Source: Candidatus Nanohaloarchaea archaeon (GTDB lineage: Archaea > Nanohalarchaeota > Nanosalinia > Nanosalinales > Nanosalinaceae). From it: DNA of 64,000 nt. Below are positions 1 to 64,000 of the stretch, one piece after another. The translations under genes and the position numbers were made by a program. Positions within the stretch are counted from its first letter, which is position 1. Each line of letters opens with the position of its first letter. The stretch is taken from assembly GCA_042218075.1 (NCBI GenBank), contig JBDGRK010000005.1:36716-100715 (forward strand). The letters are read 5' to 3'. A model generated the notes under the pieces. It worked only from the letters and a program-made list of their open reading frames with translations, was not told where the DNA came from and did not search any database.

Positions 1-56
1 GAAGGAAAGACAGAATAATAGCCAAATAATTTTATTCTCTTCAACAAATCAGTGAC

Positions 57-1502
57 ATGCGGAAACTTCTGGTTCTGTGGGTACTGGGTCTACTAATCAC
101 AGTGCCGATAGCCGCGCAAGGTCAGAACAGTTACCCTGATTGCAGCGAAGGTGAGGTGATCCTGGAGCCTCTGGATGGATCAACCACGTCCGACTATCCA
201 GCGGAATTCAGGGGCTGTATAAAGTCGGGAGATGATATAGACAGGATATACACCATCGTGAAACAGACCGATAGGCTTGGTTCGACGATTCCGAAAACTT
301 CTGAACACGGAGTCCTTTACCAGGACACACGTTTCTCCAGTGATCTATCAGGATACTGTACTGGAGAGGGATGCAGTATCGGGAACCAGAAACTTTCGCT
401 CGAAAAAGATGGCGATCAGATAGGAGTTAAGCTGAAGCTGAACGGGGGAAAAAGTATTAAAGACGGGGTTGTGATGACGGAGGCCGTTTTGATACCCAAC
501 GAGAAAATCCCTCTTGGCGGAAAACCTCTTGAAGAGAAGATGCGGGCGGCCTGTGGAAAAAAGGGTAGTGAGTGTATTGATGGCGCGGAAAACTCATACG
601 ACAGGGCAACCCTCAGGGTGGGAGGAAGCAGTTTCAAATGGGGAAGCAGATTTACCGTAAGACCGGGAATGACAATCGACCTGAGTCAGGGAAATACGGG
701 ATGTTCTGGAACTCTTGATGTAACTTCCTCAGCAAACTATGTACACCTGAAGTTCAATTCGAAGGTGGTCAGGCTGACAGACAAGGTGCATGCCCCGGAC
801 CAGGATATGCCCAGGCTGGGAGAGAACCGTATATTAAGTGGCGAGGTAACAGGAGGAGTCAAGGTAACACATCACGAATCCGGCGAGGGAACGACTGCAG
901 ATATAACTCTGGAGTGTATTAAAGAGGAGAAGAGTAGTTCGGGAAGGTTTCTTGAGCTGAGCAGAGGAGAGGTCACGCTGGGACAGAAAATTACGATAAG
1001 AGTCAAGAACACCGATGCAGAGCAGCTGAAGAACGGCTGGAAGGTTCTTGTGAAAAATCCTGGAGGCAAGAGAGTTGGACCGACAACAGGCTGGAGTCCA
1101 GAGAAGATTGAGTTTTCACCCCGGAAAACGGGAAGCTACAGTGTGATGCTGAAGGAAAAGCCGGGCACTCTGAGGAGATTCTTCGCGATGATCAATCCCT
1201 GGGCAAGTATAGATACTATTGAAAAGGCCGGGTTTAGCGTGAGCGGGGACTACCGGATCCTTAAGGCCTGTCCTGTGGAGGAGGGCTCTTCAGCTGTTAA
1301 GAGCTGTCTTGAAAATAAGTGCGGCGGGAATATACCCAGGAGCTATGCATCAGTGAAGCAGAAATCACCTGAATGCAGGAAACTTGTCGGCTCTGCATGT
1401 TCGTACGCTGTAACATCGGTAGGGATAGAAAGCAGCAGTGTTGCGGCGTGCGACGCTTTATCGAACTGGAAGGCCAGGAAGGGAGGTGGAGGCTCTGAAT
1501 AA
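57..1502 (+). CDS. Secreted/surface Cys-rich hypothetical protein
   Basis: N-terminal signal peptide (MRKLLVLWVLGLLITVPIAA), many Cys, 481 aa ORF; no recognised family. Confidence 0.75.
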   Translation: MRKLLVLWVLGLLITVPIAAQGQNSYPDCSEGEVILEPLDGSTTSDYPAEFRGCIKSGDDIDRIYTIVKQTDRLGSTIPKTSEHGVLYQDTRFSSDLSGYCTGEGCSIGNQKLSLEKDGDQIGVKLKLNGGKSIKDGVVMTEAVLIPNEKIPLGGKPLEEKMRAACGKKGSECIDGAENSYDRATLRVGGSSFKWGSRFTVRPGMTIDLSQGNTGCSGTLDVTSSANYVHLKFNSKVVRLTDKVHAPDQDMPRLGENRILSGEVTGGVKVTHHESGEGTTADITLECIKEEKSSSGRFLELSRGEVTLGQKITIRVKNTDAEQLKNGWKVLVKNPGGKRVGPTTGWSPEKIEFSPRKTGSYSVMLKEKPGTLRRFFAMINPWASIDTIEKAGFSVSGDYRILKACPVEEGSSAVKSCLENKCGGNIPRSYASVKQKSPECRKLVGSACSYAVTSVGIESSSVAACDALSNWKARKGGGGSE

Positions 1503-1746
1503 GACCATGGGACTGCTGATCGCGGCCACGGCAATACTAATGGCCGGCCTCCTGATTCTCACAGTATTCAACAGCCGGATAGGCCTGTTCGGAGAGCAGG
1601 CAGACACCGCAAAGAAGGACATCGGATGCCAGAAGTATAACAAGAGGTATGTTCAGGGTGGAAACCCGGAGTCGATTACAGGCCAGTGCTCAAGCGGTCC
1701 ACAGCTCCAGAAGAAACGCAATGTCTACCAGGCTCTGGGCGATTAA
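1486..1746 (+). CDS. Small membrane-anchored, possibly pilin-like protein
   Basis: Probable GTG start at 1486; N-terminal hydrophobic helix (MGLLIAATAILMAGLLILTVF) and two Cys; overlaps the end of the upstream ORF. Confidence 0.55.
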   Translation: MEALNKTMGLLIAATAILMAGLLILTVFNSRIGLFGEQADTAKKDIGCQKYNKRYVQGGNPESITGQCSSGPQLQKKRNVYQALGD

Positions 1747-2444
1747 CCTAGAATCTCAGCAGACCTTTCCTTCTCCTCACTCAGTATGGACCCCAGCTCC
1801 TCGGAATCGTTCCGGGCCAGGGCCAGCCTGTAACGCTTTGAACGGGAGTAGAGTCTTTTATCTATGGTCTCAGGATCCAACTTTCTATCGCTCAGGATTA
1901 CTTTCTCTTCCCTTATTTCGCCTATTTCATCCACTTCAGCCCTGAATTCCCTCCGGTAATCTAAACTGGAACAGATCAAGCTGATAGACTTGGGAAACCT
2001 TACCTCTTGGCCTGATCTGCTGTAAATTCTGGGCTCCACGCCGAAAGAATCAGCGAGCAGAACACTAAATCTCTCGGCCAGTGAGCGCTCAGGGGTGTAG
2101 TAAACAGGTACTCCATCACTATTGGTTGAGACTGAAACCTCTAGACGGGTGAGAAATTCCCGGGAGACTTCTATCGGTAAATCAGTGTAGATCAGTTCAC
2201 TCCTACCTCCTGCCTTGAAGCCCTTTATCCTGGCTCCATCTTCCAGGAATTCTCTCACCAGTGATGCAGGAATCGACAGCTCCTTGTTTCTCCAGTTGTA
2301 GAGCCTTGATCTATCAAATCCATAGGATTCTGCAACCGGGCCTATACCCCTATCCTCGACTTTCTCCCAGAACAGTCTCTTTCCTTCCTCCGTGAGCTTC
2401 AGTCTGATGTCATCGGGAATCTCTCCCAGTCCTATCTCTTTCAT
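1743..2444 (-). CDS. Hypothetical protein with HTH-like segment, possibly a degenerate LAGLIDADG-associated protein
   Basis: 233 aa ORF; GFDRSRLYNWR HTH-like motif followed by LPIEVSREF, which resembles the segment preceding LAGLIDADG helices. Confidence 0.5.
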   Translation of the reverse strand: MKEIGLGEIPDDIRLKLTEEGKRLFWEKVEDRGIGPVAESYGFDRSRLYNWRNKELSIPASLVREFLEDGARIKGFKAGGRSELIYTDLPIEVSREFLTRLEVSVSTNSDGVPVYYTPERSLAERFSVLLADSFGVEPRIYSRSGQEVRFPKSISLICSSLDYRREFRAEVDEIGEIREEKVILSDRKLDPETIDKRLYSRSKRYRLALARNDSEELGSILSEEKERSAEILG

Positions 2445-2510
2445 CTATAATCAGCTATGAAAGATGTCTTTTTAAGAGTAAAGTTGAATTTCAAGTTAAG
2501 GTAGATCAAG

Positions 2511-2828
2511 ATGGAACTAGTTTACGCAGCACTGACACTTCACGAGGCAGGAAAGGAAGTCAACGAGGAAAACCTCCAGTCTATAGTAGATGCAGCCGAT
2601 CTTGATGTAGAAGATACAGAGATCAAGGCAATAGTCGCGGCCCTGGAAGATGTTGATATAGAAGACGCGATGGAGACAGCGGTCGCAGGAGGAGCAGCAC
2701 CTGCAGCATCGGGAGGTTCAACTGAGGAAGACTCAGAAGAAGCTGAAGAAGAGGAAGCAGATGAAGAGCCTGAGGACGAAGGAGCAGACGAGGAAGAAGC
2801 CGCTGAAGGACTGGGCGATCTTTTCTGA
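2511..2828 (+). CDS. rpl12: 50S ribosomal stalk protein P1/L12
   Basis: MELVYAALTLHEAGKEVNEENL N-terminus, Ala/Glu linker, C-terminal GLGDLF. Confidence 0.97.
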   Translation: MELVYAALTLHEAGKEVNEENLQSIVDAADLDVEDTEIKAIVAALEDVDIEDAMETAVAGGAAPAASGGSTEEDSEEAEEEEADEEPEDEGADEEEAAEGLGDLF

Positions 2829-2901
2829 CCCACATTTTAGCTTTTCTTTATTATCCAGCGGTTTCGAACAGGATAAAAAAATTCTCTGGGTATAGCTTAA
2901 C

Positions 2902-5691
2902 ATGCCCGCACTTGAAAAACTCAAGAAGGAGATCAAGGAAGAAGCATCGGAGAAACCGGATAAGTTCTTCGCGACGGAGATACTGAGGCAGCAGGGATAC
3001 AAGAGGTCGGAGTGCTCCAGCTGCGGTATCTACTTCTGGAGCAGAGATGAGAGCAGGGAAGTATGCGGTGAACCTGACTGTTCCGGCGGATACACTTTCA
3101 TCGGGGATTCTCCCACGGAAGAGAAATTGACCCATGCAGAGAGCTGGAAGCTTTTCTCCGATTTCATGGAACAGAGAGGATATAGCTCCATCGACCGCTA
3201 CCCTGTGATAGCAAGGTGGAGAGATGACGTTGAGTTCACAGGCGCATCCATCTACTGCTTCCAGCCGTATGTTGTTTCAGGGGAGGCCGAGCCTCCCGCA
3301 GATGAGCTGGTGATACCGCAGCCCAGCCTGAGGTTTAATGACGTTGACAACGTAGGTATTACAGGCAGGCATTACACCAACTTTACCATGATAGGCCAGA
3401 CCTGCTTCCAGCCCCCGGAGAAATACGACCGGGACCGCTACTTCCGCGACATGATGGATTTTACCTCTGAAGCGCTGGGTATACCGGAGGAGAAGATGAT
3501 CTTCCACGAGGAGGCGTGGGGTGGAGGGGGAAACCTGGGGCCATGCATGGAGTGCTTTGTGGATGGGTTGGAGCTGTGGAACCAGGTCTACATGCTCTAC
3601 GAGATCACACCTGAGGGATACCAGGAGCTGGATCTCCAGGTGCTGGACATGGGTATGGGCCACGAAAGGATCACCTGGATTTCAAGAGGAACGGAGACCT
3701 CTTACGAGAGCGTGATGCCGGAGACCCTGGAAAGGATGAAGCAGCGAACGGGAATAGAGGTTGACAGAGAAGTGTGGGAGAAATTTCTCCCGTACTCCTC
3801 CTACCTCAATATAGATGAGGTCGAAGATATCGAGGAAGAATGGAAAAAAGTTGCAAAAGAGATGGATATGGAAGTTGAAGAACTGAAAGATGAGATAAAA
3901 CCTGTGGCGGCACTCTACTCTATCGCTGAACACGCCCGAGCATTACTCTTCGCCCTGGCCGATGGCAAGCTTCCCTCAAACACGGGTGGAGGCCACAACC
4001 TCAGGATGGTCTACAGGAGAGCACAGGATTTCATCGAAAAATATGAATGGGATCTTGAAATGGGAGAGGTTGCGGAGTGGAATGCGGAGGAGCTGGAGCA
4101 AATATTCCCTGAACTCCTGGAGTCTATAGATGAGGTGAGGGAGATACTCCAGATAGAGCAGGAAAAGTACAGGAAAGCAAGGAGAAAAGCTCGGCAGAAA
4201 CTTGATGAAGTCGACTCCCAGCCCTCGCTGGAGAAGATGGTAGAGCTCTACGAATCGCATGGTGTCTCTCCCAAGATGATGGAAGACCGCGGCTTCAGTG
4301 TACCGGAGGATTTCTACGCCAAGGTCGCATCGGAGGATGAGTCGAAAGTGGAGGGGGAGGAAAAATTCGATCTTGAGGGAGTGGAGGATACAGAACTGCT
4401 CTTCTATGGAGATGAAACCCGGAAGGAGATGGAGGCGGAAGTTGTCGCGACCAGGAGAGAATGGGTTGTGCTGGACAGGACGGTCTTCTACCCTGAGGGA
4501 GGAGGACAGGAAGCTGATAGAGGAAAGATTATTCACGAAGGAGAAAGTTACAGGGTTTCAGATGTACAGAAGCAGGGAGGAGTTGTACTCCACAGAGTTC
4601 CCGGTCATGGGCTGGAGAAAGGAGATAGAATCGAGGGAAGCATAGAGTGGGAGAGGAGGAGACAGCTGATGCAGCACCACTCAACGACTCATATGGTGAA
4701 CGGAGCTTCAGTTGAGCTTCTTGGGGATCATGTATACCAGGCCGGAGCGCACAAGACGGTGGAGAAAGCAAGGCTGGACATCACTCACTACGAGAAGCTT
4801 TCAAGGCAGGAGCTGGACAGTATCGAAGAAAAGGTAAGATCGATGATCTGGAACGACCTGGATATTGAGAAAGAGGTGCTGGAGAAGTCAGCTGCGGAGC
4901 AGAGGCACGGTTTCAGGATATACCAGGGAGGCGCTCCGCCAGGAGATGAAGTCAGGATAGTCAAGATTCTGGACGAGGGAGGGATAGTGGACGTGGAGGC
5001 GTGCGGAGGTACACACCTTGACTCGACTTCAGAGGCAGAAGATTTCATTATTGTCGGCAGCAACAAGGTGCAGGATGGAGTTATCAGACTTAATTATAGG
5101 GCCGGAGAGGCCGCGAGGCAGTACCTGAACCGGATCGAGAGCAGGATAGAAGAAATATCTGAAATGCTCGGGTTTGAAGAACCAGACAATCACAGGCAGG
5201 CAGAGAGAGAGCTAGAAGAAGTTTTCTCAGTGGATGCGGATAATCTTGTGTCGACCCTCGAAAACTTCAGGCAGGAAAACGAGGAGCTGGCCCACCGGAT
5301 AAAGAAACTTGCAGATTATCTTGAGAGAGGTGCAGAGATACCGGAAATAGATGGAGAAACCCTGATCGAAAGAGCGGAAAGCCTGTTTGAAACGAGAAAG
5401 CAGAGGGAGAAAAAACTTGAAGAACTTGAGTCAGGTCTGGAGCAGAAGCTGAAAGACGAAATGGTTGACCGTGTGATTGAGGAGGAAATACCCACGGAGA
5501 ATATCGGTCTGCTGATACAGCTGGCGAGGGAACTGGCGAGAGACTACCAGGCCTCTGTGACCCTAGTCGGGGAGGAAGGTGCTGTCTCAGCCTCCTACCA
5601 CGAGGATTTCGATGCCGATCTCAACCTTGAGAAGTACTCCGACAGTGTGGAAGGAGATGAAAACTTAGCAAAGGCTTTCGACATTCAGTAG
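2902..5691 (+). CDS. alaS: Alanine--tRNA ligase (archaeal type)
   Basis: RYPVIARWRDD, QPSLRFNDVDNVGITGRH, editing-domain motifs HSTTH and CGGTH. Confidence 0.97.
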   Translation: MPALEKLKKEIKEEASEKPDKFFATEILRQQGYKRSECSSCGIYFWSRDESREVCGEPDCSGGYTFIGDSPTEEKLTHAESWKLFSDFMEQRGYSSIDRYPVIARWRDDVEFTGASIYCFQPYVVSGEAEPPADELVIPQPSLRFNDVDNVGITGRHYTNFTMIGQTCFQPPEKYDRDRYFRDMMDFTSEALGIPEEKMIFHEEAWGGGGNLGPCMECFVDGLELWNQVYMLYEITPEGYQELDLQVLDMGMGHERITWISRGTETSYESVMPETLERMKQRTGIEVDREVWEKFLPYSSYLNIDEVEDIEEEWKKVAKEMDMEVEELKDEIKPVAALYSIAEHARALLFALADGKLPSNTGGGHNLRMVYRRAQDFIEKYEWDLEMGEVAEWNAEELEQIFPELLESIDEVREILQIEQEKYRKARRKARQKLDEVDSQPSLEKMVELYESHGVSPKMMEDRGFSVPEDFYAKVASEDESKVEGEEKFDLEGVEDTELLFYGDETRKEMEAEVVATRREWVVLDRTVFYPEGGGQEADRGKIIHEGESYRVSDVQKQGGVVLHRVPGHGLEKGDRIEGSIEWERRRQLMQHHSTTHMVNGASVELLGDHVYQAGAHKTVEKARLDITHYEKLSRQELDSIEEKVRSMIWNDLDIEKEVLEKSAAEQRHGFRIYQGGAPPGDEVRIVKILDEGGIVDVEACGGTHLDSTSEAEDFIIVGSNKVQDGVIRLNYRAGEAARQYLNRIESRIEEISEMLGFEEPDNHRQAERELEEVFSVDADNLVSTLENFRQENEELAHRIKKLADYLERGAEIPEIDGETLIERAESLFETRKQREKKLEELESGLEQKLKDEMVDRVIEEEIPTENIGLLIQLARELARDYQASVTLVGEEGAVSASYHEDFDADLNLEKYSDSVEGDENLAKAFDIQ

Positions 5692-6296
5692 CTCCTGTCA
5701 GCAGAAGTTCCCGGACACCCGATGCCGTGGAAAGAAGCCTGGTTCCCGACCGCGTCTACTCTTATAGTTCCGTCACCCTTCATGACTTTGGAAGTCTCTC
5801 CAATCTTCTCACCGTTCCTGAAGACTTCCAGCACCACTCTCGCCTCTTTGACTGTTGTTACTTCGGCGACTGTCTGTCCTCCTTCAGCTGTTACGGAATA
5901 CATTTTCACTCCGACGCACTGTTTCTCCGGCTCTGTAACCTGGGACTGCTGTAGAAGGTAACCTGACCCTGCCACCACCACTAGAATGATCAGTATAGCA
6001 AGGTGTTTCAAACCGAGTCTAGAAAGCAGGTTGCCACCCAAAAAACCAGGAAAGTCAAGGTCAAGCCTTTCCGATTTCCCTCCTGCCGAATCATCCTCCT
6101 CTTCTTCGACCTGGCTGTCATTTCCGGAAAATTCGAATGGGTCTTCCTCAACTTCTTTTCCATTGAATGGCGCCTTTACTTCCTCCAATATAGAGGGATC
6201 ATGTCCGGTGTTCTCAAGAGAGTTCTTTATTCTTTCCTCATCAACACCTTCATCGAGCTTGTCCTCGACCCATTCTCTGATTTTTTCCTCCGACAT
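5685..6296 (-). CDS. Single-pass membrane hypothetical protein
   Basis: Acidic N-terminal domain, central TM helix (LAILIILVVVAGSGYLL), beta-rich C-terminus. Confidence 0.7.
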   Translation of the reverse strand: MSEEKIREWVEDKLDEGVDEERIKNSLENTGHDPSILEEVKAPFNGKEVEEDPFEFSGNDSQVEEEEDDSAGGKSERLDLDFPGFLGGNLLSRLGLKHLAILIILVVVAGSGYLLQQSQVTEPEKQCVGVKMYSVTAEGGQTVAEVTTVKEARVVLEVFRNGEKIGETSKVMKGDGTIRVDAVGNQASFHGIGCPGTSADRSY

Positions 6297-6329
6297 GATT
6301 CTTTATTGTAAGAGGTGACTAAAAAAGCT

Positions 6330-6836
6330 CTACAGGCACTTCGCCGAAACTCCGCCGCCCTGGAGACTCCTGAAGCTGTTGCAGACGGCATCGGAAACTG
6401 TAGAAACTGTTACATTCTCCGGTTGTGCGGTGCCTCTTGCGCCCAAAACTAGAACAGATGGAAACTCAGCTATTCCATACTGTATCATCAGATCGGATCC
6501 CTCAGATGAGTTGACAAGGCTGACGTAGACCCTGTCCCCGAACTTCTGGCTCACCTGCCTCAACTGCTGAAGCTCCTGCCTCTGCTGATCTGTCTCGTAG
6601 TATGCGTTGACGAAAACAACATCGTGGTATCTCACAAGAGCATTCACTTCTCTCACGTCCATGCCCAGGCCTCCGGTCCTGAAGTTTTTCGATGGCAGCG
6701 AAGCGTTGAATTCTTCCTGGCTGCTACCGCCTCCTCCACCTGTTATCCCGGCGTAGCTCGCGATTCCTCCGAAGGCAAAACCACCTCCTATAAGCAGAGC
6801 AACCACAAATATTCCGTACTGGGTCCAGTCAGCCAT
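6330..6836 (-). CDS. Membrane-anchored thioredoxin-like fold protein (no CxxC)
   Basis: N-terminal TM helix; QYGIAEFPSVLV resembles the Trx cis-Pro loop; ATG start chosen at MADW. Confidence 0.55.
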   Translation of the reverse strand: MADWTQYGIFVVALLIGGGFAFGGIASYAGITGGGGGSSQEEFNASLPSKNFRTGGLGMDVREVNALVRYHDVVFVNAYYETDQQRQELQQLRQVSQKFGDRVYVSLVNSSEGSDLMIQYGIAEFPSVLVLGARGTAQPENVTVSTVSDAVCNSFRSLQGGGVSAKCL

Positions 6837-7009
6837 AATATCCCCTGTTTCCACAGAGATAAAAAAGACTGGCAGGAGAAGAGATGTATCAAAAACGAAG
6901 TTACCAGGAGATTAAAACAAATGAACGGAAAAGGCGGAAAAAGACTTAAGGAGAATTACAGCTGATTTTAGGCGATTGTTTAAAGTAAATTGGCATTAAT
7001 TTGTTTACT

Positions 7010-7408
7010 ATGATAGTAGGATTCAACGTTGACTCTCTGAATGCGGAGAGGAAAGAAGGCGGAAGTGGCGGAGACCTTAAAGTGAACTACAATCCAGAGA
7101 TAACTGAAATCGAGGAAGCCGAGGTATCTGCGATGGATGACAAGGTTGCGAAGATAAACTTCGAGTTTACAGTAAGTTATGACGTCGGAGATCACACCGA
7201 GGCAGAAATAGTACTTGAAGGAAATATCCTGTGGAAAGGCCATCTGGAAGAGATTATAGAGGAATGGGATGAGAACGAGGAACTGCCGGATGAAATCGAA
7301 GCACCACTGATGAACGATCTCTACAGGAAATGCATCTCACAGTCGGTCGGTATCGCTGACACACTTAACCTTCTCCCGCCGATACCCACACCGAGAATCG
7401 ACCGATAG
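7010..7408 (+). CDS. Conserved archaeal hypothetical protein
   Basis: Acidic ORF of about 132 aa ending LNLLPPIPTPRI; host-like composition. Confidence 0.7.
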   Translation: MIVGFNVDSLNAERKEGGSGGDLKVNYNPEITEIEEAEVSAMDDKVAKINFEFTVSYDVGDHTEAEIVLEGNILWKGHLEEIIEEWDENEELPDEIEAPLMNDLYRKCISQSVGIADTLNLLPPIPTPRIDR

Positions 7409-7492
7409 TTCCAGGTGTTCTAACCCAAATTTTTTAAAGCCTCAGCTTCAAACTTCGAAGGTCGGGGAGGGAAAAAGTCGTGATGATAAACT

Positions 7493-7972
7493 ATGTCGAG
7501 CTCTGCGAATCAGAATACGCCTCCTGAAGCTGATATCGAGACGGAGAGAAGAGCCGAAAGGTATGAAGATTTCGTGGACTACCTTCTCGATGAGGGAAGA
7601 GTATTCCCCGATAATAGAGAACTCCTGGAGAAACCATACAGTGAGATGGAGCCTGGTGAAAAGCTGGATGCGCTGGCCACGTTCTACAACGAAATTAGGG
7701 ATGCAAGAACTATCAGACAGGAATACACCGGAGCGGAGATCCTGGATTATCTGGAATCGATAATCGAATCACCTGAATCTATAGAGTCTGAAATAGGGGA
7801 AGCAGGCAGGAAAGATTTTGAGGATTTACCTGAGGTCGAGATCAAAAAGCAGATACAGCGAGAGACTGGAGGATACCCTGATGAAGAAAGTACTAGGCAT
7901 ACCACCCAAAGAATGGGTACCGGGGAAGATGGAGAATGGGTCCAGGTGTTCGGTATTCTTGACTGGGAATAA
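7493..7972 (+). CDS. Hypothetical acidic protein
   Basis: 159 aa ORF with acidic composition. Confidence 0.65.
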   Translation: MSSSANQNTPPEADIETERRAERYEDFVDYLLDEGRVFPDNRELLEKPYSEMEPGEKLDALATFYNEIRDARTIRQEYTGAEILDYLESIIESPESIESEIGEAGRKDFEDLPEVEIKKQIQRETGGYPDEESTRHTTQRMGTGEDGEWVQVFGILDWE

Positions 7973-8023
7973 AATAAACCGGGAATAATTGATAAACCGG
8001 TTTGATAAACAATCTACCCTGGA

Positions 8024-8047
8024 TTTGTTCGGGTTGAGCCGAACAAA
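8024..8047. terminator. Perfect 9-bp hairpin (possible terminator or regulatory site)
   Basis: TTTGTTCGG-GTTGAG-CCGAACAAA, about 50 nt downstream of the stop at 7972. Confidence 0.4.
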
Positions 8048-8178
8048 CCTGTTCTGAGAGATCTCTTTACTCTGTTCATAAATGTTCCAGCGATCTTTAT
8101 TTAGCTGAAAATCTGATTTAAGAAATTCCTAAGTCTGAAAAAGAGATTAAAAGAGTTTTTGAATTTGAAGGATTTTAC

Positions 8179-8227
8179 TGCTGTCAAAATTGCTGAAAAC
8201 TGCTGAAAACCACTTGATTTGCTGAAA
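8179..8227. repeat. Short direct repeats TGCTGAAA(AC) upstream of the S-layer promoter
   Basis: TGCTGAAAAC tandem at 8191-8210, TGCTGAAA at 8220, variant TGCTGTCAAAA at 8179. Confidence 0.55.
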
Positions 8228-8317
8228 GGACGATGCTAAACTATTCTAAATCCAGTAAGGCGATCCTAGAACCGTCCAAATCACCGCGTGAACGGTTAAA
8301 CAGCAGAAAAATCGTGG

Positions 8318-8561
8318 GGTTTAAAAAGGGTTGTACACTAATAGGGATACAAGGCCTAGCCCATGTGCTAGTGCTGACTGGGATCCCAGCCCATACTTAA
8401 CTATTCCCGCGCGAGGGAAGATAACTTTTTTCGGGAATCGGGATCCCGCGGAGGACTGAGCCCTCTCCGATACCGGTAACGGGTTCAAGGGAGCCTTCCC
8501 CCGAGGGCTTCACTCCAAAAAACAAAGAAAATCGGGTACACCACACAGGTGAATACACAAC
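8318..8561 (+). promoter_or_regulatory. S-layer promoter and long structured 5' UTR
   Basis: TTTAAAAA TATA-like box at about 8320; nested stems GGGATCCC(8380)/GGGATCCC(8440) and ATTCCCG(8403)/CGGGAAT(8432), further hairpins; SD AGGTGA before ATG 8562. Confidence 0.65.
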
Positions 8562-11500
8562 ATGAAGTCTATCAAAAAACTCAAGAACGCAGGAAAAGCT
8601 GTAGCAGGCTCTGCACTTCTCGTCGGGGCTACCCTGACAGGAGCGGCCGGCTTTGCTGCAGCACAGAGCGGTAACTCTTCCAGCATGACATTGGGAGACT
8701 ATCCGCAGCCGTTTGTAGATGACAACGGCGAAGTAGATTCCACAATTGTAGTGGGATCACAGGGAAAAGTTTCAGACGTAGTAGGAGCAATCAACGTTGC
8801 CGGATCACTCGGTAACTCAGCATTCATGGAAGAATCAGTTTCCGTGAGTGTCTCAGGAACAGGAGGAAGATGGAGTGCTTCAAACGGAGTAACTCTGGAC
8901 ACCACAAACGACGACCTGTTCTACGGTGACTCGATCAGCACAGTGAGGGACACCCTGACAGAGACAGACCTTCCAACACTCAAGGAACACACGTTCACGG
9001 ATGATGGAGGAACCGAGTACGACATCACACAGTACGTGAATGTTGACAACCAGGGAGTCCAATTCGGAAACAGTCCTGATGAACTCAACAACGAGGATCC
9101 AAAAGTTCACATCCCCGTACCGACAGAATCAGACGTAGATAACAACAACTACCTGATCAACCTACAGGCGAATATAGAAACGCTTAACTTCTCCGATTCG
9201 CAGGTACAGGGAGAAGAGATCAAACTCTTCGGCAAAACCTTTACACCTACAGAAAGCGACAACTCTGTAGGAGACAACGAACTGGTAATGTACGGTTCCA
9301 GCCAGACACTATCTCTATCCACAGGCAACTCAACCACAGTAACAGTTGGTGGAGAAGAAGTCACTCTGGGAGTAGAATCCGTAGACGCAGGTAGCGACAA
9401 CGCAGCTATCAGGGTCAACGGAGAAGTAAGCTCCGAATCAACAGAGGACACAATCAACGTCAACGGAGAAGAGATTAGAGTCGACGAGCTGATCAACACC
9501 GGAGCAACAGACAACGGAGAAGGAATCGTCAACTTCGAGATCGGATCAGAGAAGCTCTCCTTCCAGGATAACAGCGCAATCCAGGACGATAATGGAGACG
9601 ACATTGAAGGAACTTACGTCACCATCAACGGAGGAACGAGCTACTCGGTGGGTGACGGAGTCTCATCGATGACAATCTACCTGGGAAGTCAAGATGACAA
9701 TGACGATGCACTGACCTCTGGTGAGACGTTCAGTCACTCGATGTTTGGTGACTTTGAGGTTGACTTCGGCGGACTCAACCCTGACGCAGTCAATGGATCA
9801 GAATCCGTTTCAGAAATCGAGTACGGAACATCAGGAGGCGACACATCCACAGTGGATCTTACCTCCAGTGGAGAGCCAGCAAGTATAGGGTTCGCATACG
9901 ACAGCGACTCTGAAGATGGAAACACTGATTCCTCAGATTCAAGCTCCACAGGTCAGGGTAAAGGTCAGGGTAATTTTGATGCAGAACTTGCTGACTCCGA
10001 CGGAGACAATATAGTCGTGGATGAGTCGGCTGCAGTTGACGAAGAACAGTTTATCTCTTCCGATGCTGGAGACTTCGCTCACATGTGGGAGGTTTCCAAC
10101 ATCGACAGAGATGAAACCAGCAACATGGCCTCAGACGACGAGGCAACGATTGACCTGACGGATACGGTGACAGGTAACTCCGTTGAAGTAGAGCTAGAAG
10201 CTGTAGACGGTGGAGGAGACAACGACTTTAAAGACGGAGACACAGACCACTACGCCGGAACAGAGATCATCGACGGCCAGACCTACTACTTCGAGCTTGA
10301 AGGAGAGAGTGACACCGCAATCGAATCAGGAACACAGGACGGAGAATCAAGCAGCCAAGTAGCCGACTTCAGAATGGCCTGGGGTTCCGGGCTTTCAGAG
10401 AGCGATGCGACAGACTCCGGGAACACGGATCTTCCTTCGGGAAGCGTTAAGTCGCTCTACACACCTGTTGACACCAAATCCGGTTCAGCAGTAGCTGTAA
10501 CCGAACAGGTACAGGTAGCGAGCGACGCCTTCAACGACGCTAGCAACAGCTCGACACAGGGAGAGATCTACGATCAGGAGATCGAACTGCCAAGCACCGA
10601 ATCCACCGACGCGAAGAACGCGAGAGTATTCGTGCGGGAGACCGGAGATGGTGAAGCAAACACAGATTCCACACTCACATTGACAGTTGCAGGAACGAAC
10701 GAGACAGTAACCGCAGACGGTAGCAGTGTGGCTCAGGAATTCACCGTCGGACAGACTGTCTACACGGTTGACCTCGATTCAGTCGGTTCTTCAGGAGACA
10801 ACGATGGTGAGTCATTCAATATTGATGTAGGAGTTTCGAGCGACCAGACCGACGATGGTACTGGGGCAACCAGGTCCGCAGTTAGAACTAACCCAGCAGC
10901 CATCACAGTGCTTCCGGAAGACGACAACGACGAGGAGCACTCCTACGTCTCTGAGTACAGCGACAGAAGTGGTACAGATGGACTAGCCGTAGATGCAGCA
11001 ACTTACTCAGGAAGCAACAGGGACACTCAGTCACTTGAGAGCGACGATCAGACCACTGCAGGAGTCGACTTCTACGGAACCTACACTAAGCACGATTCGG
11101 ATGAAGAAGGAAGCTACATGCTCAGCATTCCGAACGGACAGTCGACAGCCGGAGTAGCGGTCACACAATCAGAAGGTGATCTTTCCGCTTCTGGCGGAGG
11201 AGGATCTGGTTCAGCAATGACCAAGAAGCCTACCGGATGGCCTGACGCCGCTGCACTTGACAGCGAAGTCTCTGGATCCGACAGGAACCAGAACCTTATC
11301 CTCGTAGGAGGACCAGCAGTCAACACACTGGTAGCAGAACTCGCCAACCAGAACATGACATGGAGCGGTGACCAGTACAGTCAGAACCAGTACCTACTGG
11401 ACCTGACAGAAGGATTCGACGGAGACGGCGGATCCAAGGCGCTCGTAGTCGCTGGTTACGGGAAGGCAGACACGAGAGCAGCAGCAAGCTACCTCTCCAA

Positions 11501-11567
11501 CTACCAGGACCACAGCAGCGAGATGGCTGGCAAGTCCACACTCACAAAGACGACAGCAGCCCAGTAA
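8562..11567 (+). CDS. S-layer protein
   Basis: Signal peptide; YPQPFV...IVVG...DVVGA N-terminal and NLILVGGPAVN...LVVAG...TRAAA C-terminal S-layer motifs; very acidic; T-rich tract after the stop. Confidence 0.92.
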   Translation: MKSIKKLKNAGKAVAGSALLVGATLTGAAGFAAAQSGNSSSMTLGDYPQPFVDDNGEVDSTIVVGSQGKVSDVVGAINVAGSLGNSAFMEESVSVSVSGTGGRWSASNGVTLDTTNDDLFYGDSISTVRDTLTETDLPTLKEHTFTDDGGTEYDITQYVNVDNQGVQFGNSPDELNNEDPKVHIPVPTESDVDNNNYLINLQANIETLNFSDSQVQGEEIKLFGKTFTPTESDNSVGDNELVMYGSSQTLSLSTGNSTTVTVGGEEVTLGVESVDAGSDNAAIRVNGEVSSESTEDTINVNGEEIRVDELINTGATDNGEGIVNFEIGSEKLSFQDNSAIQDDNGDDIEGTYVTINGGTSYSVGDGVSSMTIYLGSQDDNDDALTSGETFSHSMFGDFEVDFGGLNPDAVNGSESVSEIEYGTSGGDTSTVDLTSSGEPASIGFAYDSDSEDGNTDSSDSSSTGQGKGQGNFDAELADSDGDNIVVDESAAVDEEQFISSDAGDFAHMWEVSNIDRDETSNMASDDEATIDLTDTVTGNSVEVELEAVDGGGDNDFKDGDTDHYAGTEIIDGQTYYFELEGESDTAIESGTQDGESSSQVADFRMAWGSGLSESDATDSGNTDLPSGSVKSLYTPVDTKSGSAVAVTEQVQVASDAFNDASNSSTQGEIYDQEIELPSTESTDAKNARVFVRETGDGEANTDSTLTLTVAGTNETVTADGSSVAQEFTVGQTVYTVDLDSVGSSGDNDGESFNIDVGVSSDQTDDGTGATRSAVRTNPAAITVLPEDDNDEEHSYVSEYSDRSGTDGLAVDAATYSGSNRDTQSLESDDQTTAGVDFYGTYTKHDSDEEGSYMLSIPNGQSTAGVAVTQSEGDLSASGGGGSGSAMTKKPTGWPDAAALDSEVSGSDRNQNLILVGGPAVNTLVAELANQNMTWSGDQYSQNQYLLDLTEGFDGDGGSKALVVAGYGKADTRAAASYLSNYQDHSSEMAGKSTLTKTTAAQ

Positions 11568-11656
11568 AACGGGCTCACATTTTCTTTCCTTTTCTATTTT
11601 CTATTCTCAAACTGATTCAAGACAGATTTTTATTGCAGCATTTCCTATTGACCGAC

Positions 11657-11989
11657 ATGAAAGATCTTGAATATATAGTAGAATTCAAATACAATCCGGA
11701 ACTCGATATAATCACGATCGATAAAGAAGGCAGAAGTCCGGAAGAATACGAAGAAAGCCTTCCAATGGGAGACTACATAGTCGATATAGATAACGAAGGC
11801 AACTTTCTGGGTCTCGAACTCCTGAACGCATCTCAGAATCTTCCATTCAATAAGGAGGAACTTGAGAAGATTGAAAAAGTAGAACTAAGTCTGAAGGAAA
11901 GAGGTGACGCCAGAACTATCGGAGTGGATATAGAGTATTCAGGTAGTAAAGGCAAATTCAGCCTGGGTTACGCGACAGCCAAGGCATAG
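11657..11989 (+). CDS. DUF2283-like protein
   Basis: YNPELDII...YIVDIDNEGNFLGLELLNAS pattern. Confidence 0.75.
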   Translation: MKDLEYIVEFKYNPELDIITIDKEGRSPEEYEESLPMGDYIVDIDNEGNFLGLELLNASQNLPFNKEELEKIEKVELSLKERGDARTIGVDIEYSGSKGKFSLGYATAKA

Positions 11990-12023
11990 ATTCTACCTTA
12001 AAATGTAGATTAAGAAAGATCTA

Positions 12024-12536
12024 TTAATTCTTCTTCGTCCACTTCCTCTCGACGTCAGAATTGTTAATGACTCGAGTGTCGCCGTTCACCAGCTCAAGCC
12101 TCGACTTTCTCAGGTCAATTTCCTTCACCTCTCCACTGAACGAGTCCACTTCCACCTCATCACCGACCTCGAAGTCAGGATCCCTTGCAAGATAAACTCC
12201 AGCTACGGTGTCAGAGAGTATATCCTTGAGAGCGTAAGCTACACCTAGAGCCACGAATCCTGAAGCGGTACCGAGGCTTGAGGCGATGCCGGAGAAGCCC
12301 AGCATGCTCAGTGTTATAAGTGCGACGAAGAACCACATGAAATACTTGGAAAGGTTGGAAAGCAGTCCAGATACCGCCTCCGAGCCAAACTTCCTGAAAG
12401 CTATCTTCCTCACCAGGCCTGAAGCGAACCGGATAACAACATAGGATGCAGCGATAAACAGAACCGCGAGAACCAGGTTGTATATCAGGGCGGTCGAGGT
12501 TATACTCCGAACAGAGTGCACTATACTGTGGCTCAT
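12024..12536 (-). CDS. mscS: Small-conductance mechanosensitive channel family protein (short)
   Basis: Three TM helices, GVAYALKDILSDTVAG, FEVGDEVEV...GEVKEIDLR. Confidence 0.85.
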   Translation of the reverse strand: MSHSIVHSVRSITSTALIYNLVLAVLFIAASYVVIRFASGLVRKIAFRKFGSEAVSGLLSNLSKYFMWFFVALITLSMLGFSGIASSLGTASGFVALGVAYALKDILSDTVAGVYLARDPDFEVGDEVEVDSFSGEVKEIDLRKSRLELVNGDTRVINNSDVERKWTKKN

Positions 12537-13936
12537 GACTGGTAGTTTGTGAGAGACTGTTCAAACTCTTCTGCACTTCTCCTGTGCTTTTCCAGTGTCT
12601 CATCATCCATCCGATCGAGGTGAGAGGTCATGAATCCCATCCTGGGTATGTCCTCTATCTTCTCTCTGTTTCTCTCCAGAAAGCTCCAGTACAGACCATC
12701 CATGTATTCCTCCCATTCTCCTCCCTCGTAGTTGCTCATCTTCCTGATGTAGTTGCTTGAAGCAATATAGGGCTTCGTCATCATTTCCGACCACGAATAC
12801 TGGCTCATGCCGTAGATGTTAGGCACCATCACCCACTCGTAAGCATCCACGAACATCTCCATGAACCATCTGTAAACCTCATCCGGATCGATCTCCAGTA
12901 TGAGCATCACGTTGCCAAGCACCATCAGGCGCTCGATGTGGTGGCAGTAAGCGTTTTCCTTTGCATTCCGGATTGATACATCCAGAGGATCTACACCTGT
13001 CTCAGCCGAGTAAAACTCCTCCGGAATCGATCTCTGATTGTCCCAGAAGTTTTTCTGTCTCATCCCGGGCTCCATCTCATACACAGCTCTCACATACTCC
13101 CTCCATCCGATAACCTGGCGGATAAAGCCCTCCAGCGAATTCATCGGGTAGTCCCTGCTTTCATGCCAACTCAGGGTTTCCTCAACAACTTCTCCCGGAG
13201 TCAACAATCCGGTATTCAGGGATGGGGAAAGAAGGGAGTGGTAGCCGAACTTCAGCTCCCGATCCAGCGCGTCCTGGTACTTTCCGAACTCCTCCAGTCG
13301 ATTCTCCAGGAAATCCTCAAGGTTCTCTCTCGCCTGTTCATGAGTCACAGGGTAGAAGAAGTTATCCACGCTTCCCGGGTTCTCAGGAAAGTTATCCTCC
13401 ACGTACTCTCTAGCCCCCTCGACATACTCAGAGCTGAACTCGGGTATCTCCGGCGTCTGGTGATCTTCAGGCATCTTCTCACGGTTCTCCGGGTCGAAGC
13501 TCCATTTGCCTCCTTCCGGTTTCCCCTCTTCATCCACCAGAACATCCAGACGCTTCCTCTGGCTGCGGTAGAAATCCCTGTGGTAGTAACTCTCGATAAG
13601 CTCCCGGTTCTGCTCCATCGTGTTCAGGAACTTTGGAGTCTCAATCATCTCGAACTCCACGGTCGCATCACGGAGATCTTCTCTAAGCTCTCTATCCACG
13701 GGATTGAAAATTTTGACTTTTTCATCTATATCTTCCCTCCAGTCCTTCCCCATTTCAAGGTACTCCACGTTATCAAGCCTGTCCTGGAAGGCCTTCATGG
13801 AGGCGCGGTGCAGCACCAGCTTCTTCTTGTTATAATTGAATTCGGAGAAGAATTTCTGATGTTCTACCAGGTAGACCTTCTCATCAGAACCGACAACCTT
13901 CTCGAACAGCTGGTCAGGGAACAGCAGGTAAGCCAT
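12533..13936 (-). CDS. Cryptochrome/photolyase-related protein (PhrB/FeS-BCP-like, no FeS Cys set)
   Basis: PEGGKWSFDPENR, HSLLSPSLNTGLL, EGFIRQVIGWREY, HHIERLM, KPYIASSNYI. Confidence 0.92.
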   Translation of the reverse strand: MAYLLFPDQLFEKVVGSDEKVYLVEHQKFFSEFNYNKKKLVLHRASMKAFQDRLDNVEYLEMGKDWREDIDEKVKIFNPVDRELREDLRDATVEFEMIETPKFLNTMEQNRELIESYYHRDFYRSQRKRLDVLVDEEGKPEGGKWSFDPENREKMPEDHQTPEIPEFSSEYVEGAREYVEDNFPENPGSVDNFFYPVTHEQARENLEDFLENRLEEFGKYQDALDRELKFGYHSLLSPSLNTGLLTPGEVVEETLSWHESRDYPMNSLEGFIRQVIGWREYVRAVYEMEPGMRQKNFWDNQRSIPEEFYSAETGVDPLDVSIRNAKENAYCHHIERLMVLGNVMLILEIDPDEVYRWFMEMFVDAYEWVMVPNIYGMSQYSWSEMMTKPYIASSNYIRKMSNYEGGEWEEYMDGLYWSFLERNREKIEDIPRMGFMTSHLDRMDDETLEKHRRSAEEFEQSLTNYQS

Positions 13937-13961
13937 GAGTAAATAAATTTTTCTGCAGCCT

Positions 13962-14171
13962 TTACTCTCTTTTCACAGCTACCATTCTAACCTTTTCACC
14001 CAGGATCTCTCTGGCGTAAGTCTCCACCCTGTCTTCCTTCTCCAGAGCGTTCAGAAGCCTGTGGACGCTGGCCGGATGGTACTCCAGCTCCCTCGCAAGA
14101 GTTTCAACAGAAGGTTTCTCTCCCTCCTCTATCATCTGTCTGGATCTCTCGAGTATCTCCTCTTTCCTCAT
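13962..14171 (-). CDS. Small winged-HTH protein
   Basis: PSVETLARELEYHPASVHRLLNALEKED. Confidence 0.75.
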   Translation of the reverse strand: MRKEEILERSRQMIEEGEKPSVETLARELEYHPASVHRLLNALEKEDRVETYAREILGEKVRMVAVKRE

Positions 14172-14209
14172 ATCGATATTTTAATAGCTCCGACAGATAA
14201 AGTTTCAGC

Positions 14210-14386
14210 ATGGAAGAGATGGATTTCCTGGATGATCTTGAGGAAGAGGTCGATTCGCTGGAGTCAGAGTTTGAAGAAGAGGAATCGAACACCTCGAGGG
14301 AGAAACACAGGCAGGTGGAAGAACTGCTGCGGGAGATACACGGCCAGATAGACACCCTGAGGGATCTGGCGGAGAAAAAGGATTAA
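14210..14386 (+). CDS. Small acidic coiled-coil protein (58 aa, absent from the ORF track)
   Basis: Manual translation MEEMDFLDDLEEEVDSLESEFEEEESNTSREKHRQVEELLREIHGQIDTLRDLAEKKD; fills the gap before hsp20. Confidence 0.65.
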   Translation: MEEMDFLDDLEEEVDSLESEFEEEESNTSREKHRQVEELLREIHGQIDTLRDLAEKKD

Positions 14387-14413
14387 AAAGTTTTGTTGAC
14401 GTAATTAAAACAG

Positions 14414-14830
14414 GTGGTAGTTGTGAGAAGGCTTGAAAGGCGTGACTTTGACGACGTTTTCGACCAGATGCAAAAAATGTTCAACCAGTTCCAGGACTTC
14501 ACCGATCTCAACGCGGGCATGCCGGTCAACGTCAAGGAGGAGGACGGCGAGATAGTGATGCAGGCGGACATGCCGGGGGTCCAGAAAGAAGATATCAATC
14601 TCAAAGCAGATGAAGACGGTATCGAGATATCAGCAGAGTCCAGCGAAGAGTACCAGGAAGAGAACGAGAAATACTTCAGGAGAGAGACTTCCTCGAGGCA
14701 TTACAGGAGAAGGATTCCCTGGCCGACAGAAGTGGACCAGGAATCGATAACTGCAAAGCACGAGGACGGAGTGCTCACCATCGAGGCCAAGAAAGAGGAA
14801 GGTGACGACTGGAACGTCGAGATAGAGTGA
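14414..14830 (+). CDS. hsp20: Hsp20/alpha-crystallin small heat-shock protein
   Basis: ADMPGVQKEDI...ITAKHEDGVLTI, C-terminal VEIE. Confidence 0.93.
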   Translation: MVVVRRLERRDFDDVFDQMQKMFNQFQDFTDLNAGMPVNVKEEDGEIVMQADMPGVQKEDINLKADEDGIEISAESSEEYQEENEKYFRRETSSRHYRRRIPWPTEVDQESITAKHEDGVLTIEAKKEEGDDWNVEIE

Positions 14831-15841
14831 TCAGGAAACCCTCAGAACTATATCTTTTCCTTCATCTACAGTCACATTTACGCCGAATTCTCCCAATACC
14901 TCCATATTTGTCTGCACGTGCCGGGTTAACTCAGGAACGGAGATTTCTCCACCAACCACTGCCATGAAAACCAGTAACTGGTCAGCCATATAGCTGTCTA
15001 CGGCAGCTTCTCCAGATTGGAAATTCCTGAAGCCTTCGACCGCCTTTTTTGCAACCTCCTCACTCCTCTTGCCTTTCTCTCCTAAAGAATCAAAGCCTGC
15101 GATAGAACTCTCGTACACAGCCTTCAGGAGCAGCGAAGAACCCGTGGAATCCGTCCGCTCGTATTCGACCTGCTTTTCGATCGGGACGGAGATATGAGAG
15201 TTCTTCAGCCTCCTAGCGGCCTCGTCGGCCTGTCTATCCGCTACATCCTGATCCACAAGCTCTTCCGAGGCCTTCGAGTAGATCTCGAATCTCTCCAGAT
15301 CTCCCCTCTGTCTGATCTCAACCGGTTCAAGAGAATGTGGTCGGGTTCTCAGCTCAACTTCACCTCCTCCCTCCGGGTAGTAACCTGTCTTTTCAAGCTC
15401 CAGGTCTCCCCTGAAACCAATTTTTCGCAGAAGAGGCAGCTTCACGTGCTTCAGATAGTTGAAACTGGGAGACCATTTCACATCTGTCCCTCCTTTAACT
15501 TTAAGCCTGAAACCTGAATCGAACTGAGAGCTGATCGGCAAAACTGTATCCAGTAGCAGGGTCACGCTGCCCGCAGTACCGATGTTAGCGGTAAAAGACT
15601 GATTCCTGAGCTGCAGCGGCCTGAAAACAATTTCTTTCGACCCCATCTCCGCTCCCTCGACCTCTGCAGATGTCAGCCTCTTCACCGCCTCAACGCATTC
15701 CAGGTGCTGCCTCTTCAGCCCGGGATTCGATCTGTTGGCCCTGATATTCTCCATCCTGAAATCTTCGCCCCTTACAGCAGAAAGAGTCAGCGCGGTCCTC
15801 AGCATCTGGCCGCCTCCCCTCGATCCATCAATCTCTATCAT
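14831..15841 (-). CDS. rtcA: RNA 3'-terminal phosphate cyclase
   Basis: IDGSRGGGQMLRTAL, IRANRSNPGLKRQH, GYYPEGGG, ADQL, HVQTN. Confidence 0.95.
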   Translation of the reverse strand: MIEIDGSRGGGQMLRTALTLSAVRGEDFRMENIRANRSNPGLKRQHLECVEAVKRLTSAEVEGAEMGSKEIVFRPLQLRNQSFTANIGTAGSVTLLLDTVLPISSQFDSGFRLKVKGGTDVKWSPSFNYLKHVKLPLLRKIGFRGDLELEKTGYYPEGGGEVELRTRPHSLEPVEIRQRGDLERFEIYSKASEELVDQDVADRQADEAARRLKNSHISVPIEKQVEYERTDSTGSSLLLKAVYESSIAGFDSLGEKGKRSEEVAKKAVEGFRNFQSGEAAVDSYMADQLLVFMAVVGGEISVPELTRHVQTNMEVLGEFGVNVTVDEGKDIVLRVS

Positions 15842-15873
15842 GATTTAAAGGTTTACGCGGAGAGTTAAGTATT

Positions 15874-16392
15874 ATGGAGGCCTTCGAACAGTCAAGAGAG
15901 CAACTCGAAGAATTCCTTGGTTTCATGGAGGAAGATATTGAAAACGTGAGAAGAGTGATCGAGTTCTGCGATAGGGAAGATATCGATGCTGATTTCATCA
16001 TCCACGGCAAGGCCGAGACAGTCGAGCAGTCTTCCGAAGTCAAGGATATAGAAGAGTCAAGGATTGTGAAAACCCTGGTATTCAGGTGTGGAGAGGAGTT
16101 CGTCGCGGTTCTGTGTCCTGGAGATGAAAGAGTCGATGAAGAAAAGCTGGAGGAAGTGACAGGTAAGGAAGTCAGGATGGCTAACCCTGAAGAGGTTGAG
16201 GAAGCTACAGGTTACGTAATAGGAGGAGTATCTCCCTTCGACCTGGACATACAGGTTCTGATGGAGGAAAAATTACTGGAAAGAGACAGGGTAAACCCGG
16301 CGGCGGGTTCAAGAGTGGTTGGAGCCGAGGTCGATCCTGAAGAGTTGATAAAGAGATTAAAAGCAGAAAAAGTTGAAGTAGTCGGAAAATGA
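15874..16392 (+). CDS. YbaK/EbsC/ProX aminoacyl-tRNA deacylase family protein
   Basis: IVKTLVF, ATGYVIGGVSPF, AAGS. Confidence 0.9.
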   Translation: MEAFEQSREQLEEFLGFMEEDIENVRRVIEFCDREDIDADFIIHGKAETVEQSSEVKDIEESRIVKTLVFRCGEEFVAVLCPGDERVDEEKLEEVTGKEVRMANPEEVEEATGYVIGGVSPFDLDIQVLMEEKLLERDRVNPAAGSRVVGAEVDPEELIKRLKAEKVEVVGK

Positions 16393-17021
16393 ATCAAGTA
16401 GAGCAGAGAAATGTAGACGACCTTGCGAAAAAACTCAGGAATAAAGCGGCCCTCTACTGCGATCTTTTCAAGATAGCCTACGGTCTTGAAGAAGATCCTG
16501 AGTTGATAAATGCCTATGTTGAGAAAGGCTGGGATTACGAGGTTTTGAAGCCAAGAATCGAGAATCTACTGGAAGAAACTGAAGATATTCTACCGGAGAC
16601 GAGAAATAATTATAGTAACAGAGAAGAGGAGCTTTACAGATTTTTCAGAAGGAAGGGAAAACCTAGATTTTCTAAAGAGTGTAAAAACTGGAGAAAACAT
16701 CATTCCGAAGCAGAGTTAGTGGATAACCAGAGAGATTCGGATACTCTTGATTACGGGCCTTTAATCAGGGCCCGGGCAACAGTAATCACCTTCGCTATGG
16801 AAGCTGCAAAATGGGATGAAGATCACTATGAATGGATACCTGATATAGAAGAGGATGATGACACTGAAATTATTGAGGAAACCGTTGACACGATTGATGG
16901 AGAAGTAGAACCTGCAACAGTTGCATCGCATCGATCAGAATCCCTCCCGCAAGAAAGTTCTGCAGCTTACATATTTCCGGGAATTGACCAGAACATAATT
17001 CTGGAACCGGAAAAGGATTAG
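16389..17021 (+). CDS. Hypothetical protein
   Basis: 210 aa acidic ORF with ATGA overlap to the ybaK-family gene. Confidence 0.65.
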   Translation: MNQVEQRNVDDLAKKLRNKAALYCDLFKIAYGLEEDPELINAYVEKGWDYEVLKPRIENLLEETEDILPETRNNYSNREEELYRFFRRKGKPRFSKECKNWRKHHSEAELVDNQRDSDTLDYGPLIRARATVITFAMEAAKWDEDHYEWIPDIEEDDDTEIIEETVDTIDGEVEPATVASHRSESLPQESSAAYIFPGIDQNIILEPEKD

Positions 17022-17060
17022 AGATTTAAGTTTAAGTTATCCAAGTTTAAATGATCACCA

Positions 17061-17181
17061 ATGAAAGGTGGACGTTTTTACACCGGAGCATTTTGAAAAT
17101 GACTTAAAACCTTCTAGCTTTAGCTCCAGCTTATTAAGTTCCCGCCCCGAATCTCTCTGCATGGTGGTTCTGAATGGATAG
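17061..17181 (+). promoter_or_regulatory. Putative Tyr-sensing frameshift leader of tyrS
   Basis: uORF 17061-17096 ATG AAA GGT GGA CGT TTT TAC ACC GGA GCA TTT TGA; +1 frame open to TAG 17179-17181, overlapping the tyrS ATG by 8 nt. Confidence 0.75.
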
Positions 17182-18196
17182 AGAGAACAGGAAAGAGTTT
17201 GTCCTCAGGAATACTGCAGAGTTTGTGAAGGAGGAGGAACTGGATGAGGTGCTGGATAAAGATGAACCCCGCGCCTACGTTGGATACGAGACTTCTGGGC
17301 CCGCCCACCTGGGACACTGGATCTCGGTGAGAAAGATGCTGGACCTTCAGAAGGCTGGCTTTCAGCCTGTTATACTCTGGGCGGATCTCCACACATACCT
17401 GAACAAGAAAGGGGAGGAGGAATGGATCGAGGATATGATGGAGTACTGGCAGGCCACCTTCGAGGCACTGGGACTTGAGGCAGAATACACTAAAGGAAGG
17501 AGTTTCGAGGAAAAAACAGAGTATTTCCACGACGTACTGGAGATGGCGAAAGAGACCACGATTAACAGGGGGACTCGATCAATGTCGGAAGTTGCAAGAG
17601 ACGATGAAAACCCTTACATCTCCCAGATAATTTACCCTCTGATGCAGTGCCTGGACATAGAATATCTCGACCTTGACCTGGCGGTCGCGGGCATCGACCA
17701 GAGAAAGATTCACATGCTGGCGAGAGAGAAACTCCCAAAGCTCGGCTACAGGAAGCCTACCTGCCTCCACTGGCCGATGCTGGCTTCACTTTCAGGAACG
17801 GGAGACAAGATGTCGTCCAGCAAGAAAGATACAATGTTCCCTCTGCACGCCGACCCCGATCACATTAGAGAAATTATAGAGGAAGGCTACTGTCCGCAGG
17901 GAGAGGTTGAGGACAATCCTATCATCGAGATAGCAAAGTACTTCATCTTCGGAGCTGATCGAGAGCTAAAGATAGAGAGAAAGGAGGAGTACGGTGGAGA
18001 CATTCACTACGAGGATTTCGAGGCTATGGCTGAAGACTTCGAATCCGGAGATCTACACCCTCTAGACCTGAAGGAAGCTGTAGCTGACGAAGTGGTGGAA
18101 AGGTTTGAGCCGGTGAGGCAGCGATTCAGAGAAGAGCCTGAGCTGCTTGATCCACTGGAAGAGATAGGTCACGAGAGACCCGGATATCTCCAGTGA
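17174..18196 (+). CDS. tyrS: Tyrosine--tRNA ligase (archaeal type)
   Basis: YVGYETSGPAHLGH (HIGH), IYPLMQCLD, GIDQRKIHMLARE, KMSSS. Confidence 0.97.
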   Translation: MDRENRKEFVLRNTAEFVKEEELDEVLDKDEPRAYVGYETSGPAHLGHWISVRKMLDLQKAGFQPVILWADLHTYLNKKGEEEWIEDMMEYWQATFEALGLEAEYTKGRSFEEKTEYFHDVLEMAKETTINRGTRSMSEVARDDENPYISQIIYPLMQCLDIEYLDLDLAVAGIDQRKIHMLAREKLPKLGYRKPTCLHWPMLASLSGTGDKMSSSKKDTMFPLHADPDHIREIIEEGYCPQGEVEDNPIIEIAKYFIFGADRELKIERKEEYGGDIHYEDFEAMAEDFESGDLHPLDLKEAVADEVVERFEPVRQRFREEPELLDPLEEIGHERPGYLQ

Positions 18197-18243
18197 TCAC
18201 CCATTATTTTTATTTCTTCCAGAGAAAGCTAGAACGATCCGCA

Positions 18244-18337
18244 ATGAAGGGTGGACGCTTTTCCGGTCGGAAGGTTTTCGAATGAACCAAAACCTGTTCT
18301 AGTTAAAGCTTTCTTCCAAAGTGGTTGGTATGCTTGA
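18244..18337 (+). promoter_or_regulatory. Putative Ser-sensing frameshift leader of serS
   Basis: uORF 18244-18285 ATG AAG GGT GGA CGC TTT TCC ... TGA; +1 frame open to TGA 18335-18337, overlapping the serS ATG by 8 nt. Confidence 0.75.
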
Positions 18338-19595
18338 TATAGATCTTTTCAGGCAGAATCCCGAGGAGATCAGAGAATCACAGAGAAAAAGAGGTGAAGA
18401 TCCTGAAAAAGTAGATGAAGTTGTCGAAGTGGATAGAGAATGGAGAGAGAAGCTCCAGGAGCTGGAATCTCTGCAGCAGGAGAGAAATACTGTTGGAGAT
18501 GAAATTGCTGAAGCAAAACAGAAAGGGAAAGACGCCTCTGAAAAGATCGAAAGGATGCAGCAGCTGAAACAAAAGATAGATGAACTGGAGGATGAGGTAA
18601 AGCAGCTTAAGGAAAGACGTGACAACTTGAGATACCAGATTGGAAACTTGCTGCATGAATCAGTTCCCGAAGGAGAAGGAGAGGAAGACAATCCTGAAGT
18701 CAGGAGCTGGGAGCCTGAAGGAGGAAGAAAGGAGGATTCGAAGCTGGCAGCCCACATTATGGAAGAGCAGAATTTGCTTTCCTCGGAGAAAGCGACTGAG
18801 GTGGGCGGAGAAAGAGCCTATTACCTATCACCAAAACTGATACAGCTTAGTCAGGCACTGATAAACTTCTCTATAGATTTCCTAGAGGAAAGAGGTTTCG
18901 GTGTATACCAGACTCCCTACATGCTGGAGGAAGAATCGATCTCAGCCGCAGTCGATCTTGAAACATTCGAAGAACAGCTTTACCAGGTGAATGAAAACGA
19001 TCGATACCTGATAGGGACCGCGGAGCACGCACTCGCCGCAAAGTACCAGAACGAAGTGATAGAAGAAGAACTTCCCCTCAAACTCGGAGGTTTCTCAACC
19101 AACTTCAGGAGGGAAGCCGGGAAGCACGGCCAGCAGACAAGAGGTCTATGGCGAGTACACCAGTTCGAGAAGGTGGAGCAGTTCGTGTTCTGCAAGCCAG
19201 AAAACCACCTTGATATTCTTGAAGAGACTCTATCCAATGCCGAGGATATAATGAAGCAGCTTGGTCTGCCGTACAGGGTGGTTGATATTTGTGACGGCGA
19301 TATTTCCAACAAGACTTTCAAACAGTACGATATAGAGGTCTGGAGGCCTCCACTTGGAGAGTACGGAGAAGTAGGAAGCTACGGTTCGTGCACAGGCTAC
19401 CAGTCCAGGGAATTTAACACACAGTTCAGAGAGGGAGGCAACAGAAAGACACCCTACACTGTATATGCCACTGGATTAGTACCTCAGAGGATTATTACAG
19501 CTATATTCGAGAACAATCAGGAAGAGGAAGGCATAAAGATTCCAGAACCTCTAAGAGATTACATGGGAGGCAAGGAGTACATCAGGCTGGAATAA
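18330..19595 (+). CDS. serS: Serine--tRNA ligase
   Basis: MLDIDLFR N-terminal coiled coil, LIGTAE, FRREAG...RGLWRVHQFEKVEQF. Confidence 0.97.
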   Translation: MLDIDLFRQNPEEIRESQRKRGEDPEKVDEVVEVDREWREKLQELESLQQERNTVGDEIAEAKQKGKDASEKIERMQQLKQKIDELEDEVKQLKERRDNLRYQIGNLLHESVPEGEGEEDNPEVRSWEPEGGRKEDSKLAAHIMEEQNLLSSEKATEVGGERAYYLSPKLIQLSQALINFSIDFLEERGFGVYQTPYMLEEESISAAVDLETFEEQLYQVNENDRYLIGTAEHALAAKYQNEVIEEELPLKLGGFSTNFRREAGKHGQQTRGLWRVHQFEKVEQFVFCKPENHLDILEETLSNAEDIMKQLGLPYRVVDICDGDISNKTFKQYDIEVWRPPLGEYGEVGSYGSCTGYQSREFNTQFREGGNRKTPYTVYATGLVPQRIITAIFENNQEEEGIKIPEPLRDYMGGKEYIRLE

Positions 19596-19649
19596 TCCAA
19601 AGATCTTTTGAGTGAGGAAGCAGAATTAACTAGCGAGGTGAACTCTTTG

Positions 19650-19859
19650 ATGGGTGTAATGGATGCTCTTTCAGAGCTGGTTGAGAGCGTAGTGGCTTTC
19701 GTAGTGATGATTCTGCTTGGAGTTGTCTCCTTCTTCGTGACAGTATTCGTCGTGGATGCAGGAGCAGCACTGGCAGGTTATTCTCCAAGCGCCGACTTTA
19801 CAGTGCTCTCGGCCTCTCTAATAGTGGTTGCGTCGATCCTCGCAGGATCGATGCGGTAA
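19650..19859 (+). CDS. Small two-TM membrane protein
   Basis: Two hydrophobic helices; start codon uncertain (19608, 19650 or 19659). Confidence 0.65.
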   Translation: MGVMDALSELVESVVAFVVMILLGVVSFFVTVFVVDAGAALAGYSPSADFTVLSASLIVVASILAGSMR

Positions 19860-19874
19860 ATTTCTCCTTTCTTT

Positions 19875-20789
19875 TTATCTTTCTACCCTGTGCCGCCAGT
19901 CAGAATACTTCTCTCCTTTTCCACTTACAACTTCCATGAACTCCGACTGTATTTCTTCCGTTACAGGACCTCTTCCATCAGAAATCTGCTTTCCATCTAT
20001 TTCTCTAATAGGAGTGACCTCTGCCGCAGTACCTGTAAAGAATGTCTCGTCCGACCTGATAAGCTGGTCACGCGTCATCCTCTTCTCCTTCACGGCGTAA
20101 CCCAGGTCTTCGGCTATCTGCCTGACTGAATCCATCGTAATTCCTTCTAGAACAGAGGAAGCGGGCGGTGTTAAAAGCTCTCCATTTCTTACAGCGAAAA
20201 GGTTCTCTCCTGAGCCCTCGGCTACGTATCCTTCGGGAGTAAGCATTATCGCCTCATCCATTCCATTTCTTATGGCCTCCTGCTTCGCCATCACCGAGTT
20301 AACATAGTTTCCGTTAGCTTTTGCCTTCGTCGGCATAACGTTTGGGTGATGCCGGTTCCATGAAGCAGTCTGGACCTCGACCCCGTTCTTCAGTGCTTCC
20401 TCTCCCAGGTAAGCTCCCCAGGGCCAGACCGCTATCGAAACCTTGACAGGATTATCATTCGGGTTCAGACCCATAGGTCCGTACCCCCTGAAGGCGACAG
20501 GCCTGACGTAACATGACTTGAGTTCATTTTCAAGTATTATCTTTTCCGTGGCATTTACCAGCTCCTGTTTGGAGTAGTCAAGATTCATTCCGGTTATCTT
20601 CGCAGAGTCGAGGAACCTCTCCATGTGGGAGTCAAGCCTGAAAACCGCGGGCACGCCATCGTTCTCATACGCCCTTATTCCCTCGAATACTCCTGTACCG
20701 TAGTGCAGGGCGTGAGTCAGAACGTGTACATTCGCGTTTTCCCATTCAACCATCTCGCCGTCCATCCAGATGTAGTCAACAGGCTCCAT
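19875..20789 (-). CDS. ilvE: Branched-chain amino acid aminotransferase
   Basis: HALHYGTGVFEGIRAY, AKANGNY, EGSGENLF, LEGIT, FFTGTAAEVTPI. Confidence 0.96.
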   Translation of the reverse strand: MEPVDYIWMDGEMVEWENANVHVLTHALHYGTGVFEGIRAYENDGVPAVFRLDSHMERFLDSAKITGMNLDYSKQELVNATEKIILENELKSCYVRPVAFRGYGPMGLNPNDNPVKVSIAVWPWGAYLGEEALKNGVEVQTASWNRHHPNVMPTKAKANGNYVNSVMAKQEAIRNGMDEAIMLTPEGYVAEGSGENLFAVRNGELLTPPASSVLEGITMDSVRQIAEDLGYAVKEKRMTRDQLIRSDETFFTGTAAEVTPIREIDGKQISDGRGPVTEEIQSEFMEVVSGKGEKYSDWRHRVER

Positions 20790-20867
20790 GTAAATTCTCC
20801 AGGCACTAAAATTCTTAATTTTAACCAGAGCCCTGAAATAGAAGAAGAGATTAGGATAGTAGAAAAC

Positions 20868-21254
20868 CTATTCCAGTTTACTACCAACAAGGCCTTCCTT
20901 CTCCTCTAAAAATTCGGCTTCGGCTCTCATTGCTCTCTCTGTCACATCTGAAGTTTGCTCATACTCTGATCCTCCATCAGTTTCCAACTGTGGCTTGTAG
21001 AAATCCTCTCCATCTCTGCGAACAGTACGAAGCTCGACATCTTCACCATGGTGTTCCCGTGCCTTTTCTTCACTCCGGTACAATCTAACTCCCGGAACTC
21101 CTCCATCAGGTATCAATCCCTCTTCCATTCTTCCATCTCTCTTGGCAACTTTATGTCTCCTTGGAAATGCGCCTCTACACATATCTCGGGAATCAGTATA
21201 ATTATCTCTAAATTGATTGGCCTGAATCTCCTCAGTAGGCATCGGCATCTCCAT
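20868..21254 (-). CDS. Orphan acidic protein with ETDGG motif
   Basis: 128 aa ORF; SD GAGGT lies inside the upstream mini-ORF. Confidence 0.65.
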   Translation of the reverse strand: MEMPMPTEEIQANQFRDNYTDSRDMCRGAFPRRHKVAKRDGRMEEGLIPDGGVPGVRLYRSEEKAREHHGEDVELRTVRRDGEDFYKPQLETDGGSEYEQTSDVTERAMRAEAEFLEEKEGLVGSKLE

Positions 21255-21256
21255 CT

Positions 21257-21328
21257 CTAACCTCTGTAGAGTTTTCCCCTGGATTTTGAAATTTTGCTGA
21301 ATGCTGTGTTATGGTAGTTTTTTTTCAT
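21257..21328 (-). CDS. Mini-ORF (23 aa) coupled to the downstream orphan gene
   Basis: SD AAGGTG; MKKNYHNTAFSKISKSRGKLYRG*; stop 2 nt before the next ATG. Confidence 0.55.
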   Translation of the reverse strand: MKKNYHNTAFSKISKSRGKLYRG

Positions 21329-21333
21329 GTTGA

Positions 21334-21504
21334 AACACCTTTGACGAATGAAGATGATCTAATGCGGCACGAGCACCGCAATCGAGAAACTCTGCCAGCC
21401 CACGGAAAGGTCATACCTTTCGGTATAGTCGGAAACCTTTTCCGTCAATAATTCAGCTGGCATGAACTCTCACAACCGAAAGTATAGAATCAATGATTTA
21501 TAAA
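21334..21504 (-). promoter_or_regulatory. Structured leader with uORF and anti-SD hairpin upstream of the orphan-ilvE unit
   Basis: TTTATAAA at 21497-21504; long stem TGCCAGC/GCTGGCA plus ACGGAAA/TTTCCGT capped by ATACC-GAAA-GGTAT; uORF 21359-21463 ending SIAVLVPH*; CATCTT pairs with SD AAGGTG. Confidence 0.6.
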
Positions 21505-21554
21505 CATTCTCTACCTCACGACTCTAAAAGTCTTAGGTTTCATCTTAACCTAGT

Positions 21555-24500
21555 ATGGAAACCACGGTGATGATCGGGGAGAAGCCGAAAGTGGCATCGC
21601 GACTGGCTAACGCCCTTGGAGATTATTCTGTAGAAGAGAACAGAGGCGTAAAGAACTACGTGATGGAGACAGAAAACAGAGAGATAATCATAGCGCCGGC
21701 GGTTGGCCATATATTCAACCTGGAGCAGACGGAGGAAGGCTGGGATTACCCTGTATTCGACGTGGAGTGGAAACCAATATTCGAGACACAGGACGGAGCG
21801 AACTATGTAAAGAAATACTTCAATAACCTGAGAGATCAACTGGAGAAAGCAGACTCCTACATCAACGCCTGCGACTTCGATGTAGAAGGCGCGACTATAG
21901 GCGGGGTCATACTCAAGGAAATAGCCGAGGCCGAAAATCAGGAGATAGAAAGAATGAAGTTCTCCACGCTGACTCCCTCAGATCTACAGGATGCGTTCGA
22001 CAACCTTGAAGAGTTCGACCACGGAATGACTGAGGCGGGCATCACCCGCCATGTGCTCGACTTCTACTACGGCATCAATGTTTCTCGCGCCTTGATGAAA
22101 GCCGTGAGAAGCAACGACCGCTACAAGACACTATCCACCGGAAGAGTGCAGGGTCCGACCCTGAAGATACTGGCGGAGCGCGAAAGAGAGATAAAGGAGT
22201 TTGAGCCGGAGCCTTACTGGGAGCTCTATCTGATACACGAAGAGTTTGAAGCCCAGTGGGAGGACGAAGAGGACAGGATATGGAAGGAAGAGGTAGCGGA
22301 CAGGATTTTCTCGAAAATCAAAGGAGAGGAAAGGGCAAGAGTTTCAAACATCAAGGTAAACAACTACAAGCACAACCCTCCAATCCCGTTCAACCTGACA
22401 GGACTCCAGAGCGAAGCATCCTCACAGTTCAACCTTTCACCCAAGGCAACGCAGTCGATATCACAGGATCTCTACGAAGAAGGTCTGATCTCGTATCCTA
22501 GAACAGAGTCGCAGAAACTTCCGCCGAAGATAGGTTATAAGAACATCCTCAACAAGCTGAAGAAAAAGAAAGACGATTATAAGGAGAAAGCGGAGAAAGT
22601 TCTGGAGAAGGATAAAAACGATAATCTATACACCACGCAGGGGAAGAAGGAAGATGATGCCCACCCCGCGATATATCCAACGGGAGAGGGATCGACCTCC
22701 AGCCTTTCAAAGAGGGAGAAGCAGGTCTACGACCTGATAGTCAAGCGTTTCTTCGCAGTGTTTGGAAAAACCGCGAAGAGAAAGTCGCTGACGATGACCC
22801 TGAGTGTAAAGGAGGAGGATTTCAAGGCCAAGTCGAAGGTAACGGTGGAGAGAAACTGGTACGACCTCTACGAACCCTATGTGAAGGTGGATGAGGCAGA
22901 ACTTCCCGACCTTGAAGAGGGAGATGTGCTGGATGTAGAAGAGTTCCGGAAGGAGGAGAAGGAGACCCAGCCCCCGAACCGCTACTCTCAATCCAAGATC
23001 GTCAATAAACTTGAAAAGAGAGAGCTGGGAACCAAGTGTCTAACTGAGGAAGAGAAAATAATCGTCAGGGATGGAGATAGTATCGATAGAGTCCCGGTTT
23101 CGGAACTACTTGGAAATCAAAATCGGAATGAAGGCCAGATACAGATTACAAGTTCGAATAAAGATCTGCAAGTAATAGGTTACAACTCAAACTTTGAGAA
23201 AAGTGGCTTTTCAGCCATAAGTAGAAGAAAATTGGAGGAGGATGAAAAAGTTGTAGAATTAAAATTGAGAGATTCTTCGACAATTAATGTAACTTCAAAT
23301 CATCCTGTACTAGTACTTGAGGATGGAGAAGCAGTCTATCGGGAAGCTGGGAAAGTTGATAAAGGAGATAGATTAATCAGATCTCACAGAGCGGATGTTG
23401 GATCAGTTAATCAGATAGGATTTGAAGAATTTATCCAGAAACTGGACAGAAAATCATCTCTCTACGGCGACTGCAAATTCAGGAAAGAGAGAGAAAGACT
23501 TGGTCTCTCCCAGAAGAATATGGCGGATAGATTGGAAACTCCCAGATCCACTCTGAGCAAGGTGGAAAATAGAAAGCATGGTCTGCTGAGATACTGGAAG
23601 AAAGCAAACCTTGAAGAACCAGATTATATCTCTAGTGAGAACTTTGAGTTAAAAATTCCAAATCCTTTCCCGATTAAAATCTCTCCGGCGTTTATGCGAT
23701 TGGTAGGGATGCTAGAAGGGGACGGCTCACTAGATATTGAGGGAAAGAAAAAAGAGAACAAGCTTGATTTCCGTTATCATAATACTGAGAAGGAGCTGGT
23801 TAACCAGTTCCGCAGAGATGTAGAATCAATCTTTAGATTCAGACCTGAGATAAAATGTGAACCGCCAAGCACAGGCGACCTGGATCGTTATTACGTTCGG
23901 TTACCAGCTGTCATTGGTAGGATTATGTCAATTATTACTGAAAATCTATCTCGAAAATGGATAATGAAGCAGGATAGAGGGAGCCATTACGTGGGTGCGC
24001 TACTAGCGGATGAAGGACATGTATCAAATTCAGAACCTAAAATATTCATCTCCAATACTGATAAAGGTATACTTCAAAACTGCAGTGAAATACTTCTTTC
24101 TAAAGGGATAGACTCGAAAATAAATATGTCGCAGAAAAAAATCTATATCAGAGGCCGTAGAAATCTGGAAAAATTCCTAGAAGAAATACCTATATTTTCT
24201 ACCAGAAAACATCAGGCGCTAATAGACCTCCTGGAGAGACACTACAAATTTGGGGGAGAGGAGTCCAGTTTGATGAAACAGAAAAAGATTCTGAGCAAAG
24301 TACAGGAAAAACCGAGGACACTGAAGGATATATCGGAAGGACTTGAAATGTCGGAATCCGCGGTAAAGCATCAACTCTACAATCTAAGAGACAAGGGATA
24401 CGTCGAGAAGAAGATAGAGGGAATCTCAGAAAGACCCAGGAAAATCATATTGTATGAATCAACGGAACCTATATCCGAAACATTCTTCAGCGAACTTGAT

Positions 24501-25202
24501 GAGAAGGCATTTGGAGAGGCTCATACGGCAGAAGTTGGTTCCGTAAATGAAGTAAAATATAGCGGTTATGTCTACGATATATTAGATACAGAGAATAATA
24601 ACTTTATTCTTGACAACAGAACAGTTGTCCACAACTCTACCAGGGCACAGACCGTGGATAGACTCTACGACCGGAACTATATTGAAAACCAGCCGATAGA
24701 GGTCACTGACCTGGGACTTGTGATAGTCGAGACACTGGAAGAATACTCCCCCGACCTTGTCTCAGAAGAGCTGACCAGAGAGTTCGAGAAGAAGATGGAA
24801 TCCATCCGGCAGGAGAAAGAGTCCCGGGAAGAAGTTCTGGACGAAGCCCAGGACAAGCTTATCGAGACTCTGACAGGTTTCCGGGAACACCAGAAGGAGA
24901 TTGGGAAGAAGCTGGTGGAGACTATAGACCAGGAAAGGCAGAGGAGGAGACAGCTCGGTCCATGCGATCAATGTGAGGACGGCACACTGAGGATGATAAA
25001 GAAGGGCGGTTCAAGGTTCGTCGGCTGTTCAAACTACCCTGACTGCGAGAACACCTATCCCCTGCCGAACAACGGCGACATAGAGTCTACCGATGAGATA
25101 TGTGATGAATGCAACACGCCGAAGATTTTCGTGGATAGAGATAAAGGAAAGAACTACAAAATGTGTATTAAAGTCTCATGTCCTACTAAAGACAACTGGT
25201 AA
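21555..25202 (+). CDS. topA: DNA topoisomerase IA with intein
   Basis: IGEKPKVA (TOPRIM), ACDFDVEG, LSTGRVQGPTL, LISYPRTES, C-terminal Zn ribbons; insertion between LGTK and STRA. Confidence 0.96.
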   Translation: METTVMIGEKPKVASRLANALGDYSVEENRGVKNYVMETENREIIIAPAVGHIFNLEQTEEGWDYPVFDVEWKPIFETQDGANYVKKYFNNLRDQLEKADSYINACDFDVEGATIGGVILKEIAEAENQEIERMKFSTLTPSDLQDAFDNLEEFDHGMTEAGITRHVLDFYYGINVSRALMKAVRSNDRYKTLSTGRVQGPTLKILAEREREIKEFEPEPYWELYLIHEEFEAQWEDEEDRIWKEEVADRIFSKIKGEERARVSNIKVNNYKHNPPIPFNLTGLQSEASSQFNLSPKATQSISQDLYEEGLISYPRTESQKLPPKIGYKNILNKLKKKKDDYKEKAEKVLEKDKNDNLYTTQGKKEDDAHPAIYPTGEGSTSSLSKREKQVYDLIVKRFFAVFGKTAKRKSLTMTLSVKEEDFKAKSKVTVERNWYDLYEPYVKVDEAELPDLEEGDVLDVEEFRKEEKETQPPNRYSQSKIVNKLEKRELGTKCLTEEEKIIVRDGDSIDRVPVSELLGNQNRNEGQIQITSSNKDLQVIGYNSNFEKSGFSAISRRKLEEDEKVVELKLRDSSTINVTSNHPVLVLEDGEAVYREAGKVDKGDRLIRSHRADVGSVNQIGFEEFIQKLDRKSSLYGDCKFRKERERLGLSQKNMADRLETPRSTLSKVENRKHGLLRYWKKANLEEPDYISSENFELKIPNPFPIKISPAFMRLVGMLEGDGSLDIEGKKKENKLDFRYHNTEKELVNQFRRDVESIFRFRPEIKCEPPSTGDLDRYYVRLPAVIGRIMSIITENLSRKWIMKQDRGSHYVGALLADEGHVSNSEPKIFISNTDKGILQNCSEILLSKGIDSKINMSQKKIYIRGRRNLEKFLEEIPIFSTRKHQALIDLLERHYKFGGEESSLMKQKKILSKVQEKPRTLKDISEGLEMSESAVKHQLYNLRDKGYVEKKIEGISERPRKIILYESTEPISETFFSELDEKAFGEAHTAEVGSVNEVKYSGYVYDILDTENNNFILDNRTVVHNSTRAQTVDRLYDRNYIENQPIEVTDLGLVIVETLEEYSPDLVSEELTREFEKKMESIRQEKESREEVLDEAQDKLIETLTGFREHQKEIGKKLVETIDQERQRRRQLGPCDQCEDGTLRMIKKGGSRFVGCSNYPDCENTYPLPNNGDIESTDEICDECNTPKIFVDRDKGKNYKMCIKVSCPTKDNW
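23037..24635 (+). mobile_element. Intein with LAGLIDADG endonuclease and HTH domains in TopA (533 aa)
   Basis: Starts CLTEEE, block B VTSNHP, LVGMLEGDG and VGALLADEG motifs, ends VVHN followed by Ser; visibly AT-richer than the exteins. Confidence 0.93.
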
Positions 25203-25207
25203 ATACT

Positions 25208-26707
25208 TTAGATTTTTAGTTTTCTATTGAGCTTTTCAATCTGTTTCTGGCTGTAACTCTGGAACTTTGGTTCATATCTATAAAATGTCTTAAAGAACCG
25301 GATTACCGTCCAATTTCTCAAATAATATTTATACTTATCTCTAATCACAGTTGTGTCAAATAGTTTCTCCAATTTTGAGGCAGTATCACTATTTTTATTC
25401 TGGATTCTTAGCTCATCTTTGCTAGATATCAAGTTAGATGCTATATTATCTATATTTTGGGATACCTTGACAGGCAATTTTACACCTGAATTAGAATTTC
25501 CTCTCAATCCTACTTTGAACTCCACTTCTTCTTTATTCAATTTCTCCAAAAAAGTTTCTCTAGATTCAAATATTGAATCTAACTTCTCTACAGAAGCAAA
25601 ATCGATTTCATTCTCCCAAGCATAAACCTGATTTTTTGATATACCTAATTCAGATCCTAATTCCTTCTGGTATAGATTATTCCTTTCTCTATAATCTCTA
25701 ATCTCATCACCCAATCCTAGGACCCTTAAATCGCTGATTTTTCCAAGATCAAAGTATGGTAAGTAAAAATTATGATTTCTTCTTCCCCTATAACACAGAG
25801 TCCTGGATCCATTTTTCAGCTTTGAAAAAATATGCTTTTTCTTCCTAGGATGTGCAGATCCAATCTTTTCGCAAAAGTATTCGAAATAATTACCTGAAAT
25901 CCTAATCCTGCCAACACCGTTCCTTTCTCTTCTATTTTTAGTCTCAATTCCCATATACTGAAGATCAGAAACACATTGATCGATAAAATGATCAGTTGCG
26001 GATGTTATTGTTACACGGTTACTTTGAGAAGAAACCGCACCATCTGCATCAAATAAACCCCTCCAATAAGCACCCAGCAATTCTTCATCTTCACTAAAAA
26101 GACTTGGCCGCCTTAATTTTCCTTTTTTATAAGATTCTGGCAACTTGAAAAAATATCTGAGGAACCTACAGAACCATTTATTTGAAACAGTCAGTTGAAT
26201 TTTATTTCCTCTATCTAGAATAGTTATAGATTTTTGAGGTATACCAAATAGTCTTTGAATCTTCATTGACATATCCTCGATAAAATCTCTGGAATGTGAG
26301 ATTTCCGAATCATTCTTTCCTCCGTCCACTAAAGTCCATCTAGATGAGTCAGAGAATCCGCCATCACCAGCAGCCAGACCAGCGAAATAAGCATATTCAT
26401 CTGATCTTAATTCAGAAATAAATCTAGGAGGATCAAATCTTGATTTATCTCCATATCCTGTGATGTAATCTATAGCTTCAGCTAGTTCTTTTGAACTATA
26501 TCTTGTTAAAAAGATTTCCAAAGGCCATAAGTTTCGCTCTTCGCAATTCCTAATTAAATAACCTTCATAATTTTCCAGATCAGTAGAATCAAAATTAAAT
26601 CTAGAGTTAAGCTTAGCGTATGGCTTCTCTCTAAAAGTTTTATCCAAATCTCTAGAGACCGATTCAACTATTTTAAGCTCTCCAGACTCGTAAAATAGCT
26701 CTTCCAT
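25208..26707 (-). CDS. Free-standing LAGLIDADG homing-endonuclease-like protein with XRE-type HTH
   Basis: FAGLAAGDG and WRGLFDADG motifs; LYQKELGSELGISKNQVYAWEN HTH; AT-rich; no intein termini. Confidence 0.85.
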   Translation of the reverse strand: MEELFYESGELKIVESVSRDLDKTFREKPYAKLNSRFNFDSTDLENYEGYLIRNCEERNLWPLEIFLTRYSSKELAEAIDYITGYGDKSRFDPPRFISELRSDEYAYFAGLAAGDGGFSDSSRWTLVDGGKNDSEISHSRDFIEDMSMKIQRLFGIPQKSITILDRGNKIQLTVSNKWFCRFLRYFFKLPESYKKGKLRRPSLFSEDEELLGAYWRGLFDADGAVSSQSNRVTITSATDHFIDQCVSDLQYMGIETKNRRERNGVGRIRISGNYFEYFCEKIGSAHPRKKKHIFSKLKNGSRTLCYRGRRNHNFYLPYFDLGKISDLRVLGLGDEIRDYRERNNLYQKELGSELGISKNQVYAWENEIDFASVEKLDSIFESRETFLEKLNKEEVEFKVGLRGNSNSGVKLPVKVSQNIDNIASNLISSKDELRIQNKNSDTASKLEKLFDTTVIRDKYKYYLRNWTVIRFFKTFYRYEPKFQSYSQKQIEKLNRKLKI

Positions 26708-26821
26708 AATATTTCTAACTTTGAAATATTAAAATACCTGATCCAAAATCTTCCGCTATTCCGGGAGAAAAGAAATAAGGGAAAAATAAAAGAGAGCTAT
26801 CATATTGTACAAGAAGGTTAA

Positions 26822-27196
26822 TCACAGCGAGGATTCAGAGAATTCACCACCTCTCTCAAACATTCTGGCCTGGCTTTCACCCCCATCGACAGAAGAGTTG
26901 TGCCGAACATCCCTCATTTTTTCTTCGTATTCCTGTTCTTGCTCTTCCACTTCTCCTCCATCGGTTGCAACAGGTTTCAGGAAGTCTTTAGTCTGTCTCC
27001 AGTTGGGTAGAGATCTCATTCTCTGCATCATTAATTCATTTCCAACCTCAGCAGACATAACTCCCTCATAGTCGCTATCTGTTTCAGGAGTTACTCTGTA
27101 CTTGCTTCTTCTAGTCTCCTCTACATGGTAACCGTTTCTATCAAACTCTCTCGCCTCTTCTTCAGTGAGATCAAGGTAAACAGAGTTTCCAGCCAT
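26822..27196 (-). CDS. Orphan acidic protein with ATDGG motif
   Basis: Start MAGNSV at 27196 shares TGATG with the upstream mini-ORF. Confidence 0.65.
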   Translation of the reverse strand: MAGNSVYLDLTEEEAREFDRNGYHVEETRRSKYRVTPETDSDYEGVMSAEVGNELMMQRMRSLPNWRQTKDFLKPVATDGGEVEEQEQEYEEKMRDVRHNSSVDGGESQARMFERGGEFSESSL

Positions 27197-27279
27197 CAAG
27201 ATCTCCCCCAAGAGCTGTTTCTATTCTCGTACTGGTTTTTGACGTTTGCGTCGTGGTTGTGGTGTGTTGTGTTTGTCAT
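27196..27279 (-). CDS. Mini-ORF (27 aa) coupled to the downstream orphan gene
   Basis: SD AGGTGA; MTNTTHHNHDANVKNQYENRNSSWGRS*; TGATG overlap. Confidence 0.6.
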   Translation of the reverse strand: MTNTTHHNHDANVKNQYENRNSSWGRS

Positions 27280-27284
27280 GGTTG

Positions 27285-27555
27285 TCACCTACAGCAAGAA
27301 GCTGTTCCCGACCTGCCAGGCCAAGAAACAGCGAGAAAACTCTACACAATAAGCAGCAGCACAATCAGGATAATCGAAACTGCACTGAATTCAGATACTT
27401 TCGAAAACAAACCAGAATCCATATTTGAGAAACTAACCGAGCAGAACATGTCCACCCTGGATAAAGCATCCACCCTGCACAAAATATTCACCCGTGGGGG
27501 CCGTGGACAGTGCTTTATGGAACATAGTCGTTAAGTCTCCTCTATTCTTTATAAA
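27285..27555 (-). promoter_or_regulatory. Putative Val/Ile/Leu-sensing triple-site frameshift leader
   Basis: TTTATAAA 22 nt before ATG 27525; uORF 27433-27525 with GGT GAA TAT TTT GTG / GGT GGA TGC TTT ATC / GGT GGA CAT GTT CTG; +1 frame ends IILIVLLLIV* at 27342; hairpin follows. Confidence 0.75.
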
Positions 27556-27563
27556 ACTCAGGT

Positions 27564-28418
27564 TCAGCGCACCTCTCCGGAAAGAAATTCTATAACCCTG
27601 TCGGTTCTGCTCTGAGCCGACTCCAGGTCGAACTCCTCGCCAAGTTGCTCAAACTTTTTCCTGAAAGCTTCTTCGTCGCCTATTATCTCGGAGAGTTCCT
27701 CTGCCGACTCTATAAATCTCTCCCTGACCTCCTCATTCTCGGGATTCTCCGCCTGTATAGAACCGTAGAGCCCGGCTTTTTGATTCAGTATTCTTGCGGT
27801 GAGATCAGTTATAAGCTGGTAGACCGGCGAGGAATAGTTTGAGATTTCCTCGCCAGAAAGATCAGATTTCCTTATAGTCTCCGCGACAACAAGCTCGGAG
27901 AAATGCATCAATCCCTGGACTATAGACATCGCCTCATCGTGAGTCTCCGGATCGGTGATATGTGTTTCCGCCCCTCTGCTCTCCCAGAACTCCTCCATCT
28001 CCGTCCATTTCTTTCCCTTCTCCGGGCACAGCACCACTTTCTGTCCTTCAATAGAATTGGTGGGAGCGTACATAGGATGCATTCCAAGAACCTCATCCGA
28101 GTACTTCTTCATCGCTTCAACCGGTTTCTTCTTCACCGAAGTGATATCGCAGAAGAGAGCGTCTTCAGGCACTTCTTCCCCTACCTCGTGGATCACTTCA
28201 ACGGTCACAGAGATCGGGACCGCCACAATTACAACATCCGCACCCTCCACAACCTCAGAACTTCTACCGTAATCCCAGTCTTCTCCCTCAGCGGCTTCTC
28301 TCGCTTTCTCCAGCGATCTACCTGAAACGGAAACCTCATTATTCTCTTCTAGATGACCGGCGAGATGCTGACCGAACTTTCCCGTCCCTCCAACTATCGC
28401 GACTTTCTTTCCTATCAT
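27564..28418 (-). CDS. tyrA: Prephenate dehydrogenase
   Basis: VAIVGGTGKFG Rossmann motif, DITSVK, GMHPMYAP, HDEAMSIVQGLMH. Confidence 0.93.
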   Translation of the reverse strand: MIGKKVAIVGGTGKFGQHLAGHLEENNEVSVSGRSLEKAREAAEGEDWDYGRSSEVVEGADVVIVAVPISVTVEVIHEVGEEVPEDALFCDITSVKKKPVEAMKKYSDEVLGMHPMYAPTNSIEGQKVVLCPEKGKKWTEMEEFWESRGAETHITDPETHDEAMSIVQGLMHFSELVVAETIRKSDLSGEEISNYSSPVYQLITDLTARILNQKAGLYGSIQAENPENEEVRERFIESAEELSEIIGDEEAFRKKFEQLGEEFDLESAQSRTDRVIEFLSGEVR

Positions 28419-29512
28419 AGATTATCCTCGATAATGTCAAAGCCGCGCTCTATCTGCTGCTTTGAAGTCGAGCCGAAGCATATCCTGACATTCCTATCGC
28501 TTCCCGGACCCATCGGCTCGCCGGGAACCATCGCGACTCCCTCTTCAACCATCTCAAGACAGAAATCCCAGGAATCTCTCCCTATTTCAGGAAAAGTGTA
28601 GATCGCTCCCTCAGGCTCGACAAAATCCCATCCCAGCTCTTCCATTCTCTCGACCACTGAATCTCTCCTTTTCCTGTATGCCTCTCTCATTTCCTCAACA
28701 TGAGAATCGTTTTCAAGCGCCTCTACAGATGCCAGCTGGGAAATTTTTGGAGGAACTGCAGTCGAGGCTCTGCCTACCTTTGCGTAATTCTCAAGATTCT
28801 GAGACTCATCTACCACCCAGCCAACCCTCCATCCTGTCATCGCGTGATTCTTCGAGACAGAACCGATTATGCAGGAGTTATCGGTGAAAGCCGCAGGAGA
28901 GTAATGTTTCCTGCCGAAAGTCAGCCTATGGTAAACTTCGTCGGAGACCAGAAAAGTGCCTGAGTCTTCCGCGACTCTTGCAATTTGCCTCGCCTGTTTT
29001 TCCGAGAGGGTGTAGCCCGTGGGATTGCCTGGTGTATTAACCACCATCAGGTCTGCCTTCTCGATCTCTTCCCTGGCCTCCTCACGGAGCTCCCGGTCCT
29101 CGTTCCAGTACTCTACCTGTCTCCATCTGTTGCCGTTCACTTCGCTTATCATCTTGTAGGGCCCCCAGCAGGGATCGTTGAACAGTGCTTTATTTTCCCT
29201 CCCAAGTCTCGCGGAGAATACTGCGAATAGAGCGCCCATTCCTCCAACTGTAACCAGTACATTTTTCGGGTCTACCTGGATTCCATGCTTACGACTTTCC
29301 TCTCCGGCAACTGCCTCTCTCAGCTCTTCCAGACCCATCATCGGTGAGTAACCCTGTTTTTCCTCCAGCCTTTCTCTTGCTGACTCTTTAATGTGTTGGG
29401 GGGTGTCGAAGCTGGGCTGGCCGATATCAAACCTGACACATTCCTCCTGCTCCGAGGCCTTTTCCGCAATTCTTCTGATCGAAAGATCTATGTTTTCGAT
29501 CCTCTCCCTCAA
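28415..29512 (-). CDS. Class I/II PLP-dependent (aromatic/aspartate) aminotransferase
   Basis: NTPGNPTG, SDEVY, SVSKNHAMTGWRVG; located in the Phe/Tyr operon. Confidence 0.92.
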   Translation of the reverse strand: MRERIENIDLSIRRIAEKASEQEECVRFDIGQPSFDTPQHIKESARERLEEKQGYSPMMGLEELREAVAGEESRKHGIQVDPKNVLVTVGGMGALFAVFSARLGRENKALFNDPCWGPYKMISEVNGNRWRQVEYWNEDRELREEAREEIEKADLMVVNTPGNPTGYTLSEKQARQIARVAEDSGTFLVSDEVYHRLTFGRKHYSPAAFTDNSCIIGSVSKNHAMTGWRVGWVVDESQNLENYAKVGRASTAVPPKISQLASVEALENDSHVEEMREAYRKRRDSVVERMEELGWDFVEPEGAIYTFPEIGRDSWDFCLEMVEEGVAMVPGEPMGPGSDRNVRICFGSTSKQQIERGFDIIEDNL

Positions 29513-30282
29513 CTTTCACTCACCTCGTAGCTCCCTAAAGTCTTCACATCAGCGTAGGTCTCAAGGCATTTCCTTGCTTTTCTGAAATCTGGCGATTCCC
29601 GGCCTGTCTCCGCCTCCACGTAGAAGTAGTAGTTCCCGAGACCGTCCTTAGTGGGCCTCGACTGGATGTATGCAAGATTTATACCGTGGCCGGAAAAACA
29701 GGAGAGTATCGACTCGAGTAGTCCTGGCCGGTCAACCCCAGGATCAAGTATCAGTGAAGTCTTATCTCGCTCTCTCGACTCACCGTTCAGAACCAGGAAC
29801 CTCGTAGTATTGTTTCCCTCATCCTGGAGGTTCTCCTCGATAATATCAAGATTGTTGACCTCGGCGGCTTTCCTCGAGCAGATCGCAGCCTCACCATCCT
29901 CTATCTCCTTTGCGGCTCTGGCAGTTGAGGAGGATTCCCTGGTCTCAAAACTTCTTTCCCTCAGAAAATTGCTGCACTGGGAAAGTGCCTGAGGGTGGGA
30001 AACCACTGCCTCGACATCCTCCATTCTATCATTTGAGGCAAGCACATGGTTCACCTCCAGCCTGACCTCTCCCGTTACGCTGACATCTTTCTGCCTCAGT
30101 AGATCCACTGACTCCCCTACTCCTCCGCCGAGAGAGTTCTCGAAAGGTATGACTGCGGCTTCAGCATCGGTCTCAACCGCCTCTCTGTTAGATGAGCATG
30201 GAACCTCTTCGTAGTCTTCAAAATATCTATCCGCAGCCATGTGTGTGTAGGTCCCTTCGGGACCGAGAAAAGCTACTCTCAT
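29509..30282 (-). CDS. pheA: Prephenate dehydratase
   Basis: AFLGPEGTYT, PFENS, SHPQALSQC, NTTRFLV, ACT domain IQSRP. Confidence 0.95.
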   Translation of the reverse strand: MRVAFLGPEGTYTHMAADRYFEDYEEVPCSSNREAVETDAEAAVIPFENSLGGGVGESVDLLRQKDVSVTGEVRLEVNHVLASNDRMEDVEAVVSHPQALSQCSNFLRERSFETRESSSTARAAKEIEDGEAAICSRKAAEVNNLDIIEENLQDEGNNTTRFLVLNGESRERDKTSLILDPGVDRPGLLESILSCFSGHGINLAYIQSRPTKDGLGNYYFYVEAETGRESPDFRKARKCLETYADVKTLGSYEVSES

Positions 30283-30539
30283 TGCCTCTCCCTGTCCAGA
30301 GCCATCTGTATCAGCTTTTCAGCAAACTCTCTTCCTCTCTCCGGCGGGAGATTTCTTTCATCGAAAATGGAGGCAAACTGCTGTTTCACAGCTTCCTCCC
30401 TGCCTTCATCCTTCATCTCCATACCGTTTTTTCTCTTGTACTCCCCTATCTTATCCACAACTTCCATCCTTTCCGCGATTGAATCGGCTATCTCCTGGTT
30501 GATGCGGTCGATCTCCTCTCTGTAGTCTTCAAGACTCAC
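30279..30539 (-). CDS. Chorismate mutase (AroQ type)
   Basis: LEDYREEIDRINQEIADSIAERMEVVDKIGEYK...DEGRE; first gene of the overlapping operon. Confidence 0.9.
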   Translation of the reverse strand: MSLEDYREEIDRINQEIADSIAERMEVVDKIGEYKRKNGMEMKDEGREEAVKQQFASIFDERNLPPERGREFAEKLIQMALDRERQ

Positions 30540-30626
30540 AGCAAAACTCTTCCTCTCCAGTTTTTAAACCTCTTGTTCCGGGGTGAATACTTTTAATCCT
30601 GCTCTATCCAAGTATTCCCGTATTCT

Positions 30627-31391
30627 ATGAGAGTGGAAAAGCTGGGATCGGGAGAGCCGGAATACGCAGTGGTGGCGTGTCTTCACGGCGACGAGCCGTG
30701 TGGAAGGAAAGCAATAGAGAGATTTCTCGCATCTAACCGGGAAGTGGAAAAAGCTGTCAAGCTGATAGTCGCGAACGAAAAAGCGCTGGAGCAAGATAAG
30801 AGATACATCGATGTGGACCTGAACAGGTGCTTTCCCGGCGATCCGGAGAGCTCTAGGCACGAGGAGAAGCTGGCTGCTGATCTAACAGATGAAGTAGAAG
30901 GAATGACGGTTCTGGACCTTCACTCCACTAGATCCTACAGCGGTGTCTTGGTGGCGAATTCCAAGGTGAATGAGGAAAGGATTAAGCTTGCGAAAGCTGC
31001 GGGAGTGGAAAAGATCGCACACCTTGCATTAGAAGATGTCGACTGCATGGAGGAAAGAGTTAAAACAGTCTCAGTGGAGTGCGGACTCCAGAAGTCGGAA
31101 AAAGCCGGGGAAAATGCGCTTGAAGTAATAAAGAACTTCCTTGGATATTTTGGTGTAATAAATCACGATTATCATGTTTCAGAACCTGAAGTATTCAGGA
31201 CATTTGAAACTGTAAGAAAAGGTGATTACACCTTCACGGCAGAGAACTTCAGGAAGGTGGAGCAAGGAGAAGTCTACGCAAAAAAAGGAGAGAAAGAACT
31301 GGAAGCTGAAGAGCCATTTTACCCTGTTTTGATGTCAACAGACGGCTACGAGGAGATACTCGGCCACAAGGCCAGAAAGATGGATATGTAA
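30627..31391 (+). CDS. Succinylglutamate desuccinylase/aspartoacylase (M14-like) family protein
   Basis: LHGDEPCG, RYIDVDLNRCFPG, LDLHST, VECG. Confidence 0.88.
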   Translation: MRVEKLGSGEPEYAVVACLHGDEPCGRKAIERFLASNREVEKAVKLIVANEKALEQDKRYIDVDLNRCFPGDPESSRHEEKLAADLTDEVEGMTVLDLHSTRSYSGVLVANSKVNEERIKLAKAAGVEKIAHLALEDVDCMEERVKTVSVECGLQKSEKAGENALEVIKNFLGYFGVINHDYHVSEPEVFRTFETVRKGDYTFTAENFRKVEQGEVYAKKGEKELEAEEPFYPVLMSTDGYEEILGHKARKMDM

Positions 31392-31406
31392 GAAACACTG
31401 CCCGCT

Positions 31407-33341
31407 TTAATCCTGTCTTGACTGCTTGGCCCTCTCAGTCTCCATCCTCTGTTCCTTTTCAGAGGTGAGTCTCTTGGCTATCAGGTAGTAGGCCTCTCTC
31501 AGCTTCTTCAGGTCCTCGATCTCGCAGTACTCGTCTTTCCTGTGCACCATCTCCTGGTTCAGACCTATCTCCACGTAGGGAGTACCCTTCTCAGCAAAGT
31601 ATCTGCCGTCGGAAGTTCCCCCTTCCGTAATGTGTTCAGGTTCTCGACCCAGGACTTTCTGGAGTTCTTCAGTAGCTATCTTCCTGAACCTCTGGTCCGT
31701 GAGCTGGTATGCTCCGCCGTGATCAACTTTCGACTCCACCACGACATCAACTTCCAGATCTTCAAGCTCTTCCTCAATCCTCTGCCTGATCTCAAGGGTC
31801 TTTTGCTCGGGCGTGTACCTGATATCCATACCTATGTGGACTTCAGCTGGCAGGCTATTGTAAGTATCATCGCTGGATATTAGTGTCGGAGCAAGCGTTG
31901 GATCAGGAAGCTTCTTGTTTTCCACCTCCAGTTCCATTTCATTTAGGCGTTCCAGAGCCTTCGGAAGCGCCTTCAGCACATTTTTCTCCGCGTCCTCGAC
32001 TCTGGATGCGTGGACTGTATCTCCCTGGAGGTAGACATCAAGCCAGAATGCTCCTCTTGTTCCTGTCTGGATATCTAGATCGGTTGGCTCACCGTTAATC
32101 ACGTAATCGAAGCCATCCCCATCCCTGTAGTAGCTCTCCACCAGTGCCTTAGTGCCGTTTTCACCTCCTATCTCTTCATCGCCAGATATCATCAACACGG
32201 CTCTACCGTCAAAGTTTGGATCTCTCCTGAGGTCGACGAATGCCTTCATCATGGCCGCCACCTCGGCCTTCATATCCGTTGCTCCACGGCCGTAAAGCTT
32301 TCCATCCAGAACTGTGGGATCAAACGGATCAGTTACCTCCCAACCCACTCCAGGTTCAACAACATCGAGGTGACCGTTGAAGCAGACGGAAGTGCACCCG
32401 TTTCCTATCTCGGCCGTGAGGCTCTTTACACCCTGGATGTCGTGTATATCTGATTTTATCCCGTTTTCCTGCAGGTAACGCTCCATAGTTCTGAAGATTT
32501 CGGGATCCTTCACCGGGGAGACTGTCTCCTGGCCTATCAGCTCTTTCGCAACATCCACAATATCTCTATCATCGGTTTCAAGCTCTTCCTCTCTGACTCT
32601 GCGCCCCTTGTAGCCTATCTTGTGGGAGTAGCCCTTGGTTGACATCACTATTGGATAGAAATCTTCTTCCGCCCTGAGTTCTTCTCCCTCTTTCCTGGCG
32701 AAGACCTCTCCCTCTTCAACTTTCTCGAAGTTCCTTGCTGTGAACTCGTAACCCGATCCCTTTTCCTCTCCGAATATGCTGAAAATATCCGGGTCGCTGA
32801 CCCTGTAGTCCGCGTCTATAACACCTTCAGCAGCGAGGAAGTTCACCATGATATCATATGCGTTCTCCGCGGCTTCCTCTGAACCCGGCTTGCCGCATTC
32901 CACTGAGATACCTCTCATGTAGTTCATCATGGTCTCCGGCATCCAGGAAAGATCCACCGCTGTATCCAGTCCGGAGTTCTTGACCAGATCTAGATCCCTC
33001 GGATCTATGAAGAAACCGAAAGGCGTGGGCTCTGACTCTGTGGAGTGGAAGTCAAGAACTTTAAGACCCTCTACTTCCTCAAGCAGTTCCGCAGCTAGCC
33101 TCTCCTCGTGTACATCGCTTTCAGGGTCTCCCGGGAAGCATCTGTTCAGGTCTTTCTCGATGTACCTTTCCCCCTCTTCCCTTGCCTCTTCATTCGCCAG
33201 AATAAACTTTACCGCTTTCTTCAGCTCGTGTTCCGACCGCTTCAGCTTCCTCATCGCCTTCAATCCGCAGTCCTCCACGCCGTGAACACATGCTATAAGC
33301 GCGTACTCCGGCTTACCCTCACCGAGAATTTCCACCTTCAT
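31407..33341 (-). CDS. Fusion of AstE/AspA-like deacylase and M20 (DapE/ArgE-like) metallopeptidase
   Basis: N-terminal VHGVEDCG/DLNRCFPG/DFHST; C-terminal FNGHLDVV, GRGATDMK, DEEIGG, GEPT, GGTSDGR. Confidence 0.88.
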   Translation of the reverse strand: MKVEILGEGKPEYALIACVHGVEDCGLKAMRKLKRSEHELKKAVKFILANEEAREEGERYIEKDLNRCFPGDPESDVHEERLAAELLEEVEGLKVLDFHSTESEPTPFGFFIDPRDLDLVKNSGLDTAVDLSWMPETMMNYMRGISVECGKPGSEEAAENAYDIMVNFLAAEGVIDADYRVSDPDIFSIFGEEKGSGYEFTARNFEKVEEGEVFARKEGEELRAEEDFYPIVMSTKGYSHKIGYKGRRVREEELETDDRDIVDVAKELIGQETVSPVKDPEIFRTMERYLQENGIKSDIHDIQGVKSLTAEIGNGCTSVCFNGHLDVVEPGVGWEVTDPFDPTVLDGKLYGRGATDMKAEVAAMMKAFVDLRRDPNFDGRAVLMISGDEEIGGENGTKALVESYYRDGDGFDYVINGEPTDLDIQTGTRGAFWLDVYLQGDTVHASRVEDAEKNVLKALPKALERLNEMELEVENKKLPDPTLAPTLISSDDTYNSLPAEVHIGMDIRYTPEQKTLEIRQRIEEELEDLEVDVVVESKVDHGGAYQLTDQRFRKIATEELQKVLGREPEHITEGGTSDGRYFAEKGTPYVEIGLNQEMVHRKDEYCEIEDLKKLREAYYLIAKRLTSEKEQRMETERAKQSRQD

Positions 33342-35176
33342 CAGACTCTCGCACCCTGATTCTCGCCGTATTCAGTTGCCGGCATAAGCCCAAGGACATC
33401 CTCCAGATGCGCCTCAAGATCTCCAGCGTATGATGGAGCCATCGCCCCTGCTGTATCCATAACATCTGAATCGTACACATCCCTGTAAATATCCATCCAT
33501 TTTTCCTCTTCGTCAAGTCCAGGGAGGGTCTCAGGATCTGAAGGATCTAAACCTTCTACCTCTTTCTCGAAAGCCTGCCTGATCTTTTCACCGTGAGGCA
33601 TAACTGCTGCCTTTGCAAGAGCAACCTGGTACTCGTCATCGTAGTTCTGTCTCGAGACTCTGTACTCGAATCCTCCTGTAGCTGGCTTGGGCCTTACATC
33701 GTGGTGGATGCCCGCCATATGGGCGATTGAGACGTTTCGCTTGTGGTATTCGTCTTTTCTCTCTTCGTCCATTCCCTTGAGGTCAACCTTTCCTCTGACT
33801 CTCTCAAGTTCCGGTTCCTGATCTGAACCGGAATTAACCACCTTTGTGAATTCAATATCGCCGTCTTCAATATATTCCGCCGGTGTCTTGGCATCATCTG
33901 GACTGAGAGCGAGGAGTGTTACATCTTCCAGCTCTAACTCCTCATCTCCGTAAAACTCGACATATTCCTCGTCAGGAGGCAGGACCCAGACCATGTGATG
34001 CTCTGTCATGTAGTGATCCATCATGTTCTCGAACTCTCCCATTTCTCTCTCCTCATCCAGTAGCTTTTCAATGAGAGTCCAGGGTGTTCCGACCCTGTCT
34101 TGCTTGTCTTCTCCTTCAATCTCTGAAATCACGTGCTGTGCGTAAGTGTCATGCTCCCAGTATACCTGGTTGACTGCGGTCCTGGAGGTTTCTCCCTCGT
34201 ATTCAACCTTTGTGTTCGAACTTACCGTTTCAAGACCTCTCTCGAACAGCATCCTGTAAACAATCTCGTCTGAGATTCTCTGGTCCAGATCAAGGTTGCC
34301 GTTCTCATCCGCAAAAAGTCCTGAAGTCAACTGTGTCGAGCCGCCGAACATGTTAAGAGCGACCTTCGGCCCGAATATCGTGGCCATGTAGTCGAAGTAG
34401 TACGGAACATCGGTGAAATGATCAAAGTACTGGTTCAGGAATGCAAGAGCCTCATCCCTCTCCCATTCCTCCAATTTACCTCTTTTAATTACATCTCTTC
34501 CATCTGTCTCATCCGGAACTTCTTCAGGATCTGTGAACTGCGGCGTCAGTCCTTCTTCAGCGTATTCCAGGGCAGGGAACTCTCTTTCAAGGTAATTCTT
34601 CGTGCCCTCCTTGAAGCTTTCAAGTATAGCCAGCAGAAGACCGAACTCTCCATCTTCAGTGACTCTCACTGCTCCGGAATCTATCTCCTGCTGGGCCCCA
34701 AGATCGAAGTCAATTTCGGGCGTGGAAACCGCTATATCCTGGTCCGAGTCCTCAGTTAAGTCAAGTTTTAGAGCCGCAGGTTTCTGCCCGCCATGACCTT
34801 TCTCAACTACTTTATCCAGTTCAAACTCAAATTCCTCTCCGTATTCATCGGTTCTCTCTCTTAACTCCGAGTCTATCTCGCTCCAGAGCTCCTCGTTCAG
34901 AATCTGCTGATAAACAGGTGAAAGAGGCATCACTCCCTCCTCATTTAAAATCGGATTCTCGCTCTCAATACCGATTCCGACTCCTTCCGAGGAAGAGGCA
35001 TCGACATTCGAATTTTCCTCATAGTTCTCTTCCCAGTCCTCAACAGCACTTTCTCTAAAATCATCGTAAGAAAGGGTTTCCTCTACCTGATCATCTTCTT
35101 CAAGCATCTCTTCCACTGTTTCATTCTCCGAATCTCGGCTTTGAGATTCCGAAACATTTGCTTGTGAAACTGACAT
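33341..35176 (-). CDS. Divergent glutamate-cysteine ligase (GCS2/YbdK-like) carboxylate-amine ligase
   Basis: GIGIESE, GSTQLT and HHDVRPKPATGGFEYRV match the order of GCS2 motifs; SD AAGGTGA before ATG 35176; TGATG overlap with the peptidase fusion. Confidence 0.6.
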   Translation of the reverse strand: MSVSQANVSESQSRDSENETVEEMLEEDDQVEETLSYDDFRESAVEDWEENYEENSNVDASSSEGVGIGIESENPILNEEGVMPLSPVYQQILNEELWSEIDSELRERTDEYGEEFEFELDKVVEKGHGGQKPAALKLDLTEDSDQDIAVSTPEIDFDLGAQQEIDSGAVRVTEDGEFGLLLAILESFKEGTKNYLEREFPALEYAEEGLTPQFTDPEEVPDETDGRDVIKRGKLEEWERDEALAFLNQYFDHFTDVPYYFDYMATIFGPKVALNMFGGSTQLTSGLFADENGNLDLDQRISDEIVYRMLFERGLETVSSNTKVEYEGETSRTAVNQVYWEHDTYAQHVISEIEGEDKQDRVGTPWTLIEKLLDEEREMGEFENMMDHYMTEHHMVWVLPPDEEYVEFYGDEELELEDVTLLALSPDDAKTPAEYIEDGDIEFTKVVNSGSDQEPELERVRGKVDLKGMDEERKDEYHKRNVSIAHMAGIHHDVRPKPATGGFEYRVSRQNYDDEYQVALAKAAVMPHGEKIRQAFEKEVEGLDPSDPETLPGLDEEEKWMDIYRDVYDSDVMDTAGAMAPSYAGDLEAHLEDVLGLMPATEYGENQGARV

Positions 35177-35181
35177 TGTAT

Positions 35182-35390
35182 CACCTTTCAATTAGGAAGT
35201 GCAGAAAGAGCGAATTCTTTTCATGGAGGCCCGCCCTTTCAACACTCCGGGTCGATGGGCCCCCTTCAAACGACTAAAATAATCAGCAGGATAGCGATAC
35301 CGCTGACCAGATTCACTGATCCCGGTTCAAAGTTTTCGGCCAGCGTTTCTAACATATTTGATGCATCCACAGCAAACATTTAAATAAGGT
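35182..35390 (-). promoter_or_regulatory. Branched-chain-amino-acid leader peptide (no frameshift site) with downstream hairpins
   Basis: TTTAAA about 23 nt before ATG 35355; uORF 35266-35355 MLETLAENFEPGSVNLVSGIAILLIILVV*; GC-rich stem GGGGCCC/GGGCCTC; TCGCTCTTTC can pair with SD GAAAGGTGA. Confidence 0.65.
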
Positions 35391-35424
35391 TTGACAGTAT
35401 TTTATGATCCCGAAATAGTAATAG

Positions 35425-36471
35425 CTATCCGGACCCTGTCTCCTCAAGATACTCCTTTCCCTCAGTGCAGTTTTCTCCAAATTTTTCCAGGTCAGTGTTT
35501 GCGCCACAGAGAGGCACCGCGACCTTTCTTCCCTCCAGATTCATGCCTAAATCTCTGCTGAAAAGCACAGCTGACGCAGCAACTGCTCCCGCAGGTTCAG
35601 TAACGACCTTCTGTCTCTCCGCCAGCATAGCTACAGTCGCCTTCACCTGTTCATCGGAAACATAGACCACTTCGTCGACAAGTTCCCTCATGTGCCCGGC
35701 GGGAAGATCTCCTACCCTTCTCGTAGCTATACCTTTCGCAACTGTGTCGACTGAATCTCTCTCGTACACCTTCTCCCGGTTGATAGTCTGCTTCGCGGAA
35801 CCGCACCCCTCTGTCTGTACACCGACAACTCTTGAATCAGGATTCAGGTGCTTTACTGCCGTAGCGACTCCACTTATTAGACCGCCGCCGCCGATGGCCA
35901 CAAAAACAGTGTTGAGTTCCGGGAACTGTTCCACCATCTCTTTTCCCAGTGTTCCCTGCCCTGCTATAACACCCGGATCATTGTATGGATGGACGAAGGT
36001 TAATCCCTGCTCCTTTTCCAGCTTTCTCGCATATTTCTTCGACTCCTCGAACTCCTCTCCATGGAGAACCACATCAGCACCGTAGCCGGAAGTAGCCTCA
36101 ACCTTCGCATCCGGGGTGTTCTCCGGCATCACTATCGTGGCTTCAACACCAAGCTCTCTGGCGGCGAGAGCAACTCCCTGCGCGTGGTTTCCTGAAGAAG
36201 CTGCGATCACTCCCCTCTCCTTATCTTCCCCGGAGAGCCGGGAAATCTTGTTGTAAGCTCCTCTAAGCTTGAAGGCCCCGGTCCTCTGGAAGTTTTCCAT
36301 CTTGAAACCTACTTTATCAGCTCCGGATTTCTCGGCGAAGGTTCTGGAGAAATCCATCGGAGTTTTCTTCGCGATTCCCTCAAGCCTTTCAGCTGCTCCT
36401 TTTACAGAGCTGTAGCTCACCAGTTCTTCGGATTTTGAAGTTTTCAGCGTTGCGTGGTCGTGTTTTGTCAT
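35425..36471 (-). CDS. ilvA: Threonine ammonia-lyase (short form, no regulatory domain)
   Basis: KMENFQRTGAFKLRGA, ASSGNHAQG, IGGGGL, EPAGA; SD GAGGTG before ATG 36471. Confidence 0.93.
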   Translation of the reverse strand: MTKHDHATLKTSKSEELVSYSSVKGAAERLEGIAKKTPMDFSRTFAEKSGADKVGFKMENFQRTGAFKLRGAYNKISRLSGEDKERGVIAASSGNHAQGVALAARELGVEATIVMPENTPDAKVEATSGYGADVVLHGEEFEESKKYARKLEKEQGLTFVHPYNDPGVIAGQGTLGKEMVEQFPELNTVFVAIGGGGLISGVATAVKHLNPDSRVVGVQTEGCGSAKQTINREKVYERDSVDTVAKGIATRRVGDLPAGHMRELVDEVVYVSDEQVKATVAMLAERQKVVTEPAGAVAASAVLFSRDLGMNLEGRKVAVPLCGANTDLEKFGENCTEGKEYLEETGSG

Positions 36472-36474
36472 TTT

Positions 36475-36647
36475 GCGAAGCACCTCTTGGAGAATAATCT
36501 AAGAGAAAGCTCGATTTCTACCCAATAATACCGATAATCGAAATGATGGAAATAGATCCAGAAACTTCAGAAAAATCAGATAGAGTTGGGACTCCCGAAA
36601 CTTTACTCAGATTCAGTAGACCGAAGGATAAAGCGTCCACCCTTCAT
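36475..36647 (-). promoter_or_regulatory. Putative Ile-sensing frameshift leader of ilvA
   Basis: uORF 36603-36647 ATG AAG GGT GGA CGC TTT ATC ... TAA; +1 frame ends ISIISIIGIIG* at 36518; CTCTT/AAGAG hairpin over the SD. Confidence 0.8.
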
Positions 36648-36701
36648 TGACGAACTCACAGAATTATAAAGAGAAATAAGAATTTAAAAAGGGAAGGGAG
36701 A

Positions 36702-37469
36702 TTACATTCCCATAGTTCCCTGAGAATCGACCTCATCTGTTTCCGGAGTTCGGTCTCGAACATAGCTATCTATAGATGTTCCCGGCATGTAGCCTCTTGA
36801 TTTAATGTACTCCTCTCTGGCTTCAACTATAACTTCATCCGGTATCTCAACATCTCTTCGAGCTTCTGGAGCCCCATCATACCTGTTAGCGGTTACAGCA
36901 TAGCGAGTATCTCCTTCGAGAAGCTGGGTTATCTGCCACTCATGAACCGGATTGATATTGCTCCCAGTGACTTCCTCAAGAAAGTTCTCATCATCTATAT
37001 CCGTCTCCTGCGCCAAGACCCTTATCATCTCCAAATCGTCCACACCAAGATATTCCTCCTCTTCAGGCACTCTATCTCCATAGATCAGAGAATCCGGCAT
37101 CTCATCTTTATAGATGAAATCTCCTTCTCCCGGATCCCACCATCTCTGATCTCTCGGATCCTGTCTGAACTCTACAGTCTCAGCACCACGATTATCAGTG
37201 CCGCTCTGAGTTTGAGTTATCACACCTCCATCGGTTCTTGCTTCATAACCCTCTTCTTCAAACATGAATTCTGAGGCGGTTTCCATATCGCTTTTCTCTT
37301 CCATGATAGAATCGTGGGGATGTTCTGTACTTGTACCGGGATCCCGGCTTTTAGCTTCATTCGGATTTGTGGGCGGAGATTCATCATGAAGAATTTCATG
37401 AACCCTGATGCCTTCTCTGAGTCTTTCATCCAATTCTTCCCTATTCTTGTACTGAGACTTACCCATCAT
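36702..37469 (-). CDS. Orphan acidic protein with RTDGG motif
   Basis: 255 aa ORF, SD GGAGGTGA, ATGATG overlap with the mini-ORF stop. Confidence 0.7.
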   Translation of the reverse strand: MMGKSQYKNREELDERLREGIRVHEILHDESPPTNPNEAKSRDPGTSTEHPHDSIMEEKSDMETASEFMFEEEGYEARTDGGVITQTQSGTDNRGAETVEFRQDPRDQRWWDPGEGDFIYKDEMPDSLIYGDRVPEEEEYLGVDDLEMIRVLAQETDIDDENFLEEVTGSNINPVHEWQITQLLEGDTRYAVTANRYDGAPEARRDVEIPDEVIVEAREEYIKSRGYMPGTSIDSYVRDRTPETDEVDSQGTMGM

Positions 37470-37546
37470 CTCTCACCTCCTTCTACAGCTGTTTCCACGG
37501 ATTTTGAGTCGCGTTGCGTATGTTGGGTTTGGTTGTAGTTTGTCAT
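37466..37546 (-). CDS. Mini-ORF (26 aa) coupled to the downstream orphan gene
   Basis: SD GAGGTGA; MTNYNQTQHTQRDSKSVETAVEGGER*. Confidence 0.6.
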   Translation of the reverse strand: MTNYNQTQHTQRDSKSVETAVEGGER

Positions 37547-37548
37547 AG

Positions 37549-37757
37549 AGTGTTCACCTCGAAATTGAGAAACGAGAAATGAACACTGCGCTTTTTACAG
37601 CAGCAGTGCCAGCAGAATCAAAAGTAGCAGTGAAAGTCCAAGATCAATTGAATCGGAAATCGAGAAAATAGCTGGAGCTCGTTTATCGCAATTCCAGAAC
37701 GCGTCCACCTATAGTTAATGGCTCCATACTATTTCCCGTTTAATCAGTCTTTATAAA
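37549..37757 (-). promoter_or_regulatory. Putative Leu-sensing frameshift leader with anti-SD hairpin
   Basis: TTTATAAA 22 nt before ATG 37727; uORF 37683-37727 with GGT GGA CGC GTT CTG; +1 frame ends LGLSLLLLILLALLL* at 37595; AGTGTTCA..CTCG/CGAGGTGAACACT stem at 37549-37587. Confidence 0.8.
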
Positions 37758-38098
37758 TTCTTGAGGTTGGCAGTCGCACTGTGATGTCTGTCTTTGCCAT
37801 GCGCAGGATGCCTGTCTATTTCAGAATTTAGCAATCTTTCCGCTTTATTCACCTTTTTGGCATCTTCAGGTTCAAGTTCTACATTTACATCTCTGAGTTT
37901 TATTTCAGCCAAATCCATCAAGTTATACATAGAATCAGAGGGTGTATCCTGGATAAGATCATTCAAATATTCAGCAGCTTCCTCCAGAGCGTCACTTTCA
38001 TATCTATCGGCAATAGTTTCGATGTCGGCAGTCGCTTCTCTGATATCGTCATATCTATCAAGAGCTTCCTTTGGGTAGACGACCATATTACTTATCAT
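37751..38098 (-). CDS. Hypothetical helical protein
   Basis: 115 aa acidic ORF; start may be 38086. Confidence 0.6.
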   Translation of the reverse strand: MISNMVVYPKEALDRYDDIREATADIETIADRYESDALEEAAEYLNDLIQDTPSDSMYNLMDLAEIKLRDVNVELEPEDAKKVNKAERLLNSEIDRHPAHGKDRHHSATANLKNL

Positions 38099-38133
38099 TT
38101 CATACAGTTTTTAATACTTTTTGGTAACAACAA

Positions 38134-38823
38134 TCAGAACAATCCCTTCTTTTCTGTTTCTTCAATACCGTTATCTGTTATCTTGAACTGCTTTGACTTT
38201 CCCTCCGGCATCGAGCGGTGCTTCTCCACCTCTATCTCTCGAAGACCGCTATCGACTTTCGAAAGCTTCAGGAGACACTTCGACCAGTAGCGGGGAACAT
38301 CTCTCCCCACCAGCTCGATATCATCCTCGTCAAAGGAAGTGTAGACCTGGTTGGTGACAAGAGCAGGAATATCATTCTTCCTCGCCACCTTCGAAATCTC
38401 GGAGAGCTGCTGGGATAGCTTCTGGTTCATCTCCTGGACCTGGTCTCCCTGGGCCTGTAAGCGGTAGAGCGAAACCATCGAGTCAACTATAACTGCGGAA
38501 GCGTCTTCCTCCTCCGCTATCGATTCAAGAGAGTTGATAGCCTCCTGCTGCTGCCCGAAGTCGAGAGGCTCGTTTACCACCATGTTTTCCAGCGCTTCCT
38601 CAGAGGCGATCTGGCTGAACCGCTCCGCCGAAAAACCCTTCTCGGTATCGAGGTAGATGACCTTCTCGCCTTCCGAGGCCAGATGCGCCGCGACCTGGAC
38701 GCAGAAGTTGGTCTTCCCTGATCCCGACTCTCCGAATACATTGGTGATTATACCCTTCTCGAGCCCTCCTTTTAGGAAAGAGTCGATAGGCTCGCTTCCA
38801 GTAGATACACGTTCTACTTCCAC
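38134..38823 (-). CDS. radB: DNA repair and recombination protein RadB
   Basis: GESGSGKT Walker A, VIVDS, VTNQVY, EKHRS basic patch; no N-terminal HhH domain. Confidence 0.93.
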   Translation of the reverse strand: MEVERVSTGSEPIDSFLKGGLEKGIITNVFGESGSGKTNFCVQVAAHLASEGEKVIYLDTEKGFSAERFSQIASEEALENMVVNEPLDFGQQQEAINSLESIAEEEDASAVIVDSMVSLYRLQAQGDQVQEMNQKLSQQLSEISKVARKNDIPALVTNQVYTSFDEDDIELVGRDVPRYWSKCLLKLSKVDSGLREIEVEKHRSMPEGKSKQFKITDNGIEETEKKGLF

Positions 38824-39056
38824 ACCCGAGCTTTCACTCGAAATCTTTTATCGGTGTGTGATAGAACTTTCATATGGGCTTAATAGAGGAGGAAGTTGAA
38901 GATAAGAATCAACTTGGAAAGGATAAATACTGAAATTGGCGAGTATTCAATAGCTGTAGAAGCACTTATTTTTGATCTCGAAGGTGATCGGATTCTGATG
39001 GAAGAAGGATCCGGATGTTGAGACGAAGTTGATAAATTGGAAGTTATTGCCGCCTG

Positions 39057-39701
39057 TTATTGAACCTGTTTAATGTCTGCTTCAGTATCTCCTGATAGTT
39101 TCTGAACTTCCATATTCCATGCGACCGATTTGAAAATCTCTCCACTATCTAACTCATAATTTGTTAAAGCGTCCCTAAGAGCTTCTTGATATTCTTGTTG
39201 AGATCTCCCATATGCTTCTTTAGCAGTTTTGCCTTTCAATAGAGAGATAGGAACTTGGTTCGAGGGATAAAGACAAAGTTCAGCGACTTTATCCTCCAAA
39301 GGTTTTGTCGTTTTTTTAGTTTGTATAATGAAGTTAAACTTATCCTCATAGCCTATATATGCTTTAGCCCCGTTTTCCACACAAGAGGGCCCCAGTTCTT
39401 TCGCTGAACTACAAGTTCGTGCATATACAATTTTGTCTTTTGTTAAGTCTTCATTATCATTTTTTTGTAGCATTGGCTCTTCATCTTCGCCTTCAACGCA
39501 TGTTGTTGATCCATGACCATTTAGAACCATCAAATCCGCGTTATTAGATTCAATGTAACTTTCAAAGTTATTTCTATTTGGATTTTCAATATCAAGAACT
39601 TTAACACCAAGGTTGTTGGCCATCGAAATTATTTTTTGACTCCAAGCACTCGCATATGCGGTTGTTTTATCGTATTGTGGTAGAGTAACCAGTAATTCCA
39701 T
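39057..39701 (-). CDS. Putative caspase-fold (C25/CHAT-like) cysteine protease domain protein
   Basis: LMVLNGHGS ... IVYARTCSSA ... GAKAYIGY His/Cys dyad pattern; AT-rich. Confidence 0.55.
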   Translation of the reverse strand: MELLVTLPQYDKTTAYASAWSQKIISMANNLGVKVLDIENPNRNNFESYIESNNADLMVLNGHGSTTCVEGEDEEPMLQKNDNEDLTKDKIVYARTCSSAKELGPSCVENGAKAYIGYEDKFNFIIQTKKTTKPLEDKVAELCLYPSNQVPISLLKGKTAKEAYGRSQQEYQEALRDALTNYELDSGEIFKSVAWNMEVQKLSGDTEADIKQVQ

Positions 39702-39704
39702 TAC

Positions 39705-39905
39705 CTACTTCACTTCTTTAAATTTTCTTAGAGCGTTCAACTCCCTTCTAGTGGCCATTTCTCCAACTTCTGATTGTTTTTCTACCTCATTTATTAGCTC
39801 CTCTTTATTAAATGACCCATGACCACCGATAGATAGCTCAAGATGCTCTGGCATAGACTTTAGTCGTTCTTTTGTCAGTTTGATTTCATCAGTAGAAAAA
39901 TTCAC
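39705..39905 (-). CDS. Small hypothetical protein (66 aa)
   Basis: GTG start after a GA-rich SD-like sequence; tight spacing in a 3-gene AT-rich cassette. Confidence 0.65.
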   Translation of the reverse strand: MNFSTDEIKLTKERLKSMPEHLELSIGGHGSFNKEELINEVEKQSEVGEMATRRELNALRKFKEVK

Positions 39906-39916
39906 TTTTCCTTCCC

Positions 39917-40129
39917 CTAGATAATTTCTTGTTCAATTAGTTTTTTACCGGTTTTCTTGCCTAGAGGAGTTTTATTTTCAATATTTCTTCTCGCCATATG
40001 CCAGTTTATAGGTTCATCGTTTATTATGACTACAGTTTTATCTCGTTCTTCCGGCGGCAAATTGGTGTAAACATCCATAAACCGGGAAAGCGGGTATTCG
40101 GGTGTTTCCTCGTTGTTTTCAGCTCTCAT
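39917..40129 (-). CDS. Small hypothetical protein (70 aa)
   Basis: First gene of the 3-gene AT-rich cassette. Confidence 0.65.
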   Translation of the reverse strand: MRAENNEETPEYPLSRFMDVYTNLPPEERDKTVVIINDEPINWHMARRNIENKTPLGKKTGKKLIEQEII

Positions 40130-40454
40130 AATGGTTCTCGCAAGCTTATTCGAAGTTTTCCCTCTCCCCTAAACTAGGTTTTCTAGAGCTTGTATAAAAA
40201 GCTCCATTATTAATATACCTTTCAGTAACTTTTATCATATCTTCACTAATACACATCTGTTCTAATCCTTGTGATTGAAGTATTTCCAGATAAATTCTTA
40301 ATTTTCCTCCATATTCCATACGTAAATTGATTCACTGATTTCAAAAGCTTCCAGAACTACCAGAAATATCTGTCTCAGAAATGCATACTATAGATCGAAT
40401 TTTTTACTCACGTCAATAAAAAAAGGTTTAAATGTTGGAGTTGCAAGTGAAGAT

Positions 40455-40805
40455 ATGTCCAAGGAAAAGGAGGCCTCGCTTCTCACCTACAACACTCACA
40501 GGGAAAAGTTCGAGTCCGTGTATGAAAGAAACAAGTTTTACCGCGGGCTATTCGGCTACACGCAAAAGGTGAAGAAAAACGGGAAGACCTACGAGTATGA
40601 GAAAGATGGACTGATGGACGAGATACCCAACTCAAGGATCGACGACTCTGTATTCATAATCGCAAACCACTACGTCACAAGAATCGAAGACTACTTCCAG
40701 GACTGGGGAGAAAAGGTCTCCCACCATATTTTCAAAGTCATAATCGAGGATAAGAACATCATCGAGCAGATAAGAGGAGATAATTATGAACGACAACAAC
40801 AATGA
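40455..40805 (+). CDS. Conserved hypothetical protein upstream of cdc48
   Basis: 116 aa ORF (FYRGLFGY...GLM...SVFII); TATA-like TTTAAA upstream; overlaps the cdc48 start. Confidence 0.7.
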
Positions 40806-43800
40806 AGACGGAAGCAGGGCGAGGCTCCGAGTAGGAGAGGTACCGCCCAACGCACAGCAGGACATCGGAAAAGGCATAGTCAGGATAGACTCCAACGTGA
40901 TGGAGGAACTGGGAGTCTCGGAGGGTGATGCTGTAACAATAGAAGACGAGAGGGAAACCGTAGGAAGAGTCGCGAGAAGCTATCCCGCAGATAAAGGACT
41001 CGGTATCGCGAGAATGGACGGTTACATGAGAAAGAACGCAGGGACTTCTCTCGGACAGAAGGTAGAGGTTGAGAAAGCCGAGCTGAAAGAGGCTGAGAAA
41101 ATCACCCTCGCACCTGCAGAGGAAGGAGTGATGATCCAGGTCCAGAACCCGAAGATATTCCAGAGAGCTCTGAGAGGAAGGGCGGTGATGCAGGGCGACA
41201 TAGTAGTTCCGGGGGATGGAGACGATCGCAGAAAATCGATATTCGACGACGTATTCGACATGGAAGCCGATCGCTTCAGGTTCTCTTTCGGGCAGGAGAC
41301 GAAGCTGGCTGTGGTCGACACAAATCCAGGAGGAGCAGTAAAGATCACTGAAGCGACCGAGATAGAGGTCAAGCAGCAGGCAGTGGAAGACGTTGAAAAA
41401 CAGCAGGTGAGAGTACCGGAGGTAACCTACGAGGATATCGGAGGCCTCGAATCAGAGATACAGCAGGTCAGGGAGATGATCGAGCTGCCTCTAAAACACC
41501 CTGAAGTGTTCCAGCAGCTGGGGATCGAGGCTCCCTCAGGAGTACTGCTACACGGGCCTCCCGGCACCGGAAAAACTTTACTCGCGAAAGCGGTCGCAAA
41601 CGAGGCGGATGCCACATTCATGTCCATCAACGGTCCGGAGATCATGAGCAAATTCTACGGAGAATCCGAGAAACAGCTCAGAGAAAAGTTTGAGGAGGCG
41701 CAGGACAACTCTCCCGCGATAATCTTCATAGACGAGATCGACGCAATCGCCTCAAAGAGAAGCGATGTAGGAGGCGAGGTGGAGAGAAGGGTTGTGGCGC
41801 AGCTTCTTTCCCTCATGGATGGACTCGAGGAGCGCGAAAACGTTATCGTGATAGCCGCGACAAACAGGCTTGACGCTATTGACGAAGCCTTGAGAAGGGG
41901 AGGAAGATTCGACAGGGAGATCGAGATCGGTGTCCCGAACAGGGAAGGTAGAAAGGAAGTGCTCCAGATTCACACCAGAAACATGCCCCTGACAGACGAC
42001 GTCGACCTTGAAGAAGTCGCGGAGAAAACCCACGGCTATGTCGGGGCTGACATAGAGGCGATGGCGAAAGAAGCCGCGATGAGTGTTCTGAGGAGAGTTC
42101 TCCCCGAGATAGACCTCGACGAGGAGATACCTAGCGACGTGATGGACGAATTAGTAGTTGATCGGGATGCAATGCTCGAAGGAATAAGAAAGGTCCAGCC
42201 CTCAGCGATGAGAGAGGTCATGGTCGAAGTTCCGCAGGTCACCTGGGAAGAAGTCGGAGGACTGGAGAACACGAAGGAACAGCTAAGAGAGATGGTGGAA
42301 TGGCCGCAGAAGTACCCTGAAAGGTTCGAGAAGATGGGTATAGAGGTTCCTAAAGGAATACTTCTCTACGGTCTGCCGGGAACAGGAAAGACTTTACTCG
42401 CAAAGGCTGTCGCGAACGAGGCGAACGCCAACTTTATCTCCATAAAGGGGCCTGAAATTTTCTGCCTGTCCGGAGATACACCTATAGTCACAGATTTCTG
42501 CGGTAGAAGGTCAATCGAGGAGTTCTACGATAGAGCGGTTGAAATTAGTGAAAAAGTCCATAAGGATGATAGAAAGACAGTCTTCGAACCTGAGGAAGAG
42601 ATCAGGACGAAAGGCATCGACGAGAATGGAGAAATAGTTGATTCCAAGGTCGATCGGTTCTACAGCATAGAGGTGCCCAAAAGTTACAGGCTGGAGTTTG
42701 ATGATGGCAGTTCCATCCATGTATCCGGCAACCAGCCTTTCTATACGTCAGAAGGGTGGAAGAAAGCTTCAGAAATAGAAGAGAAAGAAATGGTGGCATC
42801 GCCTTCACGGATAGACTCCTTCGGGAAGGATCGGATTGAATGGGAGCAACTTGACCGGGAGAACTTCCACATTCAGAAAGAAGGAGAACTGGTAGCTCTA
42901 GGCGATACAGAAGTAGAGGAAATGAATCATATCACTTATGCTAGGAAACTAACTTCGGAGGAGAAAACTATACGGATACCGGAGGAACTTAATCCTTCGC
43001 TTTCAGAACTACTGGGATTTATCTCGGCGGAGGGAAGCCTTAAAGAAGACGAGGTAAGGATAGCAGCGAGTGATGAGGACAACAGATCAAGAATAAGAGA
43101 GCTGCTGGAGGAAATATTTGAGGAAGAAAGGATAAATGAGAGAGAAGACGGTTTAGCTGTTTACTCCAGAGCATTTGTAGAACTTCTGCATCAAGGTTTC
43201 GATATTCCAAGAGAGGATAAAACAGCAAATATCAGAGTGCCAGGACTGCTCTTCAAGGCTTCCGAGAAGAACTGGAACGGATTCCTTAAGGGAGCTTTCA
43301 GGGGGGACGGCTACATAGGCGAGAAAAAAGTGGATTACTGCTCGAAGAGCGAGGAACTTGTCGATGGAATATCGACACTGTTAAGGTTCAAGGGATTCAC
43401 TCCGAGAAAGTTTGAAGACGGAGAAGGCTACTTCCACGTCAACCTAAGCGGTAAAGGCGAGATAACAAGGTTCAGGTCGGAAGTGATGGGAGAGGAGATA
43501 GAGATTAAAGAAGACAACAGGAACAAGCAGAGACCGATGCCAGACATGCGAGAGGAGGTAGAAGAGCTTAGGGATAACCTCAGGATGACCTACGGCAGAG
43601 ATATCAAGGAGGGAGTTATAGCACCCATTATCGAGAGAGAGCAGGAATTCGGGCAGGATAGGGCCAGAAAACTCGTGAATGCTTTCAGGGAGAGAACCAA
43701 AGAAGTTGAAGAATTAGAGATTGAGGAAACAATAGGGAGCCTGAGAGAGGCGAAAGATGTGCTGAAAGTTACTTGGCCTGAACTGGAAATGGAACTCGGT

Positions 43801-44673
43801 TACAATCCAAAATACCAGCTGAACGGGAAAAATGAATACGGGGAGAAACACGAAGAGATCAGAGAATACCTGGAAAAAGTGAGGGAATCAATCCTATCGG
43901 ACCGAAACTTCGAGACCCTACAGAAGCTTGACACCGCATCCAGAGATCTCGCATGGAAACAAATTGAATCAATTGAACAAAAGGGAGAAACCACGATGTA
44001 CGACCTTGAAACCTCGACAGGTAGCCTCATAGGCGGACAAACGCCTCTGATGCTTCACAATTCCAAGTATGTTGGAGAGTCAGAGGAAGCGGTGAGAGAG
44101 GTCTTCCAGAAAGCAAGGCAGGTAGCGCCGTGCATACTCTTCATAGACGAGATCGATTCTATAGCAACGAAGAGAGGATCCAGAACAGATTCAGGAGTCG
44201 GAGACAGAGTTGTCAACCAGCTTTTGACAGAGCTCGACGGAATAGAGGATCTGGAAGGAGTTACCGTGATCGCCGCGACGAATCGGCCCGACCTGATCGA
44301 TCCCGCTCTCCTGAGGCCGGGAAGAATAGACAGAGATATTGAGGTTGAAAACCCTGACCTGGAAGCCAGGAGGAAGATCCTGAAAGTTCACACGAGGGAC
44401 ATGCCGCTCTCCGATGAAATAGATCTCGATGCTCTGGCTGAGAAGATAGACGCCTACGTTGGTAGCGACATCGAGTCTCTCTGCAGGGAGGCCGCGATGC
44501 TCGCACTTAGAGAAGATCCGGACTCGGAAGAAGTGAAGATGGAGCATTTCGAGGAAGCTATGGAAGAGATCAACCCGACCGCCACAGAGGAAAACGTCGA
44601 GCACTACAGGCAGATGATGAAAAGGATGAAAGAAATGGAAGAACCTGATGAAAGCCCGGATTACTACGCCTGA
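40786..44673 (+). CDS. cdc48: CDC48/VCP family AAA+ ATPase with intein in D2
   Basis: N-domain, two Walker A ([16 protein letters not shown]) and Walker B (IFIDEID, LFIDEID) sets; insertion between KGPEIF and SKYVGESE. Confidence 0.96.
42463..44061 (+). mobile_element. Intein with LAGLIDADG endonuclease in CDC48 (533 aa)
   Basis: Starts [15 protein letters not shown] and [10 protein letters not shown] motifs, MYDLET block F, ends MLHN followed by Ser. Confidence 0.93.
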
Positions 44674-44722
44674 GGTAGAGGTAACCGCAGCCTTATTAAC
44701 CTGAGGCAGGAAAGCAAGTACA

Positions 44723-45655
44723 ATGACGGGGCAAAACAAATGCGAGAAATGCGGTGAGAGCTTTGACTCCGAGCGCGGATTACATATCCACCAGTCACAG
44801 ATGCATGAGGAGCAAGAGATGAATCAAGCAGATGAAAAACTTGAGTTCGGTGTGAGAACTGCAATGTTCGGAGTCTTTATTCTTGGAATTTTCGTAGGAC
44901 TATCCTCGGGTCTGGTATTCTCCGAGATAAGTGATTCGGAATCGGCAACAAGTGTGAAAGCTCCCGAGAAATTAGATCAGAGAAAGGATAGCGCTTCAAA
45001 AAATGATTCCAATAATAACAGGGTTAAAATAAAGAAAGATATGCTAGAAGGCGAACCTTCTCTAGGAAATGCAGATGCTCCTATCACTATAGTTGAATAT
45101 TCAGATTTTGGATGTCCATGGTGTGCGGAATGGGCAGGGTTCGAAGCAATTCCCGATGATGCTGTGAGAGTCACGGGAACGATAGATGACAAGGAAACAG
45201 TCAGAAAAATAAAGCAGAATTACGTTCAAAAAGGAAAAGCAAGATTTGTTTTTAAGGATTACCCTGTTAAGGGGCTTCATCCGAAAGCTCCATCAGCTCA
45301 TAGAGCTGCGAACTGTGTGTTCAAACAGGATGAAAAAAGCTTCTGGAAGTTCCACGATCTTCTTTTTGAAAACAGGGATGAGTGGAAAAATAGCAGGAAA
45401 CCTTTGAACGAATACCTGAATTACGCGGAAAATACAGCTATCAACGTCTCAGAATTCGAAAACTGTTACATTAATTCAAACAACTCGGAAGCAGAGAAAG
45501 ATAAAAGACAGATAAAATCGCTGGCCGGCAGACTAGGGACGCCAGCAATATTTATCGGGAACACAGAGGACGGATTTGTTTCTATCCAGGGAGCTCAACC
45601 CTATTCATCCCTGAAGAATGTTATAGAGGCAGAACTTGAACGTGCCAGAAAATGA
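44723..45655 (+). CDS. DsbA-family oxidoreductase with N-terminal C2H2 zinc finger and TM anchor
   Basis: CEKC...H...H, TM helix, EYSDFGCPWC, GTP, GAQPY. Confidence 0.88.
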   Translation: MTGQNKCEKCGESFDSERGLHIHQSQMHEEQEMNQADEKLEFGVRTAMFGVFILGIFVGLSSGLVFSEISDSESATSVKAPEKLDQRKDSASKNDSNNNRVKIKKDMLEGEPSLGNADAPITIVEYSDFGCPWCAEWAGFEAIPDDAVRVTGTIDDKETVRKIKQNYVQKGKARFVFKDYPVKGLHPKAPSAHRAANCVFKQDEKSFWKFHDLLFENRDEWKNSRKPLNEYLNYAENTAINVSEFENCYINSNNSEAEKDKRQIKSLAGRLGTPAIFIGNTEDGFVSIQGAQPYSSLKNVIEAELERARK

Positions 45656-46173
45656 CAAGGGAAATTGAAAAAATAGCAGGAATATTAAGCAGACCGTTAT
45701 ATTTCTCTATCGCTGCTATTTCCACAATTACATCCTTCATGTTTTTTTCCCTCTCAACAAATTCTTCAGCTATATTTATTTACTTCAGAAAAGGCAATTT
45801 TACACTTCTATCAAAGCTTATTCCGGATCTTATTAATGGATTTATTCTCAGTTCCTCGCTTATATCTTTGATTCTAACATTGATAACTTCAGTTCTAATA
45901 GGTCTAAACATTGTGCTCGCCGCTTTTCGGCTGGTAAATGCTTCACAGCTCAATAAGTCAGATATTGGCTCTATACCCGGAATTCTTACTTCAATAGTGG
46001 CTCCGGCCTGCCCTGCTTGTGCAACAACTTTCTTGGCTTTCGCAGGTTTTACAAGCCTTTACGCACTGCTCCCCTTCAATGGCATCTTATTCAAAGTGGT
46101 AGGTATCCTGCTTCTGAGTGGTTCGGCACTATACACTTTTACTCAAATAGACCGGGAGAGATGCAAACTCTAA
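45652..46173 (+). CDS. Multi-pass membrane protein with CPAC motif
   Basis: About four TM helices, APACPACA, ATGA overlap with the dsbA-like gene. Confidence 0.75.
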   Translation: MTREIEKIAGILSRPLYFSIAAISTITSFMFFSLSTNSSAIFIYFRKGNFTLLSKLIPDLINGFILSSSLISLILTLITSVLIGLNIVLAAFRLVNASQLNKSDIGSIPGILTSIVAPACPACATTFLAFAGFTSLYALLPFNGILFKVVGILLLSGSALYTFTQIDRERCKL

Positions 46174-47057
46174 TTCCTCGTAGTGACTATATTTTCTCCA
46201 TCATCAACACCAACCAGAACCGTGTGCTCGGCCTGTGCAACAGTTCCACCCGCCTCCTCCCTCAGGACCTCGTAGGATTTCACAACACCGGAATCAACCA
46301 GCTTCTTCATCGCCATCTTCTGTCTCGCGCCAAAATCCAGCCATCTAGTGGTGAAGGGAAGGCCGTTGAACTTCTTGATCTCGCCCAGAAGCTTCCTCTG
46401 TGCCCTTCCTCTAACATTCCTGTCCTTCTTCATCTTGTAGATATTGCCGGGCTTTCCATTCTTGATCTTGCCCGATCCATCTGTTATGAAAGGTTCAATC
46501 GCGATCGCGTCACCTATCTCGAACTCATGGGAGGAGGCGTTCTCCACGTTGGGAATTGAAATACCGGCGTGCTGTGTATATTTCCCAAGGTAATGGCCTG
46601 TCAGGTTTCTCACAGGTTCATAGTCCTCAGATACCTGGCTCTCCACGAACCTTCCGAACTCCTCTATAGTTTTACCCGGCTCTATAAACTCCAGCGCTCT
46701 TTCAAGAACTTTCTCCACTTCATCCACCATTTTCCTGTAGCTTCCCGAAGGATTTACCGTTAGCGCGGTGTCAGCAATATAGCCCTCCGAATGCGCCCCT
46801 ATATCTATCTTCAGAACGTCTTCAGGCTTCAGAACACGATCCTCATCATTTGAAGGCGTGTAGTGAGCTGCCTCTTCATTGATCGAAAGATTCACTGGAA
46901 AAGCAGGTTCCAGCCCTTCTTCACGTATAACTGCTTCAATTTCCTCGGCTATGGTTTCAAGCTTGTTCCCCGGCTCGGAGATATCTCTCGCCCTCTTCCT
47001 CGCCTTCTGGATGACTTCTCCAGCTCTTATATAGTGATCCCTGACTTCCTGATCCAT
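46170..47057 (-). CDS. map: Methionine aminopeptidase type II
   Basis: AFPVNLSINEEAAHYTP, KIDIGAH...ADTA, NLTGH, AIEPF, AQAEHT. Confidence 0.96.
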   Translation of the reverse strand: MDQEVRDHYIRAGEVIQKARKRARDISEPGNKLETIAEEIEAVIREEGLEPAFPVNLSINEEAAHYTPSNDEDRVLKPEDVLKIDIGAHSEGYIADTALTVNPSGSYRKMVDEVEKVLERALEFIEPGKTIEEFGRFVESQVSEDYEPVRNLTGHYLGKYTQHAGISIPNVENASSHEFEIGDAIAIEPFITDGSGKIKNGKPGNIYKMKKDRNVRGRAQRKLLGEIKKFNGLPFTTRWLDFGARQKMAMKKLVDSGVVKSYEVLREEAGGTVAQAEHTVLVGVDDGENIVTTRN

Positions 47058-47072
47058 GTTACCAAAATAAAA

Positions 47073-47394
47073 CTAAACCGTTAAAACCTCTTTCTCACTC
47101 CCCAAGATATCAAGATAATCAAAGAAAACTGATTTAGCTTCCAACAAATTTTCAAGGGATCTACTATTTTCACTCATTTGCCACTGATCTAGAGCTCTGA
47201 CTACCTGAAGATAACTCAAATCGGTTTCATCATCGGCGTAATAAGCCCTCTTGAGTTTCCCGAAAATAGTTTTCCACGTGATGCTTCATGGTTTCCAGCA
47301 GCCAATATTCTTCTGAATCCTCTTCAAAATCCTGCATTTCATTCTCCAGCCATCCAGGAACCCTCCAAAGATCGTTTTTATTTCTAAGCCTCAT
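47073..47394 (-). pseudogene. Split hypothetical gene (frameshifted pseudogene or +1 recoded)
   Basis: ORF1 47230-47394 (54 aa, acidic); overlapping +1 frame open from about 47285 to TAG 47073; the overlap contains TAT TTT CGG. Confidence 0.45.
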
Positions 47395-47422
47395 AATTCA
47401 TAATATTCAGAAAAAGTTAAAA

Positions 47423-48559
47423 TCAGTCAGCAACTTTTTCAACTTCCTCTGCTATCTCCATCGCGAGTTCACGATCAAGTGTTTCCGGCACAATCCTGTC
47501 TCTTTCTGGCTCGATAAAATCCCTTATAGCCTCTGAAGCGGCTTTTTTCATCTCCTGGTTTATCTCGGAGGCTCGTGCATCAAGCGCGCCCCTGAAGACT
47601 CCCGGGAAGGCAAGCGAATTATTGACCTGGTTGTCGAAATCGGATCTACCTGTAGCTGTGATAAATGCTCCAGCCTCTTTGGCTTCCCCGGGTTCGATCT
47701 CGGGTTCGGGATTTGCCAGCGCAAATACTATCGGCTTATCACTCATCGACTCCACCATCTCCTTTGAGACTATCCCGGGAGCAGAAAGTCCTATGAAAAC
47801 GTCCGCACCTTCCATCACATCCTCTAGACTTCCGAACTCCTCGGAGACAAGGGTTTTCTCAGCGAGCTCTGCCTTGTATCGGTTTTCGTCATTTGTTCTC
47901 AGAATGCCGGAAGAGTCGAGCGGAACTATCTTTTCAGCTCCTGCCTCCAGGAGAAACTCTGCAACAGCGATACCTGAAGCACCGGCACCGGAAATCACAA
48001 TCCTGGAATCCTCCAGCCTTTTCCCACCAAGCTCTAGGGCGTTTTCCAGAGCAGCGAGAACAACTATAGCGGTGCCGTGCTGGTCGTCGTGGAAAACCGG
48101 TATGTCCAGCCTCTGCTTGAGCTCTCTCTCAACCTCAAAGCATTCCGGAGCCTCAATATCCTCAAGATTGATCGCACCAAACGTAGGTGCTTCTCTCTCC
48201 ACATGCTCTACAATCTCTTCGACGGAGTCCGCATTTATGCAGATAGGGAATCCGTCCACGCCACCGAACTTCTTCATCAGGTTGGCCTTTCCCTCCATCA
48301 CCGGCATCGCCGCCTCCGGCCCTATATCGCCCAGTCCCAGAACCGCAGAGCCGTTCGAAACTACTGCCACAAGATTATCCTTTGAAGTGTATTCGTAGAC
48401 CTTTTCCTCATCTTCATCTATCTGCCTGCAGGGTTCCGCCACACCAGGAGTGTATACAAGGTCAAGGTCTTCCAAACTCTCGACATCTACAGAACACTCA
48501 ACGGAAAGCTTGCCCGGATTCTCGGAGTGGAGTTCAAGAGCCTCCTGTCTATCTACCAT
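47423..48559 (-). CDS. NAD(P)-dependent malic enzyme
   Basis: VYTPGVA, PVMEGKA, INLEDI, FHDDQHGTA, GAGASG, ANPEPEI, ATGRSDF..QVNN. Confidence 0.95.
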   Translation of the reverse strand: MVDRQEALELHSENPGKLSVECSVDVESLEDLDLVYTPGVAEPCRQIDEDEEKVYEYTSKDNLVAVVSNGSAVLGLGDIGPEAAMPVMEGKANLMKKFGGVDGFPICINADSVEEIVEHVEREAPTFGAINLEDIEAPECFEVERELKQRLDIPVFHDDQHGTAIVVLAALENALELGGKRLEDSRIVISGAGASGIAVAEFLLEAGAEKIVPLDSSGILRTNDENRYKAELAEKTLVSEEFGSLEDVMEGADVFIGLSAPGIVSKEMVESMSDKPIVFALANPEPEIEPGEAKEAGAFITATGRSDFDNQVNNSLAFPGVFRGALDARASEINQEMKKAASEAIRDFIEPERDRIVPETLDRELAMEIAEEVEKVAD

Positions 48560-48601
48560 AACCTCTATAGAAATTTCAGCTTCAAAAGAGCTGGGAAGAG
48601 G

Positions 48602-49015
48602 TCAGAAATTAGGTTCAAATTCTTCGAGATAACCAGGTTTCCCATCTTCCTCAATAAATTCTTCCACATAATCCACCAGATCCTTGCCCCTGATATTTTT
48701 CTCCAAGTCCAGCATCCTTTGAAGATACCTGCTCAAGCTCAACACATCTTTTCTGTCGTACGCCTGGTTACTTTCCCCTCTTTTAACCAAAAGCTCTGAT
48801 CTAACGTATTCGATCAGATCATCCCTTCCCCTTCCCTGATCAAGATTCTCAGAGAATTCAGGATAGAACATGTTGACTGAAACTGAGTTATCAACCTTTC
48901 TCTCATGAAAATCAACCTCAGAACCGCCTTTCAAAGCCTGCATAGCTTCAGGTATTGAGCTATCTGGATTACTTTCTTCCTTTAGTTCACCCAAATTCCC
49001 AAACACGATAAACAC
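48602..49015 (-). CDS. Hypothetical protein
   Basis: 137 aa acidic ORF. Confidence 0.55.
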   Translation of the reverse strand: MFIVFGNLGELKEESNPDSSIPEAMQALKGGSEVDFHERKVDNSVSVNMFYPEFSENLDQGRGRDDLIEYVRSELLVKRGESNQAYDRKDVLSLSRYLQRMLDLEKNIRGKDLVDYVEEFIEEDGKPGYLEEFEPNF

Positions 49016-49053
49016 AATCTAACCAAGAGATTTAAACCAGTACGATCGAAGTC

Positions 49054-49305
49054 TCACTTCCTGAACTCGTACTCCACCTCATCGCAGAAAACCTTCACAC
49101 AGTCATCCTGAAAGCTTACACTCTCAAAGCTCCCGGTACTGAAAGAGTGAAGAGGCATAGAAGCCTCAACTTCACCTTCCCTCGTAACTTTGAAACTCGA
49201 GGAACCTCCATCAAACTCTATCACATCCTCTTCCTGCGAAACTTTTCTCTCACCGAAATGCTCCCTGAACCTTTCAACCAGTTCTTTCCAGTCCTCGGAA
49301 TTCAT
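49054..49305 (-). CDS. Small hypothetical protein
   Basis: Acidic beta-rich ORF with MPLH motif; SD GAGGT before ATG 49305. Confidence 0.65.
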   Translation of the reverse strand: MNSEDWKELVERFREHFGERKVSQEEDVIEFDGGSSSFKVTREGEVEASMPLHSFSTGSFESVSFQDDCVKVFCDEVEYEFRK

Positions 49306-49563
49306 GATAACCTCATACAACTGAATTGTATTTCAAATCCTAATAATTCAGCTGGTTTTGAAAACTAGATCTCCTATTAACAAGATAACTGAAATTTATA
49401 GCTTATTCACAGGTATACTCAGTTTTTGACTACATTAAATTCCCAAACATGATATTGAATGAAACTATAAACCACGAATAAATCCTTTATATAGGGAATA
49501 ACAATCCATGTGTGTAAGGATTATAAGAATTAAATTCCCCAGCTATAATCCAGGGTCAATAAG

Positions 49564-49806
49564 ATGCCAGAAACCAAAGTAACCTTCGAAAAAGATGCCA
49601 TAGAAGGCGTATTAGAAGTATTTGACAAGGAAGTGGATGAAGATGGTTACATTGTTGAATCAGAAAGCGGAGAACGAATCTTGGATAGAGAAGGAGAGAA
49701 TATCAAAAAAGATGAACTGGGGGGCGTAAAAAAAGGATCCGAAATATTCTTGAATGACAACTTTTCCTCCCTAGTAGATTTCGTAAAACGGCATACTAGG
49801 AGGTAA
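49564..49806 (+). CDS. Small hypothetical protein
   Basis: 80 aa acidic ORF; its end carries SD GGAGGT for the next gene. Confidence 0.7.
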   Translation: MPETKVTFEKDAIEGVLEVFDKEVDEDGYIVESESGERILDREGENIKKDELGGVKKGSEIFLNDNFSSLVDFVKRHTRR

Positions 49807-49810
49807 AAGT

Positions 49811-50686
49811 TTGCTAGAGAAGCTGAAAAACCTGGTTCAAGCAGACCTGAATATTGATTTGATTAGTAATGTAGGTAATACTGAGGAAAACCACATACAT
49901 ATTCATTCAGACGATACTAAAGGTTCCGAATCTGTATCAGTAAATAGGGAAGAAGGTAGGCTTGATGTAAATATAGCTGAACTAGATGAGGAACAGAAGA
50001 AAGAACTTTTCCAGAAAATACTGCCAGAGGAATTTGAAGAGGGAAGAGTAAAGGAATTCTATAGGACAGATGTACATCAGGATATAGAAACTATTGAAGA
50101 GAACCAAGATGACGAGGATATCGCAGATATAGTAGACTATTTCGGAGGTCTAATATCGGAAAGACATCTCGATATTCTGGAAGATGCACTTTTCCTAAGA
50201 GAGATTTGGAGGGATGGAAGACCTATAGATGAGAAGAAGAGAGATTTGAGGCAGGAATATGGGAAAGAGGGAGTAACTATCGTCAATTTCTGTACAGCTG
50301 AATATTTCGATCAAGGAGGATATTTAAGAGAATTACATAAAAAGATGAGAAGTTCCGATGAATATACTGAAGGAGATTATAGAGAGGAGTTTGAAGAAAT
50401 AGTCCGTAACGCTCCTTTCTCCGTATTCGTATCCTATGGCGATAATGAAGAAGATATCAAGGATGAAGTCAAGCAGAAACTACAGAGATATCAAAAATAC
50501 GGGGTAGATATAGAATTTGTAGATGTTCGAGGCATAGGAGGAAGAAATATACATACAATAGAGCAGGTTATAGAAGCACTGGAAGAAGAAACAGATAATT
50601 TAGAATATAGAAGAAATACAAGAAGTGACGGAGAACTTAGAATAAGAATTGATACCGACAGTGTGGAAGGTCTGACACCACTTTAA
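49811..50686 (+). CDS. Hypothetical protein
   Basis: 291 aa acidic ORF, TTG start after GGAGGT. Confidence 0.7.
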   Translation: MLEKLKNLVQADLNIDLISNVGNTEENHIHIHSDDTKGSESVSVNREEGRLDVNIAELDEEQKKELFQKILPEEFEEGRVKEFYRTDVHQDIETIEENQDDEDIADIVDYFGGLISERHLDILEDALFLREIWRDGRPIDEKKRDLRQEYGKEGVTIVNFCTAEYFDQGGYLRELHKKMRSSDEYTEGDYREEFEEIVRNAPFSVFVSYGDNEEDIKDEVKQKLQRYQKYGVDIEFVDVRGIGGRNIHTIEQVIEALEEETDNLEYRRNTRSDGELRIRIDTDSVEGLTPL

Positions 50687-50739
50687 GAAAATCAAACTCT
50701 TTATTTTCCTAACTCATAACTCCAGTTCGAACATCTAAC

Positions 50740-52776
50740 CTATTCTATCTCCATCGCTATATCGGTAATGTAGAGCTCTCCATCCCTCAGCATCGCGGGA
50801 TTGAGGTCGATCTCCTGAATCTCTTCGTGGTTGAGCGCCATCTCGCCGAGCCTGATGATCGCATCCTTCACCGGCTCGAGATTGTGATGCTCTCCCCTCA
50901 CACCTTCAAACATTTCATGGGATTCAAGCTCGTCTATCATGATCTCCGCCTCCTCCTCTGAGATTGGAGCGATACCAAACGAGACATCGTTCAAAACTTC
51001 TATGTAGATGCCACCGAGTCCAACCATAACCATGGGGCCGAACTGTGGATCCCTCTTCACGCCTAGAGCCACCTCAATTCCATCAAGCTGCTCCTGGAGC
51101 TGGACGCCTTTTATCTCAGATCCTGGAGCATTCCGATGCACATTTTCCACAATCTCTTGGAACGCCTGCATCACTTCTTCCCTGGTCTCAACTCCTGTCT
51201 CAACCGCTCCCAGATCAGTCTTGTGCTTTATATCCGGGGAATCGATCTTCATGACAAGAGGATACCCGATATTCGGTGCAGCCTCTGTCGCGTCTCTCGG
51301 GGCTTCCGCAACCTCCGTCAGCGCAACGCTGAAGCCGTAATAGGCAAAAAGATCCTCCTTGTCCTCAAAGTTCTCAAACTTCTCCAGAGCCTCTTCAGCT
51401 TTCTCCCTATCAAACTCGAGATCCCTGTAGCTCTCATCTCTGTCAAGAAACTCGCCGTAGCTTTTCATCGCCTCAAGCGTCGAGACCGCATCCATAGGAT
51501 CCTTGAACTCAGGAACGTGATTCTCCTCAAGTATCTCGATGCCCGACTCCACGTCCTCCTCCCCCATGAAACAGGCGAATACAGGTTTGCTTGATTCCTC
51601 TGAGATATTTGAAATCGTCTTCGCCGTCTTGTCGATCTCCGTGTTCGCCTGCGGGGTCAGAAGGACAATGATTGCGTCCACATTCTCATCCTCAACCACT
51701 GCTTCAAGCGCATTCTTGTAGCGCTCGTGTCCCGCGTCCCCGATCACATCCAGAGGATTGTGAGCGGAGGCCTCATCCGGCAGGGATTCCCCCAGCCGAT
51801 CCCTGGTTTCCGGGGAAAACTCAGCCAGCTCCAGTCCATGCTCGGATATCTCGTCGGTTGTTATCACGCCAGGACCTCCAGCGTTCGTGACCACCGCGAT
51901 GCTATCTCCTTCAGGGAGAGGCTGGTAGTTGAAGGCCCTCCCGAAGTCGAGCAGCTCCCGGTTGGACTCCGCCTCGATTATTCCTGACTTCCGGAAAGCT
52001 GCCTTATAAGCCTCGTAGCTCCCTGCGATCGATCCAGTGTGAGAGGATGCTGCGTCACCCCCCTGGTCGGTCCTCCCCGACTTTACCATCACGATCGGCT
52101 TTTGCTCCGAGGTCTTCTTCGCCTCTTCTATGAACTCCCTGCCGTTCTCTATTCCTTCCGTGTATGAAAGTATAGTTTCTGTTTCATCCTCCCTCCACTT
52201 CCTCAGGAAGTCAACCTCGTCCAGCATCGACTTGTTTCCAAGGGAGACGAAATGCCTGAATCCTATGTGCTCCGCCTTCGCGTAATCGAGAATCGCGGTG
52301 CAGAACGCACCGGACTGGCTCATAAAGCTAATTTCGCCCTCCTCAGGCATCTTGGAGGCAAAGGAGGCGTTCATGGAGTTCTCAGTGTTGATCAATCCCA
52401 GGACGTTCGGTCCAAGCAGATCGATGCCGTGGTCCTCCGCCTTCTGCAGAAGCTGCTGCTCAAGCTCCTCGCCGCCGGACTCGGAAAAGCCAGCAGAAAC
52501 AACAATCGCTGCCTCCACTCCCTTCTCTCCACAATCCTCAATCACTGATGGAACGATCTTCGCCGGAACAGCTATAACCGCCATATCCGCGTCTTCCGGG
52601 ACTTCATCTTCGCATTCGACTCCATGTATCTCATTTGCCTTTGGATTCACCGGAACTACATCTCCCTCAAACTCGTGGAGAAGATTGTCAAAGATTTCAT
52701 GGCCGGTCTTCCCCTCCTGCCTCGAAGCTCCGACCACCGCCACAGTTTCCGGCAGAAACAGCTTTTCCAGTTTCAC
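50740..52776 (-). CDS. acdAB: ADP-forming acetyl-CoA synthetase (fused alpha/beta)
   Basis: VAVVGAS, LGPNVLG, SQSGA, SHTGSIAG, TNAGGPG, ATP-grasp KIDSPDIKHKTD, DLNP. Confidence 0.94.
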   Translation of the reverse strand: MKLEKLFLPETVAVVGASRQEGKTGHEIFDNLLHEFEGDVVPVNPKANEIHGVECEDEVPEDADMAVIAVPAKIVPSVIEDCGEKGVEAAIVVSAGFSESGGEELEQQLLQKAEDHGIDLLGPNVLGLINTENSMNASFASKMPEEGEISFMSQSGAFCTAILDYAKAEHIGFRHFVSLGNKSMLDEVDFLRKWREDETETILSYTEGIENGREFIEEAKKTSEQKPIVMVKSGRTDQGGDAASSHTGSIAGSYEAYKAAFRKSGIIEAESNRELLDFGRAFNYQPLPEGDSIAVVTNAGGPGVITTDEISEHGLELAEFSPETRDRLGESLPDEASAHNPLDVIGDAGHERYKNALEAVVEDENVDAIIVLLTPQANTEIDKTAKTISNISEESSKPVFACFMGEEDVESGIEILEENHVPEFKDPMDAVSTLEAMKSYGEFLDRDESYRDLEFDREKAEEALEKFENFEDKEDLFAYYGFSVALTEVAEAPRDATEAAPNIGYPLVMKIDSPDIKHKTDLGAVETGVETREEVMQAFQEIVENVHRNAPGSEIKGVQLQEQLDGIEVALGVKRDPQFGPMVMVGLGGIYIEVLNDVSFGIAPISEEEAEIMIDELESHEMFEGVRGEHHNLEPVKDAIIRLGEMALNHEEIQEIDLNPAMLRDGELYITDIAMEIE

Positions 52777-52873
52777 AACTCAGAATTGTCGATATCCGTT
52801 ATTTAGGTTGTTGAGTTCACCGGAAGGTCGCAAACCACCTTTTTTATTCGAGTCTGGTCGATTCTCAAACATA

Positions 52874-53929
52874 ATGTCCAGGGAACAGGTATTCTCCACG
52901 GAGATAGAAAAGATCGAGGTCATGGACTCGGACGAGGAACTGGAACTCGAGGAAGAAGAGATGAAAGAACTCTACAGGAACATGATGGTGGCGAGAAAGT
53001 TCGACGAGAAAGCTTTCTCACTCCAGAGAAGGGGCGAGATTTCCACCTACGCGCCCCACAAGGGGCAGGAAGCTGCCCAAATAGGAGCGATGTTCGCTCT
53101 CGGAGACGAAGACTGGATGACCCCCTCTTTCAGGGAGACCGCCGCCTTCATAATGAGAGGAGCACCCCTAGAAAAGATATTCAGGAGGTGGATGGGTGAC
53201 GCGAACGGCCAGAAAGGTCTTTCCGAGCTGTATACTCTTCCTGTCGCAATACCGGTCGGAACCCAGAACCTCCACACAGCGGGAATAGGAATGGCGATGG
53301 AGTTTGAAGACGATGATAAGGCGGTACTTGGATTCACAGGTGACGGAAGCACCAGCCAGGGAGACTTCCACGAGGCGCTCAACTTCTCGGGGGTCTATGA
53401 TGCACATTCCATCTTCCTCGTGCAGAACAACCAGTACGCGATATCGATGCCTGTTGAGAGACAGACCAACTCGGAGACGCTGGCACAGAAGGCCATCGCC
53501 TACGGGATCGAGGGAGTCCAGGTGGATGGAAACGATATACTTGCGGTGATCAAGGCGGTTAGGGAAGCTCTTGAGAAAGCGAGAAACGGAAATCCAGTTC
53601 TGATCGAGGCCCTGACCTACAGGCTTGAAGACCACACGACCTCGGACGACTCGACACGCTACCGGGATGAAGAAGAGGTGGAGGAGTGGAAGAAACACGA
53701 TCCAATAGAACGGTTTAGAGAATACCTGAAGCAGAAAGACATCTGGAGCGAAGAACTGGAAAAATTCGAAGAGGAAGCCGAAGAAAAAGTTGACGAAGCC
53801 GCCCAAGAGGCTATTGAATCGGAAGACCCCGGCTTCGACGAGTTATTCGACTACGTCTACGACGAAATGCCGGATCTGCTGGAAAAAGAGAAAGAACATT
53901 TCAGGAAGGAACTGGAGGTTGATTCGTAA
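52874..53929 (+). CDS. pdhA: Pyruvate/2-oxoacid dehydrogenase E1 alpha
   Basis: GQEAAQ, GDGSTSQGDFHEALN...NN TPP motif, HTTSDD; true start MSREQ at 52874. Confidence 0.94.
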   Translation: MSREQVFSTEIEKIEVMDSDEELELEEEEMKELYRNMMVARKFDEKAFSLQRRGEISTYAPHKGQEAAQIGAMFALGDEDWMTPSFRETAAFIMRGAPLEKIFRRWMGDANGQKGLSELYTLPVAIPVGTQNLHTAGIGMAMEFEDDDKAVLGFTGDGSTSQGDFHEALNFSGVYDAHSIFLVQNNQYAISMPVERQTNSETLAQKAIAYGIEGVQVDGNDILAVIKAVREALEKARNGNPVLIEALTYRLEDHTTSDDSTRYRDEEEVEEWKKHDPIERFREYLKQKDIWSEELEKFEEEAEEKVDEAAQEAIESEDPGFDELFDYVYDEMPDLLEKEKEHFRKELEVDS

Positions 53930-54939
53930 TGGCGCCTACCGGAGCCTCAGATGGTGATGGAACTTCCAGAAGTTCCGAAGAGATGAACATAGTTGAAGCG
54001 GTCAACGCGGCGCTCCACGACGAGATGGAGGAAGATGAAAAAGTGATAGCCTATGGAGAGGACGTTGGAGAGGATGGAGGAGTTTTCCGGGCGACGGAAG
54101 GACTTCAGGAGGAGTTCGGTGAGAAAAGGTGTTTCTCGAGTCCTCTGGCGGAGTCGGGAATTGCCGGGACAGCAATAGGAATGAGCATCTACGGTTTTCG
54201 TCCGGTGGTGGAGATGCAGTTCTCAGGCTTTTCCTATCTCGCTTTCTACCAGATCAAGGAACACGCTTCAAGGATGAGAATCAGGAGCAGGGGCGATTAC
54301 GAAGTTCCGATGACTGTTAGAGCTCCGTACGGAGGAGGTATAAACGCCCTCGAGCACCACCAGGAATCTCCTGAGGCTTACTTCGCTCACGCTGAAGGTC
54401 TTCACGTCGTGATTCCCAGCAACCCCCAGGATACCTACTCTCTTCTCAGAAAATCGATCCAGATGGATGATCCCGTGGTATTCCTTGAGCCCAAGAAGAT
54501 TTACAGGGCATTCTCAGAGGAAGTCGACCGTGAGAAAGAAGTCGAGCTGGAAGAAGCGAAAGTAGTTGAAGAGGGAGAAGAAGTTACCCTGATCTCCTGG
54601 GGAGCTATGATCCCGGTTGCGGAAGACGCAGCAGACAAGGTAGATGCTGACGTGGAGATCATCGACCTGAGAACCATATATCCCACAGACTTCGATACAG
54701 TGCATGAATCGGTCAGGAAAACAGGGCGAGCTATGGTGTTGCATGAAGCGCCAAGAAGCGCTGGTTTTGGAGCTGAAGTGGCTTCAAGGATACAGGAGGA
54801 AGACATACTCAAGATGGAGGCGCCGGTGGAGAGAGTCACTGGACCGGATGTTCCCTACCCCCTGTACACTCTGGAAGACTACTACATGCCTAACAAGAAG
54901 AGAGCCGTAAAAGGACTTGAAAGAGTTCTGGAATTCTAG
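53929..54939 (+). CDS. pdhB: Pyruvate/2-oxoacid dehydrogenase E1 beta
   Basis: GEDVGEDGGVFRATEGL, PLAESGI, EHHQES. Confidence 0.95.
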   Translation: MAPTGASDGDGTSRSSEEMNIVEAVNAALHDEMEEDEKVIAYGEDVGEDGGVFRATEGLQEEFGEKRCFSSPLAESGIAGTAIGMSIYGFRPVVEMQFSGFSYLAFYQIKEHASRMRIRSRGDYEVPMTVRAPYGGGINALEHHQESPEAYFAHAEGLHVVIPSNPQDTYSLLRKSIQMDDPVVFLEPKKIYRAFSEEVDREKEVELEEAKVVEEGEEVTLISWGAMIPVAEDAADKVDADVEIIDLRTIYPTDFDTVHESVRKTGRAMVLHEAPRSAGFGAEVASRIQEEDILKMEAPVERVTGPDVPYPLYTLEDYYMPNKKRAVKGLERVLEF

Positions 54940-56355
54940 GTGATCGAGATCAAGTTCAAGTTTCCCGACACAGGTGAAGGAGTTACAGAGGGACAGTTCC
55001 TTGAATGGGAAGTGGATGAAGGAGATGAAGTGGAAGAAGACCAGGTTGTGGGAGAGGCGGAGACCGATAAAGCCGTGGTCGAAATTCCAGCTCCTTCAGA
55101 TGGAACCGTGGATGAACTTCTCGCTGATCCCGGCGACAAGGTGGAAGTCGGAGACGTCATAATGATACTTGATACTGATGGGGGAGAGGAAGGAGATGCC
55201 GGGAAAGAGAAGGAACAGAACGAGGAGCAAAAAAAGCATGAGGAAGGGAAAAGGGAGAGTGAAGGAGGAGATGATGAGGATGTAGATATAGAAAATAGCT
55301 CCGGTGGAGATGTCCTCGCACTACCTAAGGTCAGGAAGCTCGCTCAGGAGAAAGGAGTTCAACTATCGGAGATAAAGACCGGGGAAAGGATAAACGAGGA
55401 AGAAGTGCTGGAAGCCGCGGAGGACGAAGATGCTGGAACTGAAGAGGTTGAAGAAAAAGAAGTTCAGGATTCTGTAAGCGAAGAAGTCAAGGCAACTCCG
55501 GCGGTGAGAAAGCTGGCCAGGGAGAAAGGAGTCGAGATTCAAAGTATAGACGGTTCTGGAAGAGGCGGAAAGATCACCAGGGAAGATGTTCTGGAAGCGT
55601 CGAAGGAGGAAGCTTCGGAAAATTCTGGAGAAGAACATGGAAAAGATAAAGTGGAGATTGAAGGAAAGGAGAAAAGGATAGAACTTTCGAAAGTCAGGAA
55701 AACTGTGGGAGACAGGATGGAGGAATCAAGGTTCACAGCCCCGCATGTGACACATTTTGATACCGCTGACGTCACCGAGCTGGTGGAGCTGAGAGAGGAG
55801 AAGAAGGATGGGGTGGAAGCACACCTTACATACCTGCCTTTCATAATGAAGGCGGTCCAGCTCTCGATGGAGAAGCACCCGAGGATCAACTCTGAGCTGG
55901 ACGAGGAGGATGAAAGCCTGATCATGAAGAACCACTACGACTTCAATATTGCTGTGGATACAGATGAAGGCCTGATGATCCCTCTGATAGAAGAGGTCGA
56001 CGAGAAAAACATAGTGGAGCTGGCGGAGGAGATAGGTGAAAAGGCAGAAAAGGCGAGAGAAAACGAATTATCGCCTGAAGATATGAGAAACGGGACGTTC
56101 TCCATCACCAACCTGGGAGTCATAGGCGGAGAGGAGTTCACACCGATAATCAACTATCCGCAGGCCGCCATACTCGGCGTGGGAAAGATACAGCAGACAG
56201 CGGAAGTGGTAGAGAGAGAGGTACAGCCTCGGAGTACTGTGAAGCTATCTCTCAGTTACGATCACAGGATAATTGACGGCGCAGATGCCACAAGATTCCT
56301 GAACGAAGTCATTCAAAACCTTCAAGACCCGGAAAACATGATACTCGAGCTCTAA
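54940..56355 (+). CDS. pdhC: Dihydrolipoamide acyltransferase E2
   Basis: Lipoyl motif ETDKA, two E3-binding repeats (PKVRKLA, PAVRKLA), DHRIIDG. Confidence 0.95.
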   Translation: MIEIKFKFPDTGEGVTEGQFLEWEVDEGDEVEEDQVVGEAETDKAVVEIPAPSDGTVDELLADPGDKVEVGDVIMILDTDGGEEGDAGKEKEQNEEQKKHEEGKRESEGGDDEDVDIENSSGGDVLALPKVRKLAQEKGVQLSEIKTGERINEEEVLEAAEDEDAGTEEVEEKEVQDSVSEEVKATPAVRKLAREKGVEIQSIDGSGRGGKITREDVLEASKEEASENSGEEHGKDKVEIEGKEKRIELSKVRKTVGDRMEESRFTAPHVTHFDTADVTELVELREEKKDGVEAHLTYLPFIMKAVQLSMEKHPRINSELDEEDESLIMKNHYDFNIAVDTDEGLMIPLIEEVDEKNIVELAEEIGEKAEKARENELSPEDMRNGTFSITNLGVIGGEEFTPIINYPQAAILGVGKIQQTAEVVEREVQPRSTVKLSLSYDHRIIDGADATRFLNEVIQNLQDPENMILEL

Positions 56356-57764
56356 TGGTAGTAGGAGACATAGAGGAGGGAACTGACCTTCTTGTCATCG
56401 GTGCAGGACCTGGAGGTTATACAGCAGCTATAAGAGCTGCACAGAAAGGGCTCGATGTGGTGCTGGTTGACAAGGAGAAAGTCGGAGGTATCTGCCTGAA
56501 CCATGGATGCATCCCCGCAAAGTCACTGATACATGCGGCAAACTTCGAACAGGATATACTGCACTGGAACCAGATAGGGATTCACACAGGGGAGCTTGAA
56601 GTTGACTTCGGAGAGATACAGGAGTGGAAGGACAGTGTTGTCAAGAGGCTTGACAGCGGGATAGAGAGTCTGCTGCAGAAGCACGGTGTGAAGTTCAAGA
56701 AGGGAGAGGCGTTCTTCCAGGACTCGGAGACTGCGAGAATAGAGATGGAGCACAACGCCGAGACTATCAAGTTCGACAATGCGATCATCGCGACAGGTTC
56801 CCAGCCGATAGAGGTTCCCGGACTGGAGTTCGACAAGGAGAGGATTATATCTTCGAGACAGCTGCTGCAGCTTGAGGAGATCCCTGACGAGATAGTGGTG
56901 GTCGGCGGAGGATACATAGGCATGGAGGCGGTCACAAAGTTCTGCAAGTTTGGAGCCACTGTCAAGGTCGTTGAGGCTCTCGACCAGGTTCTGCCCGCAT
57001 TCGACCGGGAACTGGGGGACAATATCCAGGAGGCCAGCGCCTGTTACGACGACGAGATCTACACGAATACGGAGGCGAAGAAAGTGGAGTACGAGGAAGA
57101 TAAGGCGATACTGGTGGCGGATAGAGATGGAGAGGAGGAAAGAATAGAGGGAGATCAGATTCTTGTCGCGGTCGGGAGAACCCCTGAGCCGGGCCTCGAA
57201 TCATTGAATCTTGAGAATACGGGAGTTGAGCTTGAGAATGGTTTCGTCCAGACAGATAAACGGATGAGAACAACTGATGACAGCATATTCGCGATAGGAG
57301 ATGCCGCAGGAGATCCGATGCTCGCTCACAAGGCTTACAGGGAGGGAAAAGTCGCCGCTAATGTAATAGCTGGAGAGAATGATGCGATGGACAACCAGTA
57401 CATTCCTAAGGTCACCTACACCGATCCGGAACTGGCTGTTGTTGGAATGAATCCAGAAGAGGCTGAAGAAAAGTACGATGAGGTTAAGGTCGGGAGGTTT
57501 CCATTCTCTGCGTCTGGCAGAGCGCTCACGACAGAGCAGGAGGACGGTTTTGTAAGGGTGGTTGCCTCGATAGAGGGAGAACTGCTTGGGGTACAGATAG
57601 TGGGTCCAAGAGCCTCCGACATAATAGCCGAGGCCACCCTTGCTCTTGAAATGCAGGCCTACCTCGATGACATCATCAGAACCGTTCACGCCCACCCTAC
57701 TTTCCCTGAGGCACTGGCGGAGGCCTGCGAGGACGCGAAAGGGGAGAGCATACACACCGCGTGA
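56355..57764 (+). CDS. lpdA: Dihydrolipoamide dehydrogenase E3
   Basis: GAGPGGY, GGICLNHGCIP, HAHPTFPE. Confidence 0.96.
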   Translation: MVVGDIEEGTDLLVIGAGPGGYTAAIRAAQKGLDVVLVDKEKVGGICLNHGCIPAKSLIHAANFEQDILHWNQIGIHTGELEVDFGEIQEWKDSVVKRLDSGIESLLQKHGVKFKKGEAFFQDSETARIEMEHNAETIKFDNAIIATGSQPIEVPGLEFDKERIISSRQLLQLEEIPDEIVVVGGGYIGMEAVTKFCKFGATVKVVEALDQVLPAFDRELGDNIQEASACYDDEIYTNTEAKKVEYEEDKAILVADRDGEEERIEGDQILVAVGRTPEPGLESLNLENTGVELENGFVQTDKRMRTTDDSIFAIGDAAGDPMLAHKAYREGKVAANVIAGENDAMDNQYIPKVTYTDPELAVVGMNPEEAEEKYDEVKVGRFPFSASGRALTTEQEDGFVRVVASIEGELLGVQIVGPRASDIIAEATLALEMQAYLDDIIRTVHAHPTFPEALAEACEDAKGESIHTA

Positions 57765-57797
57765 CTATTATTAACAAAGTTCTCGCATTGCAAGACA

Positions 57798-60497
57798 ATG
57801 TCCTGGCACGAAATGGGCGAGGAAGAAGTACTTTCAAGCCTTGATACTTCCAGCGAAGGCCTTTCTGGAGAGGAAGCCAGAGAAAGGCTGGAGGAGCAGG
57901 GGCAGAACGAGATAAGCAAGGAGGAATCCGCGTCTCCCGTAAAGATTTTTCTCAGCCAGTTCCACGATTTTCTGATCTACATCCTTATACTTGCGGCGCT
58001 TCTCTCGCTCGCTGTGGGTTTTCTACCCGGGCACTCGCCCGAGTACACCGAGGCAGGACTGATATTTCTTATACTGGCTGCGAACGGGATTTTCGGTTTC
58101 ATACAGGACTACAAGGCGGAGAAATCGATAGAAGCTCTTAAAGATCTCTCAACTCCAAAAACCACGGTGCTTAGAGATGGAGAGAAGAAAAAGATTGATT
58201 CAAGGAAGGTTGTTCCAGGCGATATTATTTTCCTGGAACAGGGAGACGCGGTGCCCTCGGACGCGAGGCTCATCGAACAGCACAGCCTGGAGACAGACGA
58301 GTCGGCGCTTACAGGAGAGAGCACTTCGGTATCGAAGAAAACCGGAACTCTGGACGAAGCTACCTCGCTGGCTGAGAGACAAAACATGGTCTACATGAAC
58401 ACCAACGTGGTCAGGGGTAGAGGAAAGGCTACAGTGGTCGAGACAGGCATGGATACGCAGGTTGGGGATATAGCCTCCCAGATAGAGGAGGCTGACGAGA
58501 AAAAGACCCCCTTCCAGAAGGAGGTGGATGAGCTGGGCAGGAAGATAGGTTACGGTATTTTCGGTGTTATCGGGCTTGTAGCCGCGATACAGTTCTTCTT
58601 CACTTCCGCTGGCCCGATATCGATACTTTTAGTGGCGATAACTCTGGCTGTTGCGGCTGTGCCTGAAGGTTTACCAGCAGTGGTCACTCTCACACTCGCC
58701 CTCGGCTCCAAGAAGATGCTGGAAAAGGACGCGCTGGTCAGGAGGCTGCCGGTGGTGGAGTCGCTGGGATCGGTTGACGTTATCGTGACTGACAAGACAG
58801 GCACCCTGACTGAGGGCACGATGACCGTGAAGAAGGCCTACTTTTCGGGCGAGGAGTACGAGGTGACTGGAGAGGGTGCCGACACGGATGGAGAGTTTCT
58901 GCTGGATGGAGAAGAAAACATGGATCTGAAGCCGATGCTCGAGTGCGGCTACATCTGCAATAACGCGGAGAGAGCTCCTGAAGACGAGGATAAAGACTTT
59001 TACGGTGATCCGACAGAGGTAGCGCTTCTCGTATCGGCGATGAAGGCGGATGCAACACCCTACTTCGAGAGGCAGAAGAGCATTCCCTTCTCATCCGACA
59101 GGAAAAGGATGACGGTGATAACAGGAGAGAAAGAGGCCTACATGAAGGGAGCTCCGGAGACAGTGCTTGAGAGGTGTGACAGAGTTCTGATTGATGGAGA
59201 GGAAGAAAAACTTACAGATCAGAAGAGACAGGAAATACGGCAAAAAAATACAGAATTTGCGGAGGAAGCGCTGAGAGTTCTCGGGTTTGCTAAAAAGGGG
59301 GTTGAAAATCCTGAAGCCCCGGATGAAGAGATCGAATCCGGTATGGTATTCCTCGGACTCCAGGGCATGATAGACCCGCCGAGAAGTGAGGTAAAGGGAG
59401 CGGTTGACGACTGCCGTAATGCCGGAATCGATGTTGTCATGGCTACAGGCGACAACATCGAGACTGCGAAGGCTGTAGGAGGACAGATAGGATTCGATCC
59501 GGAAGGGGCGATGACAGGTAAAGAAGTTGAAGAGTTAAGCGACAGGCAACTGGAGGAGAAAGTCGGGGAGGTAGAGATATTCGCACGCGTCTCCCCGGAA
59601 CACAAGGTGAGGATACTCCAGGCTCTGCAATCAAACGGATACAACGTGGCGATGACAGGCGACGGTGTGAACGACGCTCCAGCTCTGAAGAACTCTGACG
59701 TAGGAGTCGCTATGGGGCAGAGAGGGACAGACGTTGCGAAGCAGAGCGCCGACATGGTGCTCCAGGATGACAATTTTGTGACTATCAGGGACGCGATAGC
59801 AGAGGGCAGGGGAATCTTCGACAACATCAGGAAGTTCGTGAACTACCTGCTATCGGCCAACGCCGGAGAGGTGATGGTTGTATTCTTCGGGATACTGCTG
59901 GGCACCGCCTTATTCCCGCAGGTATTCAGCTCAAGCTCGGAGGCACTTATACTGACACCTATAATGCTTCTATGGATCAATTTTGTTACCGATGGGCTCC
60001 CCGCACTAGCTCTGGGTACAGATCCCAAGTCAGAGGGTATAATGGAGAGAGAACCGAGAGGCAAAGAAGAACCGGTTATAAACAGGAGGATGATGGCGTC
60101 GATAATCGGTATCGGAGGAATTATGGCTGTGGCCGGCATACCTCTATTCTTCCAGGCTCTCAGAAGATCTCTAGGAAGTATGGGAATTGGAGAATCTCTT
60201 GTCGTGGCCCAGACCGTGCTTTTCACCTTCCTGGTTCTGGTGGAGATGATCAGGATACAGGTGATAAGATCAAGGTACAATCAATCCATACTTTCCAACA
60301 ACTGGTTGATTGCTGCGCTTGTATTATCGATCGTGCTGCAGCTAATGGTGCTTTACACGCCGCTGAGAACCTACTTCGAAACTGCGGCGCTAGGAATACG
60401 TAGCTGGATGCTTATGGGAACCGGGGTTACAGGATTTTTGGCCCTAGCCTATGGCATGAGCAAAGTACTGGACTGGTACTCCAGCGATCATCTTTAA
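57798..60497 (+). CDS. Cation-transporting P-type ATPase (type IIA, Ca2+-like)
   Basis: TGES, PEGL, DKTGT, KGAPE, TGDGVNDAP. Confidence 0.95.
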   Translation: MSWHEMGEEEVLSSLDTSSEGLSGEEARERLEEQGQNEISKEESASPVKIFLSQFHDFLIYILILAALLSLAVGFLPGHSPEYTEAGLIFLILAANGIFGFIQDYKAEKSIEALKDLSTPKTTVLRDGEKKKIDSRKVVPGDIIFLEQGDAVPSDARLIEQHSLETDESALTGESTSVSKKTGTLDEATSLAERQNMVYMNTNVVRGRGKATVVETGMDTQVGDIASQIEEADEKKTPFQKEVDELGRKIGYGIFGVIGLVAAIQFFFTSAGPISILLVAITLAVAAVPEGLPAVVTLTLALGSKKMLEKDALVRRLPVVESLGSVDVIVTDKTGTLTEGTMTVKKAYFSGEEYEVTGEGADTDGEFLLDGEENMDLKPMLECGYICNNAERAPEDEDKDFYGDPTEVALLVSAMKADATPYFERQKSIPFSSDRKRMTVITGEKEAYMKGAPETVLERCDRVLIDGEEEKLTDQKRQEIRQKNTEFAEEALRVLGFAKKGVENPEAPDEEIESGMVFLGLQGMIDPPRSEVKGAVDDCRNAGIDVVMATGDNIETAKAVGGQIGFDPEGAMTGKEVEELSDRQLEEKVGEVEIFARVSPEHKVRILQALQSNGYNVAMTGDGVNDAPALKNSDVGVAMGQRGTDVAKQSADMVLQDDNFVTIRDAIAEGRGIFDNIRKFVNYLLSANAGEVMVVFFGILLGTALFPQVFSSSSEALILTPIMLLWINFVTDGLPALALGTDPKSEGIMEREPRGKEEPVINRRMMASIIGIGGIMAVAGIPLFFQALRRSLGSMGIGESLVVAQTVLFTFLVLVEMIRIQVIRSRYNQSILSNNWLIAALVLSIVLQLMVLYTPLRTYFETAALGIRSWMLMGTGVTGFLALAYGMSKVLDWYSSDHL

Positions 60498-60520
60498 TAA
60501 CGGCCTGACAAACCATACTT

Positions 60521-60682
60521 ATGGGACTCTTAAGCGGCGGTGAGGAATGCTACGTCTGCGGGAAGGAAATAGACTCGGATACCTGTATAGAGAAGGATGG
60601 AAAGAAGTTCTGCTGCGAGAAATGCAGGGAGAGGTTCGAGGAAGAGCAGGGTGAACCTGATGAAGTATGCCAGTTCTGCTAG
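60521..60682 (+). CDS. Small TRASH/YHS-like metal-binding protein (53 aa, absent from the ORF track)
   Basis: Manual translation MGLLSGGEECYVCGKEIDSDTCIEKDGKKFCCEKCRERFEEEQGEPDEVCQFC. Confidence 0.8.
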   Translation: MGLLSGGEECYVCGKEIDSDTCIEKDGKKFCCEKCRERFEEEQGEPDEVCQFC

Positions 60683-60691
60683 GCTGATAGT

Positions 60692-61567
60692 ATGAGAGCG
60701 CTCCACAGGATAATCGGGTCGACTCTAGTCGCGATACTGCTGACAGCCTTATCGATATTCGTGGCGCCGGAGTTCAACTTCACCCGGTACGTAGTCCCGC
60801 TTTTGTTACTTGGACTGCTGGCCACGCTGACTCTGACTTCACTGGCGTTCTACCGGGAGGACAGCCTGACACTCCACGACAAGGACATACTTATGAACGG
60901 ATTCCTGATAGCTGTGCTTGTTCCCTCATTCTACACCGCTGGAGCATTCATGCATGAAAGTGCAACCTCCTGGTCTGGCGGCGAAATCCACTACCATGCG
61001 GATTATGAAGTTATCGTGGAGAGGAACGGGGAACTCCAGACACTGGACCTGATAGATCCGGGCAAGTTCTGCGGTGACAGCTACATGTGCAACCTGAACG
61101 ACAGGACCGGGATCACGAAGTACCATGAGCACAACGACAACAGGATACACCTGGAGGGAATCTTCGAGAAGAGGGAAGACGCCACTCTCGCGGCCTACTT
61201 CGAGACTTTTGGCGGGAAACTCACGAACTCTAAACTGGTATACCCCACGAACAACGGAACGGTAAAAGTCTCAGAGAAAGACGAGAAGCAACTGAAAGTT
61301 ATTGTCAGAAAAGGCACGGGAGGAAACAGGCACTGGTGCATAATAGGCAACAATGTGCCTGAAGGAAACATATGCAGGGATCAGTACACCGGGGAACTGG
61401 CAAACTCCCCCTCAGAGTACGTTGTCTCGCCGCACAAGAAGGGACCGAGCCTAGACGACATATTCGTTATCTATGACAGTTCCTCGAAACTCGAAGCACT
61501 GCAAGACCTCCAGAAAGACGGAAAATACAGGGGCACAGGTCTAAGCAAGAAGGGTGAGGGCTTCTAA
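60692..61567 (+). CDS. Membrane protein with His-rich soluble domain
   Basis: Three N-terminal TM helices; HYHAD and HEHNDNRIH motifs. Confidence 0.75.
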   Translation: MRALHRIIGSTLVAILLTALSIFVAPEFNFTRYVVPLLLLGLLATLTLTSLAFYREDSLTLHDKDILMNGFLIAVLVPSFYTAGAFMHESATSWSGGEIHYHADYEVIVERNGELQTLDLIDPGKFCGDSYMCNLNDRTGITKYHEHNDNRIHLEGIFEKREDATLAAYFETFGGKLTNSKLVYPTNNGTVKVSEKDEKQLKVIVRKGTGGNRHWCIIGNNVPEGNICRDQYTGELANSPSEYVVSPHKKGPSLDDIFVIYDSSSKLEALQDLQKDGKYRGTGLSKKGEGF

Positions 61568-62331
61568 TGGTGACCGCTACTCTACCTACACTGACCGCTG
61601 TGATTATCACCGCTGCAGTCGACTCGGTAAACCCCTGCGCTATAGGTGTGGCTCTGCTGCTGGTCGCGACACTGGTCAAGCAGGACAGGAGGGGCGACAT
61701 ACTGAAGGTCGGATTGATCTACGTTACTTTCGTCTACCTCACATACTTCACGGCAGGACTTGGAATACTGTTCGGGCTGACATCGATACCCACACAGGTC
61801 GCCAACTACATAACCGTATTCGTATCGCTCATAGTCATAGCGGGAGGTTTACTGGAGATCAAGGACTTCTTCTGGTACGGAGAAGGATCCTCTCTCATGA
61901 TACCGGAGAAGTACTCGGAAAAGATTGCGGAGAAGATGGAGAATATAACGACTCCCGCGGCTGTACTGCTCGGAATCTTCGTGGCGGCGGTGGAACTACC
62001 CTGCACAGGAGGCCCATATCTGGCGATACTGACAGTTGTTCACCAGGCTCTCGTGCAGCCGGCGACCGCCTCAACAGCGGTGATGGTGAACATATTCGGC
62101 TTCAATCTGCCCCTGACAGCTCTGCTGATGATGGCGCTATACAACCTGATCTTCGTGATGCCGCTGATAATCATAGTACTGATGTCATACTTCGGGTCGA
62201 AGAAAGTCCAGGAGATGAAAAAGTGGAAGCACATGAACAGGGCCAGGATGAGATTGGCGGCGGGACTGCTGATGATCTACCTCGGCTGGATCCTGCTTCT
62301 CCTGGCGACCGGGATCGTGAGGCTTGGATAG
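61567..62331 (+). CDS. CcdA/DsbD-like transmembrane disulfide transfer protein
   Basis: DSVNPCA and ELPCTGGPY Cys-Pro motifs, about six TM helices. Confidence 0.85.
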   Translation: MVTATLPTLTAVIITAAVDSVNPCAIGVALLLVATLVKQDRRGDILKVGLIYVTFVYLTYFTAGLGILFGLTSIPTQVANYITVFVSLIVIAGGLLEIKDFFWYGEGSSLMIPEKYSEKIAEKMENITTPAAVLLGIFVAAVELPCTGGPYLAILTVVHQALVQPATASTAVMVNIFGFNLPLTALLMMALYNLIFVMPLIIIVLMSYFGSKKVQEMKKWKHMNRARMRLAAGLLMIYLGWILLLLATGIVRLG

Positions 62332-62332
62332 C

Positions 62333-62608
62333 ATGGGAAAGATCGTGAAGAGTCAAGGAGAGAAAGAAGAGTTCGACGAGGGAAAGCTGTGGCACTCGAT
62401 TTACTATCCCGCGAGAGAAGCACACTACACGGAGGAAGAGGCTGTAGAGCTGGCGGATGATGCAAAGCAGGAAGTTATGGGATGGATGGACGAACATGAG
62501 GACGATGTACTGACCTCTAAAGAGCTGAGGCAGAAAATATCTGAAATACTGTCGCGCAAGGACGAGGATGTGGAGTTCCTCTACAGGAAGCACCTGGATC
62601 TCAACTAG
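62333..62608 (+). CDS. Stand-alone ATP-cone domain protein
   Basis: IVKSQGEKEEFDEGKLWHSI...TSKELRQKISEIL...Y pattern. Confidence 0.75.
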   Translation: MGKIVKSQGEKEEFDEGKLWHSIYYPAREAHYTEEEAVELADDAKQEVMGWMDEHEDDVLTSKELRQKISEILSRKDEDVEFLYRKHLDLN

Positions 62609-63132
62609 TCGTATCTCCAGAGGATCACTGCTATAGCCAGGAATGCGGTAAGAGCCATAACAGGCACAGTGATGTATCCGTAGTGGAAAGTGTACTGTGT
62701 CTCGCAGCTCACCTCCATTATCGAGCAGCCCGCTGAGTGGAACTGTTCTATCCTCTGGATTATGGAGTGGTATAGAGCTATAGGTATTCCGATCAGCGCC
62801 AGCGGCATTACGTAGTCCTTCAGGTCATCCTTCCTCAGATATATAGCTGATGCTGAAAGAACCACGATCGGGTACATGAAAATCCTCTGGAACCAGCAGA
62901 GGCGACACGGAGTCCAGCCGAGAACGTTAGAAAGGTAGAGACTTCCTGCTGTCGCTATAGATGCGACAGTCAAGACAATATAGTATTTCCGATCCGAAAT
63001 AAACCCATCAGCAGGCTCCAGGAACTCTAGCTCTTTGCCCATTTTCCTCGCTAAAAATACGATCAATGCAGCTATCAATCCCAGATCCAGTAGAAAAACA
63101 GTGGTAGCTAACGCAGAGGTAACCACTCCCAT
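62605..63132 (-). CDS. dsbB: Disulfide bond formation protein B (BdbC/DsbB)
   Basis: PCRLCWFQRIFMYP, second Cys pair, four to five TM helices. Confidence 0.92.
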   Translation of the reverse strand: MGVVTSALATTVFLLDLGLIAALIVFLARKMGKELEFLEPADGFISDRKYYIVLTVASIATAGSLYLSNVLGWTPCRLCWFQRIFMYPIVVLSASAIYLRKDDLKDYVMPLALIGIPIALYHSIIQRIEQFHSAGCSIMEVSCETQYTFHYGYITVPVMALTAFLAIAVILWRYD

Positions 63133-63184
63133 GGGAGAAAGATGGTAGGTTTAAAATAAAAACCTGTCTACACCAGAATCCCAC

Positions 63185-63997
63185 ATGGTCGACTGCAAAT
63201 ACTGTGAAGAAGAGTTCGATTCTGAAAGAGAGATGCACATCCACTGGGGAGAAGAGCACGAGGACGAGCTCAACTCACACGACGAAGAGAAAGTGAAGAA
63301 GGCGGAGAGAAAGAAGGAGGAGGAAAAGCAGAAGAAGATGTCGAGAAGGAAGAAGCTTGCTGGACAGGGACTCGCTTTAGGGGGAGCGCTGGTGCTAGTC
63401 GCGGTACTGGGATACCAGGCGCTTGGAGCTTTCGGCGGATCAACAGGGTCAGGTAATGCAGAGTTCGAGCTCAAGGGAGAACCCATGCTCGGAAATCCTG
63501 GAGCCAATGTTACAGTGGTCGAGTTCGGAGACTACAAGTGTCCGTTCTGCAGGGACTTCGAGGCAAACCACTTCCAGAGGCTGGAGAAGAATTACATCGA
63601 AAAAGGCAAGGTTAAGTTCTACTTCATGAATTACGCTTTCCTAGGCCAGAGCTCAACCAGGGCGGCGGTAGCGGCCGAGTGCGTCCTGAGGCAGAACGAA
63701 TCCCAGTTCTGGAAATTCCACAAGGCTATATACCAGAACCAGGGGCCGGAATCCCAGGACTGGGCGACTCAGAGCGTGCTCATGAACATTGCCAGACAGA
63801 ACACCCAGGGACTTGACTATCAGAAGCTCAGGAGCTGTATTTCCAATCGGAAAACCATCAACGAGGTTCAGTCCGACAGGAGTCAGGGAGCCGAAAATGG
63901 AGTTTCGGGAACGCCCAAGATATTTGTCAATGGAAGGAAACTTCCGGGATACGAGTACTCGACGATCAAGGCAGCAATAGAGCAGGAGCTGCGATGA
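63185..63997 (+). CDS. DsbA-family oxidoreductase with N-terminal zinc finger and TM anchor
   Basis: CKYC...H...H, TM helix, EFGDYKCPFC, GVSGTP. Confidence 0.9.
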   Translation: MVDCKYCEEEFDSEREMHIHWGEEHEDELNSHDEEKVKKAERKKEEEKQKKMSRRKKLAGQGLALGGALVLVAVLGYQALGAFGGSTGSGNAEFELKGEPMLGNPGANVTVVEFGDYKCPFCRDFEANHFQRLEKNYIEKGKVKFYFMNYAFLGQSSTRAAVAAECVLRQNESQFWKFHKAIYQNQGPESQDWATQSVLMNIARQNTQGLDYQKLRSCISNRKTINEVQSDRSQGAENGVSGTPKIFVNGRKLPGYEYSTIKAAIEQELR

Positions 63998-64000
63998 AAA

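What the first reader, a model, noticed from the sequence alone, without database searches (positions are those of the whole stretch)
37549..37727. Leu leader with a strong anti-SD hairpin 7 nt after the +1-frame stop
Seen: GGT GGA CGC GTT CTG site. The +1 frame has no Leu until LGLSLLLLILLALLL* (11 of 15 codons). Seven nt later AGTGTTCA-TTT-CTCG pairs with CGAG-G-TGAACACT and buries SD GAGGTGA. TTTATAAA lies 22 nt before the uORF ATG, exactly as in the 27525 leader. Both Leu sites use GTT rather than TTT before CTG. Inference: a ribosome at the tail or stop melts the hairpin, and GTT may tune slipperiness because TTT-C would re-pair perfectly.
Basis: partly seen in the sequence, partly recalled or inferred. 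Interest (0 to 1): 0.88.

Follow-up and report, generated by a model that had tools for sequence, protein, structure and literature searches.

The report
Leucine-sensing frameshift leader in archaeon
A tiny upstream reading frame carrying one leucine "test codon", a second overlapping frame and two hairpins seems to switch on the gene behind it when charged leucine tRNA runs short, and it is one of a family of such switches, each tuned to one amino acid and sitting before the matching tRNA-charging enzyme.

Summary
The feature is one member of a conserved family.

The family has four parts:
- a TATA box, then a leaderless ORF1 that reads the cassette GGU-GRA-YRY-KUU-[test codon] in frame;
- an ORF2 in the +1 frame, always open;
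- class II leaders, where ORF2 stops on the start codon of the next gene;
- class I leaders (this one), where ORF2 ends in a tail of the same amino acid, with its stop in a covarying hairpin before a Shine-Dalgarno (SD) hairpin.

The test codon predicts the gene:
- 10 of 10 NCBIfam-checked cases match, covering Phe/Gly/Thr/Val/Tyr/Ser/Leu/Lys tRNA ligases, HisG and LeuA;
- 43 of 44 blind-sampled leaders from relatives match.

UUU_C is avoided before the test codon: GUU+C 64, UUU+C 2, UUU+A/G/U 92.

Best reading: a hungry-codon +1 frameshift, shaped like the prfB cassette, feeds ORF2, and ORF2 turns on the downstream gene. The frameshift itself is inferred, and a GUG start for ORF2 is not excluded.

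My searches found no published description.

The parts
37750..37757 (-). TATA box TTTATAAA of the focal leader, 22 nt before the ORF1 ATG. The transcript is inferred to be leaderless.
   Evidence: A TATA-like box starts 24-36 nt before an in-frame ATG in 53 of 77 leaders. The TATA-to-start distance rule is recalled knowledge. No transcript data were available.
37683..37727 (-). ORF1, MEPLTIGGRVLELR*. It is a short leaderless sensor ORF.
   Evidence: Orthologues keep ...GG[RHC]VL plus 1-10 codons plus a stop.
37695..37709 (-). Cassette GGU GGA CGC GUU CUG. It has an SD-like GGUGG, the rare codon CGC, the shift-prone GUU (37700-37698), and the Leu test codon CUG (37697-37695).
   Evidence: Near-invariant in 10 homologues. 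84 hits against 6 control hits. CGC is 4% of Arg codons. Test codon matches the gene. UUU_C is avoided.
37595..37708 (-). ORF2 in the +1 frame (GUG...UAA), 37 codons. Its peptide is poorly conserved, but the frame is always open.
   Evidence: Median open length from the cassette is 11 codons in frame 0, 38 in frame +1 and 17.5 in frame +2 (68 leaders).
37598..37642 (-). Leu-rich tail LGLSLLLLILLALLL (11 of 15 codons are Leu, mostly CUG/CUA).
   Evidence: Tail composition follows the ORF1 test codons. Tail Leu codons are CUG 0.70 and CUA 0.16, against 0.36 and 0.08 in the genome.
37582..37610 (-). Hairpin A: 37610-37599 pairs with 37592-37582, and the ORF2 stop codon sits in the loop. Its 3' arm overlaps the 5' arm of hairpin B.
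   Evidence: 99% of cells are paired, 4 pairs show compensatory changes, and the covariation score is 0.391 against 0.240 in shuffles (0 of 500 shuffles reach it).
37549..37587 (-). It covers the SD GAGGUGA (37560-37554).
   Evidence: 74% of cells are paired in 9 orthologues, with no covariation beyond shuffles (270 of 500 shuffles as high).
37466..37546 (-). ORF3, MTNYNQTQHTQRDSKSVETAVEGGER*. It has a C/A-rich start, and its stop overlaps the ORF4 start (AGATGATGG).
   Evidence: ORF3-like ORFs of 24-38 codons follow most tail-bearing leaders.
36702..37469 (-). ORF4, an acidic 255-aa protein of unknown function. It is the regulated gene of the focal leader.
   Evidence: No Pfam or NCBIfam family. 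No usable Atlas hit, and the Atlas model has pLDDT 0.37. Homologues follow Leu-type leaders in 8 loci (cluster 0).
36518..36670 (-). Ile-type leader. ORF1 (36647-36603) is MKGGRFILRSTESE* with test codon AUC. ORF2 (36640-36518) ends SISIISIIGIIG*. It stands before the threonine ammonia-lyase gene (36471-35425).
   Evidence: TIGR01127 matches at 3.7e-108, catalytic part only and below the cut-off.
27196..27555 (-). Val+Ile+Leu-type leader. ORF1 (27525-27433) has GEYFV, GGCFI and GGHVL. ORF2 ends SIILIVLLLIV*. ORF3 follows, then a 124-aa gene (27196-26822).
   Evidence: tail L4 I4 V3.
35266..35379 (-). ORF2-like small ORF MFAVDASN...SGIAILLIILVV*. Its ATG is directly in the ORF2-type frame, so there is no ORF1. 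It stands before the 616-aa acidic gene (ATG 35176).
   Evidence: Locus L004 has the same fused form.
17061..17181 (+). Tyr-type class II leader. ORF1 (17061-17096) is MKGGRFYTGAF* with test codon UAC (17079-17081). ORF2 (17068-17181) stops 5 nt inside the tyrosine--tRNA ligase gene (ATG 17174).
   Evidence: NF006330 scores 403 bits against a cut-off of 220.
18244..18337 (+). Ser-type class II leader. ORF1 (18244-18285) is MKGGRFSGRKVFE* with test codon UCC. ORF2 (18251-18337) overlaps the serine--tRNA ligase start (ATG 18330; ATGCTTGA).
   Evidence: TIGR00414 scores 412 bits against a cut-off of 302.

Best explanation
The feature is the leucine member of a family of leaderless, codon-specific translational leaders.

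Proposed mechanism:
1. Transcription starts at or next to the ORF1 AUG (inferred from the TATA spacing).
2. A ribosome reads ORF1 in frame through GGU-GGA-CGC-GUU-CUG.
3. With GUU in the P site and the SD-like GGUGG paired to the 16S tail only 5 nt behind it, decoding waits for Leu-tRNA at CUG.
4. If that tRNA is scarce, the ribosome shifts +1 into ORF2 (inferred). This resembles the prfB cassette, but with a hungry sense codon in place of UGA.
5. If it is not scarce, ORF1 ends 3 codons later, about 75 nt before the hairpins.
6. In tail-less (class II) leaders, ORF2 ends on the start codon of the cognate gene and feeds it by termination-reinitiation.
7. In this tail-bearing (class I) leader, ORF2 carries the ribosome into 11 more CUG/CUA/CUU/UUG Leu codons. 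These lie in and before the 5' arm of hairpin A. Where the ribosome stalls decides whether hairpin A or the SD-covering hairpin B forms. That in turn sets initiation at ORF3, which is stop-start coupled to the 255-aa gene.

What is shown: the anatomy, its conservation, the match between test codon and gene, the avoidance of UUU_C, and covariation in hairpin A.

What is inferred: the frameshift, the direction of regulation, and what the tail does.
For: 1. ORF1 frame. An ATG lies in frame 0 with the cassette in 53 of 53 leaders that have a TATA box plus an ATG. 24 of 77 leaders had neither by my regex.

2. The test codon predicts the gene.
- 10 of 10 NCBIfam-checked cases score above the curated cut-offs: Phe->PheRS alpha, Gly->GlyRS, Thr->ThrRS, Val->ValRS, Tyr->TyrRS, Ser->SerRS, Leu->LeuRS, Lys->LysRS, His->HisG, Leu->2-isopropylmalate synthase.
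- Ile->threonine ammonia-lyase also fits.
- 43 of 44 leaders from relatives, picked by test codon only, precede the cognate ligase.

3. ORF2 ends at the gene. In 49 of 49 class II leaders the gene start lies -11 to +12 nt from the ORF2 stop, and 33 overlap it.

4. UUU_C is avoided: GUU+C 64, GUU+other 1, UUU+C 2, UUU+A/G/U 92. K is a synonymous site in ORF2, so ORF2 coding cannot explain this.

5. Tail composition and isoacceptor follow the test codon.
- Leu p=2.5e-5, Ile p=7e-6, Val p=1.4e-3 across 38 related leaders.
- Test codons are CUG/CUA, AUC/AUU and GUG/GUA only.
- Tails use CUR 86% and AUY 99%, against 44% and 59% in the genome.

6. Some frames can only be reached by shifting.
- The AbrB/SpoVT-like ORF (PF04014, 32 bits) lies behind two His cassettes in this genome and has no ATG/GTG/TTG before its fold.
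- Variant SerRS leaders have an out-of-frame ORF2 with no start codon in 2 of 6.

7. Hairpin A covaries. For this leader, predicted SD access rises from 0.28 to 0.49-0.64 when a ribosome sits at tail codons -14 to -9.

8. Class II leaders are unstructured (z +1.4 and +0.1).

9. From papers.
- The review passages describe SD-less hungry-codon shifts, the Ty1 site CUU_AGG_C, and a leader-ORF frameshift that unfolds the ermC mRNA.
- Coupling needs an overlap or a very short gap (listing and abstract only).
Against: - No RNA or protein data exist for these genomes, so the transcript start, the shift and its direction are all inferred.
- GGUGRA always contains a +1-frame GUG, so ORF2 could simply start there. 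In G054 the AbrB-like frame does have GUGs.
- tRNA-Val re-pairs poorly on UUC after GUU_C (recalled pairing rules).
- There are exceptions to the UUU_C rule: 3 of 160 cassettes, GUU UCC in G038, and UUU CAU in G054.
- One sampled Lys leader (L131) precedes an unknown 362-codon ORF.
- A Leu-rich tail should also stall the shifted ribosome, so its sign is unclear.
- Hairpin B has no covariation.
- SD access in class I (0.50) is no lower than in class II (0.46).
- Opening by a stall at codons -14 to -9 is clear only here and is weak in 4 of 7 orthologues. It is absent in the 35379 leader.
- The regulated 255-aa gene has no known link to leucine.
- This genome's own LeuRS has no such leader.
- The leaders are related, so the p-values overstate.
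Confidence: 0.6

Rival explanations
1. The sensor codon is the same, but there is no frameshift. ORF2 starts at the GUG inside GGUGGA. A ribosome stalled at the hungry test codon, 9-11 nt downstream, covers that GUG and blocks ORF2. ORF2 translation runs over the SD and AUG of the gene and is repressive, so starvation de-represses the gene.
For: - Every cassette found holds a +1-frame GUG, though my patterns required GGTG.
- The second ORF2 codon is mostly GAY.
- Some long proteins run straight on from that GUG: the 244-aa ORF behind the second Trp cassette and the 362-codon ORF in L131.
- The genes have their own SD-like GGUG/AGUG 6-9 nt before the ATG.
- L004 and the 35379 ORF show that ORF2-type frames can be started directly.
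Against: - It does not explain why K is G only before C-initial test codons.
- With two or three cassettes, a stall at the first would leave the later GUGs free, so OR-logic fails.
- Stop-start overlaps of -11 to +12 nt are the geometry of positive coupling.
- The AbrB-like frame in this genome and 2 of 6 variant SerRS ORF2s have no start codon.
- No SD lies before the GUG.
Confidence: 0.2
2. The tail and hairpin A act on transcription, as in classical leader-peptide attenuation. Hairpin A plus the U/C-rich run behind it would stop RNA polymerase unless a ribosome stalled on the Leu codons of its 5' arm prevents folding. Hairpin B would be secondary.
For: - Hairpin A is the covarying element, and its 5' arm is the last four codons of ORF2.
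- A stop-in-loop hairpin recurs in many of the 32 tail-bearing leaders folded.
- The regulatory codons reach the last codon.
- The sequence after hairpin A is pyrimidine-rich.
Against: - There is no run of 5 or more T after hairpin A here.
- The terminator scan finds nothing on the minus strand in 37300-37900.
- Archaeal intrinsic termination is recalled to rely on oligo-T.
- Class II leaders work without any structure.
Confidence: 0.1
3. ORF2 is a real small hydrophobic (tail-anchored or toxin-like) membrane protein and ORF1 an unrelated overlapping ORF. There would be no amino-acid sensing at this locus.
For: The hydrophobic C-terminal stretch of 11-16 residues sits at the very end of a 28-72-aa ORF.
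Against: - The stretch is too short, and in Ile-type leaders too Ser/Gly-rich (SISIISIIGIIG), for a membrane helix.
- Composition and isoacceptor track the ORF1 test codons.
- The rest of the peptide is not conserved.
- 21 of 59 leaders have no hydrophobic tail.
- No Pfam family matches.
Confidence: 0.03
4. The conserved 15-mer is a binding site for a protein or RNA (an operator or riboregulator), and the ORFs are incidental.
For: Conservation at nucleotide level is near-invariant, and there are 1-3 copies per leader.
Against: - The distance to the TATA box varies from 15 to about 120 nt, yet is always a multiple of 3 from the ATG.
- The one variable triplet encodes the amino acid of the downstream enzyme, which a single binding factor cannot explain.
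- Rfam has no hit.
Confidence: 0.03

Closest known systems
prfB (release factor 2) autoregulatory +1 frameshift cassette of bacteria
   Same: An internal SD-like run lies a too-short distance before a shift-prone P-site codon that ends in UU. A slowly decoded A-site codon follows, and its decoding factor is the quantity being sensed. The output is translation in the +1 frame. (The details of prfB are recalled. The review passages only list 'Release factors: Autoregulatory in bacteria'.)
   Different: - The slow codon is a sense codon, with 14 amino acids seen, not UGA.
- The shift leads into a regulatory ORF2 coupled to a separate gene, not into the body of the sensed protein.
- It occurs in archaea, on leaderless mRNA.
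- The P-site codon is UUU or GUU, not CUU.
- The spacer is 4-5 nt.
Hungry-codon +1 frameshifting (Gallant) and the yeast Ty1 site CUU_AGG_C
   Same: The shift is driven by limitation of the aminoacyl-tRNA for the A-site codon, with a wobble-paired P-site tRNA (passages read).
   Different: Ty1 uses a constitutively rare tRNA to set a fixed ratio. The review read states that no examples are known of hungry-codon shifting that makes starvation-specific products. Here it would be a physiological sensor with cognate targets.
erm-type translational attenuation, including drug-induced frameshifting in the ermC leader
   Same: A leader ORF and an SD held in a hairpin. Ribosomes that change frame in the leader and translate on into the spacer unfold the mRNA and permit initiation (passage). 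A stalled ribosome chooses between alternative hairpins (recalled).
   Different: - The signal is an aminoacyl-tRNA, not an antibiotic.
- There are two overlapping ORFs.
- The stop of ORF2 lies in the loop of the competing hairpin.
- Burial of the SD is weakly supported here.
Classical leader-peptide attenuators (trp, leu, ilv, his, pheST of bacteria)
   Same: A short leader ORF enriched in codons of the regulated amino acid lies next to competing hairpins. Multivalent Ile/Leu/Val versions exist. The targets are biosynthetic genes and a tRNA ligase. (All recalled.)
   Different: - No terminator was found.
- There is a single test codon in a fixed cassette, plus a second frame.
- Class II leaders have no structure at all.
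- The organism is an archaeon. The review of archaeal recoding has 0 mentions of leader peptide or attenuation.
T-box leaders of Gram-positive bacteria
   Same: Functionally, one cis element family with a single specificity triplet per leader is placed before the cognate aminoacyl-tRNA synthetase and amino-acid genes (recalled).
   Different: A T-box is a structured RNA that binds uncharged tRNA directly and needs no ribosome. Here there is no Rfam match and no structure, and the triplet is read by a translating ribosome.
Polycysteine leaderless short ORFs of mycobacteria (bioRxiv 10.1101/834739)
   Same: These are leaderless short ORFs at the 5' end of operons that act as amino-acid-responsive attenuators (title and abstract start seen).
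   Different: Those use runs of Cys codons in bacteria. No conserved cassette, second frame or cognate-synthetase regulon is described in what I saw.

Membership tests
prfB-type programmed +1 frameshift cassette | SD-like sequence a few nt upstream of the shift codon | tested here: met
   GGUGG or GGUGA lies 4-5 nt before KUU in 160 cassettes. The same GGUG core serves as the SD 6-9 nt before gene starts.
prfB-type programmed +1 frameshift cassette | In-frame UGA stop as the slow A-site codon | tested here: not met
   The A-site codon is a sense codon for one of 14 amino acids. The ORF1 stop lies 1-23 codons later.
prfB-type programmed +1 frameshift cassette | The +1 frame is open from the shift site and yields the functional product | tested here: inconclusive
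   The +1 frame is always open. It mostly encodes a non-conserved ORF2 that ends at the next gene. It is a direct fusion to a long protein in only 2 cases.
prfB-type programmed +1 frameshift cassette | A demonstrated trans-frame protein | not testable with these tools
   No RNA runs are listed, and no proteomics data are at hand.
Classical leader-peptide transcription attenuator | Short leader ORF with clustered codons of the regulated amino acid | tested here: met
   11 of the last 15 ORF2 codons are Leu. Composition follows the specificity codon.
Classical leader-peptide transcription attenuator | Mutually exclusive hairpins, one of which overlaps the end of the leader ORF | tested here: met
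   Hairpins A and B share 5 columns (GUGUU). A covaries and B does not.
Classical leader-peptide transcription attenuator | Intrinsic terminator (a stem followed by a U run) as the regulated structure | tested here: not met
   No terminator-like site lies on the minus strand in 37300-37900. The T runs after hairpin A are 3 nt long.
erm/cat-type translational attenuation | SD and start of the regulated ORF are sequestered in a hairpin in the ground state | tested here: inconclusive
   - Hairpin B covers GAGGUGA, and predicted access is 0.28.
- There is no covariation.
- Class I as a whole is not less accessible than class II.
erm/cat-type translational attenuation | A ribosome stalled in the leader frees the SD | tested here: inconclusive
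   - For this leader, access is 0.49-0.64 with the A site at codons -14 to -9, and 0.13-0.25 at codons -8 to -1.
- Across 34 leaders the mean change is 0.01 or less upstream and -0.03 to -0.06 on the last 7 codons.
T-box riboswitch | Conserved structured leader RNA (Stem I, specifier loop, T-box sequence) | tested here: not met
   No Rfam family matches at E<=1 in 36000-39000. Class II leaders fold no better than shuffles.
Small hydrophobic or type I toxin-like membrane peptide | A conserved peptide with a membrane-spanning helix of about 18-20 residues | tested here: not met
   Hydrophobic runs are 11-16 residues. Ile-type tails are interrupted by Ser/Gly. The peptide is otherwise unconserved, and no Pfam family matches.

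The most novel reading that the evidence does not exclude
These salt-lake nano-archaea would use programmed +1 ribosomal frameshifting at a single hungry sense codon as a general, modular sensor of amino acids or charged tRNA. This would be a ribosome-borne counterpart of the bacterial T-box.

- One fixed cassette (an SD-like run, a rare codon, and UUU or GUU) is followed by an exchangeable test codon on a leaderless mini-ORF.
- Its +1 frame is coupled to the cognate aminoacyl-tRNA synthetase or biosynthetic gene.
- At least 14 amino-acid specificities are seen.
- There are two- and three-step cascades (His, Pro).
- There is an AND-gate version, the focal Leu leader. In it the shifted ribosome must stall again on a tail of the same codons to open the next ribosome-binding site.

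This would be the first natural regulatory use of hungry-codon frameshifting. It would also be the first leader-ORF amino-acid control described in Archaea.
Probability: 0.55. Interest if true: 0.97.

Novelty: new variant of a known kind. Interest (0 to 1): 0.92.

Why it matters
How archaea match aminoacyl-tRNA synthetase and amino-acid gene expression to tRNA charging is largely unknown. T-boxes and leader-peptide attenuators are bacterial (recalled). The 2021 review of archaeal recoding lists one proven -1 shift and never mentions leader peptides.

Here a single exchangeable codon in a fixed cassette predicts the downstream enzyme in 10 of 10 cases and 43 of 44 cases. That makes the question directly testable with simple reporters.

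If the switch between frames is a hungry-codon +1 shift, it fills a gap. The 2016 frameshifting review states that no examples are known of hungry-codon shifting making starvation-specific products.

Practical consequences:
- Dozens of unannotated small ORFs per clade gain a function.
- The test codon gives a clue to the physiological link of the many acidic proteins of unknown function behind Leu/Ile/Val/Trp/Pro leaders.
- The cassette is a compact, re-programmable part for translational sensors.

Tried and rejected
- **Rfam** (E<=1) on 36000-39000: 0 matches.
- **Pfam and NCBIfam** on ORF2, ORF3, ORF4, the 115-aa, 616-aa and 124-aa ORFs: nothing. Nine further downstream proteins were tried: only GATase and MazE/AbrB were named. 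The Atlas search for ORF4 gave no usable hit.
- **Whole-leader fold**: z 0.03.
- **Hairpin B covariation**: none.
- **General SD burial in tail-bearing leaders**: not found.
- **Ribosome-constraint folding**: equivocal across 34 leaders. It showed no effect for the 35379 leader.
- **Terminator scan**: nothing on the minus strand.
- **Read-through from ORF2 into ORF3**: considered because the two are in frame here (51 nt apart). Offsets in other leaders are often not multiples of 3, so I dropped it.
- **Palindromic operator (GGACGCGTTC)**: dropped, because the Ile and Val cassette variants are not palindromic.
- **Leader before this genome's own LeuRS**: none. A GGTGAAGTTCTG lies only 5 nt after its TATA box and has no ATG.
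- **TyrRS (5 of 5) and GlyRS (4 of 4) in the sister family f3**: these start directly after a TATA box and have no leader. One ThrRS locus (G039) showed none.
- **Chance hits among the 84 pattern hits**: about 8 lie inside long ORFs (for example L021, L023, L055, L058, L070, L074, L077). They were dropped when ORF1 had no ATG.
- **L134**: gave no leader.
- **Sequencing runs**: no RNA holder listed.
- **Genome-contig scan with SerRS**: 'Nanohaloarchaeota-like' is my inference. It rests on a 1.1-Mb genome, acidic proteins, RadB, Cdc48 and TATA boxes, and on DNA holders labelled salt lake metagenome.
- **Supplementary files of papers**: not consulted.
- **Literature searches**. None listed a description of this system. 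Subscription journals are not covered.
Full report
**1. What is there**

The finding lies on the minus strand. Reading 5'->3':
- TTTATAAA at 37757-37750, then 22 nt.
- ORF1, 37727-37683, MEPLTIGGRVLELR*.
- ORF2, overlapping ORF1 in the +1 frame, from GTG 37708 to TAA 37597-37595: MDAFWNCDKRAPAIFSISDSIDLGLSLLLLILLALLL*.
It covers GAGGTGA.
- ORF3, 37546-37466, 26 codons. Its stop overlaps the ATGATG start of an acidic 255-aa ORF (to 36702).

That includes the parallel with the 27525 leader.

The 81-nt hairpin stretch folds better than shuffles (z -2.25, 5 of 200). The minimum-energy fold, however, uses another hairpin, A: 37610-37599 with 37592-37582.

**2. It is conserved and repeated**

- A DNA search found the 37400-37800 stretch in 9 of 24 genomes of the same family at 73-81% identity.
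- The alignment keeps these blocks: the TATA box, GGTGGACGCGTTCTG, CACTGCTGCTGTAAAAAGCGCAGTG, TTTCGAGGTGAAC..ACTCTATGACA, and the ORF3 end GAAGGAGGTGAGAGATGATGG.
- The pattern GGTGGAYRYKTTMT gives 84 hits in 43 of 50 family genomes. The reversed control gives 6. It also occurs in a second family, in 4 of 8 genomes.
- The window itself holds further copies:
  - at 36647, before threonine ammonia-lyase;
  - at 27525;
  - a fused form at 35379;
  - on the plus strand at 17061 and 18244.

**3. Reading frames**

- 53 of 77 leaders have a TATA-like box followed 24-36 nt later by an ATG. In all 53 an ATG is in frame 0 with GGT GGA YRY KTT NNN, although the distance to the cassette varies. The other 24 had no TATA+ATG by my regex.
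- From the first cassette, the median open length is 11 codons in frame 0, 38 in +1 and 17.5 in +2 (68 leaders).
- ORF1 holds one to three cassettes, and the +1 frame stays open across all of them.
- In one relative (L004), and in the window's 35379 ORF, the ATG is directly in the ORF2-type frame.

**4. The codon after KTT is a specificity codon**

I relaxed that triplet and scanned the window's own genome. I then checked the downstream genes with NCBIfam. All scored above the curated cut-offs:

| Test codon | Amino acid | Downstream gene |
|---|---|---|
| UUC | Phe | PheRS alpha |
| GGA | Gly | GlyRS |
| ACC | Thr | ThrRS |
| GUU | Val | ValRS |
| UAC | Tyr | TyrRS (window 17174-18193) |
| UCC | Ser | SerRS (window 18330-19592) |

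In relatives:

| Test codon | Amino acid | Downstream gene |
|---|---|---|
| CUA | Leu | LeuRS |
| AAG | Lys | LysRS |
| CAC | His | HisG |
| CUG | Leu | 2-isopropylmalate synthase |

That is 10 of 10.

The Ile leader at 36647 precedes a threonine ammonia-lyase that lacks the regulatory domain.

I then took 40 further regions from about 25 relatives. They were chosen from the hit list by test codon alone. Of the 44 leaders they contained, 43 precede the cognate ligase by blastx:

| Amino acid | Cognate ligase found |
|---|---|
| Gly | 8 of 8 |
| Tyr | 9 of 9 |
| Ser | 10 of 10 |
| Thr | 8 of 8 |
| Val | 4 of 4 |
| Lys | 2 of 3 |
| Phe | 2 of 2 |

The miss is L131, where the +1 frame runs on for 362 codons of an unknown protein. 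Orthologous leaders are not independent. Even so, at least 11 different leader-gene pairs agree.

**5. Two classes**

*Class II (the ligase leaders).*
- ORF2 is 24-61 codons long.
- The gene start lies -11 to +12 nt from the ORF2 stop in 49 of 49 leaders, and 33 overlap it.
- An SD-like GGUG/AGUG lies 6-9 nt before the ATG.
- These leaders fold no better than shuffles.
- This is the geometry of termination-reinitiation coupling (PMC6728339 and PMC10666635; listing and abstract starts only).

*Class I (the focal leader).*
- ORF2 ends 25-72 nt before the next start.
- It carries a tail whose composition follows the ORF1 test codons:
  - FI-only leaders have Ile tails (I 4-8);
  - VL-only leaders have Leu tails (L 6-10);
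  - FI+VL leaders are mixed;
  - FV+VL leaders have Val+Leu and no Ile;
  - FV-only leaders have Val-rich tails;
  - the window's 27525 leader has all three cassettes and a tail with L4 I4 V3.
- The isoacceptors also agree. Test codons are CUG 35/CUA 9, AUC 14/AUU 12 and GUG 5/GUA 3. Tails use CUG 0.70 and CUA 0.16, and AUU 0.67, AUC 0.32 and AUA 0.02. The genome uses 0.36/0.08 and 0.23/0.36/0.42.

**6. Evidence bearing on a +1 shift**

- (a) The cassette looks like the prfB design (recalled): an SD-like GGUGG/GGUGA, 4-5 nt, then a U-ending P-site codon and a slow A-site codon. CGC is a rare Arg codon here, at 4%.
Among 160 cassettes, GUU is followed by C 64 times and by another base once. UUU is followed by C twice and by A/G/U 92 times. 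So Leu, His, Pro and one Arg test codon take GUU, and all others take UUU. K is a silent position in ORF2, so only the ORF1 reading or slippage (UUU_C -> UUC) explains it.
- (c) The regulatory logic fits. Ligases, HisG, LeuA and IlvA should rise on starvation. That fits a shift followed by positive coupling.
- (d) There are cascades.
  - In this genome a His leader has two successive cassettes. The second (..CAG UGC GUU CAC) has no +1 GUG.
  - It leads into an AbrB/SpoVT-like ORF (PF04014, 32 bits against a cut-off of 24.7) that has no ATG/GTG/TTG before its fold.
  - G054 has the same cascade, though there GUGs exist.
  - A Pro leader has three successive cassettes, each one frame further on.
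- (e) Six SerRS leaders of sister families carry a different ORF1 (M-T-G-F-x-R-Q-S).
  - Their ORF2 is in the -1 frame and stops +1 to +5 nt from the SerRS ATG in 6 of 6.
  - That frame has no start codon at all in L135, and none after the ORF1 ATG in L138.

Against a shift:
- every f1-type cassette does contain a +1 GUG;
- tRNA-Val re-pairs poorly on UUC;
- there are a few exceptions to rule (b);
- there are no expression data.

**7. The hairpins and the tail**

- Hairpin A is well supported. 99% of cells pair, against 90.8% in shuffles. Four pairs show compensatory changes. The covariation score is 0.391 against 0.240 (0 of 500).
- Stop-in-loop hairpins recur in many of the 32 tail-bearing leaders folded.
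- Hairpin B keeps its pairing potential (74%) but shows no covariation.
- Predicted access of the SD and AUG in class I (0.50, n=34) is no lower than in class II (0.46, n=44).
- I modelled a ribosome as an unpaired block from -15 to +12 around the A site (the footprint size is recalled). The results:
  - For the focal leader, access is 0.28 in the ground state, 0.49-0.64 at tail codons -14 to -9, 0.13-0.25 at -8 to -1, and 0.36 at the stop.
  - Over all 34 leaders, the only consistent effect is a small fall on the last seven codons (10-14 leaders).
- A stall at the first Leu codons of the tail favours hairpin A and weakens B. A ribosome on the last codons frees A's 3' arm and lengthens B.
- My reading is that the tail works as a second check. 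A shifted ribosome opens ORF3's site only if it stalls again. This is inferred and weakly supported.
- A transcriptional role for hairpin A is a live rival, although no terminator-like site was found.

**8. Comparison with what is known**

- The system works like prfB and Ty1-type +1 shifting, like erm-type leader control and, in its regulon logic, like T-boxes and leader-peptide attenuators.
- It fails defining features of each:
  - it has no stop codon at the shift site;
  - it has no terminator;
  - it has no structured RNA.
- The review passages I read say that in Archaea only one -1 shift is demonstrated. 'Leader peptide' and 'attenuation' do not occur in that text (PMC8211752).
- The other review says that no natural example is known of hungry-codon shifting making starvation-specific products. 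It also describes a drug-induced shift in the ermC leader that unfolds the mRNA (PMC5009743).
- Mycobacterial poly-Cys leaderless ORFs are the nearest leaderless attenuators (10.1101/834739; listing and abstract start).
- Searches listed no description of this system.

**9. Verdict**

The leader, the frame-0 test codon and the GTT rule hold. The hairpin-melting step does not follow from the data.
- The finding opens onto a family-wide regulon that appears to be undescribed.
- Confidence that this is an amino-acid-specific, ribosome-read regulatory leader: about 0.9.
- Confidence that the frame switch is a hungry-codon +1 shift: about 0.6.
- The function of the 255-aa target gene remains unknown.

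Noticed in passing
G000 contig C40:23687-24186 (+), locus L094; and L080 (G054): His cascade. ORF1 is MKGDCVH.. with test codon CAC. ORF2 carries a second ..QCVH site, and one frame further lies an AbrB/SpoVT-like ORF (PF04014) with no ATG/GTG/TTG before its fold in this genome. It could be a His-starvation-made transcription factor. G002 instead has a His leader before hisG.
   Followed up: partly
G000 contig C40:12623-13122 (-), locus L093: Three successive Pro cassettes (GGCVP, GGYLP with CUU CCU, GGRVP), each in the next +1 frame. They end in a 72-107-aa acidic ORF of unknown family.
   Followed up: partly
G000 contig C10:50520-51019 (-), locus L089: Two Trp (UGG) leaders lie about 280 nt apart. 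The +1 frame of the second runs straight into a 244-aa protein with no Pfam family and no nearby ATG. Paired Trp cassettes about 300 nt apart recur in many relatives (hit list).
   Followed up: partly
L135-L138, L142, L144 (sister families f3/f4): A variant SerRS leader, ATGACAGGGTTTTAYCGCCAATCA (M-T-G-F-x-R-Q-S). Its ORF2 is in the -1 frame and ends on the SerRS ATG. The shift site and mechanism were not worked out.
   Followed up: partly
window 37466-37546 (-) and ORF3-like ORFs in other leaders; window 36471-36430: ORF3 starts with a G/U-poor C/A-rich run (ATGACAAACTACAACCAAACCCAACATACGCAA). The same kind of run forms the first 14 codons of the threonine ammonia-lyase ORF (MTKHDHATLKTSKS). 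This could be an unstructured initiation region or a further signal.
   Followed up: no
window 35425-36471 (-): The threonine ammonia-lyase matches only positions 1-290 of 380 of TIGR01127. It therefore lacks the C-terminal regulatory domain, and the Ile leader may replace feedback control.
   Followed up: no
window 40786-44673 (+): A Cdc48/VCP-like AAA ATPase of 1295 aa appears to be interrupted by an intein-like insert in the second ATPase domain (...[11 protein letters not shown] ... [13 protein letters not shown]...).
   Followed up: no
window 25208-26707 (-): A 499-aa ORF with weak NCBIfam hits only to intein-bearing models (IF-2, RNA polymerase A'') and a HipB-like helix-turn-helix. It may be a free-standing homing-endonuclease-like gene.
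   Followed up: no
L042 (G020) versus G000 C36:27040 (locus L160): The LeuRS that carries a Leu leader in G020 is of the bacterial type (TIGR00396, 972 bits). This genome's LeuRS is another type, best matched by blast at only 50% over 95 residues, and has no leader.
   Followed up: partly
window 37751-38098 (-): A 115-aa acidic ORF sits between radB and the Leu leader. In relatives the leader follows radB directly (..GLF* then the TATA box).
   Followed up: no
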